NCBI RefSeq assembly: GCF_000008665.1
Contig: NC_000917.1
Location: 1,260,001-1,292,000, forward strand
DNA length: 32,000 nt
Reading direction: 5' to 3'
From: Archaeoglobus fulgidus DSM 4304
GTDB taxonomy: Archaea; Halobacteriota; Archaeoglobi; Archaeoglobales; Archaeoglobaceae
The position numbers and the translations under genes were made by a program. This document shows, one piece after another, positions 1-32,000 of this stretch. The notes under the pieces are model-generated. The model did no database searches, had not been told where the DNA came from, and saw only the letters and a list, made by a program, of their open reading frames with translations. Within the stretch, counting starts at the first letter, position 1. Each line of letters begins with the position of its first letter.

Positions 1-1556
1 TTGCCGAATATCTCATTCAACAAAAGCTTTAAGTAGGCGTTGCCGTTGTAATCACACCTGACGAAAATACTACCCCTTTCGTTCAGCAACTCCCTCCCAA
101 GCCTGATTCTGTTTTCAAGCATCGTTATCCACGTTGCATCCTTGTAACCAACCTTATAGAGAAAGTCAGCTTCCTGCTCTTTGTTGAAGGGAGGGTCGAT
201 GTAGATCGTCTGAACCTTTTCGTAGTACTTGCTCAGCAGCAGATTTAAGGCGTGAAAGTTCTCGCTTTTTATCAAAACACCATCCAAAATCTCATCCAAA
301 TCATTTTCCCTGGTTAAAGCGTCCACCAATTTCCACTTAAAGCTCTCGCTGAAATGTCTCGTGTCAATCGGCAGCTTTTTCCACTCCTTTCCCTCCAGAG
401 TGTGGCCGGAAAGGAGGTCGCCTTTTCCCTTAACTTCGATGCCGAAAAGCTCCCTCCACTCCTCTCTCTGCCTTTCGTTGCTCAAAATCTCGTCAAGAAT
501 GCTTTCTAGGAACTCTTCTCCAGCATACTCCTTAATCCTGTCCAGTGTGATTACGTAATGCGTATCAACAACGAACTTCTTCTTTTCCCAGAGCCTCTTC
601 TGAAAGTTTTCAATCTGCGCCAGAAAATCGATTATCTTCAGAGCGATTCTTCTGAAAACCCTCATTCCAGCAAGGTAAAGTCTCAGCCTCTCAAAATATT
701 TGCTCTCCTCCAAAACCTGCAGGTCCTCCAGCTGCAAAAACTCGTTTTTAATGTAAAAGTCCAATTCACGCTCCAGAAATCCCCTCAAATCCCTGTGAAT
801 GAAATAGTCTGTCGTGTTTCTTCTGGTGTAATTGTAGAGATGCCTTTCAATGTAACTCCTGCCCTTCTGGGAGTTCGGGTCTTTTTCGAAGATTAGTCTT
901 GCCAAACTTTTTTCCGGAATCTTTCTCTGCAAAATCCTAACCGTTTCCTCGTTGATTCTATCCTGCGTTATTCGCTTGAACCTTTTCTCTTCCTCCTCAG
1001 TAAGACCTCTGTATTCAAAGTATATGTTCAGCTCCCTCCTCTCCTCGTCGAAGTCCGCTATTTTTTCACTTAAAACGAAAAACTTCCTCTCCGGTGACTT
1101 TATGTTGCCCTTCTCCTCCTCTGCCTCCACAACTCTAAAGTTAACGGTCAACTCCTTAACCCTAAACGTGTACCTCCCGAAGCATTCGGTGGTTTTTACG
1201 TAATATTGATCCTTGTTTGCCCAGTAAAGCAAAACCTCCTCACCGTTGTAGGGAACGACGTACTTTTCATTCCTTCCGTATCTCCTTTTGCTTATGAAGT
1301 CGCCTTTGTCATAGTACCTTGAGAAGAACGTTATCAGATGATTGTAAACCTCCTTCTCCAGCTCTTCAGCCAATTTCAGCTGATTTTCAATTTCCTCAAT
1401 TAAATCCTTCTCGATGAACCTTTCAATCTCCTCCCGCCTGTAGTTCATTATCCTGTAGATGCCAAAGTCCAGATCAGCATTCTCGAATTGAAACATTTCT
1501 CTTAAATTTGCCTTCAATTTCTCTTTCAGGTCGCTTTTGCCCTCCATACTACCCAT
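1..1556 (-). CDS. DNA N6-adenine/N4-cytosine methyltransferase (beta-class, type III Mod-like), first 518 codons only; the rest lies left of the window
   Basis: Not in the ORF track because it runs off the left edge. My translation of the minus strand from the ATG at 1556 stays open to base 1: MGSMEGKSDLKEKLKANLREMFQFENADLDFGIYRIMNYRREEIERF... Near the edge it reads ...LIKSENFHALNLLLSKYYEKVQTIYIDPPFNKEQ..., which is the catalytic (D/N)PP(Y/F) motif IV preceded by the N-x-x-A-L-x-L-L block typical of Mod-type amino-methyltransferases. Confidence 0.75.
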   Translation of the reverse strand, partial: MGSMEGKSDLKEKLKANLREMFQFENADLDFGIYRIMNYRREEIERFIEKDLIEEIENQLKLAEELEKEVYNHLITFFSRYYDKGDFISKRRYGRNEKYVVPYNGEEVLLYWANKDQYYVKTTECFGRYTFRVKELTVNFRVVEAEEEKGNIKSPERKFFVLSEKIADFDEERRELNIYFEYRGLTEEEEKRFKRITQDRINEETVRILQRKIPEKSLARLIFEKDPNSQKGRSYIERHLYNYTRRNTTDYFIHRDLRGFLERELDFYIKNEFLQLEDLQVLEESKYFERLRLYLAGMRVFRRIALKIIDFLAQIENFQKRLWEKKKFVVDTHYVITLDRIKEYAGEEFLESILDEILSNERQREEWRELFGIEVKGKGDLLSGHTLEGKEWKKLPIDTRHFSESFKWKLVDALTRENDLDEILDGVLIKSENFHALNLLLSKYYEKVQTIYIDPPFNKEQEADFLYKVGYKDATWITMLENRIRLGRELLNERGSIFVRCDYNGNAYLKLLLNEIFG

Positions 1557-1624
1557 CCCTTAGTCTTTAGTCTTATTATCCTACCACCCATTCATTTTTG
1601 AGCGTATCGGTTTCGTGTTCGAGA

Positions 1625-1663
1625 TGTGATATCCCGAATTAATTTCACTCCTCAAACAACCAC
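1625..1663 (+). repeat. Left terminal inverted repeat of the IS (contains the transposase stop codon)
   Basis: About 30 of 40 positions match the reverse complement of 2550-2589 with one small indel. It starts with TGTG, as in IS3/IS481-type ends. Confidence 0.65.
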
Positions 1664-2544
1664 CTCCCGTACTCAAACACCCTTTCAGCAGGTAGCTTCC
1701 TCAAAAAGGCCTGATAGGGAGTCTCCAATTCGTCGAAATTCAGGCTCATGTGAGGCTTAACGTAATTGTACCAATAAATGAACTCATCCAAAGAATCAAA
1801 CAGATGGATCTTCTGCTCCATCAAACCAAAGAACCTCTCTATCTTTCCATTCGTTTGTGGATGGTTTATTCTGGCAAGAACATGCCTTACTCCATTCTCG
1901 GCCAAAAACTCCCTGAATCTATGCTTGGCCTTCTCTCTGCTTTTAGCTGCAACAAACTGAGTTCCGTGATCTGTGAGGATCTCATCCGGAATGCCATACT
2001 CCCTGAATCCCACTTTCAGGACTCTAATCGTGTTCTCAGTCGTAGCTGAATCGAAGACTCCGTAACAAGTAATAAAGCGGGAAGCATCATCCATGAAGGC
2101 TATAATCCATTTCTCTCCAAGCCTCTTCCAGTCTCCCTGCCATAAAGACATTGAGTGGGTTCTTTCGTATCTAACCCATTTCCTTCGTTTCTTCTTGCTC
2201 ATGTTCTCCTCCACCAAACCGTGTTTGAGTAAAACTTTGTAGATTGTATTATGGGAGATGTGGATGCCGTAATCCCTTTCTATCAGCTTTTCAAGAGGTA
2301 CTGGGCTGAGTCTGTATTTTTTGTAAGCTTGCAGGATTATTTTTTCTGTTTCCTCGTCTATTTCCTTGGGCTTTCTTCCCGGTTGTTTCAGTTCTGGAAT
2401 CTGGCCAGTTTCCTCATATTGTTTTTTAAGCTGGTAGATTCTTCTTGGTGTAACTCTCATCACAGCGGCTATTTCCTTTACTGGAGCTCCCTTGTCAAGC
2501 TGTCTGATTATCCACCTGATCTTTTTGTTCGTTAGTTTTCTCAC
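1645..2544 (-). CDS. IS transposase, integrase-core (rve) DDE type with N-terminal HTH, 299 aa
   Basis: The N-terminal HTH reads IRWIIRQLDKGAPVKEIAAVMRVTPRRIYQLKK. The DDE triad contexts are SLWQGDW, ILTDHGTQF and HPQTNGKIERFF, the last being the IS481/IS3 signature. I trimmed the track ORF (1645-2766) to the GTG at 2544 because its first 74 codons cross the IS end and are antisense to tRNA-Gly. Confidence 0.85.
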   Translation of the reverse strand: MRKLTNKKIRWIIRQLDKGAPVKEIAAVMRVTPRRIYQLKKQYEETGQIPELKQPGRKPKEIDEETEKIILQAYKKYRLSPVPLEKLIERDYGIHISHNTIYKVLLKHGLVEENMSKKKRRKWVRYERTHSMSLWQGDWKRLGEKWIIAFMDDASRFITCYGVFDSATTENTIRVLKVGFREYGIPDEILTDHGTQFVAAKSREKAKHRFREFLAENGVRHVLARINHPQTNGKIERFFGLMEQKIHLFDSLDEFIYWYNYVKPHMSLNFDELETPYQAFLRKLPAERVFEYGRWLFEE

Positions 2545-2549
2545 ATGAA

Positions 2550-2589
2550 GTGGGTGTTTAGTAGTGAAATAATTTAGGGATACTACACA
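2550..2589 (-). repeat. Right terminal inverted repeat of the IS
   Basis: It is the reverse complement of the left repeat and lies just upstream of the transposase GTG start at 2544. Confidence 0.65.
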
Positions 2590-2602
2590 AAAAAGCAACA
2601 AC

Positions 2603-2617
2603 GAAAGGCTTATTAAA
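2603..2617 (+). promoter_or_regulatory. BRE/TATA-like box for tRNA-Gly
   Basis: GAAAGGCTTATTAAA is centred about 27 bp upstream of the mature tRNA 5' end and only ~14-20 bp from the IS right end. Confidence 0.45.
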
Positions 2618-2639
2618 CAAGGGACGAAAAGGCTATCAA

Positions 2640-2712
2640 GCGCCGATGGTGTAGCCTGGTAACACAGGGGCTTGCCGAGCCCCTGCCCCGGGTTCAAATC
2701 CCGGTCGGCGCA
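2640..2712 (+). tRNA. tRNA-Gly (anticodon GCC), 73 nt, no encoded CCA, no intron
   Basis: It folds by hand into a cloverleaf: acceptor GCGCCGA/TCGGCGC, D arm GTGT-AGCCTGGTA-ACAC, anticodon stem GGGGC/GCCCC with loop TTGCCGA, T arm CCGGG-TTCAAAT-CCCGG, discriminator A. Confidence 0.93.
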
Positions 2713-2762
2713 TAGCACTTTTTTAAAAGATGCTGAATTAAAAACTATATTAAAAATAAAAA
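2713..2762. terminator. AT-rich bidirectional terminator region between convergent tRNA-Gly and the 77-aa gene
   Basis: A T6 run at 2719-2724 follows the tRNA on the plus strand. On the minus strand TTTTTATTTTTAATATAGTTTTTAATT directly follows the stop at 2763. Confidence 0.45.
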
Positions 2763-2996
2763 TCAAACATTAAACTCAACATTGTCCAAGCTCTCAAGCT
2801 CCTGGAGAAGCTGCTCAAGCTCCTGTAGGTCCTTTGTTATGTTGACGTCTTCTATTATTTGTTCCGTTTGCTGCTCTGTTGGAGTAACTTGAGGGGTTGT
2901 TTGAGGTGCGGGTTGATGTTCCACTTGCTTTCCCTGGCAGCCTGCAAAGAGTAAAGCCGCGAGGAGCAGTGCAACAAATGCAATTCTTGACCTCAT
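2763..2996 (-). CDS. Small secreted putative lipoprotein, 77 aa, function unknown
   Basis: The N-terminus is MRSRIAFVALLLAALLFAGC: a basic n-region, a hydrophobic core and a lipobox-like FAGC. It is followed by a Q/T/P-rich linker (QPAPQTTPQVTPTEQQTEQ) and an acidic heptad-like tail (DLQELEQLLQELESL). A GGTGAT Shine-Dalgarno sits 6 nt upstream, inside the end of the preceding gene. Confidence 0.55.
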   Translation of the reverse strand: MRSRIAFVALLLAALLFAGCQGKQVEHQPAPQTTPQVTPTEQQTEQIIEDVNITKDLQELEQLLQELESLDNVEFNV

Positions 2997-3002
2997 GGCT
3001 CA

Positions 3003-4052
3003 TCACCCGAATGTGACAGTTTCACTGCCCTCGAATTCAATTTCGTCAGTCACCGGCCCTGTTGGTGTCTGCTTAACCCTGTAGTATCCCTCTCCATTCA
3101 GCACAAGCTCACCGCTGCCATGAGCAAGGATTCTGAACTCTCCCTGGCCGCTCGCAGTGAAGTTGCCCTTTGCCACTATCATCTTAACTCCGGGAGTGTC
3201 AACCTTTGTAACTATAACCTCTTCCGGAATCGTGACGTTTCCTTCGCCCTTGATCTGCACCATGCTGAAGTTGCCGCTCAGCTCAAAGGAGCCATTTACG
3301 TGTGCGTAGACGAATCCGGTGTGGTACTCCGGTCTTGCCTCCCTCGCCAGCTCCTTTACGATTTCAAAGGCCTCCCTGAAGAGCTGGTTTACTTCCCTCA
3401 CCTTCTCCGCAAACTCTGGTGTACCCACGTAGCTCTCTAGCTCGTCCACAGCTTCCTCAATTTCGCTTATTTTCGCATCCAGTTCACTTACGTCTACTCC
3501 AGCAGCCTCAAGTCTGTCTCTTACCTGTATCAGCCTTTCGAGGATTTGATCGTACTTCTCAATTACGTATTCGTGCGCTGCAGACCTCATCTCCTGTCTA
3601 AGCTCTCCCCACATCCCTTTGATTTCCATGGCAACTTCCCTAAGTTCTGTGTAGTTCTGGGAAGCGTTTATTTCATCTTCAATTTCGTTCAGCCTGTTCT
3701 CTATTTCCTGGAGTTTGTTCATCAGTCTCTCCTTGGTCTCATTTCCAACGTTCATGTTTTGGACTCTCATCTGGACTCTTTCCACCCACCTCTTGGCCAT
3801 CTCAACCCATGCCTGCAGGTGCTTTTTCCACGCCTCAAACCTCTTTTCCTCTGCCTGCTTCCTTGCCTCCTCTATCTTCTGCCTTGTCTGGTTGAACCAT
3901 TCCTTAGCCTTTTGGAATCCTCTCTCCGCATTTTCGAAGCTTGGCTTTCCGTCACCGACCTGGGGCTTTTCCTGCTGCCACGGTGATGCTGCCGATGCTA
4001 CCGACACCAGCAGTATCATCAAGATTCCCATTCCCAGTAAATTCCATCTCAT
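3003..4052 (-). CDS. Secreted coiled-coil protein with C-terminal beta-rich domain, 349 aa, function unknown
   Basis: The track ORF starts at the GTG at 4061, but the ATG at 4052 is preceded by a GAGGTG Shine-Dalgarno. The signal peptide is MRWNLLGMGILMILLVSVASA/AS. About 230 aa are charged and helical (e.g. EEARKQAEEKRFEAWKKHLQAWVEMAKRWVERVQ; LNEIEDEINASQNYTELREVAMEIK). The last ~110 aa are beta-rich with recurring GNF / GxGE strands. Confidence 0.7.
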   Translation of the reverse strand: MRWNLLGMGILMILLVSVASAASPWQQEKPQVGDGKPSFENAERGFQKAKEWFNQTRQKIEEARKQAEEKRFEAWKKHLQAWVEMAKRWVERVQMRVQNMNVGNETKERLMNKLQEIENRLNEIEDEINASQNYTELREVAMEIKGMWGELRQEMRSAAHEYVIEKYDQILERLIQVRDRLEAAGVDVSELDAKISEIEEAVDELESYVGTPEFAEKVREVNQLFREAFEIVKELAREARPEYHTGFVYAHVNGSFELSGNFSMVQIKGEGNVTIPEEVIVTKVDTPGVKMIVAKGNFTASGQGEFRILAHGSGELVLNGEGYYRVKQTPTGPVTDEIEFEGSETVTFG

Positions 4053-4084
4053 TTTCACCACCTCAACCCTAAGTTGGTTTCGGA

Positions 4085-4093
4085 ATTTATAAG
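4085..4093 (-). promoter_or_regulatory. TATA-like box for the coiled-coil gene
   Basis: The minus strand reads CTTATAAAT about 35-40 nt upstream of the ATG at 4052, downstream of a T-run terminator candidate. Confidence 0.4.
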
Positions 4094-4112
4094 GAAACTT
4101 TCGTTCTTATGG

Positions 4113-4130
4113 TTCAAAAAAGCCCGCAAA
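4113..4130 (-). terminator. Oligo-T terminator candidate after the 381-aa gene
   Basis: The minus strand reads GCGGGCTTTTTTGAACC about 75 nt after the stop at 4202. Confidence 0.4.
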
Positions 4131-4201
4131 ATGGATTTAAAGCTTTACGAAGCTTTAGGATACTTCAGAACAGTTAAAAATCGTAGGAGGGGAGTAATTT
4201 T

Positions 4202-5347
4202 TCAAACTCTCCTCCTCAGTGCAATGGTTACGGCAATGGCGATGATTGTAGCGAGAGCTTCAAATCCCGGAGTGGGCTTTTCGGGAAGATGGGGATGGGG
4301 AATAGGGGCACCTTTGCTTGCAGCGAGAACGAAAACTCCACTCTCGTTTGAGCTGTAGCTGAGGGGCATGAACTCACTGCCGTTGTAGTAATCTGAAGCC
4401 AGCTTCAGTTGAGCTCCATCAAAGCGGTATATAGCTAAGGTCTTTTCAAAATCCTCAGACTCCTCCAAGTTAAGCTCAAAATACACCGATCCCTTACCAT
4501 CGTAAATGCTGGGATTGATTGTAACATTCAGGATGCTGCCATACTGAACAAACCCATCGGGCATCTTTAAATTGACAACGGAAATCTGGAAGTTCTCTCC
4601 CGAAACATTGACGCCATCAAAAACGTATGTGTTGCTTAGAGAGGCATCGTCAACAGCATACACTCCCCTCACATCATTTTTGCCCACAATCAGCCTGCTT
4701 TCTGACATGGCATGGATGAAAGCATCTCCATCGAACCTGCAATTTTCAATTAGATTTTCCTCCCCTCCGTTCAGCTCAATCCCATTACTTGTGTTGATTT
4801 CAAGATTTCTCAGCTTAACACCTCTTGAGGACTCCGCAGCAATGGCTATTGCTCCGCCCTCAAAACTGCTGTTTTCAATTTCCAAGGACGAGTCCTCCAA
4901 GCTCACCCCAGTGAAAAATCCGCTGAAGGAGAGCCCTTCAAGCCTCCCACTGCCAATACTGAAGGCTTTAATTCCTTCAAAGTTATTAAAAAAGCTGGAT
5001 TTCTTTATTGAAAGGTTGTTTACGAATCTGATCTCCATTCCAACGCTCCCGTTTTTGATTTCCACACCCTCAAGGGAGAAGCTGTCAACGCCGAAAACCG
5101 ATATTACTGGAAGATGTCTGAACTCAGGCTCGATAACTGCGCCATCCCCCAAAATCCTCAGCGACTTCTGTATTACTAAATTTTCTCTGTAAATGCCCGA
5201 TTCGATTAAAATTGTATCGCCGTTGGTTGAGGCTGCTATTGCATCGCTGATTGTTGTAAAATCGCACTGACCGCAAACCCTTAGGGTTGCAGCCGATACC
5301 TGCGGTGTTGCTGCAAGCAGTATCAGCATGACGAAAAGAAGCCTCAT
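4202..5347 (-). CDS. Secreted right-handed beta-helix (PbH1/NosD-like) protein with C-terminal PGF-CTERM anchor signal, 381 aa
   Basis: The signal peptide is MRLLFVMLILLAATPQVSA/AT. The beta-helix cap motif is FTTISDAIAASTNGDTILIESGIYRENLVI, followed by repetitive ~22-aa beta-helix turns (EGVEIKNG, LSIKKSSFFNN, LEIENSSFEGG, LRNLEINTSNG). The tail is PHLPEKPTPGFEALATIIAIAVTIALRRRV. Its ATG overlaps the stop of the giant gene (ATGA). Confidence 0.8.
   Translation of the reverse strand: MRLLFVMLILLAATPQVSAATLRVCGQCDFTTISDAIAASTNGDTILIESGIYRENLVIQKSLRILGDGAVIEPEFRHLPVISVFGVDSFSLEGVEIKNGSVGMEIRFVNNLSIKKSSFFNNFEGIKAFSIGSGRLEGLSFSGFFTGVSLEDSSLEIENSSFEGGAIAIAAESSRGVKLRNLEINTSNGIELNGGEENLIENCRFDGDAFIHAMSESRLIVGKNDVRGVYAVDDASLSNTYVFDGVNVSGENFQISVVNLKMPDGFVQYGSILNVTINPSIYDGKGSVYFELNLEESEDFEKTLAIYRFDGAQLKLASDYYNGSEFMPLSYSSNESGVFVLAASKGAPIPHPHLPEKPTPGFEALATIIAIAVTIALRRRV
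4205..4270 (-). other. PGF-CTERM-type sorting signal (PGF + hydrophobic helix + RRR) at the C-terminus of the 381-aa protein
   Basis: The translated tail PGFEALATIIAIAVTIALRRRV follows a Pro-rich linker. This matches the tripartite archaeosortase A recognition architecture known from haloarchaeal and methanogen surface glycoproteins. Confidence 0.6.
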
Positions 5348-8300
5348 TTTTTCACCACCCGAATTTCAATGTTCCCTTCGTAGGTGACATCACGGCTTCC
5401 GGTGTAGCTGCGGGTCATCTGGCATTCGCGGTATCCACAATCCCATGTGTAGCTGGTGGATGAGGGAGTAGAGCGTTTTACATTATACTGCCCTCTCACT
5501 TCCTCCCATCTGTCCTCTCCAACTTTCTCAAGGATTATGCATCCCCAGAAGGGGTTTTTATCTGTTACAGACGGGTATGTTTCTACCCACACATTCTGAA
5601 CTTCAGCAAAATTACCCTCGTGGCAGCCCTCTCTCAAATTCGTAGGATTGGTTTCCGGATTCCCGTCATACTGGCAGCCTCCAGAATCGCTGTAAGAGTA
5701 TGTCTCGCTACCGCTCCCCTTCGAAGAGCTCCATGAGACAGTACTCACACTGCTGTATGTGTGGCTGTCAGAGCCTTTCATGCTGAAGCTAAGAGGGACT
5801 GGCGCTATGCAAACAAGCAAATCTCCGCTTGGGGTTTCGTAAACCATTTCAGTTTTCACATCTCCAACATGAGCCGACACCGTTCCGGAGAAGGAGCCCT
5901 GAGAACTCGATGACGAACTCACACTATTATCGCAAAAGCTGCTACTACCTCCTCCGCTATTTTCGCTGTTGTAGAACTTGGATTGTATGAATGTGGCGGT
6001 TGTCCGCTCATCTTCTCCACCCTGCTTCCATGTAGTCTGGGAGGTGAAGAAGTAAGAGTGTCCGCGAGCCTCATTCAGTGTTTTTGAATAACTTCCGCTA
6101 TCAGTCTCCCAGTGACATTCTGAATCATCAGGGCAGCACAGGGCTTGCATTGAATGAGATAGCTCCTCAGTTCCGGATAAACTCGTCACCGAAATCGCAG
6201 ACCACTTGATGAATAATGTGAATTCCTTTTCTTTCACCTTTATGCTCGCTGAATCCCTCACCACTCCGAGTTCGCTTCTATACTCAAAACTCATTCTTGC
6301 AAGCCCCTCCTTCTCCCCGGCAGTATATTTCAGCTTGGCAACACCGTTTTCATCAGTTACGGGATTTCCGGAGGCATCTAACACCCCCGCAGGAGTTAGC
6401 CTGCCGTCAAGAAGCTGATTTCTGCCCACCACTATGGATTTTCCGGCTAAGGGCTCTCTCTCCCCCTTTTCGTTTTCCCTGTAGAGGCTGACCTCCACGA
6501 AGGTTGAGTGTCTTGGGAGTATCTCCCTCTCAGCCTTCACGTCCATCTTCACACCATTTATTTTGATTACCGCGACAGCAGTAGCTTTTTTCATCCCCCT
6601 GCCGAAGGTTACAACTTTAACCAAATCCTCTCCGGCCTCTATGCCTTCTTTGAGCGTGTATTTCGCCACAGCAGTCCCCCCCTCGATCCCCTCTCCAGCT
6701 GTTCTCGTATCTCCAATGACCCACTGGTTGGAGCTAACAATCTCCCCCTCCGTTGAGACTTTCGTAGCTTCCCAATCTGCCCTCACGACTCCCCTTTCCG
6801 TTTCCTTCTGGAAGTAAACCTCCTGCCTCCTCAGCACGTTGCCGAGAGATTCGCTGATCCAGACCGCAGGTTTTCCTCTGCAGTCTGTAACCTTTGCGTA
6901 GATGGTGGCCTCTCTGCTCTCTTCCGAATCAGGTGAAACCGAGTCAGGGACAACCTTGATCTCTATCCTCGGATCTCTCGGCGGAACTGGTCTCTTCATC
7001 TCAAAATCGTCAATTATCTGCCTTAAATCGCCAGTCCTCTGAATTATCAGCCCCACATTGTCCAGAGGATTGCTAACTTCGGTCACATAGTAGTAAGTTT
7101 CAGGAAGTATCGTGCGCTGGGGAAACTCCTGCAGGTCTGCGGTGATGTGGTAGTAATGCATGTCCCCACCAATTTTTATAACGTAGAAGTAATCCGGCAT
7201 GCCGGGATTTCTTAAAGCGGTTTCCGCCTGATTCAGAACCTCAATTAGATCGTTGACGCTGTAAACCTCCACTTCAGGAGACGTGCTCCTCACGAACTCC
7301 GTCGCTCTTGCCGCCAGAAAACTGCTGATTTTAGCTTTGTCAGCTTCTTCAAAGCCCTCAATCCCGTAAAGGAGCTTAATGTCATCTCTGAGCATGTCCA
7401 ACGCAGTGTCGTCCAGAACTACGGCAACACCGACCTTCGGCTTGGAGCATGCGCTAATCCCCTCAAGCCTTATGTATTTTTCAGAAATTTTCTCCACCAG
7501 ATTTCTTCCTTCCAATCCCCACATCTCAAGCCCGGAAGAGCTCCTTTCATACAGGAACTCAAGCTCAAGGTTTCTCGTAACCTTTCTGCCACAATCAGCA
7601 GAAATCAGCGTTAGCGGTATTCGGTAAACCTTCCCGCTTCCGCTGTAAGCCTCCCCCGTCAGGTAGTATTTTCCGGGCTTTATTGTGAAGCTGTAGTCGT
7701 AGTGGTTTCCGCTGATTTCCATTTCCTCGAAATCCATGGTGTAGAAGTCTATCAGCCTGATTCTGCTAAGCACGATTGGAGAGGTGTCATCGGTATATCT
7801 GAGATACGTCCCCTCCACAGTGGAATCTTTGAAGCAGACGTGGAAGGTTGTGATGTCGTCATCCAGAAGCTCTCCTGATTCGTTGTAAAGGCTGCTCCTC
7901 AGGATGTATGTGCCCTCTGTCCAGTCTGCGACAATTTCGTTAAGTGCAACGAAGTAGTCGGAGTGAATTGGGGCGTAATTTTTAATCTCAGGCTCTTCGG
8001 AAAGCACTGGGAGGTATATTCGGTCACCATCCGGGCTTTCCAGCGAGACCATCAGCGTTCCATTCTTCTGGCTACCCGTAAGCATGTGCTCAACCAGAAT
8101 CTCCTGCCCCCTGCTGAAAACATCCCTGTTAACGTAGAGCTTCACTGAAACTTTCTGGCTGTGGTAGATTTTTTCGGTTGAGACGGAAACTTTTTTGCCA
8201 TAGCTGTCAACAATTTTCCCCACCAGCAGGTAAGTGCCCTCTTCCATGCCGTCAAAATCAAGCGTTGACGGAAGCTTTCCGTAGTAGCTTAATTTCAGAT

Positions 8301-11300
8301 ACCTGCCATCAATCGGCCTCTCCTCTTCGCTCCAGTCGGGATAGTAGAGCTTTCTGCCCAGAGGTGTGAGCAGATAAACGTAGCCCTCGTAACCCTCGCT
8401 TGCACCATCAACTTTCAAGTAAGCTTGCATAGTCTCGTTCGCTGAAATCGCCCTGTCGAAGGTGAAAACGGTTATCTGGGGGAAGGTGACGTTCTGGTTG
8501 GGTATGAGAGTAACGTTCCTCACAACCCAGCCTTCCTCGCCCCCACTCTCAGCGTTCTCGGAGATGAACGAAATTATGTTCTCAACATCCGCACTGACGT
8601 TTGAGATGGGCACCTCGTAAACCTGGTATGACTGGGTTGGAGTGAATGAGAAGACCATTCCTCCCTGAAGGTCGTTATACTGCATGACGCCATCCCTGTA
8701 GAACTGGTTTACGTGGACGTCAATTCTGGCGTCTCCTTTAGCTTCAAACTGCAGGATGTAATCGCAATCTCTGCCAAAGAAGGAGAAGGCAACATCCTCC
8801 ACGAACCTTGGAGTGGTTTCTGTTCCCGCGATGCTGACCTCTCCGAGAGCTAAGGGAACTATTTTGAACTCGACCTCCCCTCTGCCCTTCTTGCCGTAAT
8901 AGTCCTCTCCGTTGACGATGATTCTGTGCTCGCCAAGAGAGAGGCGTGTGAGCTTAACGCTTCCAGAGGTGGCAAAGAGTGGGATGTCTATTCTCTCAGC
9001 ACTTCCATCATCAAGGATGAAAGACGCCCTCGCCAGAGGAACGGTGGAGACGAAGTTTAAATCAAGCTCCCTTTCCACATACTCCTCGTTTTTCGGATTG
9101 ATGATTTTAATCTCAAACTCAGGCTCAACAACCTCTTCCAGCGGTGGGGGTGATTTGACACCTCCTCCACCACCACCTGCTCCACCACCCGCTCCTCCCC
9201 CAGAAGAGATGCTGATGGAGAAGTTCACGATGGTGGAGTTGAGGTTCCCAGCAGTGTCGTTGACGTAAACCCTGAGATTGTAGTTTCCGTTGCTCAATCC
9301 GCTGATGGTGGTGTTCGGGGTGAAGGTTACGTTGGCTCCTGAGTTAAGGCTATACCACCACCTGTCAACATCGGGGTCGGGGGAGTAAACCTCAAGGTAA
9401 ACGTAGTTGGCTGAATAGGTTCTGCCCTCCACTGGAGAAACAACGTAAATCGCCGGAGCCCTGAAGTCCGGGTTGGGGTTTGTTAAGGGGTGGTAATCTC
9501 CCCCGTTCTGAATGTTACCGCCGGAATTGTATGGCAGAAGAGTATCGCCTAAGCCATCTCCACCTGCAACATCCTCTCCCGCATAGTCGTGCCAGTAGTT
9601 GCCCCCAAGATAGGGCCCGCCAATTATGTTCTCATCTGCTGTTGGGGTGACGTTCCATCGGTTGTTTCCGGTGTCGTAGGCATTGACGGAGTGGTTGAAG
9701 AAGTAGTTGTTGTAAATCAGGTTGCCTGAGGATGAGGTGGAGTGGATGCCGTATTTCTGTCCTCCCCTCCATGCGCCATGTATTGGGACTTTTTTAGCTT
9801 TGATGTAGCTGGAGGTTATTGTGTTGCCCTCAGATTCGTAAAGCTTGACTCCGCTCCCTCCTGAGTAGCAGTCGTCTGCAATTGGTGAGAACTCAATGTA
9901 GGGCCCGTTGTCTGTTATGTTTGCCCCTCTTACAGTATTGTTGCTGGAGTAGCTGAACTCTATCCCGTAGCACCAGTTTGAGTTGATTTCCGACTTCTCA
10001 ACCGCCACATTCTCGGATTTTCCAAGAAATACTCCCGCTGCCTCGTTCCTGTCACCGTTCCACTCGAAGGTGGAGTTGGTGATGGTTATGTTGCTTGAGT
10101 AGTATGCGGCCAGCCCGGCGAGGTGGTTGTAGTATGCCCCAACGGATTCTATGGCTGAGTGAGAGGTGTTGTAGAGTATTATTCCGTGTGAGTTGGAGGA
10201 TAAACCAAGATTTTTCAGCGTGATATTTTTGCAGTTGGCGCATGCAAAAAATCCGACGGGAGGATTGGCAGAGTGGTCTAAAACCAGATCAGAAGCATTT
10301 TTGAGGAAGTAAATCGCCCCTCCGGTAACAACATTGGAAGTGTCTATGTCGTGGTTGAAGTCCTCAAAAACTGGGGCGATTTCGTAGTCACCAATCTCGC
10401 CTGCGTCAAAGTAAAAGTCGTAGGTGTTCTGCAGCAGACTGTTGTCCCTCATGGTTATATTGGTGGAAAATGCCGACATTGAGGAGGTGTCAATTTTCAC
10501 ACCTGCATACTTTTGATTTACAGTGTTGTTCACAAGAATGCAGTTGCTCACATGATTTAGCTTTATGCCATCGTCATCCTCAAGAATTGGCGTAAAGCCG
10601 TTTATGATGTTGTCTGCGATCACACATCCGTTGGAGCTTACAGCAATCCCGCCATATCCTTCAAGGATGTTGCCGGAGATGTTCGTGTAATCTGCATAGC
10701 TTTTTATCCATATGGCCGGCATTGTGGATTGGTAGTATTTCACGAAGCGGTTTCCGTGGATGGTGTTGTGCGATGCCTTTCTATACTGCGCCCCCTCAAC
10801 CACAATGTAGCCGTAGGAGGTTTGATTCAGGAAGGTGTTGAAGGAGATTTCGTTGTAACTGGACTGCTCAATGGTTACCATAGAGCTTTCGAAGATATTA
10901 CCGGTTATCGTGTTTCGATTCGAGCCGGAGCTTATGTAGCCCTTAACCAGCACAACACCGCCATTGACGAACCTGTTGTTTCTTATGACATTGTCTGTAG
11001 ATTCAAAATCGGTTATCTGTGTGCAGTCTCCAAGCCCTGTTATCTCGTAGGTGGTGTAGCCAACTTTAATTCCTCCATGCTTTACATATCCGTAGCACTC
11101 CCCATAAGAGGCGTTTTTGATTGTAAATCCCTGAATAATGTTCCCATTCGACTTAAGCGTGAATCCGCTTCCGCTGTTATTCGCTTCCACGACCGGATTG
11201 CCCATCCCAGTGATGTTCAGAGTCCTGTTTACGACGATGTTTTCGACATAAGTGCCATTGCAAACGACAATCGTGTCTCCGTCAATTGAAGCATTAACAG

Positions 11301-12603
11301 CATCCTGAATGCTTGCGAAGTCTGCGGAGCAGTTTTGCCCATCATCATCCACATACCATGTCTTTGGATTTCTGATAGTGGTGAAGCTCATGATAGAGCT
11401 GTTTGAATAAAGGCTTGCATTGTCAGGTCTGAAGGAGTAGACTGAGAAGTAGTAAGCTGTGCCTGCCGATAGCCCGCTTAAAGTTATCATGGGACTGTCT
11501 GTGCTGTTGTCCCAAGCTGACCATTGCGGGGATGAAAGGTCGGAGTTCGTGCTGAACAGAACACGGTTGTTTGCAGCTAAGCTAACATCCCATCTTATCG
11601 TGGCACTTGAGTTCGTTACGTCACTAACTCTCACATTCGAGATTGCTGGAGGCTGAAGAGTTTCGAAGAGCATTGGATAGTAGTCTTTTGATTGGCTTGC
11701 AGAACCTGAACCACCAATTGGTAGTGGTATACCACCTCCTCCGCGCCCTCCATCCGCTCCTCCACCTTCCTCACCACACCACTCACTGGAGATGTTGTAA
11801 GGTGTGTCTCCTATCCCATCTCCGTTGGAATCTGCTCCAACATAGTCATCCCAGTAATTGCCTGTATAATTGGTGAACACATTGCCCTGATAGGCGTATT
11901 GATGCATCTCCGTGGAGTTCCAGTGGTTCCTTCCGCAATCGCGGGCATTTACGCTGTTGTTTATGAAACGGTTGAGGTAAATCTCGCTCTCCCTTCCCGA
12001 ACCCATATTAATTCCGTAACTGGTTGCATCTCTGATGGTGTTGTTCACGATGGTGTTGAAGTATGAACTTCCGTAGATGTAAACACCAGTCTCAACAGCA
12101 GTGATGTTATTATCCCTAACAACAGTATAATTCGAATCCTCAATCTGAATCCCGCCATACAGGTTGTAAAAAACATTGTTTGAGATATTCACGTGGTCGG
12201 ACGGGTCTCCGTTGAGTGGCTCTACGTCAACACCATCATCGTTGCCGTTCCTTATCGTGAAGCCCGTGATGGTTACGAAATCTGCATGCACTTCAATAAC
12301 ATCATCATTCGTGCTCGCCTCAAGAATGCAGTTCGCAGTGCCATTTTCCGACCTGAGGGTTATGCTCTTTGTGATGTTCAGATAAACGCTGTAAACGCCA
12401 TCTCTCACAACGACCGTGTCTCCATCGCTTGCAGAATCAATTACCTCCTGAATCGTCTTGTTGTCGGGAACAACTATAACTGCTCCATGAACGGGAATGA
12501 TAAGCATTACCAATAATATCCCCAAAAACCCCAGAATCCTCAAATTAACACTCCTTTCGCTAACTACAGAAAAATCACAGGTGTTCAGAGCATTTGTGCT
12601 CAT
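5344..12603 (-). CDS. Giant secreted surface protein (~2,419 aa): three PbH1/NosD-like beta-helix modules, FN3-like and Ig-like modules, long beta-rich C-terminal half; no C-terminal anchor
   Basis: The track ORF starts at the TTG at 12630. The ATG at 12603 has a GAGGTG Shine-Dalgarno 6 nt upstream, and the ATG at 12621 is also possible. The signal peptide is ...LRILGFLGILLVMLIIPVHGA/VIVV. Cap motifs occur at KTIQEVIDSASDGDTVVVRDGVY and FASIQDAVNASIDGDTIVVCNGTY. Helix end-caps occur at GNYWDDYVGADSNGDGIGDTPY and GNYWHDYAGEDVAGGDGLGDTLLPY. An FN3-like stretch reads ISNVRVSDVTNSSATIRWD...GLSAGTAYYFSVYSF. There are Gly linkers and a Big_1-like stretch (DASGNPVTDENGVAKLKYTAGEKEG). NxS/T sequons are very dense. 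Confidence 0.9.
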   Translation of the reverse strand: MSTNALNTCDFSVVSERSVNLRILGFLGILLVMLIIPVHGAVIVVPDNKTIQEVIDSASDGDTVVVRDGVYSVYLNITKSITLRSENGTANCILEASTNDDVIEVHADFVTITGFTIRNGNDDGVDVEPLNGDPSDHVNISNNVFYNLYGGIQIEDSNYTVVRDNNITAVETGVYIYGSSYFNTIVNNTIRDATSYGINMGSGRESEIYLNRFINNSVNARDCGRNHWNSTEMHQYAYQGNVFTNYTGNYWDDYVGADSNGDGIGDTPYNISSEWCGEEGGGADGGRGGGGIPLPIGGSGSASQSKDYYPMLFETLQPPAISNVRVSDVTNSSATIRWDVSLAANNRVLFSTNSDLSSPQWSAWDNSTDSPMITLSGLSAGTAYYFSVYSFRPDNASLYSNSSIMSFTTIRNPKTWYVDDDGQNCSADFASIQDAVNASIDGDTIVVCNGTYVENIVVNRTLNITGMGNPVVEANNSGSGFTLKSNGNIIQGFTIKNASYGECYGYVKHGGIKVGYTTYEITGLGDCTQITDFESTDNVIRNNRFVNGGVVLVKGYISSGSNRNTITGNIFESSMVTIEQSSYNEISFNTFLNQTSYGYIVVEGAQYRKASHNTIHGNRFVKYYQSTMPAIWIKSYADYTNISGNILEGYGGIAVSSNGCVIADNIINGFTPILEDDDGIKLNHVSNCILVNNTVNQKYAGVKIDTSSMSAFSTNITMRDNSLLQNTYDFYFDAGEIGDYEIAPVFEDFNHDIDTSNVVTGGAIYFLKNASDLVLDHSANPPVGFFACANCKNITLKNLGLSSNSHGIILYNTSHSAIESVGAYYNHLAGLAAYYSSNITITNSTFEWNGDRNEAAGVFLGKSENVAVEKSEINSNWCYGIEFSYSSNNTVRGANITDNGPYIEFSPIADDCYSGGSGVKLYESEGNTITSSYIKAKKVPIHGAWRGGQKYGIHSTSSSGNLIYNNYFFNHSVNAYDTGNNRWNVTPTADENIIGGPYLGGNYWHDYAGEDVAGGDGLGDTLLPYNSGGNIQNGGDYHPLTNPNPDFRAPAIYVVSPVEGRTYSANYVYLEVYSPDPDVDRWWYSLNSGANVTFTPNTTISGLSNGNYNLRVYVNDTAGNLNSTIVNFSISISSGGGAGGGAGGGGGGVKSPPPLEEVVEPEFEIKIINPKNEEYVERELDLNFVSTVPLARASFILDDGSAERIDIPLFATSGSVKLTRLSLGEHRIIVNGEDYYGKKGRGEVEFKIVPLALGEVSIAGTETTPRFVEDVAFSFFGRDCDYILQFEAKGDARIDVHVNQFYRDGVMQYNDLQGGMVFSFTPTQSYQVYEVPISNVSADVENIISFISENAESGGEEGWVVRNVTLIPNQNVTFPQITVFTFDRAISANETMQAYLKVDGASEGYEGYVYLLTPLGRKLYYPDWSEEERPIDGRYLKLSYYGKLPSTLDFDGMEEGTYLLVGKIVDSYGKKVSVSTEKIYHSQKVSVKLYVNRDVFSRGQEILVEHMLTGSQKNGTLMVSLESPDGDRIYLPVLSEEPEIKNYAPIHSDYFVALNEIVADWTEGTYILRSSLYNESGELLDDDITTFHVCFKDSTVEGTYLRYTDDTSPIVLSRIRLIDFYTMDFEEMEISGNHYDYSFTIKPGKYYLTGEAYSGSGKVYRIPLTLISADCGRKVTRNLELEFLYERSSSGLEMWGLEGRNLVEKISEKYIRLEGISACSKPKVGVAVVLDDTALDMLRDDIKLLYGIEGFEEADKAKISSFLAARATEFVRSTSPEVEVYSVNDLIEVLNQAETALRNPGMPDYFYVIKIGGDMHYYHITADLQEFPQRTILPETYYYVTEVSNPLDNVGLIIQRTGDLRQIIDDFEMKRPVPPRDPRIEIKVVPDSVSPDSEESREATIYAKVTDCRGKPAVWISESLGNVLRRQEVYFQKETERGVVRADWEATKVSTEGEIVSSNQWVIGDTRTAGEGIEGGTAVAKYTLKEGIEAGEDLVKVVTFGRGMKKATAVAVIKINGVKMDVKAEREILPRHSTFVEVSLYRENEKGEREPLAGKSIVVGRNQLLDGRLTPAGVLDASGNPVTDENGVAKLKYTAGEKEGLARMSFEYRSELGVVRDSASIKVKEKEFTLFIKWSAISVTSLSGTEELSHSMQALCCPDDSECHWETDSGSYSKTLNEARGHSYFFTSQTTWKQGGEDERTTATFIQSKFYNSENSGGGSSSFCDNSVSSSSSSQGSFSGTVSAHVGDVKTEMVYETPSGDLLVCIAPVPLSFSMKGSDSHTYSSVSTVSWSSSKGSGSETYSYSDSGGCQYDGNPETNPTNLREGCHEGNFAEVQNVWVETYPSVTDKNPFWGCIILEKVGEDRWEEVRGQYNVKRSTPSSTSYTWDCGYRECQMTRSYTGSRDVTYEGNIEIRVVKK

Positions 12604-12680
12604 TTTCAGCACCTCTGTCATCCCAAGCAATAGGCAAAAAATAGCCCGTAGCTTGGTTTCGCCAATTCAACTTTAATCAA

Positions 12681-12690
12681 TATAAATTTT
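12681..12690 (-). promoter_or_regulatory. TATA-like box upstream of the giant gene
   Basis: The minus strand reads GGAAAATTTATATTG about 60-85 nt upstream of the candidate ATGs. It is the only strong AT box in the 95-bp spacer. Confidence 0.35.
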
Positions 12691-12725
12691 CCTATTTAAC
12701 AATAATGTTATAATGGCAAAAAAAG

Positions 12726-14156
12726 CTATTTCTGGTAAAACCCAAAATTCAACTCCCTGTCCTGAATGTAGCTCTTTTTAAGCAAAGCTGCAATCTCGGC
12801 CTTCATCAGCTCCCTGCCGAGGTAGGCTGCGTGGTCAAGCCTTGAGAGAAGGTTGTTTTTTATTGCGGTGTCAGCAACTTCCTTGGCTTTCTCTCCAACA
12901 ATTGTCATCCTGTCGTGCTTGCAAACGATTTTGCCATCAACCACCTGAATTATGAAGTCTCCGAGCGGGTCTCTCACGAACTCTCTTGTCTCTTCGGCCC
13001 TCACAAAGTCGTCAAGCTCCACCCTTTCCTCGTACCTCACCTTCTCCTTGAGAGCCAGAAGGCTGACACCAGCGTCCTTTGGTGGGGAGTTCCTGATTTT
13101 TGCGGCCTTGGCGAGATAGGATGCGATATTGAGCTCCCTAACACTGCCAAAAGTCTTTGGACTTGCCTCTGTCGTGAACAGCAGGTTGCATTTAAGCTCC
13201 TCCGCGATGAACGCCAGCAAGGCGTTAATTCCAATGGAATCGGCATCGCTTAGCTCCGTAACATTTCCAGCTCCAAAGAGAAGCGGAGTTTTTTCATCAC
13301 GCCTTCTGAACTCCGCATACCTTCCTATTGATTCAGCAACTTTCAGTGGTGGATCAAGGATGGGGTCTGCAATGACCCTCTCCACCTTCTCCCCGACCCT
13401 CTCAACGAGATTCAGCAGTCCATCAATGTCCCTTTCAACAACAACAACCGCCTGATTTTCAATTAAGTCCAGAGCCTTCAGGTTGTCCATCGAAATGCTC
13501 ATAACCATGTCAACTCCGTGTTTTACTGCAATCTCTATCGCCTTACTGCTGAAGGTGTCGATGCTGAGCGGAAGCTTGGAATGGTCAACGGCAATCTTCA
13601 GCGTTTTGTGCAGCCACTCCTTATCGAATTCCAGCGGCACACCAATGTCGATTATGTCCGCTCCGCTCTCCGTGTAATGGTCAATTTTCGCCCTCAAATC
13701 ATCAAAATCGCAGAAGCTCGCTATTTCAGCAACAACCTTCATTCTGCTGCTACCGCCAACCTTTACACCGCCTATTTCAAATGCGCAGTCTTCATCAAGA
13801 GCGTCAATTTCCCTGAGCGTTTCCTCAGCCCTCAAAGACTCCACGAGCCTGCACGCGGGAATTTTGTGGGAGAACTCGACCTTTCCAATTAGCTTTAAAA
13901 CGTGCTGCAAATCGTAAGCGTGAATAGGGCCGAGCCTGACCTTAACACCCTTTCTCCTCTCAAAATCCTCCCAGTTGTGGCTGTAGGTTAAACCGGGAAC
14001 GAGGACGAGGTCGTAACCGCTGAAATCCTCATTTTCAAGCATAGAGGGGGTTATGAAGGCCGCAATGTCTATGTTGTACACTTTAACGTCAGCACCCTTG
14101 CCATATTTCCTCACCATTTCCTCAGCCAGCTTCCCCGTGACGAGCAAGACCCTCAT
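12726..14156 (-). CDS. Dihydropteroate-synthase-like pterin-binding protein (MJ0107-type, three-domain), 476 aa
   Basis: The central TIM-barrel pterin-binding-like region reads MKVVAEIASF...GADIIDIGVPLE...LSIDTFSSKAIEIAVKHGVDMVMSIS...ADPILDP...FGAGNVTE. N- and C-terminal extra domains resemble those of archaeal homologues found in methanopterin-using organisms. Its ATG overlaps the ClC gene stop (ATGA at 14153-14156). Confidence 0.7.
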   Translation of the reverse strand: MRVLLVTGKLAEEMVRKYGKGADVKVYNIDIAAFITPSMLENEDFSGYDLVLVPGLTYSHNWEDFERRKGVKVRLGPIHAYDLQHVLKLIGKVEFSHKIPACRLVESLRAEETLREIDALDEDCAFEIGGVKVGGSSRMKVVAEIASFCDFDDLRAKIDHYTESGADIIDIGVPLEFDKEWLHKTLKIAVDHSKLPLSIDTFSSKAIEIAVKHGVDMVMSISMDNLKALDLIENQAVVVVERDIDGLLNLVERVGEKVERVIADPILDPPLKVAESIGRYAEFRRRDEKTPLLFGAGNVTELSDADSIGINALLAFIAEELKCNLLFTTEASPKTFGSVRELNIASYLAKAAKIRNSPPKDAGVSLLALKEKVRYEERVELDDFVRAEETREFVRDPLGDFIIQVVDGKIVCKHDRMTIVGEKAKEVADTAIKNNLLSRLDHAAYLGRELMKAEIAALLKKSYIQDRELNFGFYQK

Positions 14157-15922
14157 GAAACTATCCTCTTAACCTCTCTTGCGTGGGCTTTCATTATGTC
14201 GCTTCTTGTTATAATTCCTAAAAGCTTTTTCTCGTCGTTGCGGTCAACTACCGGGAGTCTGCCTATTCCTTTGTCCACCAGCTTTATCAAAGCCTCCTCA
14301 AGCGTTTCGTCAGGATACGTGACAATCAGTTCCCTCGTCATGATATCCCTGACAAGCTTTTTGTCCCTCTCCTCCAGCGGAACTCTCTCAACGTCCTCGA
14401 AAGTAACCATTCCAACTAACCTGCCGTCCATCACTACCGGAAAACCCATGTGACCCGTTTTCTCAATAAGTTCGAGGACTTCGCTCACTCTCTGATAGGG
14501 CGTAACGACCACGAGCTTGTCTGCTGACACCATCGCATCCTGAACTCTCACATTTTCAAGAACGTCGATTGACATCTCCATCCTGTGTGCAGGACTCTCG
14601 GCCCTCGTTGCTACTTGCTCAGCATAAATTGAGTAATCTCCAGCGAGATAGTACGCAAGAGTTGCAGCAGTCATTAAAGCTGGAAGGAGCGAGTACCCGC
14701 CACACATTTCAAGAACCATTAAAATCGCTGCGATCGGTGTTTTTGCCACCGCTGCGACAAAGGCAGACATGCCTATCAGAACGAAGGCTTCTGGCTGAAC
14801 AATAACGTTCGGAAAGAGGTAGTGGAAGGAGTAGCCTACGAATCCGCCAACCATGCTCCCTATCACTATAGAAGGAGCAAAGACTCCCCCGCTACCACCG
14901 GTTCCAACTGTAAGAGAAGTGGCAACGATTTTGCCAAAAATCAAAAGAAGCATTACCGTTACTGCAAGTTTACCGTCGATGGCCATCTGAACGTAACCGT
15001 ACCCCATACCGAGAACTCCGGGTAAAAACAGCCCTATAACTCCGGTGAAGAACCCTCCGATCGCCGGCTTGAAGTAAGGGGGAATGCTGACCCTCTTAGA
15101 GTAGTTATGGACAGTGTAAAAAACTTTAACGTAAATAATGCCAAAAAACGCTGCCAAGACCGAAACGATCGCGTAAATTGGAAACTCAAGCGGTGAGTGA
15201 ATCGTAACCTGCGGGATTTTGAAAATCGGTAGAACTCCGAAGGGTGTGTTTGCGAAGTAGCTCATTATCACGTCGAATACTATGAAAGCCACAATGGACG
15301 ACACAAACGCGGGAACGATTGCCTCAACCTCGTTATCCCTCTTGTAAAGGACCTCAATCCCGAACATTGCCCCTCCGAACGGGCTTCTGAAAATGCTCCC
15401 TATGCCCCCCGCAACACCGCAGATAACCAGAATTCTTCTATCCTTGTCGGACAATCTCAGCAACTCCCCGACAAATGAGCCAAAACCTGCCCCTATCTGA
15501 GCTATTGGCCCCTCTCTCCCGGCACTACCACCGCTTCCGATTGTGATTGCTGAGGCAATTGTTTTAACGATAGGCACTCTAGCCCTTATCTCACCTCTTG
15601 CTCTGTGAAAGGCTCTTATTACAGCATCTGTGCCGTGACCCTCTGCTTCCGGTGCGAATTTGTAAACAATCAACCCGCTCAGCAGTCCTCCAAGAGCAAC
15701 AACAACAGGCAGAGGTAGTATCCCCAGATGAAGTTCTATCTTTACTACCTCAGCTTCTCCTCCGGCGAGAGGCGGATTAAAGCTGTCCAATCCGGAAAGG
15801 AAAATTTTTGTGAATAGGTCAAGTAGGAAGTAAAAGATGAAGGCTCCTAAGCCGGAGATTACACCCACAATAGCGGCCAGAAGTATGAGGTACTTGGAGC
15901 TTAATGGCGCCCTTCTTTTCAC
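14153..15922 (-). CDS. ClC-family voltage-gated chloride channel / Cl-/H+ antiporter with two C-terminal CBS domains, 589 aa
   Basis: ClC selectivity motifs are GSGGSAGREGP, GVAGGIGSIFRSPFGG and GGSGGVFAPS. There are about 10-11 hydrophobic helices and then a tandem CBS pair (VRVQDAMV...GFPVV; VRDIMTRE...GRLPVV). The start is a GTG at 15922. Confidence 0.9.
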   Translation of the reverse strand: MKRRAPLSSKYLILLAAIVGVISGLGAFIFYFLLDLFTKIFLSGLDSFNPPLAGGEAEVVKIELHLGILPLPVVVALGGLLSGLIVYKFAPEAEGHGTDAVIRAFHRARGEIRARVPIVKTIASAITIGSGGSAGREGPIAQIGAGFGSFVGELLRLSDKDRRILVICGVAGGIGSIFRSPFGGAMFGIEVLYKRDNEVEAIVPAFVSSIVAFIVFDVIMSYFANTPFGVLPIFKIPQVTIHSPLEFPIYAIVSVLAAFFGIIYVKVFYTVHNYSKRVSIPPYFKPAIGGFFTGVIGLFLPGVLGMGYGYVQMAIDGKLAVTVMLLLIFGKIVATSLTVGTGGSGGVFAPSIVIGSMVGGFVGYSFHYLFPNVIVQPEAFVLIGMSAFVAAVAKTPIAAILMVLEMCGGYSLLPALMTAATLAYYLAGDYSIYAEQVATRAESPAHRMEMSIDVLENVRVQDAMVSADKLVVVTPYQRVSEVLELIEKTGHMGFPVVMDGRLVGMVTFEDVERVPLEERDKKLVRDIMTRELIVTYPDETLEEALIKLVDKGIGRLPVVDRNDEKKLLGIITRSDIMKAHAREVKRIVS

Positions 15923-15948
15923 GCTTCGTTTTTGCTGGGGGAGTGATG

Positions 15949-15958
15949 ATATATTTTT
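15949..15958 (-). promoter_or_regulatory. TATA box for the ClC gene (near-leaderless transcript predicted)
   Basis: The minus strand reads AAAAATATAT, centred about 31 nt upstream of the GTG start. Confidence 0.4.
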
Positions 15959-16109
15959 CTTTCAGATTCTGTCACCAACTTACAAAATTGCCATTTCGAA
16001 TTTTTGTGCTGCCAGCAGTAGGAGGATAAAGCTTTGTATTTATCAATACGGTGTCAATTGAAGCTTTGGAGCAAAGAAGTAAACTTTGAAAGTTGGGCTG
16101 AGTTTTATG

Positions 16110-16125
16110 AAATAAAAAACAAAAA
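16110..16125 (-). terminator. Oligo-T terminator after ribC
   Basis: The minus strand reads TTTTTGTTTTTTATTT immediately after the stop at 16126. Confidence 0.5.
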
Positions 16126-16587
16126 TCACTTCAAAATCGGCCCCACGTCAGGATACCCCTGCCTCTGCCCCGTTCCCGCAAGCTTCTGCAACCTCTTCGG
16201 ATTGACAAGCAAGTCAACCGCATTCCTGACATGCTCCCTGACTCTGTTCTCAGCGACCATCATCAGCGTTTTCTCGTCCTCCGCCTCATCCTCGTGGATT
16301 GTGACGTCAATGACGTGCTTGTTGGTCATGAGCTGAACTATAACCAGTCCCATGCTCAGAACGATGTAGCTCAGCATGTCCTTCTGCGTCCCTCCAACCC
16401 AGCCGAGAGTGATGACTATATCGCACCCCTTCTCCTCAAGAAGCTTTTTCGCTGCAATGGGCAAGTCCTTTATGCCCGGCACTGTGTAGCGCTCGTAGGG
16501 GATGCTGCTTATCTTCCTCAGCTCGTCTATCGCTATCTTCCCCATGTTTATCCTTGAGAAGGTCGTGTCTGCAATGCCAATCTTCAT
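16126..16587 (-). CDS. ribC: Archaeal-type riboflavin synthase, 153 aa
   Basis: MKIGIADTTFSRINMGKIAIDELRK...YTVPGIKDLPIAAKKLLEE..CDIVITLGWVG matches the archaeal riboflavin synthase (MJ1184) / lumazine-synthase-fold family. Its ATG overlaps the upstream stop (ATGA). Confidence 0.85.
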   Translation of the reverse strand: MKIGIADTTFSRINMGKIAIDELRKISSIPYERYTVPGIKDLPIAAKKLLEEKGCDIVITLGWVGGTQKDMLSYIVLSMGLVIVQLMTNKHVIDVTIHEDEAEDEKTLMMVAENRVREHVRNAVDLLVNPKRLQKLAGTGQRQGYPDVGPILK

Positions 16588-17702
16588 TGCAAATCCCTCA
16601 GCAATATCTGAGCATACTGCAGTGCCGGCTTAATGGCGTTCTTCCTCATCAGCACGTCCTCAAGCGCCGCCAGAGTTGAGACTGTCTCGAACTTCCCAAC
16701 GTTCCCCATCGTTCCGATTCTGAAAATCTTGCCCTTCAGCTCTCCCTGTCCACCGCTTACGAGGATGCCATACTCCTTCTTCAGCGTGCCTCTAAGCTCG
16801 GAGTCGCTGACACCTTCCGGCATTTTTATTGCAGTTACCGTGTTCGAGTAGCTCGAATATTTGTTCAGGTTGGGGAAGAGCTCTAAACCAGCTTCAACAG
16901 CCCACTTTCTCACAGCAGCACTCAGAATGCGGTGCCTCTGGATTCTGTTTTCCAGCCCTTCTTCATCAATAATCTTCAGCGCCTCGGCGAGGGCGAAGAA
17001 GAGCGGAACTGCTGGAGTGTAGGGGGTCTGCATGTCCTTCAGCTTCTTCCTGTAGGCAGCTAAGTCAAGATAGTAGGGGCAGCGCTCGTTGTAGTAATCC
17101 CACGCCTTCTCGCTCACAGCAACTGCAGCAAGCCCTGGAGGAGCGCCGAGGCACTTCTGGCTGCCCACGATGGCAACATCCACACCCCACTCATCCATTT
17201 TGACGTAATCCCCTCCAGCGGAGGTTATCGCATCCATTATAACAAGAGCGTCATACTCCTTCGCCAGCTTTGCAATCTCCTTTGCAGGGTTAAGGATGCC
17301 CGTGGAGGTTTCGTTGTGGACGAAGGCAACAGCCTCGCATCCATTATCCAGAGCCTCCTTAACAGCATCAAGCTCGAAGCTCTCCCCCCACGGCACCTTC
17401 ACCCTCTCAACCTGTGTGTAGCGCTCCGCTATGTCTCCAAGCCTCTCCCCAAACTTTCCGTTTTCGAGCGTGGCTATCTTCTTAACCCTGCTGAATGAGG
17501 CGATTGCAGCCTCCATTCCTGCTGTTCCTGAGCCTGAAATCAGGCAAATGTCCCCCTTCGTGCCGAAAATCTCCCTAAGCTTCTCAACGCAGAACTCCAT
17601 GATTGCGCTGAAGTCTGCCGTTCTGTGACCAATCATCTGCCTTGCCATGGCTCTGATAATTCTCTCATGCAGCTGAACCGGGCCGGGAATCATCAACAGC
17701 AT
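16584..17702 (-). CDS. Class V PLP-dependent aminotransferase (AGXT / serine-pyruvate / archaeal phosphoserine-aspartate type), 372 aa
   Basis: Motifs are LMIPGP, SGSGTAGMEAA, HNETSTG and a PLP-lysine context VGSQKCLGAPPGLA. Confidence 0.85.
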   Translation of the reverse strand: MLLMIPGPVQLHERIIRAMARQMIGHRTADFSAIMEFCVEKLREIFGTKGDICLISGSGTAGMEAAIASFSRVKKIATLENGKFGERLGDIAERYTQVERVKVPWGESFELDAVKEALDNGCEAVAFVHNETSTGILNPAKEIAKLAKEYDALVIMDAITSAGGDYVKMDEWGVDVAIVGSQKCLGAPPGLAAVAVSEKAWDYYNERCPYYLDLAAYRKKLKDMQTPYTPAVPLFFALAEALKIIDEEGLENRIQRHRILSAAVRKWAVEAGLELFPNLNKYSSYSNTVTAIKMPEGVSDSELRGTLKKEYGILVSGGQGELKGKIFRIGTMGNVGKFETVSTLAALEDVLMRKNAIKPALQYAQILLRDLQ

Positions 17703-18130
17703 TATCTCCCTCCGTACTTCTCCAAAATCCTCTCAATTATTTTGTGCGAACTGCAAAGCGGGCAATCCTCCTTAACCCTAATCCTGACAACCTCACAGTT
17801 CAAATTCCTCTTCCGCAATTCCTCCTTAAGCCAATCCTCATCAAAATGCTGGTCGTGGCCCAGAACAATAACGTCGGGCTTCAGCTCCATTATAGGCCTG
17901 AACATGTCATCCTCATCGCCGAGAATTGCTTTGTCAACATACTTTATCGCCTCAACAACCCTCCTGCGCTGCTCTTCAGGCACAACAGGCTTTGGCTTAT
18001 GTCTGACATTCTTCTCCCTCGCCACAATCACGATGAGCTCATCTCCCAGCTTCTTCGCCTCTCTGAGGAAGGTTATGTGTCCCGGATGGATTATGTCGAA
18101 AGTCCCTGTAGCCACGACCCTTTTCTTCAT
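17702..18130 (-). CDS. ribL: Archaeal FAD synthase (FMN adenylyltransferase), cytidylyltransferase fold, ~142 aa
   Basis: VVATGTFDIIHPGHITFLREAKKLGDELIVIVARE...EEQRRRVVEAIKYVDKAILG is the (H/T)xGH nucleotidyltransferase motif and resembles MJ1179 RibL. The track start at 18136 is a TTG; I prefer the ATG at 18130. The stop shares one base with the next ATG (TAATG). Confidence 0.85.
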   Translation of the reverse strand: MKKRVVATGTFDIIHPGHITFLREAKKLGDELIVIVAREKNVRHKPKPVVPEEQRRRVVEAIKYVDKAILGDEDDMFRPIMELKPDVIVLGHDQHFDEDWLKEELRKRNLNCEVVRIRVKEDCPLCSSHKIIERILEKYGGR

Positions 18131-18164
18131 CTCCAATCCAAATTCAGGTAGGCATAAAAGTTTT

Positions 18165-18980
18165 TCAGATATTCTCCGCTATAAGCTCAGCAACGCTTAT
18201 CCTGCTGAAGGCACACTCAACAGTGTCGGTAGCGATGATGTCCTTAATTCCGGCATTGAAGAGCTTTATTGCAGCATTCTCAGCCAGAACTGCGTGAACG
18301 CATGCCGCACTGACGCTTTTAGCTCCAAGACCGTAAAGAATTCTCGCAGCCTCAGCAACTGTGCCGCCAGTGGAGATTATGTCGTCCACAATGACAACGT
18401 CTCTTCCCTCAACGTCGATTGTCTTGGGAGTGATTTCGACAGTTGTGGCGTCAATCCTGCGCTTCTCCATGTAGTCCCACTCACATCCTGCATGCTTTGC
18501 AGCAGTCTTTACTCTCTCCATCGAGCCTTTATCGGGGGAAATCATAACAACATCCTTCCCTGCAAAGTACTCACCAACCAAGGGCATTGCATCGAGGTTC
18601 TTCAGCTTGCTGAAGTGCGATGCCGCATCGCTGCTGTGGATGTTTACAGTAACAACTTCGTCAGCCCTGCTTTCCAGCATCTCAGCCACAATTTTAATGC
18701 TCACAGCTTCTCCTTCCTGAAACACCTTGTCCTGCCTTGCGTAGCCCATGTATGGAACCACAGCCTTGGCATTTTCCAGAACATCCAAGGCGAAGATTAG
18801 GGCAATGAGGTCTTCATTGGAGTTTATGCTTCCCACAACCACCCCTTCTTTCTCCATCACCCTCACGTAAAGCTCTCCATCGGGAAATTTTTTGAAAACC
18901 GCCCCTCCAATCTCAATTCCTGCGGCTTCAGCAACCCTCCTCGCCAGCAGCGGAGAAGACGGACACGGAATTATTTTCAT
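18165..18980 (-). CDS. prs: Ribose-phosphate pyrophosphokinase (PRPP synthase), 271 aa
   Basis: The PRPP-binding loop is VVIVDDIISTGGT. Upstream motifs are KFPDGELYVR and VPYMGYARQDK. Confidence 0.9.
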   Translation of the reverse strand: MKIIPCPSSPLLARRVAEAAGIEIGGAVFKKFPDGELYVRVMEKEGVVVGSINSNEDLIALIFALDVLENAKAVVPYMGYARQDKVFQEGEAVSIKIVAEMLESRADEVVTVNIHSSDAASHFSKLKNLDAMPLVGEYFAGKDVVMISPDKGSMERVKTAAKHAGCEWDYMEKRRIDATTVEITPKTIDVEGRDVVIVDDIISTGGTVAEAARILYGLGAKSVSAACVHAVLAENAAIKLFNAGIKDIIATDTVECAFSRISVAELIAENI

Positions 18981-19004
18981 GAATCAAAAAAAGAGGAAGG
19001 GCTT

Positions 19005-19754
19005 TTAACTTTTAGCTTTCTCCACGAAGAACTTCAGAAGCTCCACAGGAATGGGCATCACGATGGTCGTGTTCTGCTCCGCAGAAATCTCGTTTAAAGT
19101 TTGCAGATACCTCAGCAAAATCGCCCCTTCACTCTGGGCAAGCACGTCAGCAGCTTCCCTCAGCTTCATTGCAGCCTGATACTCACCCTCAGCCCTTATA
19201 ATCTTCGACCTCCTTTCTCTCTCAGCTTCAGCCTGCATCGCCATTATCCTGCGCATCTCCTCTGGCAGTTCAACGTCCTTTATCTCCACAGCGGTCACTT
19301 TAATGCCCCACGGATTCGTCTCCTCGTCAATAATCTGCTGAAGCTTCACGTTGAGCTTATCCCTCTCCGAAAGCACCTCATCCAGCTCTGCCTGACCAAT
19401 TATGCTTCTGAGCGTGGTTTGGGCAAGCTGGGCGGTGGCGTACTGGTAGTCAAAAACCTCCGTCACGGCCTTTGCTGGATCAACGACTCTATAGTAAACC
19501 ACCGCATTAACCTTAACCGTCACGTTGTCCTTTGTAACAACCTCCTGCGATGGCACATCGTACGTTACAGTTCTGAGGTCAACGACAACCATGTTTTCGA
19601 GAATCGGGATTATAAAGAACAGTCCCGGCCCCCTCGCCCCCACAAGCCTTCCGAGCCTGAATATAACTCCCCTCTCGTACTCCTTGACTATTCTTACAGC
19701 GGAGAGGAGAAACAGAACCACCACTATAAGCAATCCTATCCAGTACCACTCCAT
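19005..19754 (-). CDS. SPFH/Band-7 stomatin-like membrane protein, 249 aa
   Basis: There is an N-terminal membrane hairpin ([16 protein letters not shown]). The SPFH core reads [13 protein letters not shown]...[18 protein letters not shown]...[10 protein letters not shown], followed by a coiled-coil tail ([17 protein letters not shown]). The track start at 19760 is a TTG; I prefer the ATG at 19754. Confidence 0.9.
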
Positions 19755-19970
19755 ACGCAAATAAATAACAAGAGGCTAATAAGGTTTTTCATGAGTTTGA
19801 TATTGAGATATTGCAGAAAACGAATCCACGAAGTCTTGAAGCGTTGCCAGCAGAATAACTTGACAAAACGAATAGCCCTGATGGAGTGTGAAATAGACTA
19901 TCCGGGAAGCTTTGAAGCTGAGTGACAGAGTATCGTGAGATTTTCCGAGCCCGCAGTTGAATTTGGACAG

Positions 19971-22613
19971 CTATTCTCCCTCGTATCCCAGCACCTCTCC
20001 AATCTTTTTCAGCATCTCTCCGAAGGTTTCCCAGTCCCCGTTCTTTGCGGCATCGACGAGCTTGCTGTAGTACTCCCTTAGAATCTCCAGCTTCTCCTCC
20101 ACAGTCTCAGACGGTTTTTCAGGTGTTGCTGGCTTTTCAGCTGGTTTTTCTCCCTTAAACAGATTCTCCAAAGCTTCGTAAAGGTTCGTTCCCGTTGCAA
20201 GCTCCTCATCCTGAACAACGATAACCAGCCTGAGTTCCGGGATTTTCGCAGACTCCCCTCTAAGATACACAGGCTCCACGTAAAGCACTGAATGGTTTAT
20301 GGGCACCACGAGCAGGTTGCCCCTTATCACCCTCGAACCTGCCTGGTTCCAGAGGGTGAAGAGCTTTGACAGCTCCGAATCCTGGTCAATTCTCGCCTCA
20401 ATCTGCATCGGTCCGTAAATCAGCTCTCCTTTCGGAAACTCGTATATAATCAGCTCTCCGTACTTCTCATCGCACCTTGCAGCCATCCACGCAATCATGT
20501 TGTCCCTGTTCACCGGCGTCATGGGGAGCATCAGTATGAACTCCGGCTTATCTTCGATGGCCAGAGTAACGTAGTAGGGTTCAACCTCTATGACATCATC
20601 CTCGTACTTCTCCTTGGCAACAGCCCAGACGTCTTCCCTGTTGTAGAAAGCCGTCACGTCCTTCATGTGGTAGGTGGAGTAAATGTGCGCCTGCACCTCG
20701 AAGTAGTCCCTCGGATACCTGATGTGCTTCCTGAACTCCTCCGGCATATCCTTCAAAAAGACTCCGGGCAAGGCTTTTTCGAGTGCTCTCACGTACGCAT
20801 CTTCCTGCACGACGTAGAATCTAACGCTTCCGTTGTAGGCGTTTACAAACACTTTGACGGGATTCTGCATGTAGTTGAACCCCCTGACCTCAGCAGAGTA
20901 AGGGAAGTTCTGAAGAACAGAGTAGGCGTCGATTATCCACCAGATTTCGCCGTCGATAACTGCGACATAAGGGTCGTCATCGTAAACGAAGAATGGCATT
21001 ATGGTTGAGACCCTTTCAACAATATCGCGGTGCATCATCAGCCTGCTTTCGTCGGTGATGTAGTTACTGAGAATCAGGTTTATGTCCCCAAATCTGAAGG
21101 AGAAAAGCACTTTCCTGAAGTAATCCAGCTTTATCCCCCCATCGCCAGCATATTTGGTGAAGAAGTTCACGTCCCCCTTGGGATAGTCAAACTCCTCCTG
21201 AAGCGTGTTCACCACCACGTAGTCGTCTGTAAGCTCGCCGTAGTAGATTTCCGGCCTCTCAATTTTGATTAAGCCCTCAGGCGGAATGTCGTAGATGTAG
21301 AACTCCGGCAAGCCCTCCTTTGAGACTTTGTTGACGGGCGATGCGACGATTCCGTAACCGTGGGTGTAAATCAGATGCTTGTTCAGCCACGTCTGGGCTC
21401 TTGACGGCAGGTTTTCTGTTGACAGTTCTCTTGCAGCAAGCAAAAGCTGAACGTAGCTGTCGTTAATCCTGTATCTGTCCACGTCAACGTCCTGAATGAC
21501 GTAGTACGTTCTGATCTGCTGCAGCTGCCTGAAAACGTCTCTGATAGGCCTGTGGTCCCAGATTCTGATGTTGTCTATCGTGTCCTTAGCCTCGAGGATG
21601 TCGTTGTAGTTAACCACATCCCAGTAATCGAATTTCTGCAGCTTGACATCATGCAGATTGTAGGCGAAGAGAGTGTAGTTTATGCTGTAGGCTATATATC
21701 TCCCCTCGTAGCTCAGCTCGGACGGCTCAACGACGAACTTCTGAACGAAGAAGGGGGCAACGAATGTCAGCAAAATGGCGATTACAAAAAGCACACCCAC
21801 TATCTGAAACACTCTTTCAACTCTTCTTCTCGCAACGATGTAGGCGGCAAAAATTCCGGAAAGCAGAACGATTGCAGAGAGAAACATAAGGGAGGGGGAC
21901 AGAATGTTTACGTCAACGTAGCTTGCCCCGCTAATCAAGCCGTGCTCCGAATGAACGATCTCGAACCTTGAGAGGTATATCAGAGCAGCGGACAAAAGGA
22001 ATGATGCAAAGAGAAGAGCGGAGAAGTGCATGAACCCGCTCCCCGGAAAGATTTCCTTAAACTCCTCCAGGCTTTTAACCCACCTGAAGGCGTACATGTA
22101 AGCAAAGGCGGCTATGGCCAAAGAAATCAGCAAAGCTGCAAGCAGAGACCCGATAACTATCTTCAGAAACGGAAGCTGGAAGGTGTAGAAGGCCGCATCT
22201 ATCCCGAAAATTGGATCGCTTACTCCAAAATTGGATGAGTTAAAGTAGAAAAGCATGCTGCTCCAGTAGTTCTTAACCGTGAGCGCTGCAAAGAATGCAA
22301 TTCCAAAATCGGCAAGGTGGGGGATTTTCAGCGGCTCGCCGTGGAACTCAAGTGTGACCTTTCTTACGGCAACATTTGTGAGGAACAGGGGAACAAAGAA
22401 AATAATGAACTCGAGGAAGAAGAAGCCAAGCGAGTGTTTCAGGTAGGTTAGGAAGACGTTTTCGTAGCCAACGGACTCAAACCACAGCATTTCGGTGTAA
22501 TAGTAGATCGAAAGCGAAATGACGATAACCAAACCAAATACGAAGGCGAGGAAGTAGAATACCTTCATTTCGGGCGGTTTGTATGGGGGAGGGTACACTG
22601 GCGGTTCCTGCAT
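19971..22613 (-). CDS. UPF0182-family large integral membrane protein, 880 aa, function unknown
   Basis: About 7 N-terminal transmembrane helices are followed by a ~600-aa soluble region with conserved blocks ([36 protein letters not shown]) that I remember from UPF0182/COG1615 proteins. The tail is Lys/Glu/Pro-rich. Confidence 0.8.
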
Positions 22614-22662
22614 AATGCAATTCTGCTTTGAATGTTAAAAAGTTTGCTGTGCTACCAATACT

Positions 22663-23340
22663 CTACCCTTCGAGCAGAAGCTGAACCGCAGCTTCGGCGT
22701 GCAGTTTTGTGGTGTTGTAAAACTCCTCATCCCTGAGGATTAGCGGGAGTTCGGTGCATCCTAAAATTATTCCCTCAGCACCCCTCTCCTTAAGTTCATC
22801 TACAATTTTTCTAAGCCTTCTCTCCGACTCCTCCCTTATTATTCCGAGGCAGAGTTCGTCAAAGATGATGCTGTGAATCGCATTTCTGTCCTCCTCCTTT
22901 TCGGGGACAATTACTTCAATCCCGTGCTTTTTCATCCTTTCCTGATAAAATCCATCCTCCATCGTGAACTTCGTGCCAAGCAGCCCGGCTTTTTTGACAC
23001 CATCCCCCTTCAAAGCTTCAGCAGTCACATCGATTATGTTTATCAGCGGAATGCCGATTCTTTTCTCCACAGCATCAGCAACCTTGTGCATAGTGTTCGT
23101 GCAGATTAGAACTGCCTTAGCTCCGGCATTCTCAAGCTTCACCGCAATATCTCCAAGAATTTCTCCGAGCCTGTCCCACTCGCCTGCCTTCTGCAAACTG
23201 ACGATTTCCTCAAAGTTCACGGAGTAAAGGAGTACTTCGGCGGAGTTCCAGCCCCCGAGCTTTTCTTTGACCATTTCGTTCATGATTCGGTAGTATTCGA
23301 CCGTCGACTCCCAGCTCATTCCGCCGATTAATCCAATCAT
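22663..23340 (-). CDS. Aspartate racemase (Asp/Glu/hydantoin racemase family), 225 aa
   Basis: MIGLIGGMSWEST opens the protein. The two catalytic Cys contexts are ICTNTMH and ILGCTELPL. Confidence 0.8.
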   Translation of the reverse strand: MIGLIGGMSWESTVEYYRIMNEMVKEKLGGWNSAEVLLYSVNFEEIVSLQKAGEWDRLGEILGDIAVKLENAGAKAVLICTNTMHKVADAVEKRIGIPLINIIDVTAEALKGDGVKKAGLLGTKFTMEDGFYQERMKKHGIEVIVPEKEEDRNAIHSIIFDELCLGIIREESERRLRKIVDELKERGAEGIILGCTELPLILRDEEFYNTTKLHAEAAVQLLLEG

Positions 23341-23375
23341 AAATAGACTAATCGCCTAACAAGATAAAGCTTTGG

Positions 23376-24539
23376 CTACTGCGGAAAAATCTCGTCAAGC
23401 GACTTCTGCACGACCTTTTCTATACCAAAATAGTCTGCTGCCGCCTTTCCAACTTTATCAACGAATCTCCTGTCCGTGTAAACACCAAGTCTCCAGTTTT
23501 CTACCGCCGCATCCTTCAACGCCTTAACGAGGGGGGAAACCTCTTCAAGCGGCTTCAGCCCACTCTCAGTGTCCACCATAACTCCCGACTCCCTCATCTC
23601 CTCCACGGGAGGGATGTCGACGATGACGTACCTCTCATCTACTCCGGCCATTTCCGCAACCTCCCTCTCAGCCCTTCTCTCGCTTGTCCTCATCACCTCC
23701 CTGAAATCCAGAGACCTCCGGGAAACGTAAATGGCCCTCTTAAACAGCCTCCTGTTGTTCAGTCTGTCGTATGTCTCCCTTTCCTTTTCCTTCAGAAGCA
23801 TCATCGCGTCAACGTCATCCATTTCCAGAAGATTCTCGGCCTCAAAGCCGGCCTCGATTATTCTCTCCATCGCCCTCTCGTACATCTTCCTCGCTATTCT
23901 GCAAACGTGGTGGAAGTAAACCGTCGGATACATGAGAAACCTTGATATGAGAAGGCTTTCTGCAGCCTTAACACCCCCCTGCTCGATGACAACAGCGCCA
24001 TCGAACTTTATCTTGTCAATGAGGCGGTAGATGTCGAAGACCCCGTATGCAACACCCGTGTAGTGAGAATCCCTGACGAGGTAATCCATCCTGTCAGCAT
24101 CAATCTCTCCGTTGACAACGGATCTTCTCTTTCCAGTCACAATTGCCTCAATCTCCGAAATCCTGAATCCAAGGTTTTTCAGCACATCTTTCAACTCTCC
24201 CCTTACCACCTTCGAAATCGTCTCGTGGTTGTAGGATGCGTACTTTTCGAGGAGTCTCTCGCTCCCGTGAGAAAAGGGTGCATGGCCAACATCATGAAGC
24301 AGCGCTGCAGCAACAACGACATCATCAAAACCCATTCTCTCCTGAAGGATCCTTGTGACGTGCATCACGCCGAGACTGTGCTCAAATCTGGTGTGGTTGG
24401 CTCCGGGATAAACGAGGTTGGCAAAGCCGAGCTGGTTGATTCTCCTCAGACGCTGGAACTGAGGAGTGTCAACAATCTCAACCATCCAGTCCTCCAGCTT
24501 AATTACACCGTGAATAGTATCCTGAATGCTTTTTTCCAT
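23376..24539 (-). CDS. HD-domain phosphohydrolase, COG1078 / SAMHD1-like dNTP triphosphohydrolase-related, 387 aa
   Basis: HD motifs are TRFEHSLGV and LLHDVGHAPFSHGSE, plus a DADRMDYLVRD block. Confidence 0.8.
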   Translation of the reverse strand: MEKSIQDTIHGVIKLEDWMVEIVDTPQFQRLRRINQLGFANLVYPGANHTRFEHSLGVMHVTRILQERMGFDDVVVAAALLHDVGHAPFSHGSERLLEKYASYNHETISKVVRGELKDVLKNLGFRISEIEAIVTGKRRSVVNGEIDADRMDYLVRDSHYTGVAYGVFDIYRLIDKIKFDGAVVIEQGGVKAAESLLISRFLMYPTVYFHHVCRIARKMYERAMERIIEAGFEAENLLEMDDVDAMMLLKEKERETYDRLNNRRLFKRAIYVSRRSLDFREVMRTSERRAEREVAEMAGVDERYVIVDIPPVEEMRESGVMVDTESGLKPLEEVSPLVKALKDAAVENWRLGVYTDRRFVDKVGKAAADYFGIEKVVQKSLDEIFPQ

Positions 24540-24615
24540 TGATGTTGTTCTGGTTGGGCCGATAAAAATTTACCGCTAAAAGGCCTGTCTTGAAGTATTT
24601 AGCGCATCACCCAAC

Positions 24616-24630
24616 CTAAAAAATTTTAAC
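24616..24630 (+). promoter_or_regulatory. TATA-like box for pheT-apgM
   Basis: CTAAAAAATTTTAAC is centred about 29 nt upstream of the ATG at 24652. A mirror box (minus strand AAATTTTTATC, ~24563-24575) sits ~25-30 nt upstream of the divergent HD gene. Confidence 0.4.
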
Positions 24631-24651
24631 CTCAACTTCAAGCAAAATCCA

Positions 24652-26295
24652 ATGCCAGTTGTCACGCTTTACTGGGATGAACTCGAAAGGCTCGTTGGGG
24701 CTGACAGGGATACCATTCTTTCCCGCCTCCCCATGCTTGGATGCGATATCGAGAGAGTTGAGGATGACCACGTTGATGTTGAGTTCTTTCCCAACCGCCC
24801 TGATTTGTACAGCGTCGAGGGCGTTGCGAGGGCTTTGAGGGGCTTCCTCGGCATAGAGAAGGGGCTGAAAAGCTACTCTGCAGTCAAAGGAGAGTGGAAG
24901 ATTACAGTTGAGGAGAGCGTTCTTGCGGTGAGGCCGAGAATTGTTGGCTGTGTTGTTAAGGGCATCAGGATGACTGATGAGGTCATCAGAAGCCTCATGG
25001 AGGTTCAGGAGGACCTGCACTGGACAATAGGGAGGAACAGGAGAAAGATGGCCATCGGAGTTCATGATTTGAGCAAGGTTTACTTCCCCCTCCGCTACAA
25101 AGCTGTTGATGCGAACTTCTCCTTTGTTCCCCTTGACTTTGACAGAGAAATGACGGTTGCGGAGATTCTGGAGGAGCATCCCAAGGGAAAGGCATACGCT
25201 TTCATACTCGAAGGGAAGGACAGCTATCCCATGATTGTTGACTCTAAGGATGAAGTAATCTCCTTCCCTCCGATAATAAACGCTGAGAAGACCAGAGTGA
25301 CCGAAGAGACTACAGACCTATTTATCGACGTTACAGGCTTCGACGAGAACGTTGACAGGGCCATTGCCATACTTGCCTGCATGCTCGCAGACAGAGGTGG
25401 CAGAATTGAAAGTGTTGAGGTCGTTTATCCCGACCACGTTGAGCTTACGCCAAATCTTGACGTCAGATTCATGGAAGTTGACGTTGATGAGGTGAACTCC
25501 CTTCTCGGTCTGAGCTTATCTGCAGAAGAAATAAAAGAGTCCCTCGAAAAGATGCGTTTTTCGTGCGAAATTGAGGGGGAGAAGCTGAAGGTGGGAATCC
25601 CTCCCTACAGGGCGGACATAATGCACGAGTGGGATGTTATTGAGGATGTTGCCATAGGCTACGGATACGAGAACATAACCCCAGAAATCCCTCCAACGCT
25701 CACCTTCGGCAGAACTCATCCGTGGAACGACATCAGGAGCCTCGCAAAGGAAATAATGATTGGCCTTGGATTTACCGAGGTTATAACCTTCACCTTAACC
25801 AATGAGGCGGTGATGTACGAAAAGATGAGGAGGAAGGGCGAGCCGTGGAAGGACTACGTGCCTGTTATGCACCCACTCACGACTGAGCACACAATTCTGC
25901 GAACATCCCTACTGCCAAAGCTTCTTGAGCTTCTCTCCTACAACAAGCACCACGAAATGCCCCAGATGGTGTTTGAGGTGGGAGATGTTGTTGTAAACTC
26001 GAAGAACAGGCTGCATTTGGCAGCATGCATCACCCACTCAAGAGCGAACTTTTCCGAAATCAGGAGCTACGTTCAGGCGGTGATGAGGGAGCTTGATTTG
26101 ACATGGGAGGTAAGGGAGTCGGACGATGAAGCCTTCATCGACGGCAGGAGGGCCGAGATAGTTGTTGATGGTAAAGCTGTTGGAGTTTTCGGGGAGGTAC
26201 ATCCTGAGGTCCTTGAAGGCTTTGAGCTTACAATGCCCGTCTCAGCCTTCGAGATTGATTTGTCAGCTTTTTTTGATACAGGAGAGCTGCTATGA
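24652..26295 (+). CDS. pheT: Phenylalanine--tRNA ligase beta subunit (archaeal type), 547 aa
   Basis: The N-terminus [16 protein letters not shown]...[18 protein letters not shown] is typical. The B3/4 and B5 regions include [27 protein letters not shown]. Confidence 0.95.
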
Positions 26296-27434
26296 AGTAT
26301 CTGCTGCTGATTCCGGACGGAATGGCCGACTGGGAGGTGGAGGAGCTTGACGGCAGAACCCCCCTTGAGGTTGCTGAGACTGAGAACATGGACTTCCTCG
26401 CCAAGGAGGGGGCTTGCGGGATAGCAAAAACCGTCCCGGACGGCTTTGAGCCGGGAAGCGATGTTGCCAACCTCACAATTCTGGGAGTTGATGTGAGAAA
26501 GCATTACACGGGAAGGGGGCCTATTGAGGCTCTGGCGAGAGGAGTGAAGGGGAAGCTTGTCTTTCGCTGTAACCTCGTGAAGGTTGAGGATGGAGTGATG
26601 GTGGACTACTCAGGCGGGAGAATAAGCGATGAGGAGGCGAGAAAAGTTATTGAGGAGCTTAACAGGGCAAAGCCCTACGACTTCGTGAAGTTCTACGCCG
26701 GCAAAAGCTACAGAAACCTGCTGGTTATAAACAAAGATTTCAGGGATGACGTAAAAACCTTTCCGCCGCACGACATAACCGGTAAGGAGATTGATAAGCA
26801 CCTGCCCTCCGGTGGAGAGCTTGCAGAGCTTCTTAAAGAGTTGATGGGCTGGTCGGCAGAGATTTTGCCAGAAATTACCGATAAGGCCAACATGATATGG
26901 CCGTGGGGTGGGGGGAGGATGCCATCCTTCCCGAACTTCGGGCAGAGATACGGGCTGAGGGGAGCGATGATTACGGAGGTTGACCTCCTTGAGGGCATAG
27001 CAAGGGGCATGGGCATGGAAGTCGTGCAGGTTGAGGGAATTACCGGCTACATCGACACCAACTACAGGGGGCTTGTGAGGGAGACTGCGAGAGCACTGGA
27101 GGAGCATGATTTCGTTGTACTGCACACAGAGGGTATTGATGAGGTCGGACACGAGGGCGATGCTGAGCTGAAGGTTAGGGCGATTGAGCTTTACGACAGC
27201 AAAATTGTTGGAAAGCTGCTGAACAAAGTTGATCTGGATGAGACAAGAATACTGCTCCTCCCAGACCATCCCACTCCAGTTAAGGTGAAAACGCACGTTG
27301 CTGAACCAGTCCCCTTTACTTTATACGGCAGGGGGAGAGATGAGGTTAAGGTTTACACGGAAAAAAGCTGCAGAAGGGGAAAATTCGGCCTTGTGGATGG
27401 TTTAAGGCTTATGGACTTACTTATAAAAAAATAG
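26292..27434 (+). CDS. apgM: Cofactor-independent (2,3-BPG-independent) phosphoglycerate mutase, archaeal ApgM type, 380 aa
   Basis: Motifs are [17 protein letters not shown] and the metal ligands [13 protein letters not shown] and LLLPDHPTP. Its ATG overlaps the pheT stop (ATGA). Confidence 0.9.
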
Positions 27435-27435
27435 G

Positions 27436-28176
27436 TTACTCTTTGGCCAGATAGTTGTACAGCCATGCCGCAGCTACAGCACCAACAATCGGCCCGATGA
27501 CGTAAATCGGGAAGTACTGCCAGAGGTTTATCCCCATCAGCGAGTCTCCAAGGTATGGCCCGAAGGTTCTCGCGGGGTTGAGCGATGAGCCCGTAATGTT
27601 ACCGATGGTCGTGATGATTCCTCCAACCGTCAGACCTATGACAAGCCCGGCAAATCCCGGAGGGGCGCGCTCGTCAACCGCAACTCCCATTATAACCAGC
27701 ATCAGCAGGAAAGTTCCGATAGCTTCCGTCAGTATCGCCTGTCCGTAGCCTATTCCCGGAAATGGTGCAGTCGCTCCCAGGCCTCCAACCGTTGCTGCTG
27801 CAGGCCCCACACAGGCGAGGAACAGCAGGCTTCCAAGTGCTGCACCAATAAACTGTGCCACTATGTATGGAACCACCTCTCTCCCCGGAAACCTCCCGAT
27901 GCTCCACAGAGCTATCGTCACTGCCGGATTGATGTGAGCACCGCTGATTCTTCCGAGAGAGTAGATGACTGCTGCAATCGCCAGAGCGAAGGCCATTCCT
28001 ATGGCGAACCAGTCTCCAAGACCGCCGAGAGCTCCAATGCCGATGTTGAACTCGTTGGGCTTATCTGCCCCATTTGCAATCATCAGCGTAATTACTGCCG
28101 CACCAGGGCCAAAGAAGACAAGGATAAAGGTTCCAACAACCTCAGCGGTAAAGCGCTTGGCAAGAGTCATAGTCAC
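27436..28176 (-). CDS. aqpM: Aquaporin AqpM (MIP family), 246 aa
   Basis: It has two NPA boxes (SGAHINPAVT and GSSLNPARTFGP) and six hydrophobic helices. The sequence agrees with my memory of the A. fulgidus AqpM. The GTG at 28176 overlaps the upstream stop (GTGA); an alternative ATG at 28170 is preceded by GGAGGAG. Confidence 0.95.
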   Translation of the reverse strand: MTMTLAKRFTAEVVGTFILVFFGPGAAVITLMIANGADKPNEFNIGIGALGGLGDWFAIGMAFALAIAAVIYSLGRISGAHINPAVTIALWSIGRFPGREVVPYIVAQFIGAALGSLLFLACVGPAAATVGGLGATAPFPGIGYGQAILTEAIGTFLLMLVIMGVAVDERAPPGFAGLVIGLTVGGIITTIGNITGSSLNPARTFGPYLGDSLMGINLWQYFPIYVIGPIVGAVAAAWLYNYLAKE

Positions 28177-28382
28177 TCCTCCTGGTAAGCTTCATGGCAG
28201 ATAACACACAGAATTCTCGGCACGGTCTTCTTCATCTTCCTTGCGGGGAAGGGATAGTCTCCCTTCCAGAGAGGAACCTCTTCTCTCACAAGATGCTCCA
28301 TGCAGACTCCCATCCCGCAGACTATGCAGATGGCAACGGCATCAGTATCCTTACCCTGCTCCTTGCAGATGTAGCACTTCAT
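28173..28382 (-). CDS. Small Cys-rich zinc-finger protein (B-box-like; I recall this family as DUF2180), 69-72 aa
   Basis: The sequence is MKCYICKEQGKDTDAVAICIVCGMGVCMEHL...RILCVICHEAY, i.e. CxxC-x11-CxxC-x4-CxxH and a terminal CxxCH. The AGGTGA Shine-Dalgarno spacing favours the ATG at 28382 over the track GTG at 28391 or the ATG at 28388. Confidence 0.6.
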   Translation of the reverse strand: MKCYICKEQGKDTDAVAICIVCGMGVCMEHLVREEVPLWKGDYPFPARKMKKTVPRILCVICHEAYQEE

Positions 28383-28393
28383 TTTCATCACCT

Positions 28394-28407
28394 AAAAATA
28401 AAAAAAA
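28394..28407 (-). terminator. T8-A-T5 run between the 500-aa gene and the zinc-finger gene (possible internal terminator/attenuator)
   Basis: The minus strand reads TTTTTTTTATTTTT within the 20-nt spacer, directly followed by the AGGTGA Shine-Dalgarno. Confidence 0.3.
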
Positions 28408-28411
28408 TAGA

Positions 28412-29914
28412 TTAAACTGCCTCTTTCCACTGGCAGTACGCATGTCTGAAGTCAACAAGCGCTGCTGTTGCGCAGTCCTTGCAGACCCTTGCGGGTGATG
28501 CTGGACTCTCCTTGTGCAGAGCTATGATGTTGGTCATCATCGTCGCAGTGACGGGCTCGCTCGTCAGCAGACACGGGTAGTCTGCGAGCCTCATCAGGGC
28601 GGAGAACCTCACGCTTATTGCGCATCCCGGATAAGCATAGCGCTGCGGGTTCATGAGCACTTCGTTCTCGTGTATCGGGTCGAGGTTAACCTCGAATCCG
28701 CCAACCTTCGGAACAAGCTTCGTTTCAACACCATTTCTGTCCCTTCTCGCCTTATCGAGATACTTCCATCCTCTGTAAATCATGTCCATGAAGTCGTGGT
28801 TGTGAAGCTCTGCAGCACCACCCCTCGTCGGGTAAAGCTGGACGTAGTTGTGGAACCTCTTAGTCAGCAAATCAACAATCATGGGTGCGTTGAACCCATC
28901 AAGCTCAAGGATGTACTCTACCGCTACCGCTCCCGCACCCGTAGCGACGCTGAGGGGCTGGTATTCGCTCTTGAACTTGTCAAGGTTTGCATTCAGCGTT
29001 GAGTCCATCACCGCGCTCGTTGCCTCGATGACTGCCATAACAACGTCGTCCTTGCACATGTTGAAGGTTGATTGGGCAATGTGGTGGGCTGCATCTCCTA
29101 CACAGTATGCTGGCACGGTTACAATGTTCCCGTAGTGCACGCCGTCATCCATTGCCTCCTTTACCGCCCCCTTCATTCTGCTCTTGTACTCAGACATGTA
29201 CTTTCTCACGTCAAAGCTCTGGTGGCCGTGCTCGTCCATAAGCTTGGCCTGTGCCTCAGTTGGCTGGTCGTATACGAGCTTTATCATCTCAATTTCCTTC
29301 TTAATGGCATCGCTCAGCGTTGCACCGTTTTCAATCTCCTTCGCAAACACCTCACCAAAGCCGTAGGAAGTGTTCATGCCCCATGATTTTGAGGCAAGAA
29401 TTGCCTGAGCGTGCTCCTTGGGAATGTCAACCGTCTTCAAAATCCTGTTCACGATGTTGCTCGTGCTTCCCGGAATAAGGGCAAAGTCAACAACACAAGT
29501 CGGGCCGTAAAAGCCTCCGTATCTCCTAACCACCTCAAGACCAATCAGAGCCTCGGCTTTCTCAATTCCCTCGATGAACTTTTCAACGCTCTTCCTAAAG
29601 CTCTCGTCCTCCTCATACAGAATCTCCATGATGGCTGGGGTCTGGTAGTGCTCCACGAAGGGGTCGTCCTCTGGCCTTACTGTCTTCGTGAGACTCCTAA
29701 GAATTTCGTAGTGCGCGTTTACGCTGTCAACATGCAGCCTTATAACTGCCTTGCTTTGATTTCCAACTGCCTTCATCTGGTTTACTGCATCTACGTAGGG
29801 CTTCACGTCGTCTATGACGAACTCTTTTCCTCTCTTCTCCTTAATCACATTCACATCCGCCCACTGGGCGGCCATGGCTTCCTTAACCATTTTCTCAATT
29901 ACTTCCTCTGCCAT
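28412..29914 (-). CDS. Conserved uncharacterised ~500-aa protein (I recall this family as DUF2193), cytoplasmic
   Basis: It is a long clean ORF with no signal peptide or transmembrane helix. Distinctive blocks are GGFYGPTCVVDFALIPGSTSN, SWGMNTSYGFG, VPAYCVGDAAHHIAQSTFNMC, YPTRGGAAELHNHDFMD and a C-terminal CKDCATAALVDFRHAYCQW. I recognise no catalytic family. Confidence 0.7.
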   Translation of the reverse strand: MAEEVIEKMVKEAMAAQWADVNVIKEKRGKEFVIDDVKPYVDAVNQMKAVGNQSKAVIRLHVDSVNAHYEILRSLTKTVRPEDDPFVEHYQTPAIMEILYEEDESFRKSVEKFIEGIEKAEALIGLEVVRRYGGFYGPTCVVDFALIPGSTSNIVNRILKTVDIPKEHAQAILASKSWGMNTSYGFGEVFAKEIENGATLSDAIKKEIEMIKLVYDQPTEAQAKLMDEHGHQSFDVRKYMSEYKSRMKGAVKEAMDDGVHYGNIVTVPAYCVGDAAHHIAQSTFNMCKDDVVMAVIEATSAVMDSTLNANLDKFKSEYQPLSVATGAGAVAVEYILELDGFNAPMIVDLLTKRFHNYVQLYPTRGGAAELHNHDFMDMIYRGWKYLDKARRDRNGVETKLVPKVGGFEVNLDPIHENEVLMNPQRYAYPGCAISVRFSALMRLADYPCLLTSEPVTATMMTNIIALHKESPASPARVCKDCATAALVDFRHAYCQWKEAV

Positions 29915-29953
29915 GAGGTATAATTGTCATAATCGACCATCACTGTTTTGGCG

Positions 29954-30030
29954 TACATGTAAGCCCGGCGGGATGGACATCTCCAAAGAATTGAACGACA
30001 AATGGTAGGGTAAAAATCGCGGACATGTCC
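29954..30030. promoter_or_regulatory. Three related palindromic sites (TACATGTA, TGGACATCTCCA, GGACATGTCC) upstream of the 500-aa gene; candidate operators
   Basis: I read them directly at 29954-29961, 29974-29985 and 30021-30030. They share an ACAT(G/C)T core and lie in the 143-bp spacer between the HTH_10 regulator gene and the 500-aa gene. Confidence 0.4.
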
Positions 30031-30057
30031 ACCGGGTCATAATTAAATCATTATCAT

Positions 30058-30711
30058 TTAAAACAATTCTACCGACTTTTCGAGCTCCTTTTCCTGAATG
30101 TACCTCTCTACGAGCTTTGAAATCGCAATTTTAAGGTGCTTGTGTGCAGTGCTCTTCGCAACTCCCAGAGCCATCGCGATGTCGTTAATTGTCACATCCC
30201 TTTTTTCCGAGAAGTATCCGAGGTCGTAGGCGATTTTTAAAGCCCTCCTCTGCGCCTCTGTTAGGCCTGCTTTCCTCTCTCCTATGCTTTTTATCTCGAT
30301 CACCTTCCAGTTTCCAACCTTGTTCAGGTTCTCGTACGCCTTCGGAAGGTAGCTCGTGCTCGGAACTATGATTTCGTAAATCTTGCTTCCGTCTTCAACG
30401 AGTATCGGAGTTTTTATAAAGCAGTATGAGCTCTCAAAAGCTTTAATACCTGTTGTATCGCTTACAACTGCGATAAAGCTCGCCTCTATTGGGGTCTTCT
30501 CAAGAATCTGAACAAACTTCGTGTTCGGATGTCTCTCAACCTCCTTTATGTAGTCTGTAACATTTTCGGCGTCAACAACTTTAACCAGAAAGAGAGCATC
30601 CTCGTCATTCAGGAGTATGTAAGAGATTATTTCAGCCCGTACCGGGCACCTTTTGGTTGCGACAGCAAGGGAGCACCGATGCTGGTCCACCCTGACTTTG
30701 AGAAGATACAT
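30058..30711 (-). CDS. HTH_10 (Bat-type, COG3413-like) archaeal DNA-binding transcription regulator, 217 aa
   Basis: The C-terminal motif LTEAQRRALKIAYDLGYFSEKRDVTINDIAMALGVAKSTAHKHLKIAISKLV is the classical HTH_10 signature. The ~150-aa N-terminal domain is probably a sensor or dimerisation domain. Confidence 0.75.
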   Translation of the reverse strand: MYLLKVRVDQHRCSLAVATKRCPVRAEIISYILLNDEDALFLVKVVDAENVTDYIKEVERHPNTKFVQILEKTPIEASFIAVVSDTTGIKAFESSYCFIKTPILVEDGSKIYEIIVPSTSYLPKAYENLNKVGNWKVIEIKSIGERKAGLTEAQRRALKIAYDLGYFSEKRDVTINDIAMALGVAKSTAHKHLKIAISKLVERYIQEKELEKSVELF

Positions 30712-30784
30712 ATATATCGTGATTTTTTCTGCTCATAAACCTTTCTCCAATAAAGTTTAAATAACGCTAAACGCTGCATGAAAC

Positions 30785-30934
30785 ATGGCACGATTCCCGG
30801 AGGCGGAAGCAAGGCTTTTCAACGTGAAAATCTGCATGAGATGCAACGCTCGGAACCCAATGAAGGCCAGGGTTTGCAGGAAGTGCGGCTACAAGGGACT
30901 GAGGCCGAAATCCAAGGAGAGGAAAGGAAGGTAA
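30785..30934 (+). CDS. rpl40e: 50S ribosomal protein eL40 (L40e), 49 aa
   Basis: It is not in the ORF track because it is shorter than 60 aa. The manual translation is [49 protein letters not shown], with a CxxC...CxxC zinc ribbon and a basic tail characteristic of eL40. An AAAGTTTAAATAA TATA-like box lies ~25 nt upstream. Confidence 0.9.
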
Positions 30935-31414
30935 TTAACTTTCAAATTTTCTTAAGAACCTCGTCATGTTCTTCCAGTGTCCCCCCATCCAGTAGAGCTT
31001 TCTGCACTTCTCGCAGTACCAGAGTTCAAATTCGAGCATGTCTTCGGACAGCTTTTCCCTCTCAATGACCTCCATTGCCTCCTCCCTGCTCGGCTTTCTC
31101 AGCGGAGTGTTGCAGAGGCTGCACCTGTCCATGACAATCTGGAACTTCACACCTCTCTCCATCAGCTCCCTCATCTGCCCCTCTAAGGAGTCAGACCTTA
31201 TCAGAATGGCTTTTCTCCCCTCCTTAACGCTTTTTCTGTAGAGCTCCCTATCCTTGGTGAGCAGAATCCTATCCCTCAAGTTCCTCAGCATGAACTCATC
31301 TTCCTCTTCATCAAATTCAAGCTCGGAAACGCTTACAGTATCGTAGCCTGAGATTCTCAGCCACCGCGTCAGCCTTCCGAGCATTCTGTCGGTCAGAAAC
31401 TTCATCTCCACCAT
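30935..31414 (-). CDS. Mut7-C-type (PIN-like) RNase domain protein with C-terminal zinc ribbon, 156-159 aa
   Basis: KFLTDRMLGRLTRWLRISGYDT is the Mut7-C/DUF82 N-terminal signature. The zinc ribbon is CSLCN...YCEKCRKLYWMGGHW. The ATG at 31405 forms an ATGA overlap with the upstream HD gene stop and follows GGTGGAG, so the true start is probably 31405. Confidence 0.75.
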   Translation of the reverse strand: MVEMKFLTDRMLGRLTRWLRISGYDTVSVSELEFDEEEDEFMLRNLRDRILLTKDRELYRKSVKEGRKAILIRSDSLEGQMRELMERGVKFQIVMDRCSLCNTPLRKPSREEAMEVIEREKLSEDMLEFELWYCEKCRKLYWMGGHWKNMTRFLRKFES

Positions 31415-31929
31415 ACCGGATTTTTCCTCTCCATGAGCACTCTGTAAATCTCCTTCGCTGCATCAGTTTTGAGCTCCACGTTCTCGGCAAACCTTATCGC
31501 GTAGCTTACCTGCTGCGAGTACTCTACTCCCTGAAACGCAAGCTCAAGCTTGTCCGCATCGCTAACGTAAACTTCAACGTCCGAAAAATCGGGCTTGGAT
31601 TCCATCCAGGAGAGCTGCTCCTCCCTTGCTCCTTCTTCATCGCAGCTAACGTATCGCCGGGCTATTTTGTGCAAGTCCATCGTCCTCGCCTCGTGCAGGT
31701 CGTGGAAAAGGGCGGCGGTTGCTGCCTTGCAGGCCTTCTCGACGCTCTCACCGCTTTTTAATGCGAGGATGAAGGCTATGATTGCCGCTCTGAAGCTGTG
31801 CTCCGCGACGCTTTCCGGCAGCCTTATACCGAGCTTCAGCCAGCCCGATCTCGGAGTCAGCTTGAGCGAACCAACCTCGTGAATGAACTTAACGACGTCA
31901 TCCATAGGCTTAATAATGCACATTGCCAA
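31402..31929 (-). CDS. HD-domain hydrolase, YfbR/HDDC2-like 5'-deoxynucleotidase family, 175 aa
   Basis: Motifs are RSGWLKLGI..PESVAEHSFRAAIIAFILA and LFHDLHEARTMDL (H...HD...D metal ligands). Confidence 0.75.
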   Translation of the reverse strand: MAMCIIKPMDDVVKFIHEVGSLKLTPRSGWLKLGIRLPESVAEHSFRAAIIAFILALKSGESVEKACKAATAALFHDLHEARTMDLHKIARRYVSCDEEGAREEQLSWMESKPDFSDVEVYVSDADKLELAFQGVEYSQQVSYAIRFAENVELKTDAAKEIYRVLMERKNPVWWR

Positions 31930-31937
31930 TAAGCTTT

Positions 31938-32000
31938 ATGAAAAAGTGGAGGTTTCTTGGCATCGATGACAGCTTTGACGACAGAAAATGCTGCGTTGTA
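31938..32000 (+). CDS. Start of a UPF0215/DUF99 (EndoV-like) protein; only 21 codons are in the window
   Basis: MKKWRFLGIDDSFDDRKCCVV resembles the conserved (R/K)xLGIDDSF N-terminus of archaeal UPF0215 proteins. It is divergent from the HD gene. Confidence 0.5.
   Translation, partial: MKKWRFLGIDDSFDDRKCCVV

Follow-up and report, generated by a model that had tools for sequence, protein, structure and literature searches.

The window analysed here, 32,000 nt of Archaeoglobus fulgidus DSM 4304 (NC_000917.1, positions 1,260,001 to 1,292,000), contains four successive minus-strand open reading frames at 5344-12603/12630, 4202-5347, 3003-4052/4061 and 2763-2996, referred to below as the giant, partner, coiled-coil and lipobox genes; all coordinates are those of the window and all features described lie on the minus strand. 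A sequence-only reading of this DNA had treated the four as one module of exported proteins, and nearly every sequence feature that it listed is present. The N-termini of all four products, judged by eye, resemble Sec signal peptides. That reading also allowed a membrane anchor to only one of the four, which is not strictly right: the giant lacks an anchor and the partner has one, but the lipobox protein would be membrane-anchored as well. The four genes are two units, Unit A (giant and partner) and Unit B (coiled-coil and lipobox genes), and Unit A sits between Unit B and a pterin-binding gene.

The giant gene (5344..12603) encodes 2,419 aa from an ATG at 12603 with GAGGTG 6 nt 5' of it. Alternative upstream starts lie at 12621 (ATG) and 12630 (TTG), and gene calls give 2,419 aa (NCBI) or 2,425 aa (JGI). 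Its signal peptide, as read from the sequence (aa 1-41; 12481..12603), ends ...ILGFLGILLVMLIIPVHGA and encloses the sole hydrophobic stretch of the protein (aa 23-36); orthologues possess equivalent N-termini. The three beta-helix modules first recognised by eye are marked by the partner-family HMM at aa 27-233, 427-669 and 792-934, and Pfam assigns NosD (228.6 bits, five stretches) and Beta_helix (95.6 bits, three stretches) to the protein. Module 1 (aa 42-270; 11794..12480) opens with a cap motif at aa 51-73 and carries the end motif GNYWDDY...GDGIGDT at aa 248. It is followed by an FN3 domain (aa about 320-418; 11350..11646), which reaches 27.9 bits against the Pfam fn3 cut-off of 25 when this segment is scanned alone, and by module 2 (aa 427-714; 10462..11325), with a cap motif at aa 432-454. 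Module 3 (aa 788-1022; 9538..10242) has no cap motif, harbours the best Pfam NosD stretch (aa 801-1009) and carries GNYWHDY...GDGLGDT at aa 1001, so that both end motifs of the form GNYW(D/H)DY..GDG(I/L)GDT are where they had been described. The cap motifs were likewise recovered, at aa 51 and 432 of the giant and aa 33 of the partner, with a pattern slightly looser than that originally given. A further module (aa about 1040-1132; 9208..9486), previously called Ig-like, can be kept as such only below the Pfam cut-offs (Big_13, 21.6 against 27 bits; PKD, 17.9 bits, also below cut-off), and is followed by a Gly-rich linker (aa 1133-1148). This N-terminal array is variable among orthologues: P0012-P0015 have additional beta-helices, and Methanosarcina copies contain PKD domains. 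The constant elements are the middle region, the C-module and the partner.

The last 1,260 or so residues of the giant begin with the middle region (aa 1154-1718; 7450..9144), a conserved beta-rich stretch without a Pfam family, which the Mid HMM finds in all orthologues at 370-1,010 bits and in which hhalign detects a weak internal repeat. The C-module starts with an alpha/beta domain (aa 1719-1873; 6985..7449), modelled with a mean pLDDT of 83 in AF2 modelling of the last 701 residues. Alignment columns show that this domain opens with a near-invariant CSKPK motif, whose Cys lies, in stand-alone homologues, 1-5 residues past the predicted signal-peptide cleavage site. Next come two Ig-like beta-sandwich domains (aa about 1878-2125; 6229..6972), invasin/macroglobulin-like by fold (AF2, Foldseek). 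They match FdeC, InvE and complement C3/C5 with probabilities of about 1.0 and TM-scores of 0.2 or lower, the latter because only single domains superpose. A Big_1/invasin-like stretch had been proposed in this part of the protein; the likeness to FdeC and InvE survives at the level of the fold, but the last 1,260 residues give no Big_1 or other Pfam match at E<=1 and no PDB sequence match. The giant also differs from macroglobulin arrays in lacking an MG Pfam match at E<=1 and the thioester CxEQ motif, and from the intimin/invasin proteins in lacking an N-terminal membrane beta-barrel.

The terminal domain (aa 2127-2419; 5347..6225), ending ...IEIRVVKK, is modelled, with a confidence similar to that of the preceding domains (pLDDT 81.6, pTM 0.72), as eight antiparallel strands of 18-30 residues, and is rich in Ser, Thr and Gly with 10 Cys. 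Secretins (PilQ, pIV, PulD, InvG) head the Foldseek list against the PDB, and their C-domain, too, is a sheet made up of antiparallel beta-hairpins of great length. However, at TM-scores of 0.25 or lower and an rmsd of about 20 Å they are not structural homologues, and that search yielded no credible structural relative. The strands of the terminal domain are, moreover, polar, being rich in Ser and Thr, and to our knowledge A. fulgidus has no outer membrane. The modelled resemblance only hints at possible oligomerisation, which is speculation for this domain. Full-length giant orthologues, too, have no anchor and end in VVK[RK]. Among 1.84 billion entries, the C-module profile alone, which also collects stand-alone and bacterial-looking homologues, retrieves 140 cluster representatives at E<=1e-3, and 94 when the limit is set at E<=1e-30.

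The partner gene (381 aa; 4202..5347) encodes a signal peptide, a cap motif, a NosD-like beta-helix, a conserved C-terminal beta-rich domain, a linker and an anchor, and its two hydrophobic stretches are the signal peptide and aa 364-377. The tail PGFEALATIIAIAVTIALRRRV (aa 358-381; 4205..4276) had been read as PGF-CTERM. This identification is marginal with Pfam PF18204 (19.0 against a cut-off of 18.8) and fails with TIGR04126 (17.6 against 24.5); the PGF, helix and RRR tail are evident in the sequence. A C-terminal anchor is found in all seven aligned partner orthologues, four of which, of Archaeoglobi type, retain the PGFE motif; the other three end in a plain TM helix and basic tail. According to Table 2 of PMC5244752, with its last column taken as A. 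fulgidus, strain DSM 4304 has one archaeosortase A and a set of three PGF-CTERM proteins.

Giant and partner genes meet in an ATGA (5344..5347) in which the stop of the former overlaps the start of the latter, as had been noticed before. The partner's Shine-Dalgarno, GGTGGTGA (5352..5359), is encoded by the conserved last codons (VVK) of the giant. The same arrangement, with a -4 overlap, recurs in L007, L015 and L016, and gaps of +5 nt and +4 nt separate the two genes in L011 and L022; the Shine-Dalgarno at the overlapping or closely spaced junctions has the form GGTGGTGA/GAGGTGA. The lone exception among the junctions checked is L009, where the called start leaves 44 nt. By their junction sequences, the two genes are translationally coupled.

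With the partner profile, the best-matching solved structure is NosD (7o0y, E=4.6e-13), and NosD is also the Pfam family that fits the beta-helix modules best. In L011, two partner paralogues are followed by genes for an ABC ATPase and a 12-TM protein. These observations would fit a reading in which giant and partner are true homologues of NosD, the periplasmic beta-helix protein of the NosDFY system of N2O-reductase maturation, and act together with an ABC transporter to supply a periplasmic enzyme with copper or sulfur. This has a negligible probability, and is effectively refuted by scores of 159.6 and 36 against the TIGR04247 equivalog cut-off of 300 and by the lack of nosZ, nosF, nosY and nosL among the flanking genes examined; furthermore, the ABC genes occur in one lineage only, and NosD is entirely different in size and architecture from a glycoprotein of 2,419 aa that contains FN3 and Ig domains.

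Unit B lies beyond a spacer (4053..4201) in which T5 and T6 runs (T6 at 4116-4121) come after the partner stop and before the AAAGTTTCCTTATAAAT promoter of the coiled-coil gene. The promoter includes the TATA box TTATAAAT (4085-4092), and the Shine-Dalgarno GAGGTGGTGA (4055-4064) precedes the gene itself; the T6 run, the TATA box and the GGGTGATGA before the lipobox ATG had all been reported correctly. The product of the coiled-coil gene (349 aa; 3003..4052) combines a signal peptide with some 220 helical residues and a Gly-rich beta domain that is conserved. In the product of the lipobox gene (77 aa; 2763..2996), LFAGC precedes a C-terminal helix, LQELEQLLQELE.LDNV, which is conserved, and AGCQ is invariant in four orthologues.

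It had been proposed that one envelope structure, and a single functional module, might comprise the giant, its anchored partner, a stalk provided by the coiled-coil protein, and the lipoprotein. All four proteins are predicted to be exported, their genes are neighbours on the same strand, and the coiled-coil protein is, like the giant, sequon-rich (8 against 1.4 expected). The four-gene order is also found after the same CLC and pterin-binding genes in L040, a second Archaeoglobus lineage, although this is the only other lineage that has it. Against such an assembly, the two pairs occur apart: in three Archaeoglobi (L017, L018 and L019) Unit B directly follows the CLC and pterin-binding genes and Unit A is absent, whereas about 13 other contexts have the giant and partner but neither the coiled-coil nor the lipobox gene. 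The spacer 3' of the partner aligns with the pterin-to-coiled-coil spacer of these three cassette-less genomes, with an invariant promoter core, and the coiled-coil gene retains, beyond the T-runs, its own BRE/TATA block, AAAGTTTC.TTATA, invariant across four genomes. A single four-protein structure is, on this evidence, very doubtful; Unit B is a separate, older, Archaeoglobi-specific gene pair.

The giant/partner pair, by contrast with a four-gene unit, recurs in about 14 distinct loci in Archaeoglobi, ANME-1-type and Methanosarcina genomes, and its flanking genes are different in each genome. The giant is fused in A. fulgidus, L007, L009, L011, L015/L041, L021, L022, L043, L044, L046 and L051. 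Five loci (L016, L050, L054, L055 and L056) have a split, three-gene form, in which the C-module is a separate ORF between giant and partner; L049, L053 and L057, which lie at contig ends, are fragments in which a C-module precedes a partner. In every locus with downstream DNA the giant, or the C-module where this is detached, is followed by a partner-family gene. Together with the overlapping or near-overlapping genes and the anchored partner tails, this bears out the earlier pairing of an unanchored giant with an anchored partner. Positions 4202-12603 are a conserved, self-contained two-gene archaeal surface cassette. A decayed copy in L014 implies that it is dispensable in some lineages.

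In the SlaA/SlaB S-layers of the Sulfolobales, a large, heavily N-glycosylated, exported and unanchored protein is encoded beside a smaller, C-terminally anchored protein that is thought to hold it on the cell. The cassette may be a functional analogue of this layout, with a large unanchored glycoprotein and a small anchored protein encoded by adjoining genes. The giant might accordingly be the lattice-forming S-layer protein of A. fulgidus and the partner its membrane stalk, a proposal that we regard as quite unlikely. No sequence relationship to SlaA/SlaB was seen; both cassette proteins have NosD-like beta-helices as their framework, the anchor in Archaeoglobi-type copies is PGF-CTERM (lipid), the partner has no coiled-coil stalk, and the cassette occurs only sporadically in its clade, not universally. 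Its absence from the syntenic site in L017-L019 and its decay in L014 are unlike the behaviour expected of an essential wall protein. We estimate that a layer with six 265-kDa subunits in each 17.5-nm hexagonal cell would have to be unusually thick. Public records do name the giant "Surface layer protein B (SlgB-2)" or "NosD domain-containing protein", but SlgB-2 is apparently a homology-based label, and our literature search found no paper in which the giant is shown to be the S-layer protein, an identity that the sequence-only reading had considered. The Methanosarcina protein behind the SlgB name is presumably not the S-layer of that genus. PMC3361143 assigns the Methanosarcina S-layer to a DUF1608 protein. 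On the other side, the S-layer of Archaeoglobus is known from images, yet no Archaeoglobus protein has a recognised S-layer domain (PMC9012536).

The distribution of N-glycosylation sequons divides the giant. The 12 previously counted in residues 1-345 are present, and residues 1-1150 hold 40, against 21.5±4.1 in shuffles, a density above chance. Across 12 orthologues, sequons per 100 aa amount to 3.5-4.8 in the N-terminal part, 1.1-2.7 in the middle region and 0-0.2 in the C-module, the C-modules holding five in total against 49 expected. This depletion could stem, for instance, from fast folding or low Asn content rather than from burial in an interface.

The explanation that we favour, with moderate confidence, is a beta-helix adhesin or glycan-binding fibre that is glycosylated and held in place by the anchored partner. 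The giant would be a Sec-exported protein whose distal half, with its three NosD/CASH-type right-handed beta-helices, FN3 and Ig-like domains and dense sequons, is most likely a glycan-binding or adhesive head. Its last 1,260 residues, from the middle region through the alpha/beta and two Ig-like domains to the long-strand polar beta domain, form a conserved chassis. The partner, which is paralogous to a single beta-helix module, measures roughly 400 aa and has its own C-terminal domain and PGF-CTERM/TM anchor, would be made in step with the giant through translational coupling. Once lipid-anchored, it may dock the sequon-poor base of the giant, possibly after this base has oligomerised, and docking would hold the fibre on the cell surface. 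Adjacency and coupling, however, point to co-production and not to docking, and the partner might act on its own as an anchored enzyme or adhesin. We found no experimental work on the giant, no expression or localisation data, and no account of the chassis or cassette in the literature.

The head of the giant may also be catalytic rather than adhesive, since polysaccharide lyases, epimerases and hydrolases have the beta-helix fold just as typically. The beta-helices of both proteins belong to a carbohydrate-active fold class: beyond the Pfam NosD score of the giant (228 bits), the partner profile matches PL6 alginate lyases, pectinesterases, mannuronan C5-epimerases and tail spikes. Giant and partner might then both be enzymes that act on polysaccharides outside the cell (as lyase, epimerase or hydrolase) and remodel exopolysaccharide or a biofilm matrix, with adjacency reflecting shared regulation and not docking. 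This is unlikely: apart from the PL6 alginate lyase 7dmk (E=7.7e-11), characterised enzymes are matched weakly (E 1e-7 to 1e-2) and over the generic fold only, and no catalytic motif was seen. Enzymatic roles would also leave unexplained the conserved, non-enzymatic 1,260-aa chassis and its occasional fission into a separate ORF that still lies between giant and partner. Among known systems, the giant resembles the archaeal multi-domain beta-helix (CASH/NosD/PbH1) surface proteins annotated as 'adhesin-like' or SlgB, dozens of which were retrieved. They have in common with it a signal peptide, right-handed beta-helix modules in tandem, spacers of FN3, PKD or Ig type and dense sequons, but only a small subfamily combines them with the chassis and a coupled, anchored partner.

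The four consecutive minus-strand genes had been taken, in the sequence-only reading, for a single secreted module, and this view is half right. They encode an exported beta-helix protein of 2,419 aa (the giant; 5344-12603, its ATG preceded by GAGGTG), a 381-aa beta-helix partner with a PGF-CTERM-type tail (4202-5347), a 349-aa coiled-coil protein (3003-4052) and a 77-aa lipobox protein (2763-2996). The giant and partner genes form a two-gene cassette, extended to three genes in some lineages, which lies beside an unrelated conserved pair, the coiled-coil and lipoprotein genes. These occur as a pair of their own in three other loci (L017-L019), and the giant is likewise found at loci that lack them. 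Upstream are genes for a pterin-binding protein and a CLC channel, together with DMRL synthase and other housekeeping genes; an aminotransferase is also among the flanking genes examined.

The only hydrophobic stretch of the giant is its signal peptide. Three beta-helix modules, delimited with an HMM of the partner family, occupy aa 27-233, 427-669 and 792-934 (counted from the ATG at 12603), and the protein matches both Pfam NosD (PF05048; 228.6 bits over five stretches, cut-off 23.6) and Beta_helix (PF13229; 95.6 bits, cut-off 25.9), bearing out the number of modules proposed from the sequence. The proposed cap motif occurs twice in the giant (aa 51 and 432) and once in the partner (aa 33); the closing motif GNYW...GDG(I/L)GDT is found at giant aa 248 and 1001, and the count of 12 sequons within the first 345 residues proved correct. 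Two further modules had been suggested between the helices: the FN3-like one exceeds the fn3 cut-off (PF00041; 25) when aa 300-425 are scanned alone (27.9 bits, against 19.7 in the full-length scan), whereas the Ig-like one remains below the Pfam cut-off. The giant scores 159.6 bits against the NosD equivalog TIGR04247 (cut-off 300), and nosZ, nosF, nosY and nosL are absent from the flanking genes examined, the Pfam scan having covered the window up to 22.7 kb.

The partner matches the same two Pfam families (NosD 32.5 bits, cut-off 23.6; Beta_helix 39.0 bits, cut-off 25.9) and scores 36 bits against TIGR04247, where 300 are required. The best PDB match of its profile is NosD (E=4.6e-13), with further matches to PL6 alginate lyases, pectinesterases, C5-epimerases and tail spikes, which together represent the generic carbohydrate-active beta-helix class. 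The extreme C-terminus, PGFEALATIIAIAVTIALRRRV, has the tripartite form of a PGF motif, a hydrophobic helix and basic residues; its scores are marginal for Pfam PGF-CTERM (PF18204; 19.0 against 18.8) and below cut-off for TIGR04126 (17.6 against 24.5) and Heimdall-CTERM (21.7 against 24). An alignment of seven partner orthologues shows a signal peptide, the beta-helix, a conserved C-terminal beta-rich domain and a Pro/Thr-rich linker to be common to all, and six have a cysteine pair ahead of the cap motif. Four end in PGFE, a helix and a basic tail, PGFE being kept in the partners of loci L007, L009 and L015, and the other three in a plain transmembrane helix with a basic tail. For A. fulgidus DSM 4304, PMC5244752 (Table 2, last column, as we read its legend) gives a single ArtA domain and three domains of the PGF-CTERM type; the window itself contains no archaeosortase A gene. 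In a single lineage, Archaeoglobus sp. GB_MAG3_049 (L007 11294-12061), a gene for an Rce1-like/CPBP intramembrane protease begins one base past the stop codon of the PGF-CTERM partner. In another single lineage (L011 17225-22200), two tandem partner paralogues with plain transmembrane anchors precede an ABC ATPase and a 12-TM membrane protein, an order that superficially recalls NosD-NosF-NosY.

Searches with the giant retrieved full-length orthologues (39-60% identity, 82-99% coverage) in records that bear the labels Archaeoglobus sp., Methanocellales and ANME-1, whilst the Methanosarcina matches were half-length. In L007/L008, L009/L010, L011/L012 (two copies) and L015, the gene directly behind the giant is of NosD/Beta_helix type and encodes about 400-425 aa, and a partner occupies this place in two more Archaeoglobales genomes (L021, L022). 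For a systematic comparison, HMMs of the C-module (giant aa 1719-2419), the middle region (aa 1154-1718), the N-terminal array, the partner, the coiled-coil protein and the lipoprotein were searched against all ORFs of 57 fetched loci, 18 of which were metagenome loci retrieved via the C-module. A partner profile of four sequences matched on the cap motif alone and drew mostly unrelated bacterial beta-helix proteins (L023-L039), which were disregarded; the scan with this profile also missed the A. fulgidus species-representative genome. Across the 57 loci, the partner is the next gene in every case where there is DNA downstream of the C-module, including three contig-end fragments (L049, L053, L057). 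The giant is fused in eleven distinct lineages and split in five loci of Methanosarcina type (L016, L050/L052, L054, L055, L056), where the giant stops once the middle region is complete; an ORF of its own, about 670-760 aa long and overlapping both neighbours, encodes the C-module. In Methanosarcina sp. MTP4 (L016 13131-15152), for example, this ORF encodes 673 aa, aligns with giant aa 1804-2205 (E=1e-37) and precedes the partner. The stand-alone C-module homologues sampled (P0163, P0170, P0171) have signal peptides of their own. In L014 (5712-12215) the cassette has decayed: the giant is cut to 1,831 aa, and behind it lie short pieces of ORFs in which the HMMs of C-module and partner still find matches.

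Within the cassette, the ATGA overlap described between the giant stop and the partner start is present in the window, and the same -4 overlap occurs in L007, L015 and L016, with gaps of 5 nt in L011, 4 nt in L022 and, by the called start, 44 nt in L009. At the five tight junctions among these loci the last codons of the upstream gene contain GGTGGTGA or GAGGTGA. The C-terminal peptide ...VVK(R/K) of the giants (window 5347-5361; L007, L015, L016) is encoded by GGTGGTGAA(A/G)A(A/G)(A/G)TGA, a sequence that also serves the partner gene as its Shine-Dalgarno and start region; conservation of this peptide may therefore partly reflect dual coding and a constraint at the nucleotide level.

Outside A. 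fulgidus, the four-gene order was found only in L040, a second Archaeoglobus-like lineage. Here the order is that of the window (CLC, pterin-binding gene, giant, partner, coiled-coil, lipoprotein), and the pterin-binding protein is 79% identical to the window's. The many frameshifts in L040 extend to the coiled-coil gene, making poor assembly their likely cause. Coiled-coil and lipoprotein genes are absent from the cassette loci L007-L012, L015, L016, L021 and L022, whose flanking genes differ each time, and among the 57 loci they occur only in those of A. fulgidus, L017-L019 and L040. In L017 (9001-10304), L018 (9001-10298) and L019 (9001-10325), the coiled-coil gene comes straight after the CLC and pterin-binding genes known from the window, with no giant or partner in between, and is followed by a gene of 77-87 aa.

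The T6 run, TATA-like box and Shine-Dalgarno that had been noted ahead of the lower two genes are all present. Past the partner stop, the spacer contains T5 and T6 runs, then AAAGTTTCCTTATAAAT, the Shine-Dalgarno GAGGTGGTGA and the coiled-coil ATG, and it aligns with the pterin-to-coiled-coil spacer of L017-L019, with which it has in common tandem TAAAG motifs just past the stop codon as well as a core, AAAGTTTC.TTATA, that is invariant. The spacer between the pterin-binding gene and the giant in the window lacks these motifs. Across the four lineages examined, from records labelled or resembling Archaeoglobus, the pair (window 2763-4201) always follows either the CLC and pterin-binding genes or the cassette there, and the BRE/TATA block is invariant. 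This homology of the spacer argues that the coiled-coil/lipoprotein pair has its own ancestral promoter. We read the arrangement as an insertion: on the lineage that led to A. fulgidus and L040, a cassette of about 8.5 kb would have entered between the pterin gene and this promoter region. Possibly, the cassette was instead lost from the other lineages; by insertion or by loss, the two pairs are separable units.

The coiled-coil protein has 12 relatives (38-83% identity); a Gly-rich beta domain at the C-terminus is conserved among the coiled-coil proteins. Neither it nor the 77-aa lipoprotein belongs to a Pfam family, and a PDB profile search with the coiled-coil family returned generic coiled-coil noise only. 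Matches of the coiled-coil protein to Rad50, SMC and V-SNARE are far below the Pfam/NCBIfam cut-offs and were therefore treated as compositional. The signal peptide of the 77-aa product ends in a lipobox, LLFAGC, that fits [LVI..][ASTVI][GAS]C, and four orthologues share an invariant AGCQ and a conserved C-terminal heptad helix, which might associate with the coiled coil.

The last ~1,260 residues of the giant form its base, distinct from the N-terminal head. Pfam reports nothing at E<=1 for aa 1150-2419, Big_1 included, PDB sequence and profile searches of these residues and of the C-module found nothing credible, and hhalign detected no relationship between the middle region and the C-module. 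An AlphaFold2 model of aa 1719-2419, built on a 13-sequence alignment (mean pLDDT 83.3), comprises an alpha/beta domain (aa 1719-1873), two Ig-like beta-sandwiches (aa about 1878-2125) and a terminal domain with eight strands of 18-30 residues (aa 2127-2419). Folded alone, the terminal domain reaches pLDDT 81.6 and pTM 0.72, so that two confident domain models now cover a ~700-residue region without a Pfam match. Foldseek pairs the sandwiches with macroglobulin arrays (complement C3/C5, CVF, TEP1) and with the invasin-family adhesins FdeC and InvE at a probability of about 1.0, yet with TM-scores <=0.2. Thus, the Big_1/invasin-like stretch suggested earlier is not recovered by HMM but has a counterpart in the model, as two domains resembling those of invasins. 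The CxEQ motif of the macroglobulin thioester is absent from the giant. The terminal domain matches only secretins and outer-membrane barrels (TM <=0.25, rmsd about 20 A) and, given such values, is treated as having no real structural homologue. Polar strands make up this domain (Ser 17.5%, Thr 9%, Gly 9%); they carry 10 of the giant's 29 cysteines, which rules out a lipid-embedded barrel. An internal lipobox at ISAC-SKPK was likewise rejected, as the orthologues lack it and no hydrophobic segment lies upstream.

With the C-module, an exhaustive profile search of 1.84 billion proteins gave only 140 cluster representatives at E<=1e-3. Stand-alone proteins 600-720 aa long account for many of these, and in them the module's opening motif, a near-invariant C[SPK][KA]P[KR], lies 1-5 residues past the signal peptide. 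A divergent member, P0147 (L058 10001-12004), lies in surroundings that look bacterial, next to a gene of the OmpA family and with no beta-helix gene close by, and the alpha/beta and Ig core is thus more widespread than the cassette. P0147, P0175, P0177, P0179, P0184 and P0188 have only the CSKPK alpha/beta domain and the two Ig domains in common, their C-termini being unrelated.

Head and base also differ in their sequons (window 5347-12480). Giant aa 1-1150 contain 40, against 21.5+-4.1 in shuffled sequences. Across 12 orthologues (P0002-P0015), there are 3.5-4.8 per 100 residues in the N-terminal array, 1.1-2.7 in the middle region and 0-0.2 in the C-module, the near-zero stretch spanning the last 650-730 residues. 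Summed over these C-modules, 5 sequons were found where shuffles predict 49, although the sequences are related and do not amount to 12 independent tests; stand-alone C-modules tend to the same scarcity. From this we infer an exposed, glycosylated head and a base kept free of glycans, for which burial in protein-protein contacts is the simplest explanation.

Large beta-helix 'adhesin-like' proteins are among the commonest unexplained items in archaeal genomes, and we know of no general account of how anchorless ones stay on the cell. The cassette is a variation on this familiar type of surface protein, with a base that is unannotated and confidently modelled. It is a conserved, translationally coupled pair or triplet whose small member is anchored, whereas the giant has no anchor; the head of the giant varies, its base is constant and its sequon gradient is conserved. 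Three parts define it: the variable, probably glycosylated head, the constant sequon-free base outside database families and the coupled, putatively lipid-anchored partner. This layout offers a concrete, testable hypothesis of tethering, in which the partner would dock the base of the giant, the base may oligomerise and the head would bind or act on glycans. A more ambitious proposal, which we consider improbable, is that the middle region, C-module and partner constitute a previously unrecognised archaeal tethering apparatus, an oligomeric ring- or barrel-like socket held at the membrane by the PGF-CTERM partner and displaying interchangeable glycosylated beta-helix heads in Archaeoglobi, ANME-1-type archaea and Methanosarcina. 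The socket would be formed by the sequon-free base, with its alpha/beta, two Ig and long-strand polar beta domains. If true, the apparatus would represent a new class of surface appendage, which might mediate contacts between cells, or of cells with minerals, in syntrophic consortia. The fused and split variants, and the Archaeoglobus lineages with and without the cassette, provide natural comparisons.

In public records, one of a near-identical copy among them, the giant goes by 'Surface layer protein B (SlgB-2)' or by 'NosD domain-containing protein', which raises the question of whether it is the S-layer protein of A. fulgidus. The cassette does share the layout of SlaA/SlaB, in that a big exported protein without an anchor and a small one anchored at its C-terminus are adjacent and conserved together; SlaA/SlaB is its nearest functional analogue, the likeness being one of gene layout. 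No Archaeoglobus protein has a recognised S-layer domain, though the layer has been imaged (PMC9012536). The S-layer reading is disfavoured because the cassette is missing at the syntenic site in three Archaeoglobi (L017-L019) and decayed in L014, albeit copies elsewhere in those genomes are possible. The literature searched on SlgB and the A. fulgidus S-layer yielded no experimental work on these genes or on the identity of the lattice protein, and the strain 7324 genome paper does not mention them; the legacy 'S-layer protein B' label therefore has no experimental support in that literature.

Downstream of the four genes (window 1-2712; L001 12747-20015) lie a plus-strand tRNA-Gly(GCC) (2640-2712), the sole Rfam match in the window, and an rve/IS481-like transposase on the minus strand (1645 to about 2600). 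Promoter and terminator scans gave counts at the level of shuffled sequence, using a bacterial consensus that does not apply to an archaeon. Past the transposase, a 966-aa N6/N4 DNA methyltransferase gene runs off the window start, followed outside it by a ResIII/SNF2 helicase. The 381-aa partner is encoded identically on CP006577.1, which we take to be Archaeoglobus fulgidus DSM 8774, and on several metagenome contigs. In L017/L018, the gene 3' of the lipoprotein gene is 5-FTHF cyclo-ligase or HMG-CoA reductase, unlike the window, and several metagenome contigs stop at or near the transposase or right after the lipoprotein gene, which suggests that this flank consists of a multi-copy IS and a strain-specific island.

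Follow-up and report, generated by a model that had tools for sequence, protein, structure and literature searches.

What does an AqpM-type channel do at the end of a run of genes for cytoplasmic proteins? MIP genes are found in substrate-specific operons, such as GlpF with GlpK, LarD in lar, AqpS in ars, and PduF in pdu. The AqpM literature that we found, on the channels of M. marburgensis (PDB structures 2F2B and 2EVU) and Archaeoglobus fulgidus (AfAQP, 3NE2), consists of lone-pore studies in which constant gene partners play no part. The channel considered here is AfAQP itself, with its F-I-S-R filter, and we analyzed it within a window of 32,000 nucleotides of A. fulgidus DSM 4304.

Gene organization and conservation of the cassette

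The minus strand of the window carries four co-oriented open reading frames (ORFs), AF1429-AF1428-AF1427-AF1426, and an ORF check placed all four where the initial annotation had put them (Table 1). The families it had named, HTH_10, DUF2193, DUF2180, and MIP, were the exact Pfam matches of the four proteins. The junctions also read as it had given them. After the DUF2193 TAA comes a 20-nt T-rich spacer followed by GTG-ATG-AAA-ATG, which allows a DUF2180 ORF of 72 amino acids (aa) from 28391 or 69 aa from 28382, both ending at 28173. DUF2180 homologues are 68 to 70 aa long, and we therefore favor the ATG at 28382. The 3' end of DUF2180 reads GAGGAG-TGA-CT-ATG, and two starts are possible for the channel, a GTG that overlaps the stop (GTGA) and the ATG 2 nt past it. 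The GTG at 28176, which gives a 246-aa ORF ending at 27436, is the annotated and crystallized start. Because channel homologues start with M-[ST]-L-x-K-R, and because the closest relatives do not conserve the in-frame GTG, we favor the ATG at 28170.

Table 1. Genes, candidate regulatory sites, and translation and termination signals of the locus, in window positions
Feature	Position	Strand	Basis
HTH_10 regulator AF1429, 217 aa	30058..30711	-	PF04967 2.7e-20
Candidate operator site 1, exact palindrome GGACATGTCC	30021..30030	.	Positional enrichment in Archaeoglobi loci
Candidate operator site 2, palindrome variant GGAGATGTCC, 1 mismatch	29975..29984	.	Palindrome search
Conserved half-site ACATGTACGCCAAAA	29946..29960	-	By eye, Archaeoglobi upstream regions
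DUF2193 protein AF1428, 500 aa	28412..29914	-	PF09959 5e-279
T-rich spacer (T8 + T5 runs), possible internal attenuator/terminator	28392..28411	-	Sequence
Shine-Dalgarno-like GGTGA, 5 nt 5' of DUF2180 ATG	28388..28392	-	Sequence
DUF2180 protein AF1427, 69 aa from ATG	28173..28382	-	PF09947 7.7e-40
GGAGGAG, channel Shine-Dalgarno within last DUF2180 codons	28176..28182	-	Sequence
AqpM-type MIP AF1426, likely ATG start	27436..28170	-	PF00230, PDB 3NE2 identity
T7 run, probable terminator, 4 nt 3' of channel stop	27425..27431	-	Sequence

The channel ribosome-binding site sits in the end of DUF2180, and thus the two genes appear to be translationally coupled, a proposal of the initial annotation that proved to be conserved across cassettes. 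The distance from the DUF2180 stop to the channel ATG has a median of 2 nt (at most 10 nt in 71 of 79 loci), the median gap between DUF2193 and DUF2180 is 35 nt, a Shine-Dalgarno-like motif lies inside the DUF2180 3' end in 78 of 79 loci, and nearly all loci have GGTGA or GGAGG ahead of the DUF2180 start. Oligo-T acts in archaeal transcription termination. A run of at least five T's occurs within 60 nt past the MIP stop in 65 of 75 loci (18 of 18 in Archaeoglobi), compared with 14% of random windows, and this tract is the probable terminator that closes the cassette. At this locus, the T7 run doubles as Lys-Lys codons of a convergent gene (26292-27434). Such runs are also found between DUF2193 and DUF2180, in all 20 Archaeoglobi loci but only 41 of 79 overall; the T8/T5 tract past DUF2193 in Archaeoglobi could cause partial termination of transcripts. 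Judged by its sequence, the cassette has the makings of an operon: short same-strand gaps, internal ribosome-binding sites, and a terminator at the end. A search for transcript data on this locus returned none.

DUF2193, DUF2180, and MIP followed each other in this order on one strand in 80 of 80 species genomes (one locus was ended by a contig end), and MIP lay beside DUF2193 in 79 of these loci, the remaining one being cut by the contig end. In metagenome loci anchored on DUF2180, DUF2193 was directly upstream in 77 of 78 and MIP downstream in 76 of 77. The hosts are Archaeoglobi, Methanobacteriales, Methanomicrobiales, Methanotrichales, and Methanococcus maripaludis. Homologues of the 500-aa and 70-aa proteins are thus linked to MIP genes in other genomes as well, and the description of the channel as hard-wired to them is borne out by a linkage that is near-absolute both ways. 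Flanking genes differ by clade, while order and strand stay constant over four archaeal orders; since order and strand recur in 80 of 80 genomes on such differing flanks, the arrangement is far beyond chance. It is therefore very improbable that the three genes are linked through inherited synteny or selfish co-transfer, with no joint function. Although the DUF2193 and channel genes of M. maripaludis are non-essential (PMC12375889), which would suit that explanation, the order, strand, and 0- to 10-nt coupling persist across the four orders although no flanking gene does. Equally improbable is that the small genes just fold or insert the channel, because AqpM from two species expresses and crystallizes alone (PDB structures 3NE2 and 2F2B) and so needs no assembly factor. 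Because its gene closes a block that is strictly conserved, AqpM probably acts together with two metalloproteins of the cytoplasm. In M. voltae, DUF2180 has been lost but DUF2193 and MIP are kept, so the small protein is dispensable in at least one lineage.

DsrE adjoins four Methanothrix cassettes; thioredoxin reductase, thioredoxin, and DsbD lie in the vicinity of the M. maripaludis cassette; and a flavodoxin-PNPOx fusion lies near the cassette in Methanobacteriaceae.

Part of this unit has been described, contrary to the initial annotation, which considered it the best candidate in the window for an undescribed system and gave no function for two of its families. DUF2193 of M. voltae (Mvol_0354) binds one [4Fe-4S] cluster and is a tetramer as apoprotein and a monomer as holoprotein (Dieter et al. 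2025, FEBS Lett, PMC12375889); 91% of methanogen DUF2193 homologues lie near a MIP gene (PMC12375889); and M. voltae DUF2193 is raised 13-fold on pyrite (Payne et al. 2022, PMC9431491; PMC12375889). The A. fulgidus genes match this DUF2193-MIP pair in the orthologue (73% identity), the C-terminal motif, and the adjacency of an AqpM-type MIP. They differ in adding DUF2180, which is absent from both papers, and an HTH_10 regulator, and their host is a sulfate reducer rather than a methanogen. For A. fulgidus, biochemistry covers only the channel. The literature search returned no report of DUF2180 as a near-obligate third member of the unit, of the coupling of its stop to the channel ATG, of its covariation with DUF2193, or of its loss in M. 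voltae; nor did we find one of a constant channel filter across cassettes or of Archaeoglobi-only HTH_10 adjacency with GGACATGTCC palindromes.

Predicted properties of the cassette proteins

PF09959 matched AF1428 over its full length (926 bits; residues 4 to 500 on profile positions 2 to 498). The protein is all-alpha, and its C-terminal CKDCATAALVDFRHAYC fits the [4Fe-4S]-binding motif CX2CX6DX2(H/C)X2C, with the residues C478-K-D-C481-ATAALV-D488-FR-H491-AY-C494; C478, C481, H491, and C494 are invariant within the canonical DUF2193 clade. From its identity to the M. voltae orthologue, we infer that AF1428 would likewise bind one [4Fe-4S] cluster and be a tetramer in the apo and a monomer in the holo form. 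A shift of oligomeric state with cluster occupancy is also seen in FNR and IscR, a comparison made in PMC12375889, but DUF2193 has neither a DNA-binding domain nor any sequence similarity to these two, and its switch runs the other way, with the holoprotein as monomer. The AF2 model of AF1428 has a pLDDT of 80.7, and its low-confidence stretches are exactly the conserved Cys/His loops (137-146, 355-368, 427-432, and 474-500), as expected if folding depends on a cofactor. No PDB relative was found by sequence, profile, or Foldseek, and the searches placed the protein in no characterized enzyme family.

Between archaeal classes, DUF2193 keeps at least 72% identity, and more than 150 of its positions are invariant; even paralogues of 30 to 40% identity retain a polar core (H68, Q91, D143, E207, N263, H278, D289, and D290). 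This conservation suggests an enzyme-like or ligand-binding character, and we count it in favor of the explanation preferred below. DUF2193 might instead be an Fe-S enzyme, e.g., a hydro-lyase, acting on a C1-C3 alcohol, aldehyde, or acid permeant, unrelated to iron or sulfur supply. The site-differentiated cluster site (three Cys plus His or Asp) would fit this, as would the restriction of the family to archaea using H4MPT/F420 C1 chemistry. Paralogues are tightly coupled to glycerol-1-phosphate dehydrogenase with a 4-nt overlap, to AFOR with a 1-nt gap, to Zn-ADH and Ldh_2, and to MtrH-family/Mer/Mtr genes, and they lie beside ABC or MFS transporters; several of these contexts point to alcohol/aldehyde/C1 redox chemistry, not sulfur. 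However, the contexts are few and mixed, with one sampled per paralogue clade, the AqpM pore has a radius of about 1.4 A and conducts glycerol poorly (PMC6912568, PMC3287591), and induction on pyrite points to iron and sulfur (PMC9431491). We regard such an enzyme as unlikely.

AF1427 matched PF09947 with 135 bits and is labeled 'zinc finger protein, AF1427' in one source. C3, C6, C19, C22, C27, C59, and C62 are invariant in DUF2180 and H30 is near-invariant (at least 90%), which suggests enough ligands, seven Cys and one His, for two tetrahedral metal sites; a search for experiments on metal binding by the family returned none. Its AF2 model has a pLDDT of 92, and no solved structural relative was found; among the 50 Foldseek matches listed, zinc-ribbon ribosomal proteins, e.g., eS26, came first (TM about 0.5, E about 0.3). 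PHD fingers reached E=0.3 to 6 by sequence. The finger had been called B-box-like, a label that found no support: there was no Pfam B-box match, the Midline-1 B-box reached only E=8.1, and neither a B-box nor a PHD domain was among the 50 Foldseek matches listed. A fringe DUF2180 adjoins rubrerythrin.

The distance matrices of DUF2180 and DUF2193 correlate with r=0.71 (partial r=0.63 given MIP), compared with a partial r=0.085 for DUF2180 and MIP given DUF2193, a mirror-tree signal confounded by shared phylogeny and occasional channel replacement. DUF2180 thus seems to co-vary with DUF2193 and not with the channel, which we count for a partnership with DUF2193. This bears on a somewhat unlikely alternative, a channel gated by Fe-S status, in which DUF2193 is the sensor: the apo tetramer would dock via DUF2180 on tetrameric AqpM and open or plug its pores, and cluster binding would free the monomer, so that permeability tracks the iron-sulfur or redox state. 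The apo-tetramer/holo-monomer switch in vitro and redox-dependent disulfide favor it, the authors of that work themselves prefer a sensing or regulatory role (PMC12375889), the DUF2193 tetramer matches the tetrameric MIP channel (PMC3287591), and DUF2180 is co-translated with the channel. Besides the covariation, the alternative is opposed by a swapped channel type that left DUF2180 without noticeable change, by DUF2193 paralogues that occur and function without any MIP, and by more than 150 invariant residues over 500 aa, which exceed the apparent need of a docking sensor; no case of AqpM gating is known.

Over 246 aa, AF1426 shows 100% identity to the A. fulgidus entry 'Probable aquaporin AqpM' (PDB 3NE2), and it matched the M. 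marburgensis structures 2EVU/2F2B with E=3e-109. PF00230 (1.2e-47) and TIGR00861 (214 bits, cut-off 171) also recognized it; LarD and aquaglyceroporin models were weak matches, and with the LarD, Gla, and AqpZ models it stayed far short of the cut-off. It has two NPA motifs (HINPAVT and SLNPART) and an ar/R filter of F63-I188-S197-R203, where M. marburgensis AqpM has F62, I187, S196, and R202 (PMC6912568). In 79 of 79 cassette channels, a divergent replacement channel among them, the filter keeps F, I, and R, and its third position is S, A, G, or T.

A possible channel and cytoplasmic trap

AF1428-AF1427-AF1426 is the A. fulgidus version of a self-contained cassette of three genes. Our tentative reading, to which we give a probability of roughly 0.4, is that a channel and a cytoplasmic metalloprotein pair together capture or convert the permeant, probably tied to iron/sulfur supply. 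Among uptake, detoxification, and gating, the roles proposed in the initial annotation, our data favor none. On its C-terminal tail, DUF2193 would carry a single labile [4Fe-4S] cluster, as was shown for the M. voltae orthologue, with C478, C481, C494, and H491 or D488 as ligands. The 69-aa Cys7His finger would bind two metal ions, partner DUF2193, and be made in step with the channel. Together the two may capture or convert a small uncharged solute as it crosses AqpM, whose pore is narrow and hydrophobic, so that a trap in the cytoplasm would work with the channel as GlpK does with GlpF. The proposed analogy is to MIP channels whose co-expressed cytoplasmic partners act on the solute that permeates; DUF2193 and DUF2180 have no homology to any of the partner enzymes of GlpF, LarD, AqpS, or PduF.

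The leading solute candidate would be a sulfur species, e.g., sulfide, that feeds iron-sulfur supply, given the 13-fold rise of DUF2193 in M. voltae when it has to live on pyrite. We count DsrE beside cassettes for a link to imported solutes and to sulfur or Fe-S chemistry, together with the paralogue neighbors, which include TusA, NifU_N, ABC and MFS transporters, AFOR, and POR. H2S passes lipid bilayers freely. This counts against our preferred explanation, as does the finding that the A. fulgidus channel in proteoliposomes gave no measurable H2S facilitation (Mathai 2009, as cited in PMC3287591 and PMC6912568). On the same side we place the DUF2180 loss in M. voltae, the non-essential M. 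maripaludis genes, the few, mixed, and in several cases non-sulfur paralogue contexts, and the mirror-tree confounding.

A candidate regulator in Archaeoglobi

AF1429 has a C-terminal HTH_10 domain (PF04967, 72 bits, cut-off 23, residues 150 to 202) in common with HTH_10 (Bat-type) archaeal regulators. It differs from them in its N-terminal 145 residues, which matched no Pfam family and no solved structure and include C13 and C96, invariant in 20 AF1429 orthologues; its operon and palindrome are Archaeoglobi-specific. An HTH_10 orthologue lay beside the cassette in 20 of 20 Archaeoglobi genome loci and in 30 loci overall, and none neighbored methanogen cassettes. The "dedicated regulator" of the initial annotation therefore applies to Archaeoglobi, not to methanogens. 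Its co-orientation is true of the window, but the gene is divergent in most Archaeoglobi (22 of 30 loci, with 8 co-oriented).

The two invariant cysteines would also suit an oxidant or thiol-redox module, in which H2O2 or a similar small oxidant passes through the channel and is reduced or sensed by DUF2193, with its Fe-S cluster and redox-active cysteines, and by a DUF2180 resembling rubredoxin; the regulator would sense oxidants through its thiols. Redox-active disulfides form within the MvoDUF2193 molecule, and the partners predicted for it in a network are FMN- and rubredoxin-like proteins connected with the mitigation of oxidative stress (PMC12375889). The redox genes near some cassettes, the rubrerythrin beside a fringe DUF2180, and a desulfoferrodoxin-linked cluster also raised on pyrite (PMC9431491) point the same way. 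We consider the module improbable, since the redox neighbors are clade-specific and mostly on the opposite strand, and no peroxidase-like motif or fold was found by profile or Foldseek.

Under the preferred capture-or-convert reading, the regulator with its two invariant cysteines would control the unit in Archaeoglobi, with the GGACATGTCC palindromes of the shared upstream region as its probable sites. A half-site, ACATGTACGCCAAAA, lies about 35 to 45 nt upstream of the DUF2193 start in Archaeoglobi loci, as judged by eye and without statistics. Palindrome matches with at most one mismatch numbered 17 within 200 nt upstream of DUF2193 (about 4 kb) in Archaeoglobi, compared with 1 in the remaining ~223 kb. 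The window holds only two, both in the intergenic region upstream of DUF2193.

Gene identities and junctions in the window

Pfam profile searches matched all four families named in the initial annotation (HTH_10, DUF2193, DUF2180, and MIP), whose placement of four minus-strand open reading frames was correct. The MIP protein is 100% identical to PDB entry 3NE2, the A. fulgidus "probable aquaporin AqpM," and the DUF2180 family appears in one database source as "zinc finger protein, AF1427." These matches identify the locus as AF1429-AF1426 of Archaeoglobus fulgidus: an HTH_10 regulator (AF1429) and a cassette of DUF2193 (AF1428), DUF2180 (AF1427), and an AqpM-type channel (AF1426). NCBIfam added only a generic MIP subfamily for the channel, which scored far under the cutoffs of the AqpZ, aquaglyceroporin Gla, and LarD models.

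The junctions between the cassette genes read as originally described. The DUF2193 TAA stop is followed by 20 T-rich nt and then GTG-ATG-AAA-ATG, and DUF2180 ends in GAGGAG-TGA-CT-ATG. Given homologue lengths of 68 to 70 aa, we favor an ATG as the DUF2180 start. An ATG is likewise favored over the GTG for the channel, given the conserved N terminus M-[ST]-L-x-K-R; the GTG is the start used in the crystallized channel protein.

The channel gene and a convergent apgM-like gene, annotated as cofactor-independent phosphoglycerate mutase or "proposed homoserine kinase," end 1 nt apart. A T7 run there resembles a channel terminator and is the complement of the last two Lys codons of the convergent gene. 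On the other side, 5' of the regulator, its strand carries a Mut7-C RNase-domain gene that shares 13 nt with an HD-domain (5'-deoxynucleotidase-like) gene, a pairing seen again only among the closest Archaeoglobus relatives.

Positions of features in the window and in homologous loci (L-numbers)
Sequence	Feature	Position
Window	HD-domain gene	31402-31929
Window	Mut7-C RNase-domain gene	30935-31414
Window	Palindrome, first match	30021-30030
Window	Palindrome, second match	29975-29984
Window	Favored DUF2180 start (ATG)	28382
Window	Shine-Dalgarno motif of channel gene (GGAGGAG)	28176-28182
Window	Channel start in crystallized protein (GTG)	28176
Window	Favored channel start (ATG)	28170
Window	Channel and apgM-like gene ends	27425-27438
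Window	apgM-like gene	26292-27434
L081 (M. voltae)	DUF2193-MIP interval	6500-6845
L082 (M. voltae)	DUF2193-MIP interval	6500-6815
L175 (M. maripaludis)	Thioredoxin reductase-like, thioredoxin, and DsbD-type genes	1-2660
L175 (M. maripaludis)	DUF2180	4536-4751
L175 (M. maripaludis)	FmdE-domain zinc-finger gene	5899-6516
L172/L173	Stand-alone DUF2180 variant and following region	5264-7174

Conservation, coupling, and possible regulation of the cassette

When one genome per species was scanned, a DUF2193 relative turned up in 495 genomes, and we retained the best 80 loci, which come from Archaeoglobi, Methanothrix, Methanobacteriaceae, and Methanomicrobiales. Among these, DUF2180 lies directly 3' of DUF2193 on the same strand in 80/80 and a MIP gene comes next in 79/80, the remaining locus ending at a contig edge inside DUF2180. 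The reverse test, a metagenome scan anchored on DUF2180, gave 524 relatives; among the 80 retained, DUF2193 is directly 5' in 77 of the 78 loci with enough flank, and a MIP gene directly 3' in 76 of 77. The single exception is an orphan DUF2180 on an AT-rich methanogen contig. Thus the gene-neighborhood check proposed in the initial annotation gave near-absolute linkage to MIP genes in both scan directions. Beyond the three genes, no cross-lineage conservation was found, the flanks holding clade-specific housekeeping genes. The locus is a real, strongly conserved system, and its three-gene block behaves as a self-contained unit.

Translational coupling of DUF2180 to the channel, as proposed for the window, was confirmed and is also conserved. 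Among the best 80 loci from 495 genomes, the distance from DUF2180 stop to channel ATG has a median of 2 nt and is ≤10 nt in 71/79, and a Shine-Dalgarno-like motif falls within the last DUF2180 codons in 78/79. DUF2193 and DUF2180 are separated by a median of 35 nt (range, 8 to 113), with GGTGA or GGAGG ahead of the DUF2180 ATG. Past the channel gene, 65 of 75 loci have a run of at least five T residues, versus 14% of random windows. All 20 Archaeoglobi loci also have such a run in the DUF2193-DUF2180 gap, against only 41/79 overall (best 80 of 495). Because oligo-T has a known role in archaeal termination, this run may, by analogy, be a lineage-specific internal attenuator. A promoter TATA box in the T-rich tract 5' of DUF2180 is unlikely, because the Shine-Dalgarno motif sits between tract and ATG and a transcript carrying that motif must begin 5' of it.

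An HTH_10 orthologue adjoins the cassette at 20/20 Archaeoglobi genome loci (best 80 of 495) and at 30 loci overall; it is divergent from the cassette at 22 of these and shares its orientation at 8, which make up the A. fulgidus clade. The shared upstream region in Archaeoglobi holds two or three copies of the palindrome GGACATGTCC and close variants. Allowing at most one mismatch, it has 17 matches within 200 nt 5' of DUF2193, compared with 1 in the remaining ~223 kb of the Archaeoglobi loci, and only two in the 32-kb window. No HTH_10 neighbor was found at methanogen genome cassettes among the best 80 loci from 495 genomes. The "dedicated regulator" first proposed is therefore plausible for Archaeoglobi, with the palindromes as a candidate operator, and does not extend to methanogens. 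The N-terminal domain of the regulator has no Pfam or PDB relative that we could find, and its two invariant cysteines, C13 and C96, are compatible with a thiol-based sensor.

Some loci depart in detail. Two DUF2193 genes that are intact in other respects contain in-frame TAG codons, one in Methanothrix (L028, at the Asp of the LDPIH motif) and one in Methanobacteriaceae (L058, a CAG-to-TAG change at invariant Q281); these could be pseudogenes or errors in metagenome-assembled genomes or, conceivably in Methanothrix, recoding. At three DUF2180-anchored loci (L108, L163, and L170), only a DUF2193 fragment aligned directly 5' (residues 386-500, 5-72, and 449-500, respectively; 44 to 47% identity in the last two), and these may be decayed or very divergent cassettes. 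The DUF2193 proteins of four Methanothrix loci (L015-L018) are 81 to 82% identical to that of A. fulgidus, versus 78% for some Archaeoglobus species, and the DUF2193-DUF2180 gap there is only 8 to 10 nt, a hint that the cassette has moved horizontally from one lineage to another.

The DUF2193 and DUF2180 proteins

The M. voltae orthologue of DUF2193 (Mvol_0354, MvoDUF2193) is more abundant in cells on pyrite, and its motif CX2CX6DX2(H/C)X2C has been pointed out (Payne et al. 2022, PMC9431491). Each MvoDUF2193 subunit binds a single [4Fe-4S] cluster; the protein passes from apo tetramer to holo monomer, has a redox-active intramolecular disulfide, and is induced 13-fold by pyrite. A MIP, aquaporin, or GlpF gene is found close to 91% of methanogen homologues, and the protein was proposed to act as an iron-sulfur carrier that serves in sensing or regulation (Dieter et al. 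2025, PMC12375889). The window DUF2193 shares 73% identity with MvoDUF2193 and has the exact cluster motif CKDCATAALVDFRHAYC; therefore, the DUF2193-MIP link and the iron-sulfur chemistry are already known. The initial annotation knew of no function for DUF2193 and took the system as the best candidate in the window for a genuinely undescribed one. Neither description holds, because cluster binding and MIP adjacency were published in 2025 (PMC12375889) and pyrite induction before that (PMC9431491). Of the rivals to our preferred reading of the unit (below), we consider an iron-sulfur-gated channel unlikely and an oxidant or thiol-redox module rather improbable.

DUF2193 is unusually well conserved, being 72 to 76% identical between Archaeoglobus and Methanococcus or Methanobacterium; an alignment of 40 sequences has more than 150 invariant positions, among them eight Cys and eight His. 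Only 160 representatives were found among 1.84 billion proteins, all of them DUF2193. Foldseek was run on the predicted model (pLDDT 80.7, pTM 0.84), as the initial annotation had suggested, and no PDB relative was found by sequence, profile, or Foldseek. Model confidence is low in the conserved Cys/His loops and in the cluster tail, as would be expected where structure depends on a cofactor. In the tail, the invariant ligands are three Cys and His491, with Asp488 in most sequences, making it a predicted site-differentiated cluster site. We rejected the idea that DUF2180 gives the fourth ligand where DUF2193 lacks the extra tail Cys, as the CX2CX3C variant occurs both with and without DUF2180.

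Full-length DUF2193 clades at 30 to 47% identity (L083-L091 and L176) have neither MIP nor DUF2180. Most of these paralogues keep the tail motif, with Cys replacing His491, and a polar core of H68, Q91, D143, E207, N263, H278, D289, and D290 (A. fulgidus numbering), and lose the other cysteines of the canonical clade. Their neighbors include TusA and a POR subunit (P0180); a metal/Fe-S cluster of cation efflux, NifU_N, P-type ATPase, and ABC genes (P0182, whose 3' end overlaps by 4 nt the start of a bona fide glycerol-1-phosphate dehydrogenase gene); an AFOR gene ending 1 nt before it, behind Mtr and Mer (P0183); a preceding ABC importer, Zn-ADH, and Ldh_2 (P0184); an overlapping MtrH-family methyltransferase gene (P0186); and a following MFS transporter (P0193). 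The fold thus turns up repeatedly next to transporters, redox enzymes, and carriers of sulfur or Fe-S, and its occurrence without MIP indicates that it is not intrinsically a channel accessory. A third rival to our preferred reading, an enzyme for a small organic permeant, seems to us improbable. The small gene before the most divergent DUF2193 (L176) was dismissed as a DUF2180 analogue, since it encodes a hydrophobic peptide with a single Cys.

DUF2180 has seven invariant Cys and one near-invariant His, and its model (pLDDT 92) combines metal knuckles, a long beta-hairpin, and a C-terminal helix. By Foldseek it is weakly similar to zinc-ribbon ribosomal proteins only, and the earlier "B-box-like" label was dropped, as no B-box or PHD domain was among the 50 matches listed. 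Across 128 nonidentical triplets, DUF2180 distances track those of DUF2193 (r = 0.71; partial r = 0.63 given MIP) and barely track the channel (partial r = 0.085 given DUF2193), a crude comparison confounded by shared descent and channel replacement. The comparison suggests DUF2193 as the functional partner of the finger, whose synthesis is nonetheless coupled to that of the channel. Pfam also gives a faint match of DUF2180 to the FmdE treble-clef finger (E = 0.0076). A stand-alone 87-aa variant with a hairpin insertion (L172/L173) is followed by ~1.9 kb with no called gene or convincing open reading frame, and a 408-aa protein after a fringe DUF2180 (L174) was rejected as a cryptic DUF2193 (hhalign probability, 2%).

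In M. voltae, DUF2180 is absent between DUF2193 and MIP; its place is taken by a 345-nt AT-rich noncoding gap with a 10-nt tandem repeat (attaaaatag, four copies) and at most a doubtful remnant of the DUF2180 C terminus (E = 0.13). Thus, the organism behind all DUF2193 biochemistry is an atypical one, and the oligomeric switch described for MvoDUF2193 may want a natural partner, since M. voltae lacks the finger protein. DUF2180 is not missing from Methanococcus in general, because all three genes are present in M. maripaludis, where an ATGA is shared by DUF2180 and the channel gene; only M. voltae has lost it. The M. maripaludis cassette has divergent thioredoxin reductase-like, thioredoxin, and DsbD-type membrane protein genes 5' and an FmdE-domain zinc-finger protein gene 3'.

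The channel and a possible role for the unit

Since 2003, AqpM has served as the reference aquaporin of archaea, and what it transports in the cell is still debated, with water, glycerol, CO2, and H2S all proposed. Cassette channels have the pore-lining (ar/R) filter F-I-(S/A/G/T)-R, in which F, I, and R are invariant in 79/79 (best 80 of 495); the three genes form a conserved, coupled unit with constant pore chemistry. At the loci sampled, which were anchored on DUF2193 or DUF2180, the AqpM gene hardly ever stands by itself: across all major lineages covered, its translation is coupled to that of a Cys7His finger, and the gene of a fold-orphan iron-sulfur protein lies ahead of the pair. The long-standing question of its role becomes directly testable.

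In our preferred reading, to which we give a probability of about 0.4 as a whole, DUF2193 and DUF2180 would act as a cytoplasmic metalloprotein pair that captures or converts a small neutral solute passing AqpM; a channel with a metabolic trap is the working analogy. The leading candidate for the solute would be a sulfur species feeding iron-sulfur supply. Against this candidate, the window's own channel is cited as giving no H2S facilitation in liposomes (PMC3287591, PMC6912568), and M. voltae manages without DUF2180. A channel-coupled supply of sulfur or iron-sulfur, if that is what the module provides, would matter for how strict anaerobes meet their very high Fe-S demand.

A bolder version, which we hold to be improbable, makes AqpM the entry port of a dedicated archaeal acquisition machine and not primarily a water pore. 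The apo-DUF2193 tetramer would dock under the AqpM tetramer with the help of DUF2180, build or load a labile [4Fe-4S] cluster from sulfur (or iron-sulfur) species coming through the pore, and leave as a holo monomer that hands the cluster on. If true, this would be a previously unknown channel-coupled iron-sulfur supply route in strict anaerobes with minimal SUF/ISC machinery.

A full-text literature search found no paper on DUF2180 and two on DUF2193 (PMC9431491 and PMC12375889), neither of which mentions DUF2180 or a regulator; nothing relevant was found for locus tags AF1426-AF1429 and operon expression. Nor did we find published reports of DUF2180 as a near-obligate member coupled to the channel, its covariation with DUF2193, the constant filter, the loss of DUF2180 in M. 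voltae, the Archaeoglobi-specific regulator and palindromes, or the absence of any solved structural relative of the two DUFs.

Some Archaeoglobus cassettes (L019, L020, L102, and L104) carry a divergent channel in place of the canonical one, and it too keeps the filter. These 234-aa MIP proteins are 46 to 51% identical to the A. fulgidus AqpM, lack part of the AqpM loop, and keep F-I-x-R; the accompanying DUF2193 is still 78% identical, which suggests channel replacement within the cassette. In one of these loci (L020), QmoC lies just 3' on the other strand.
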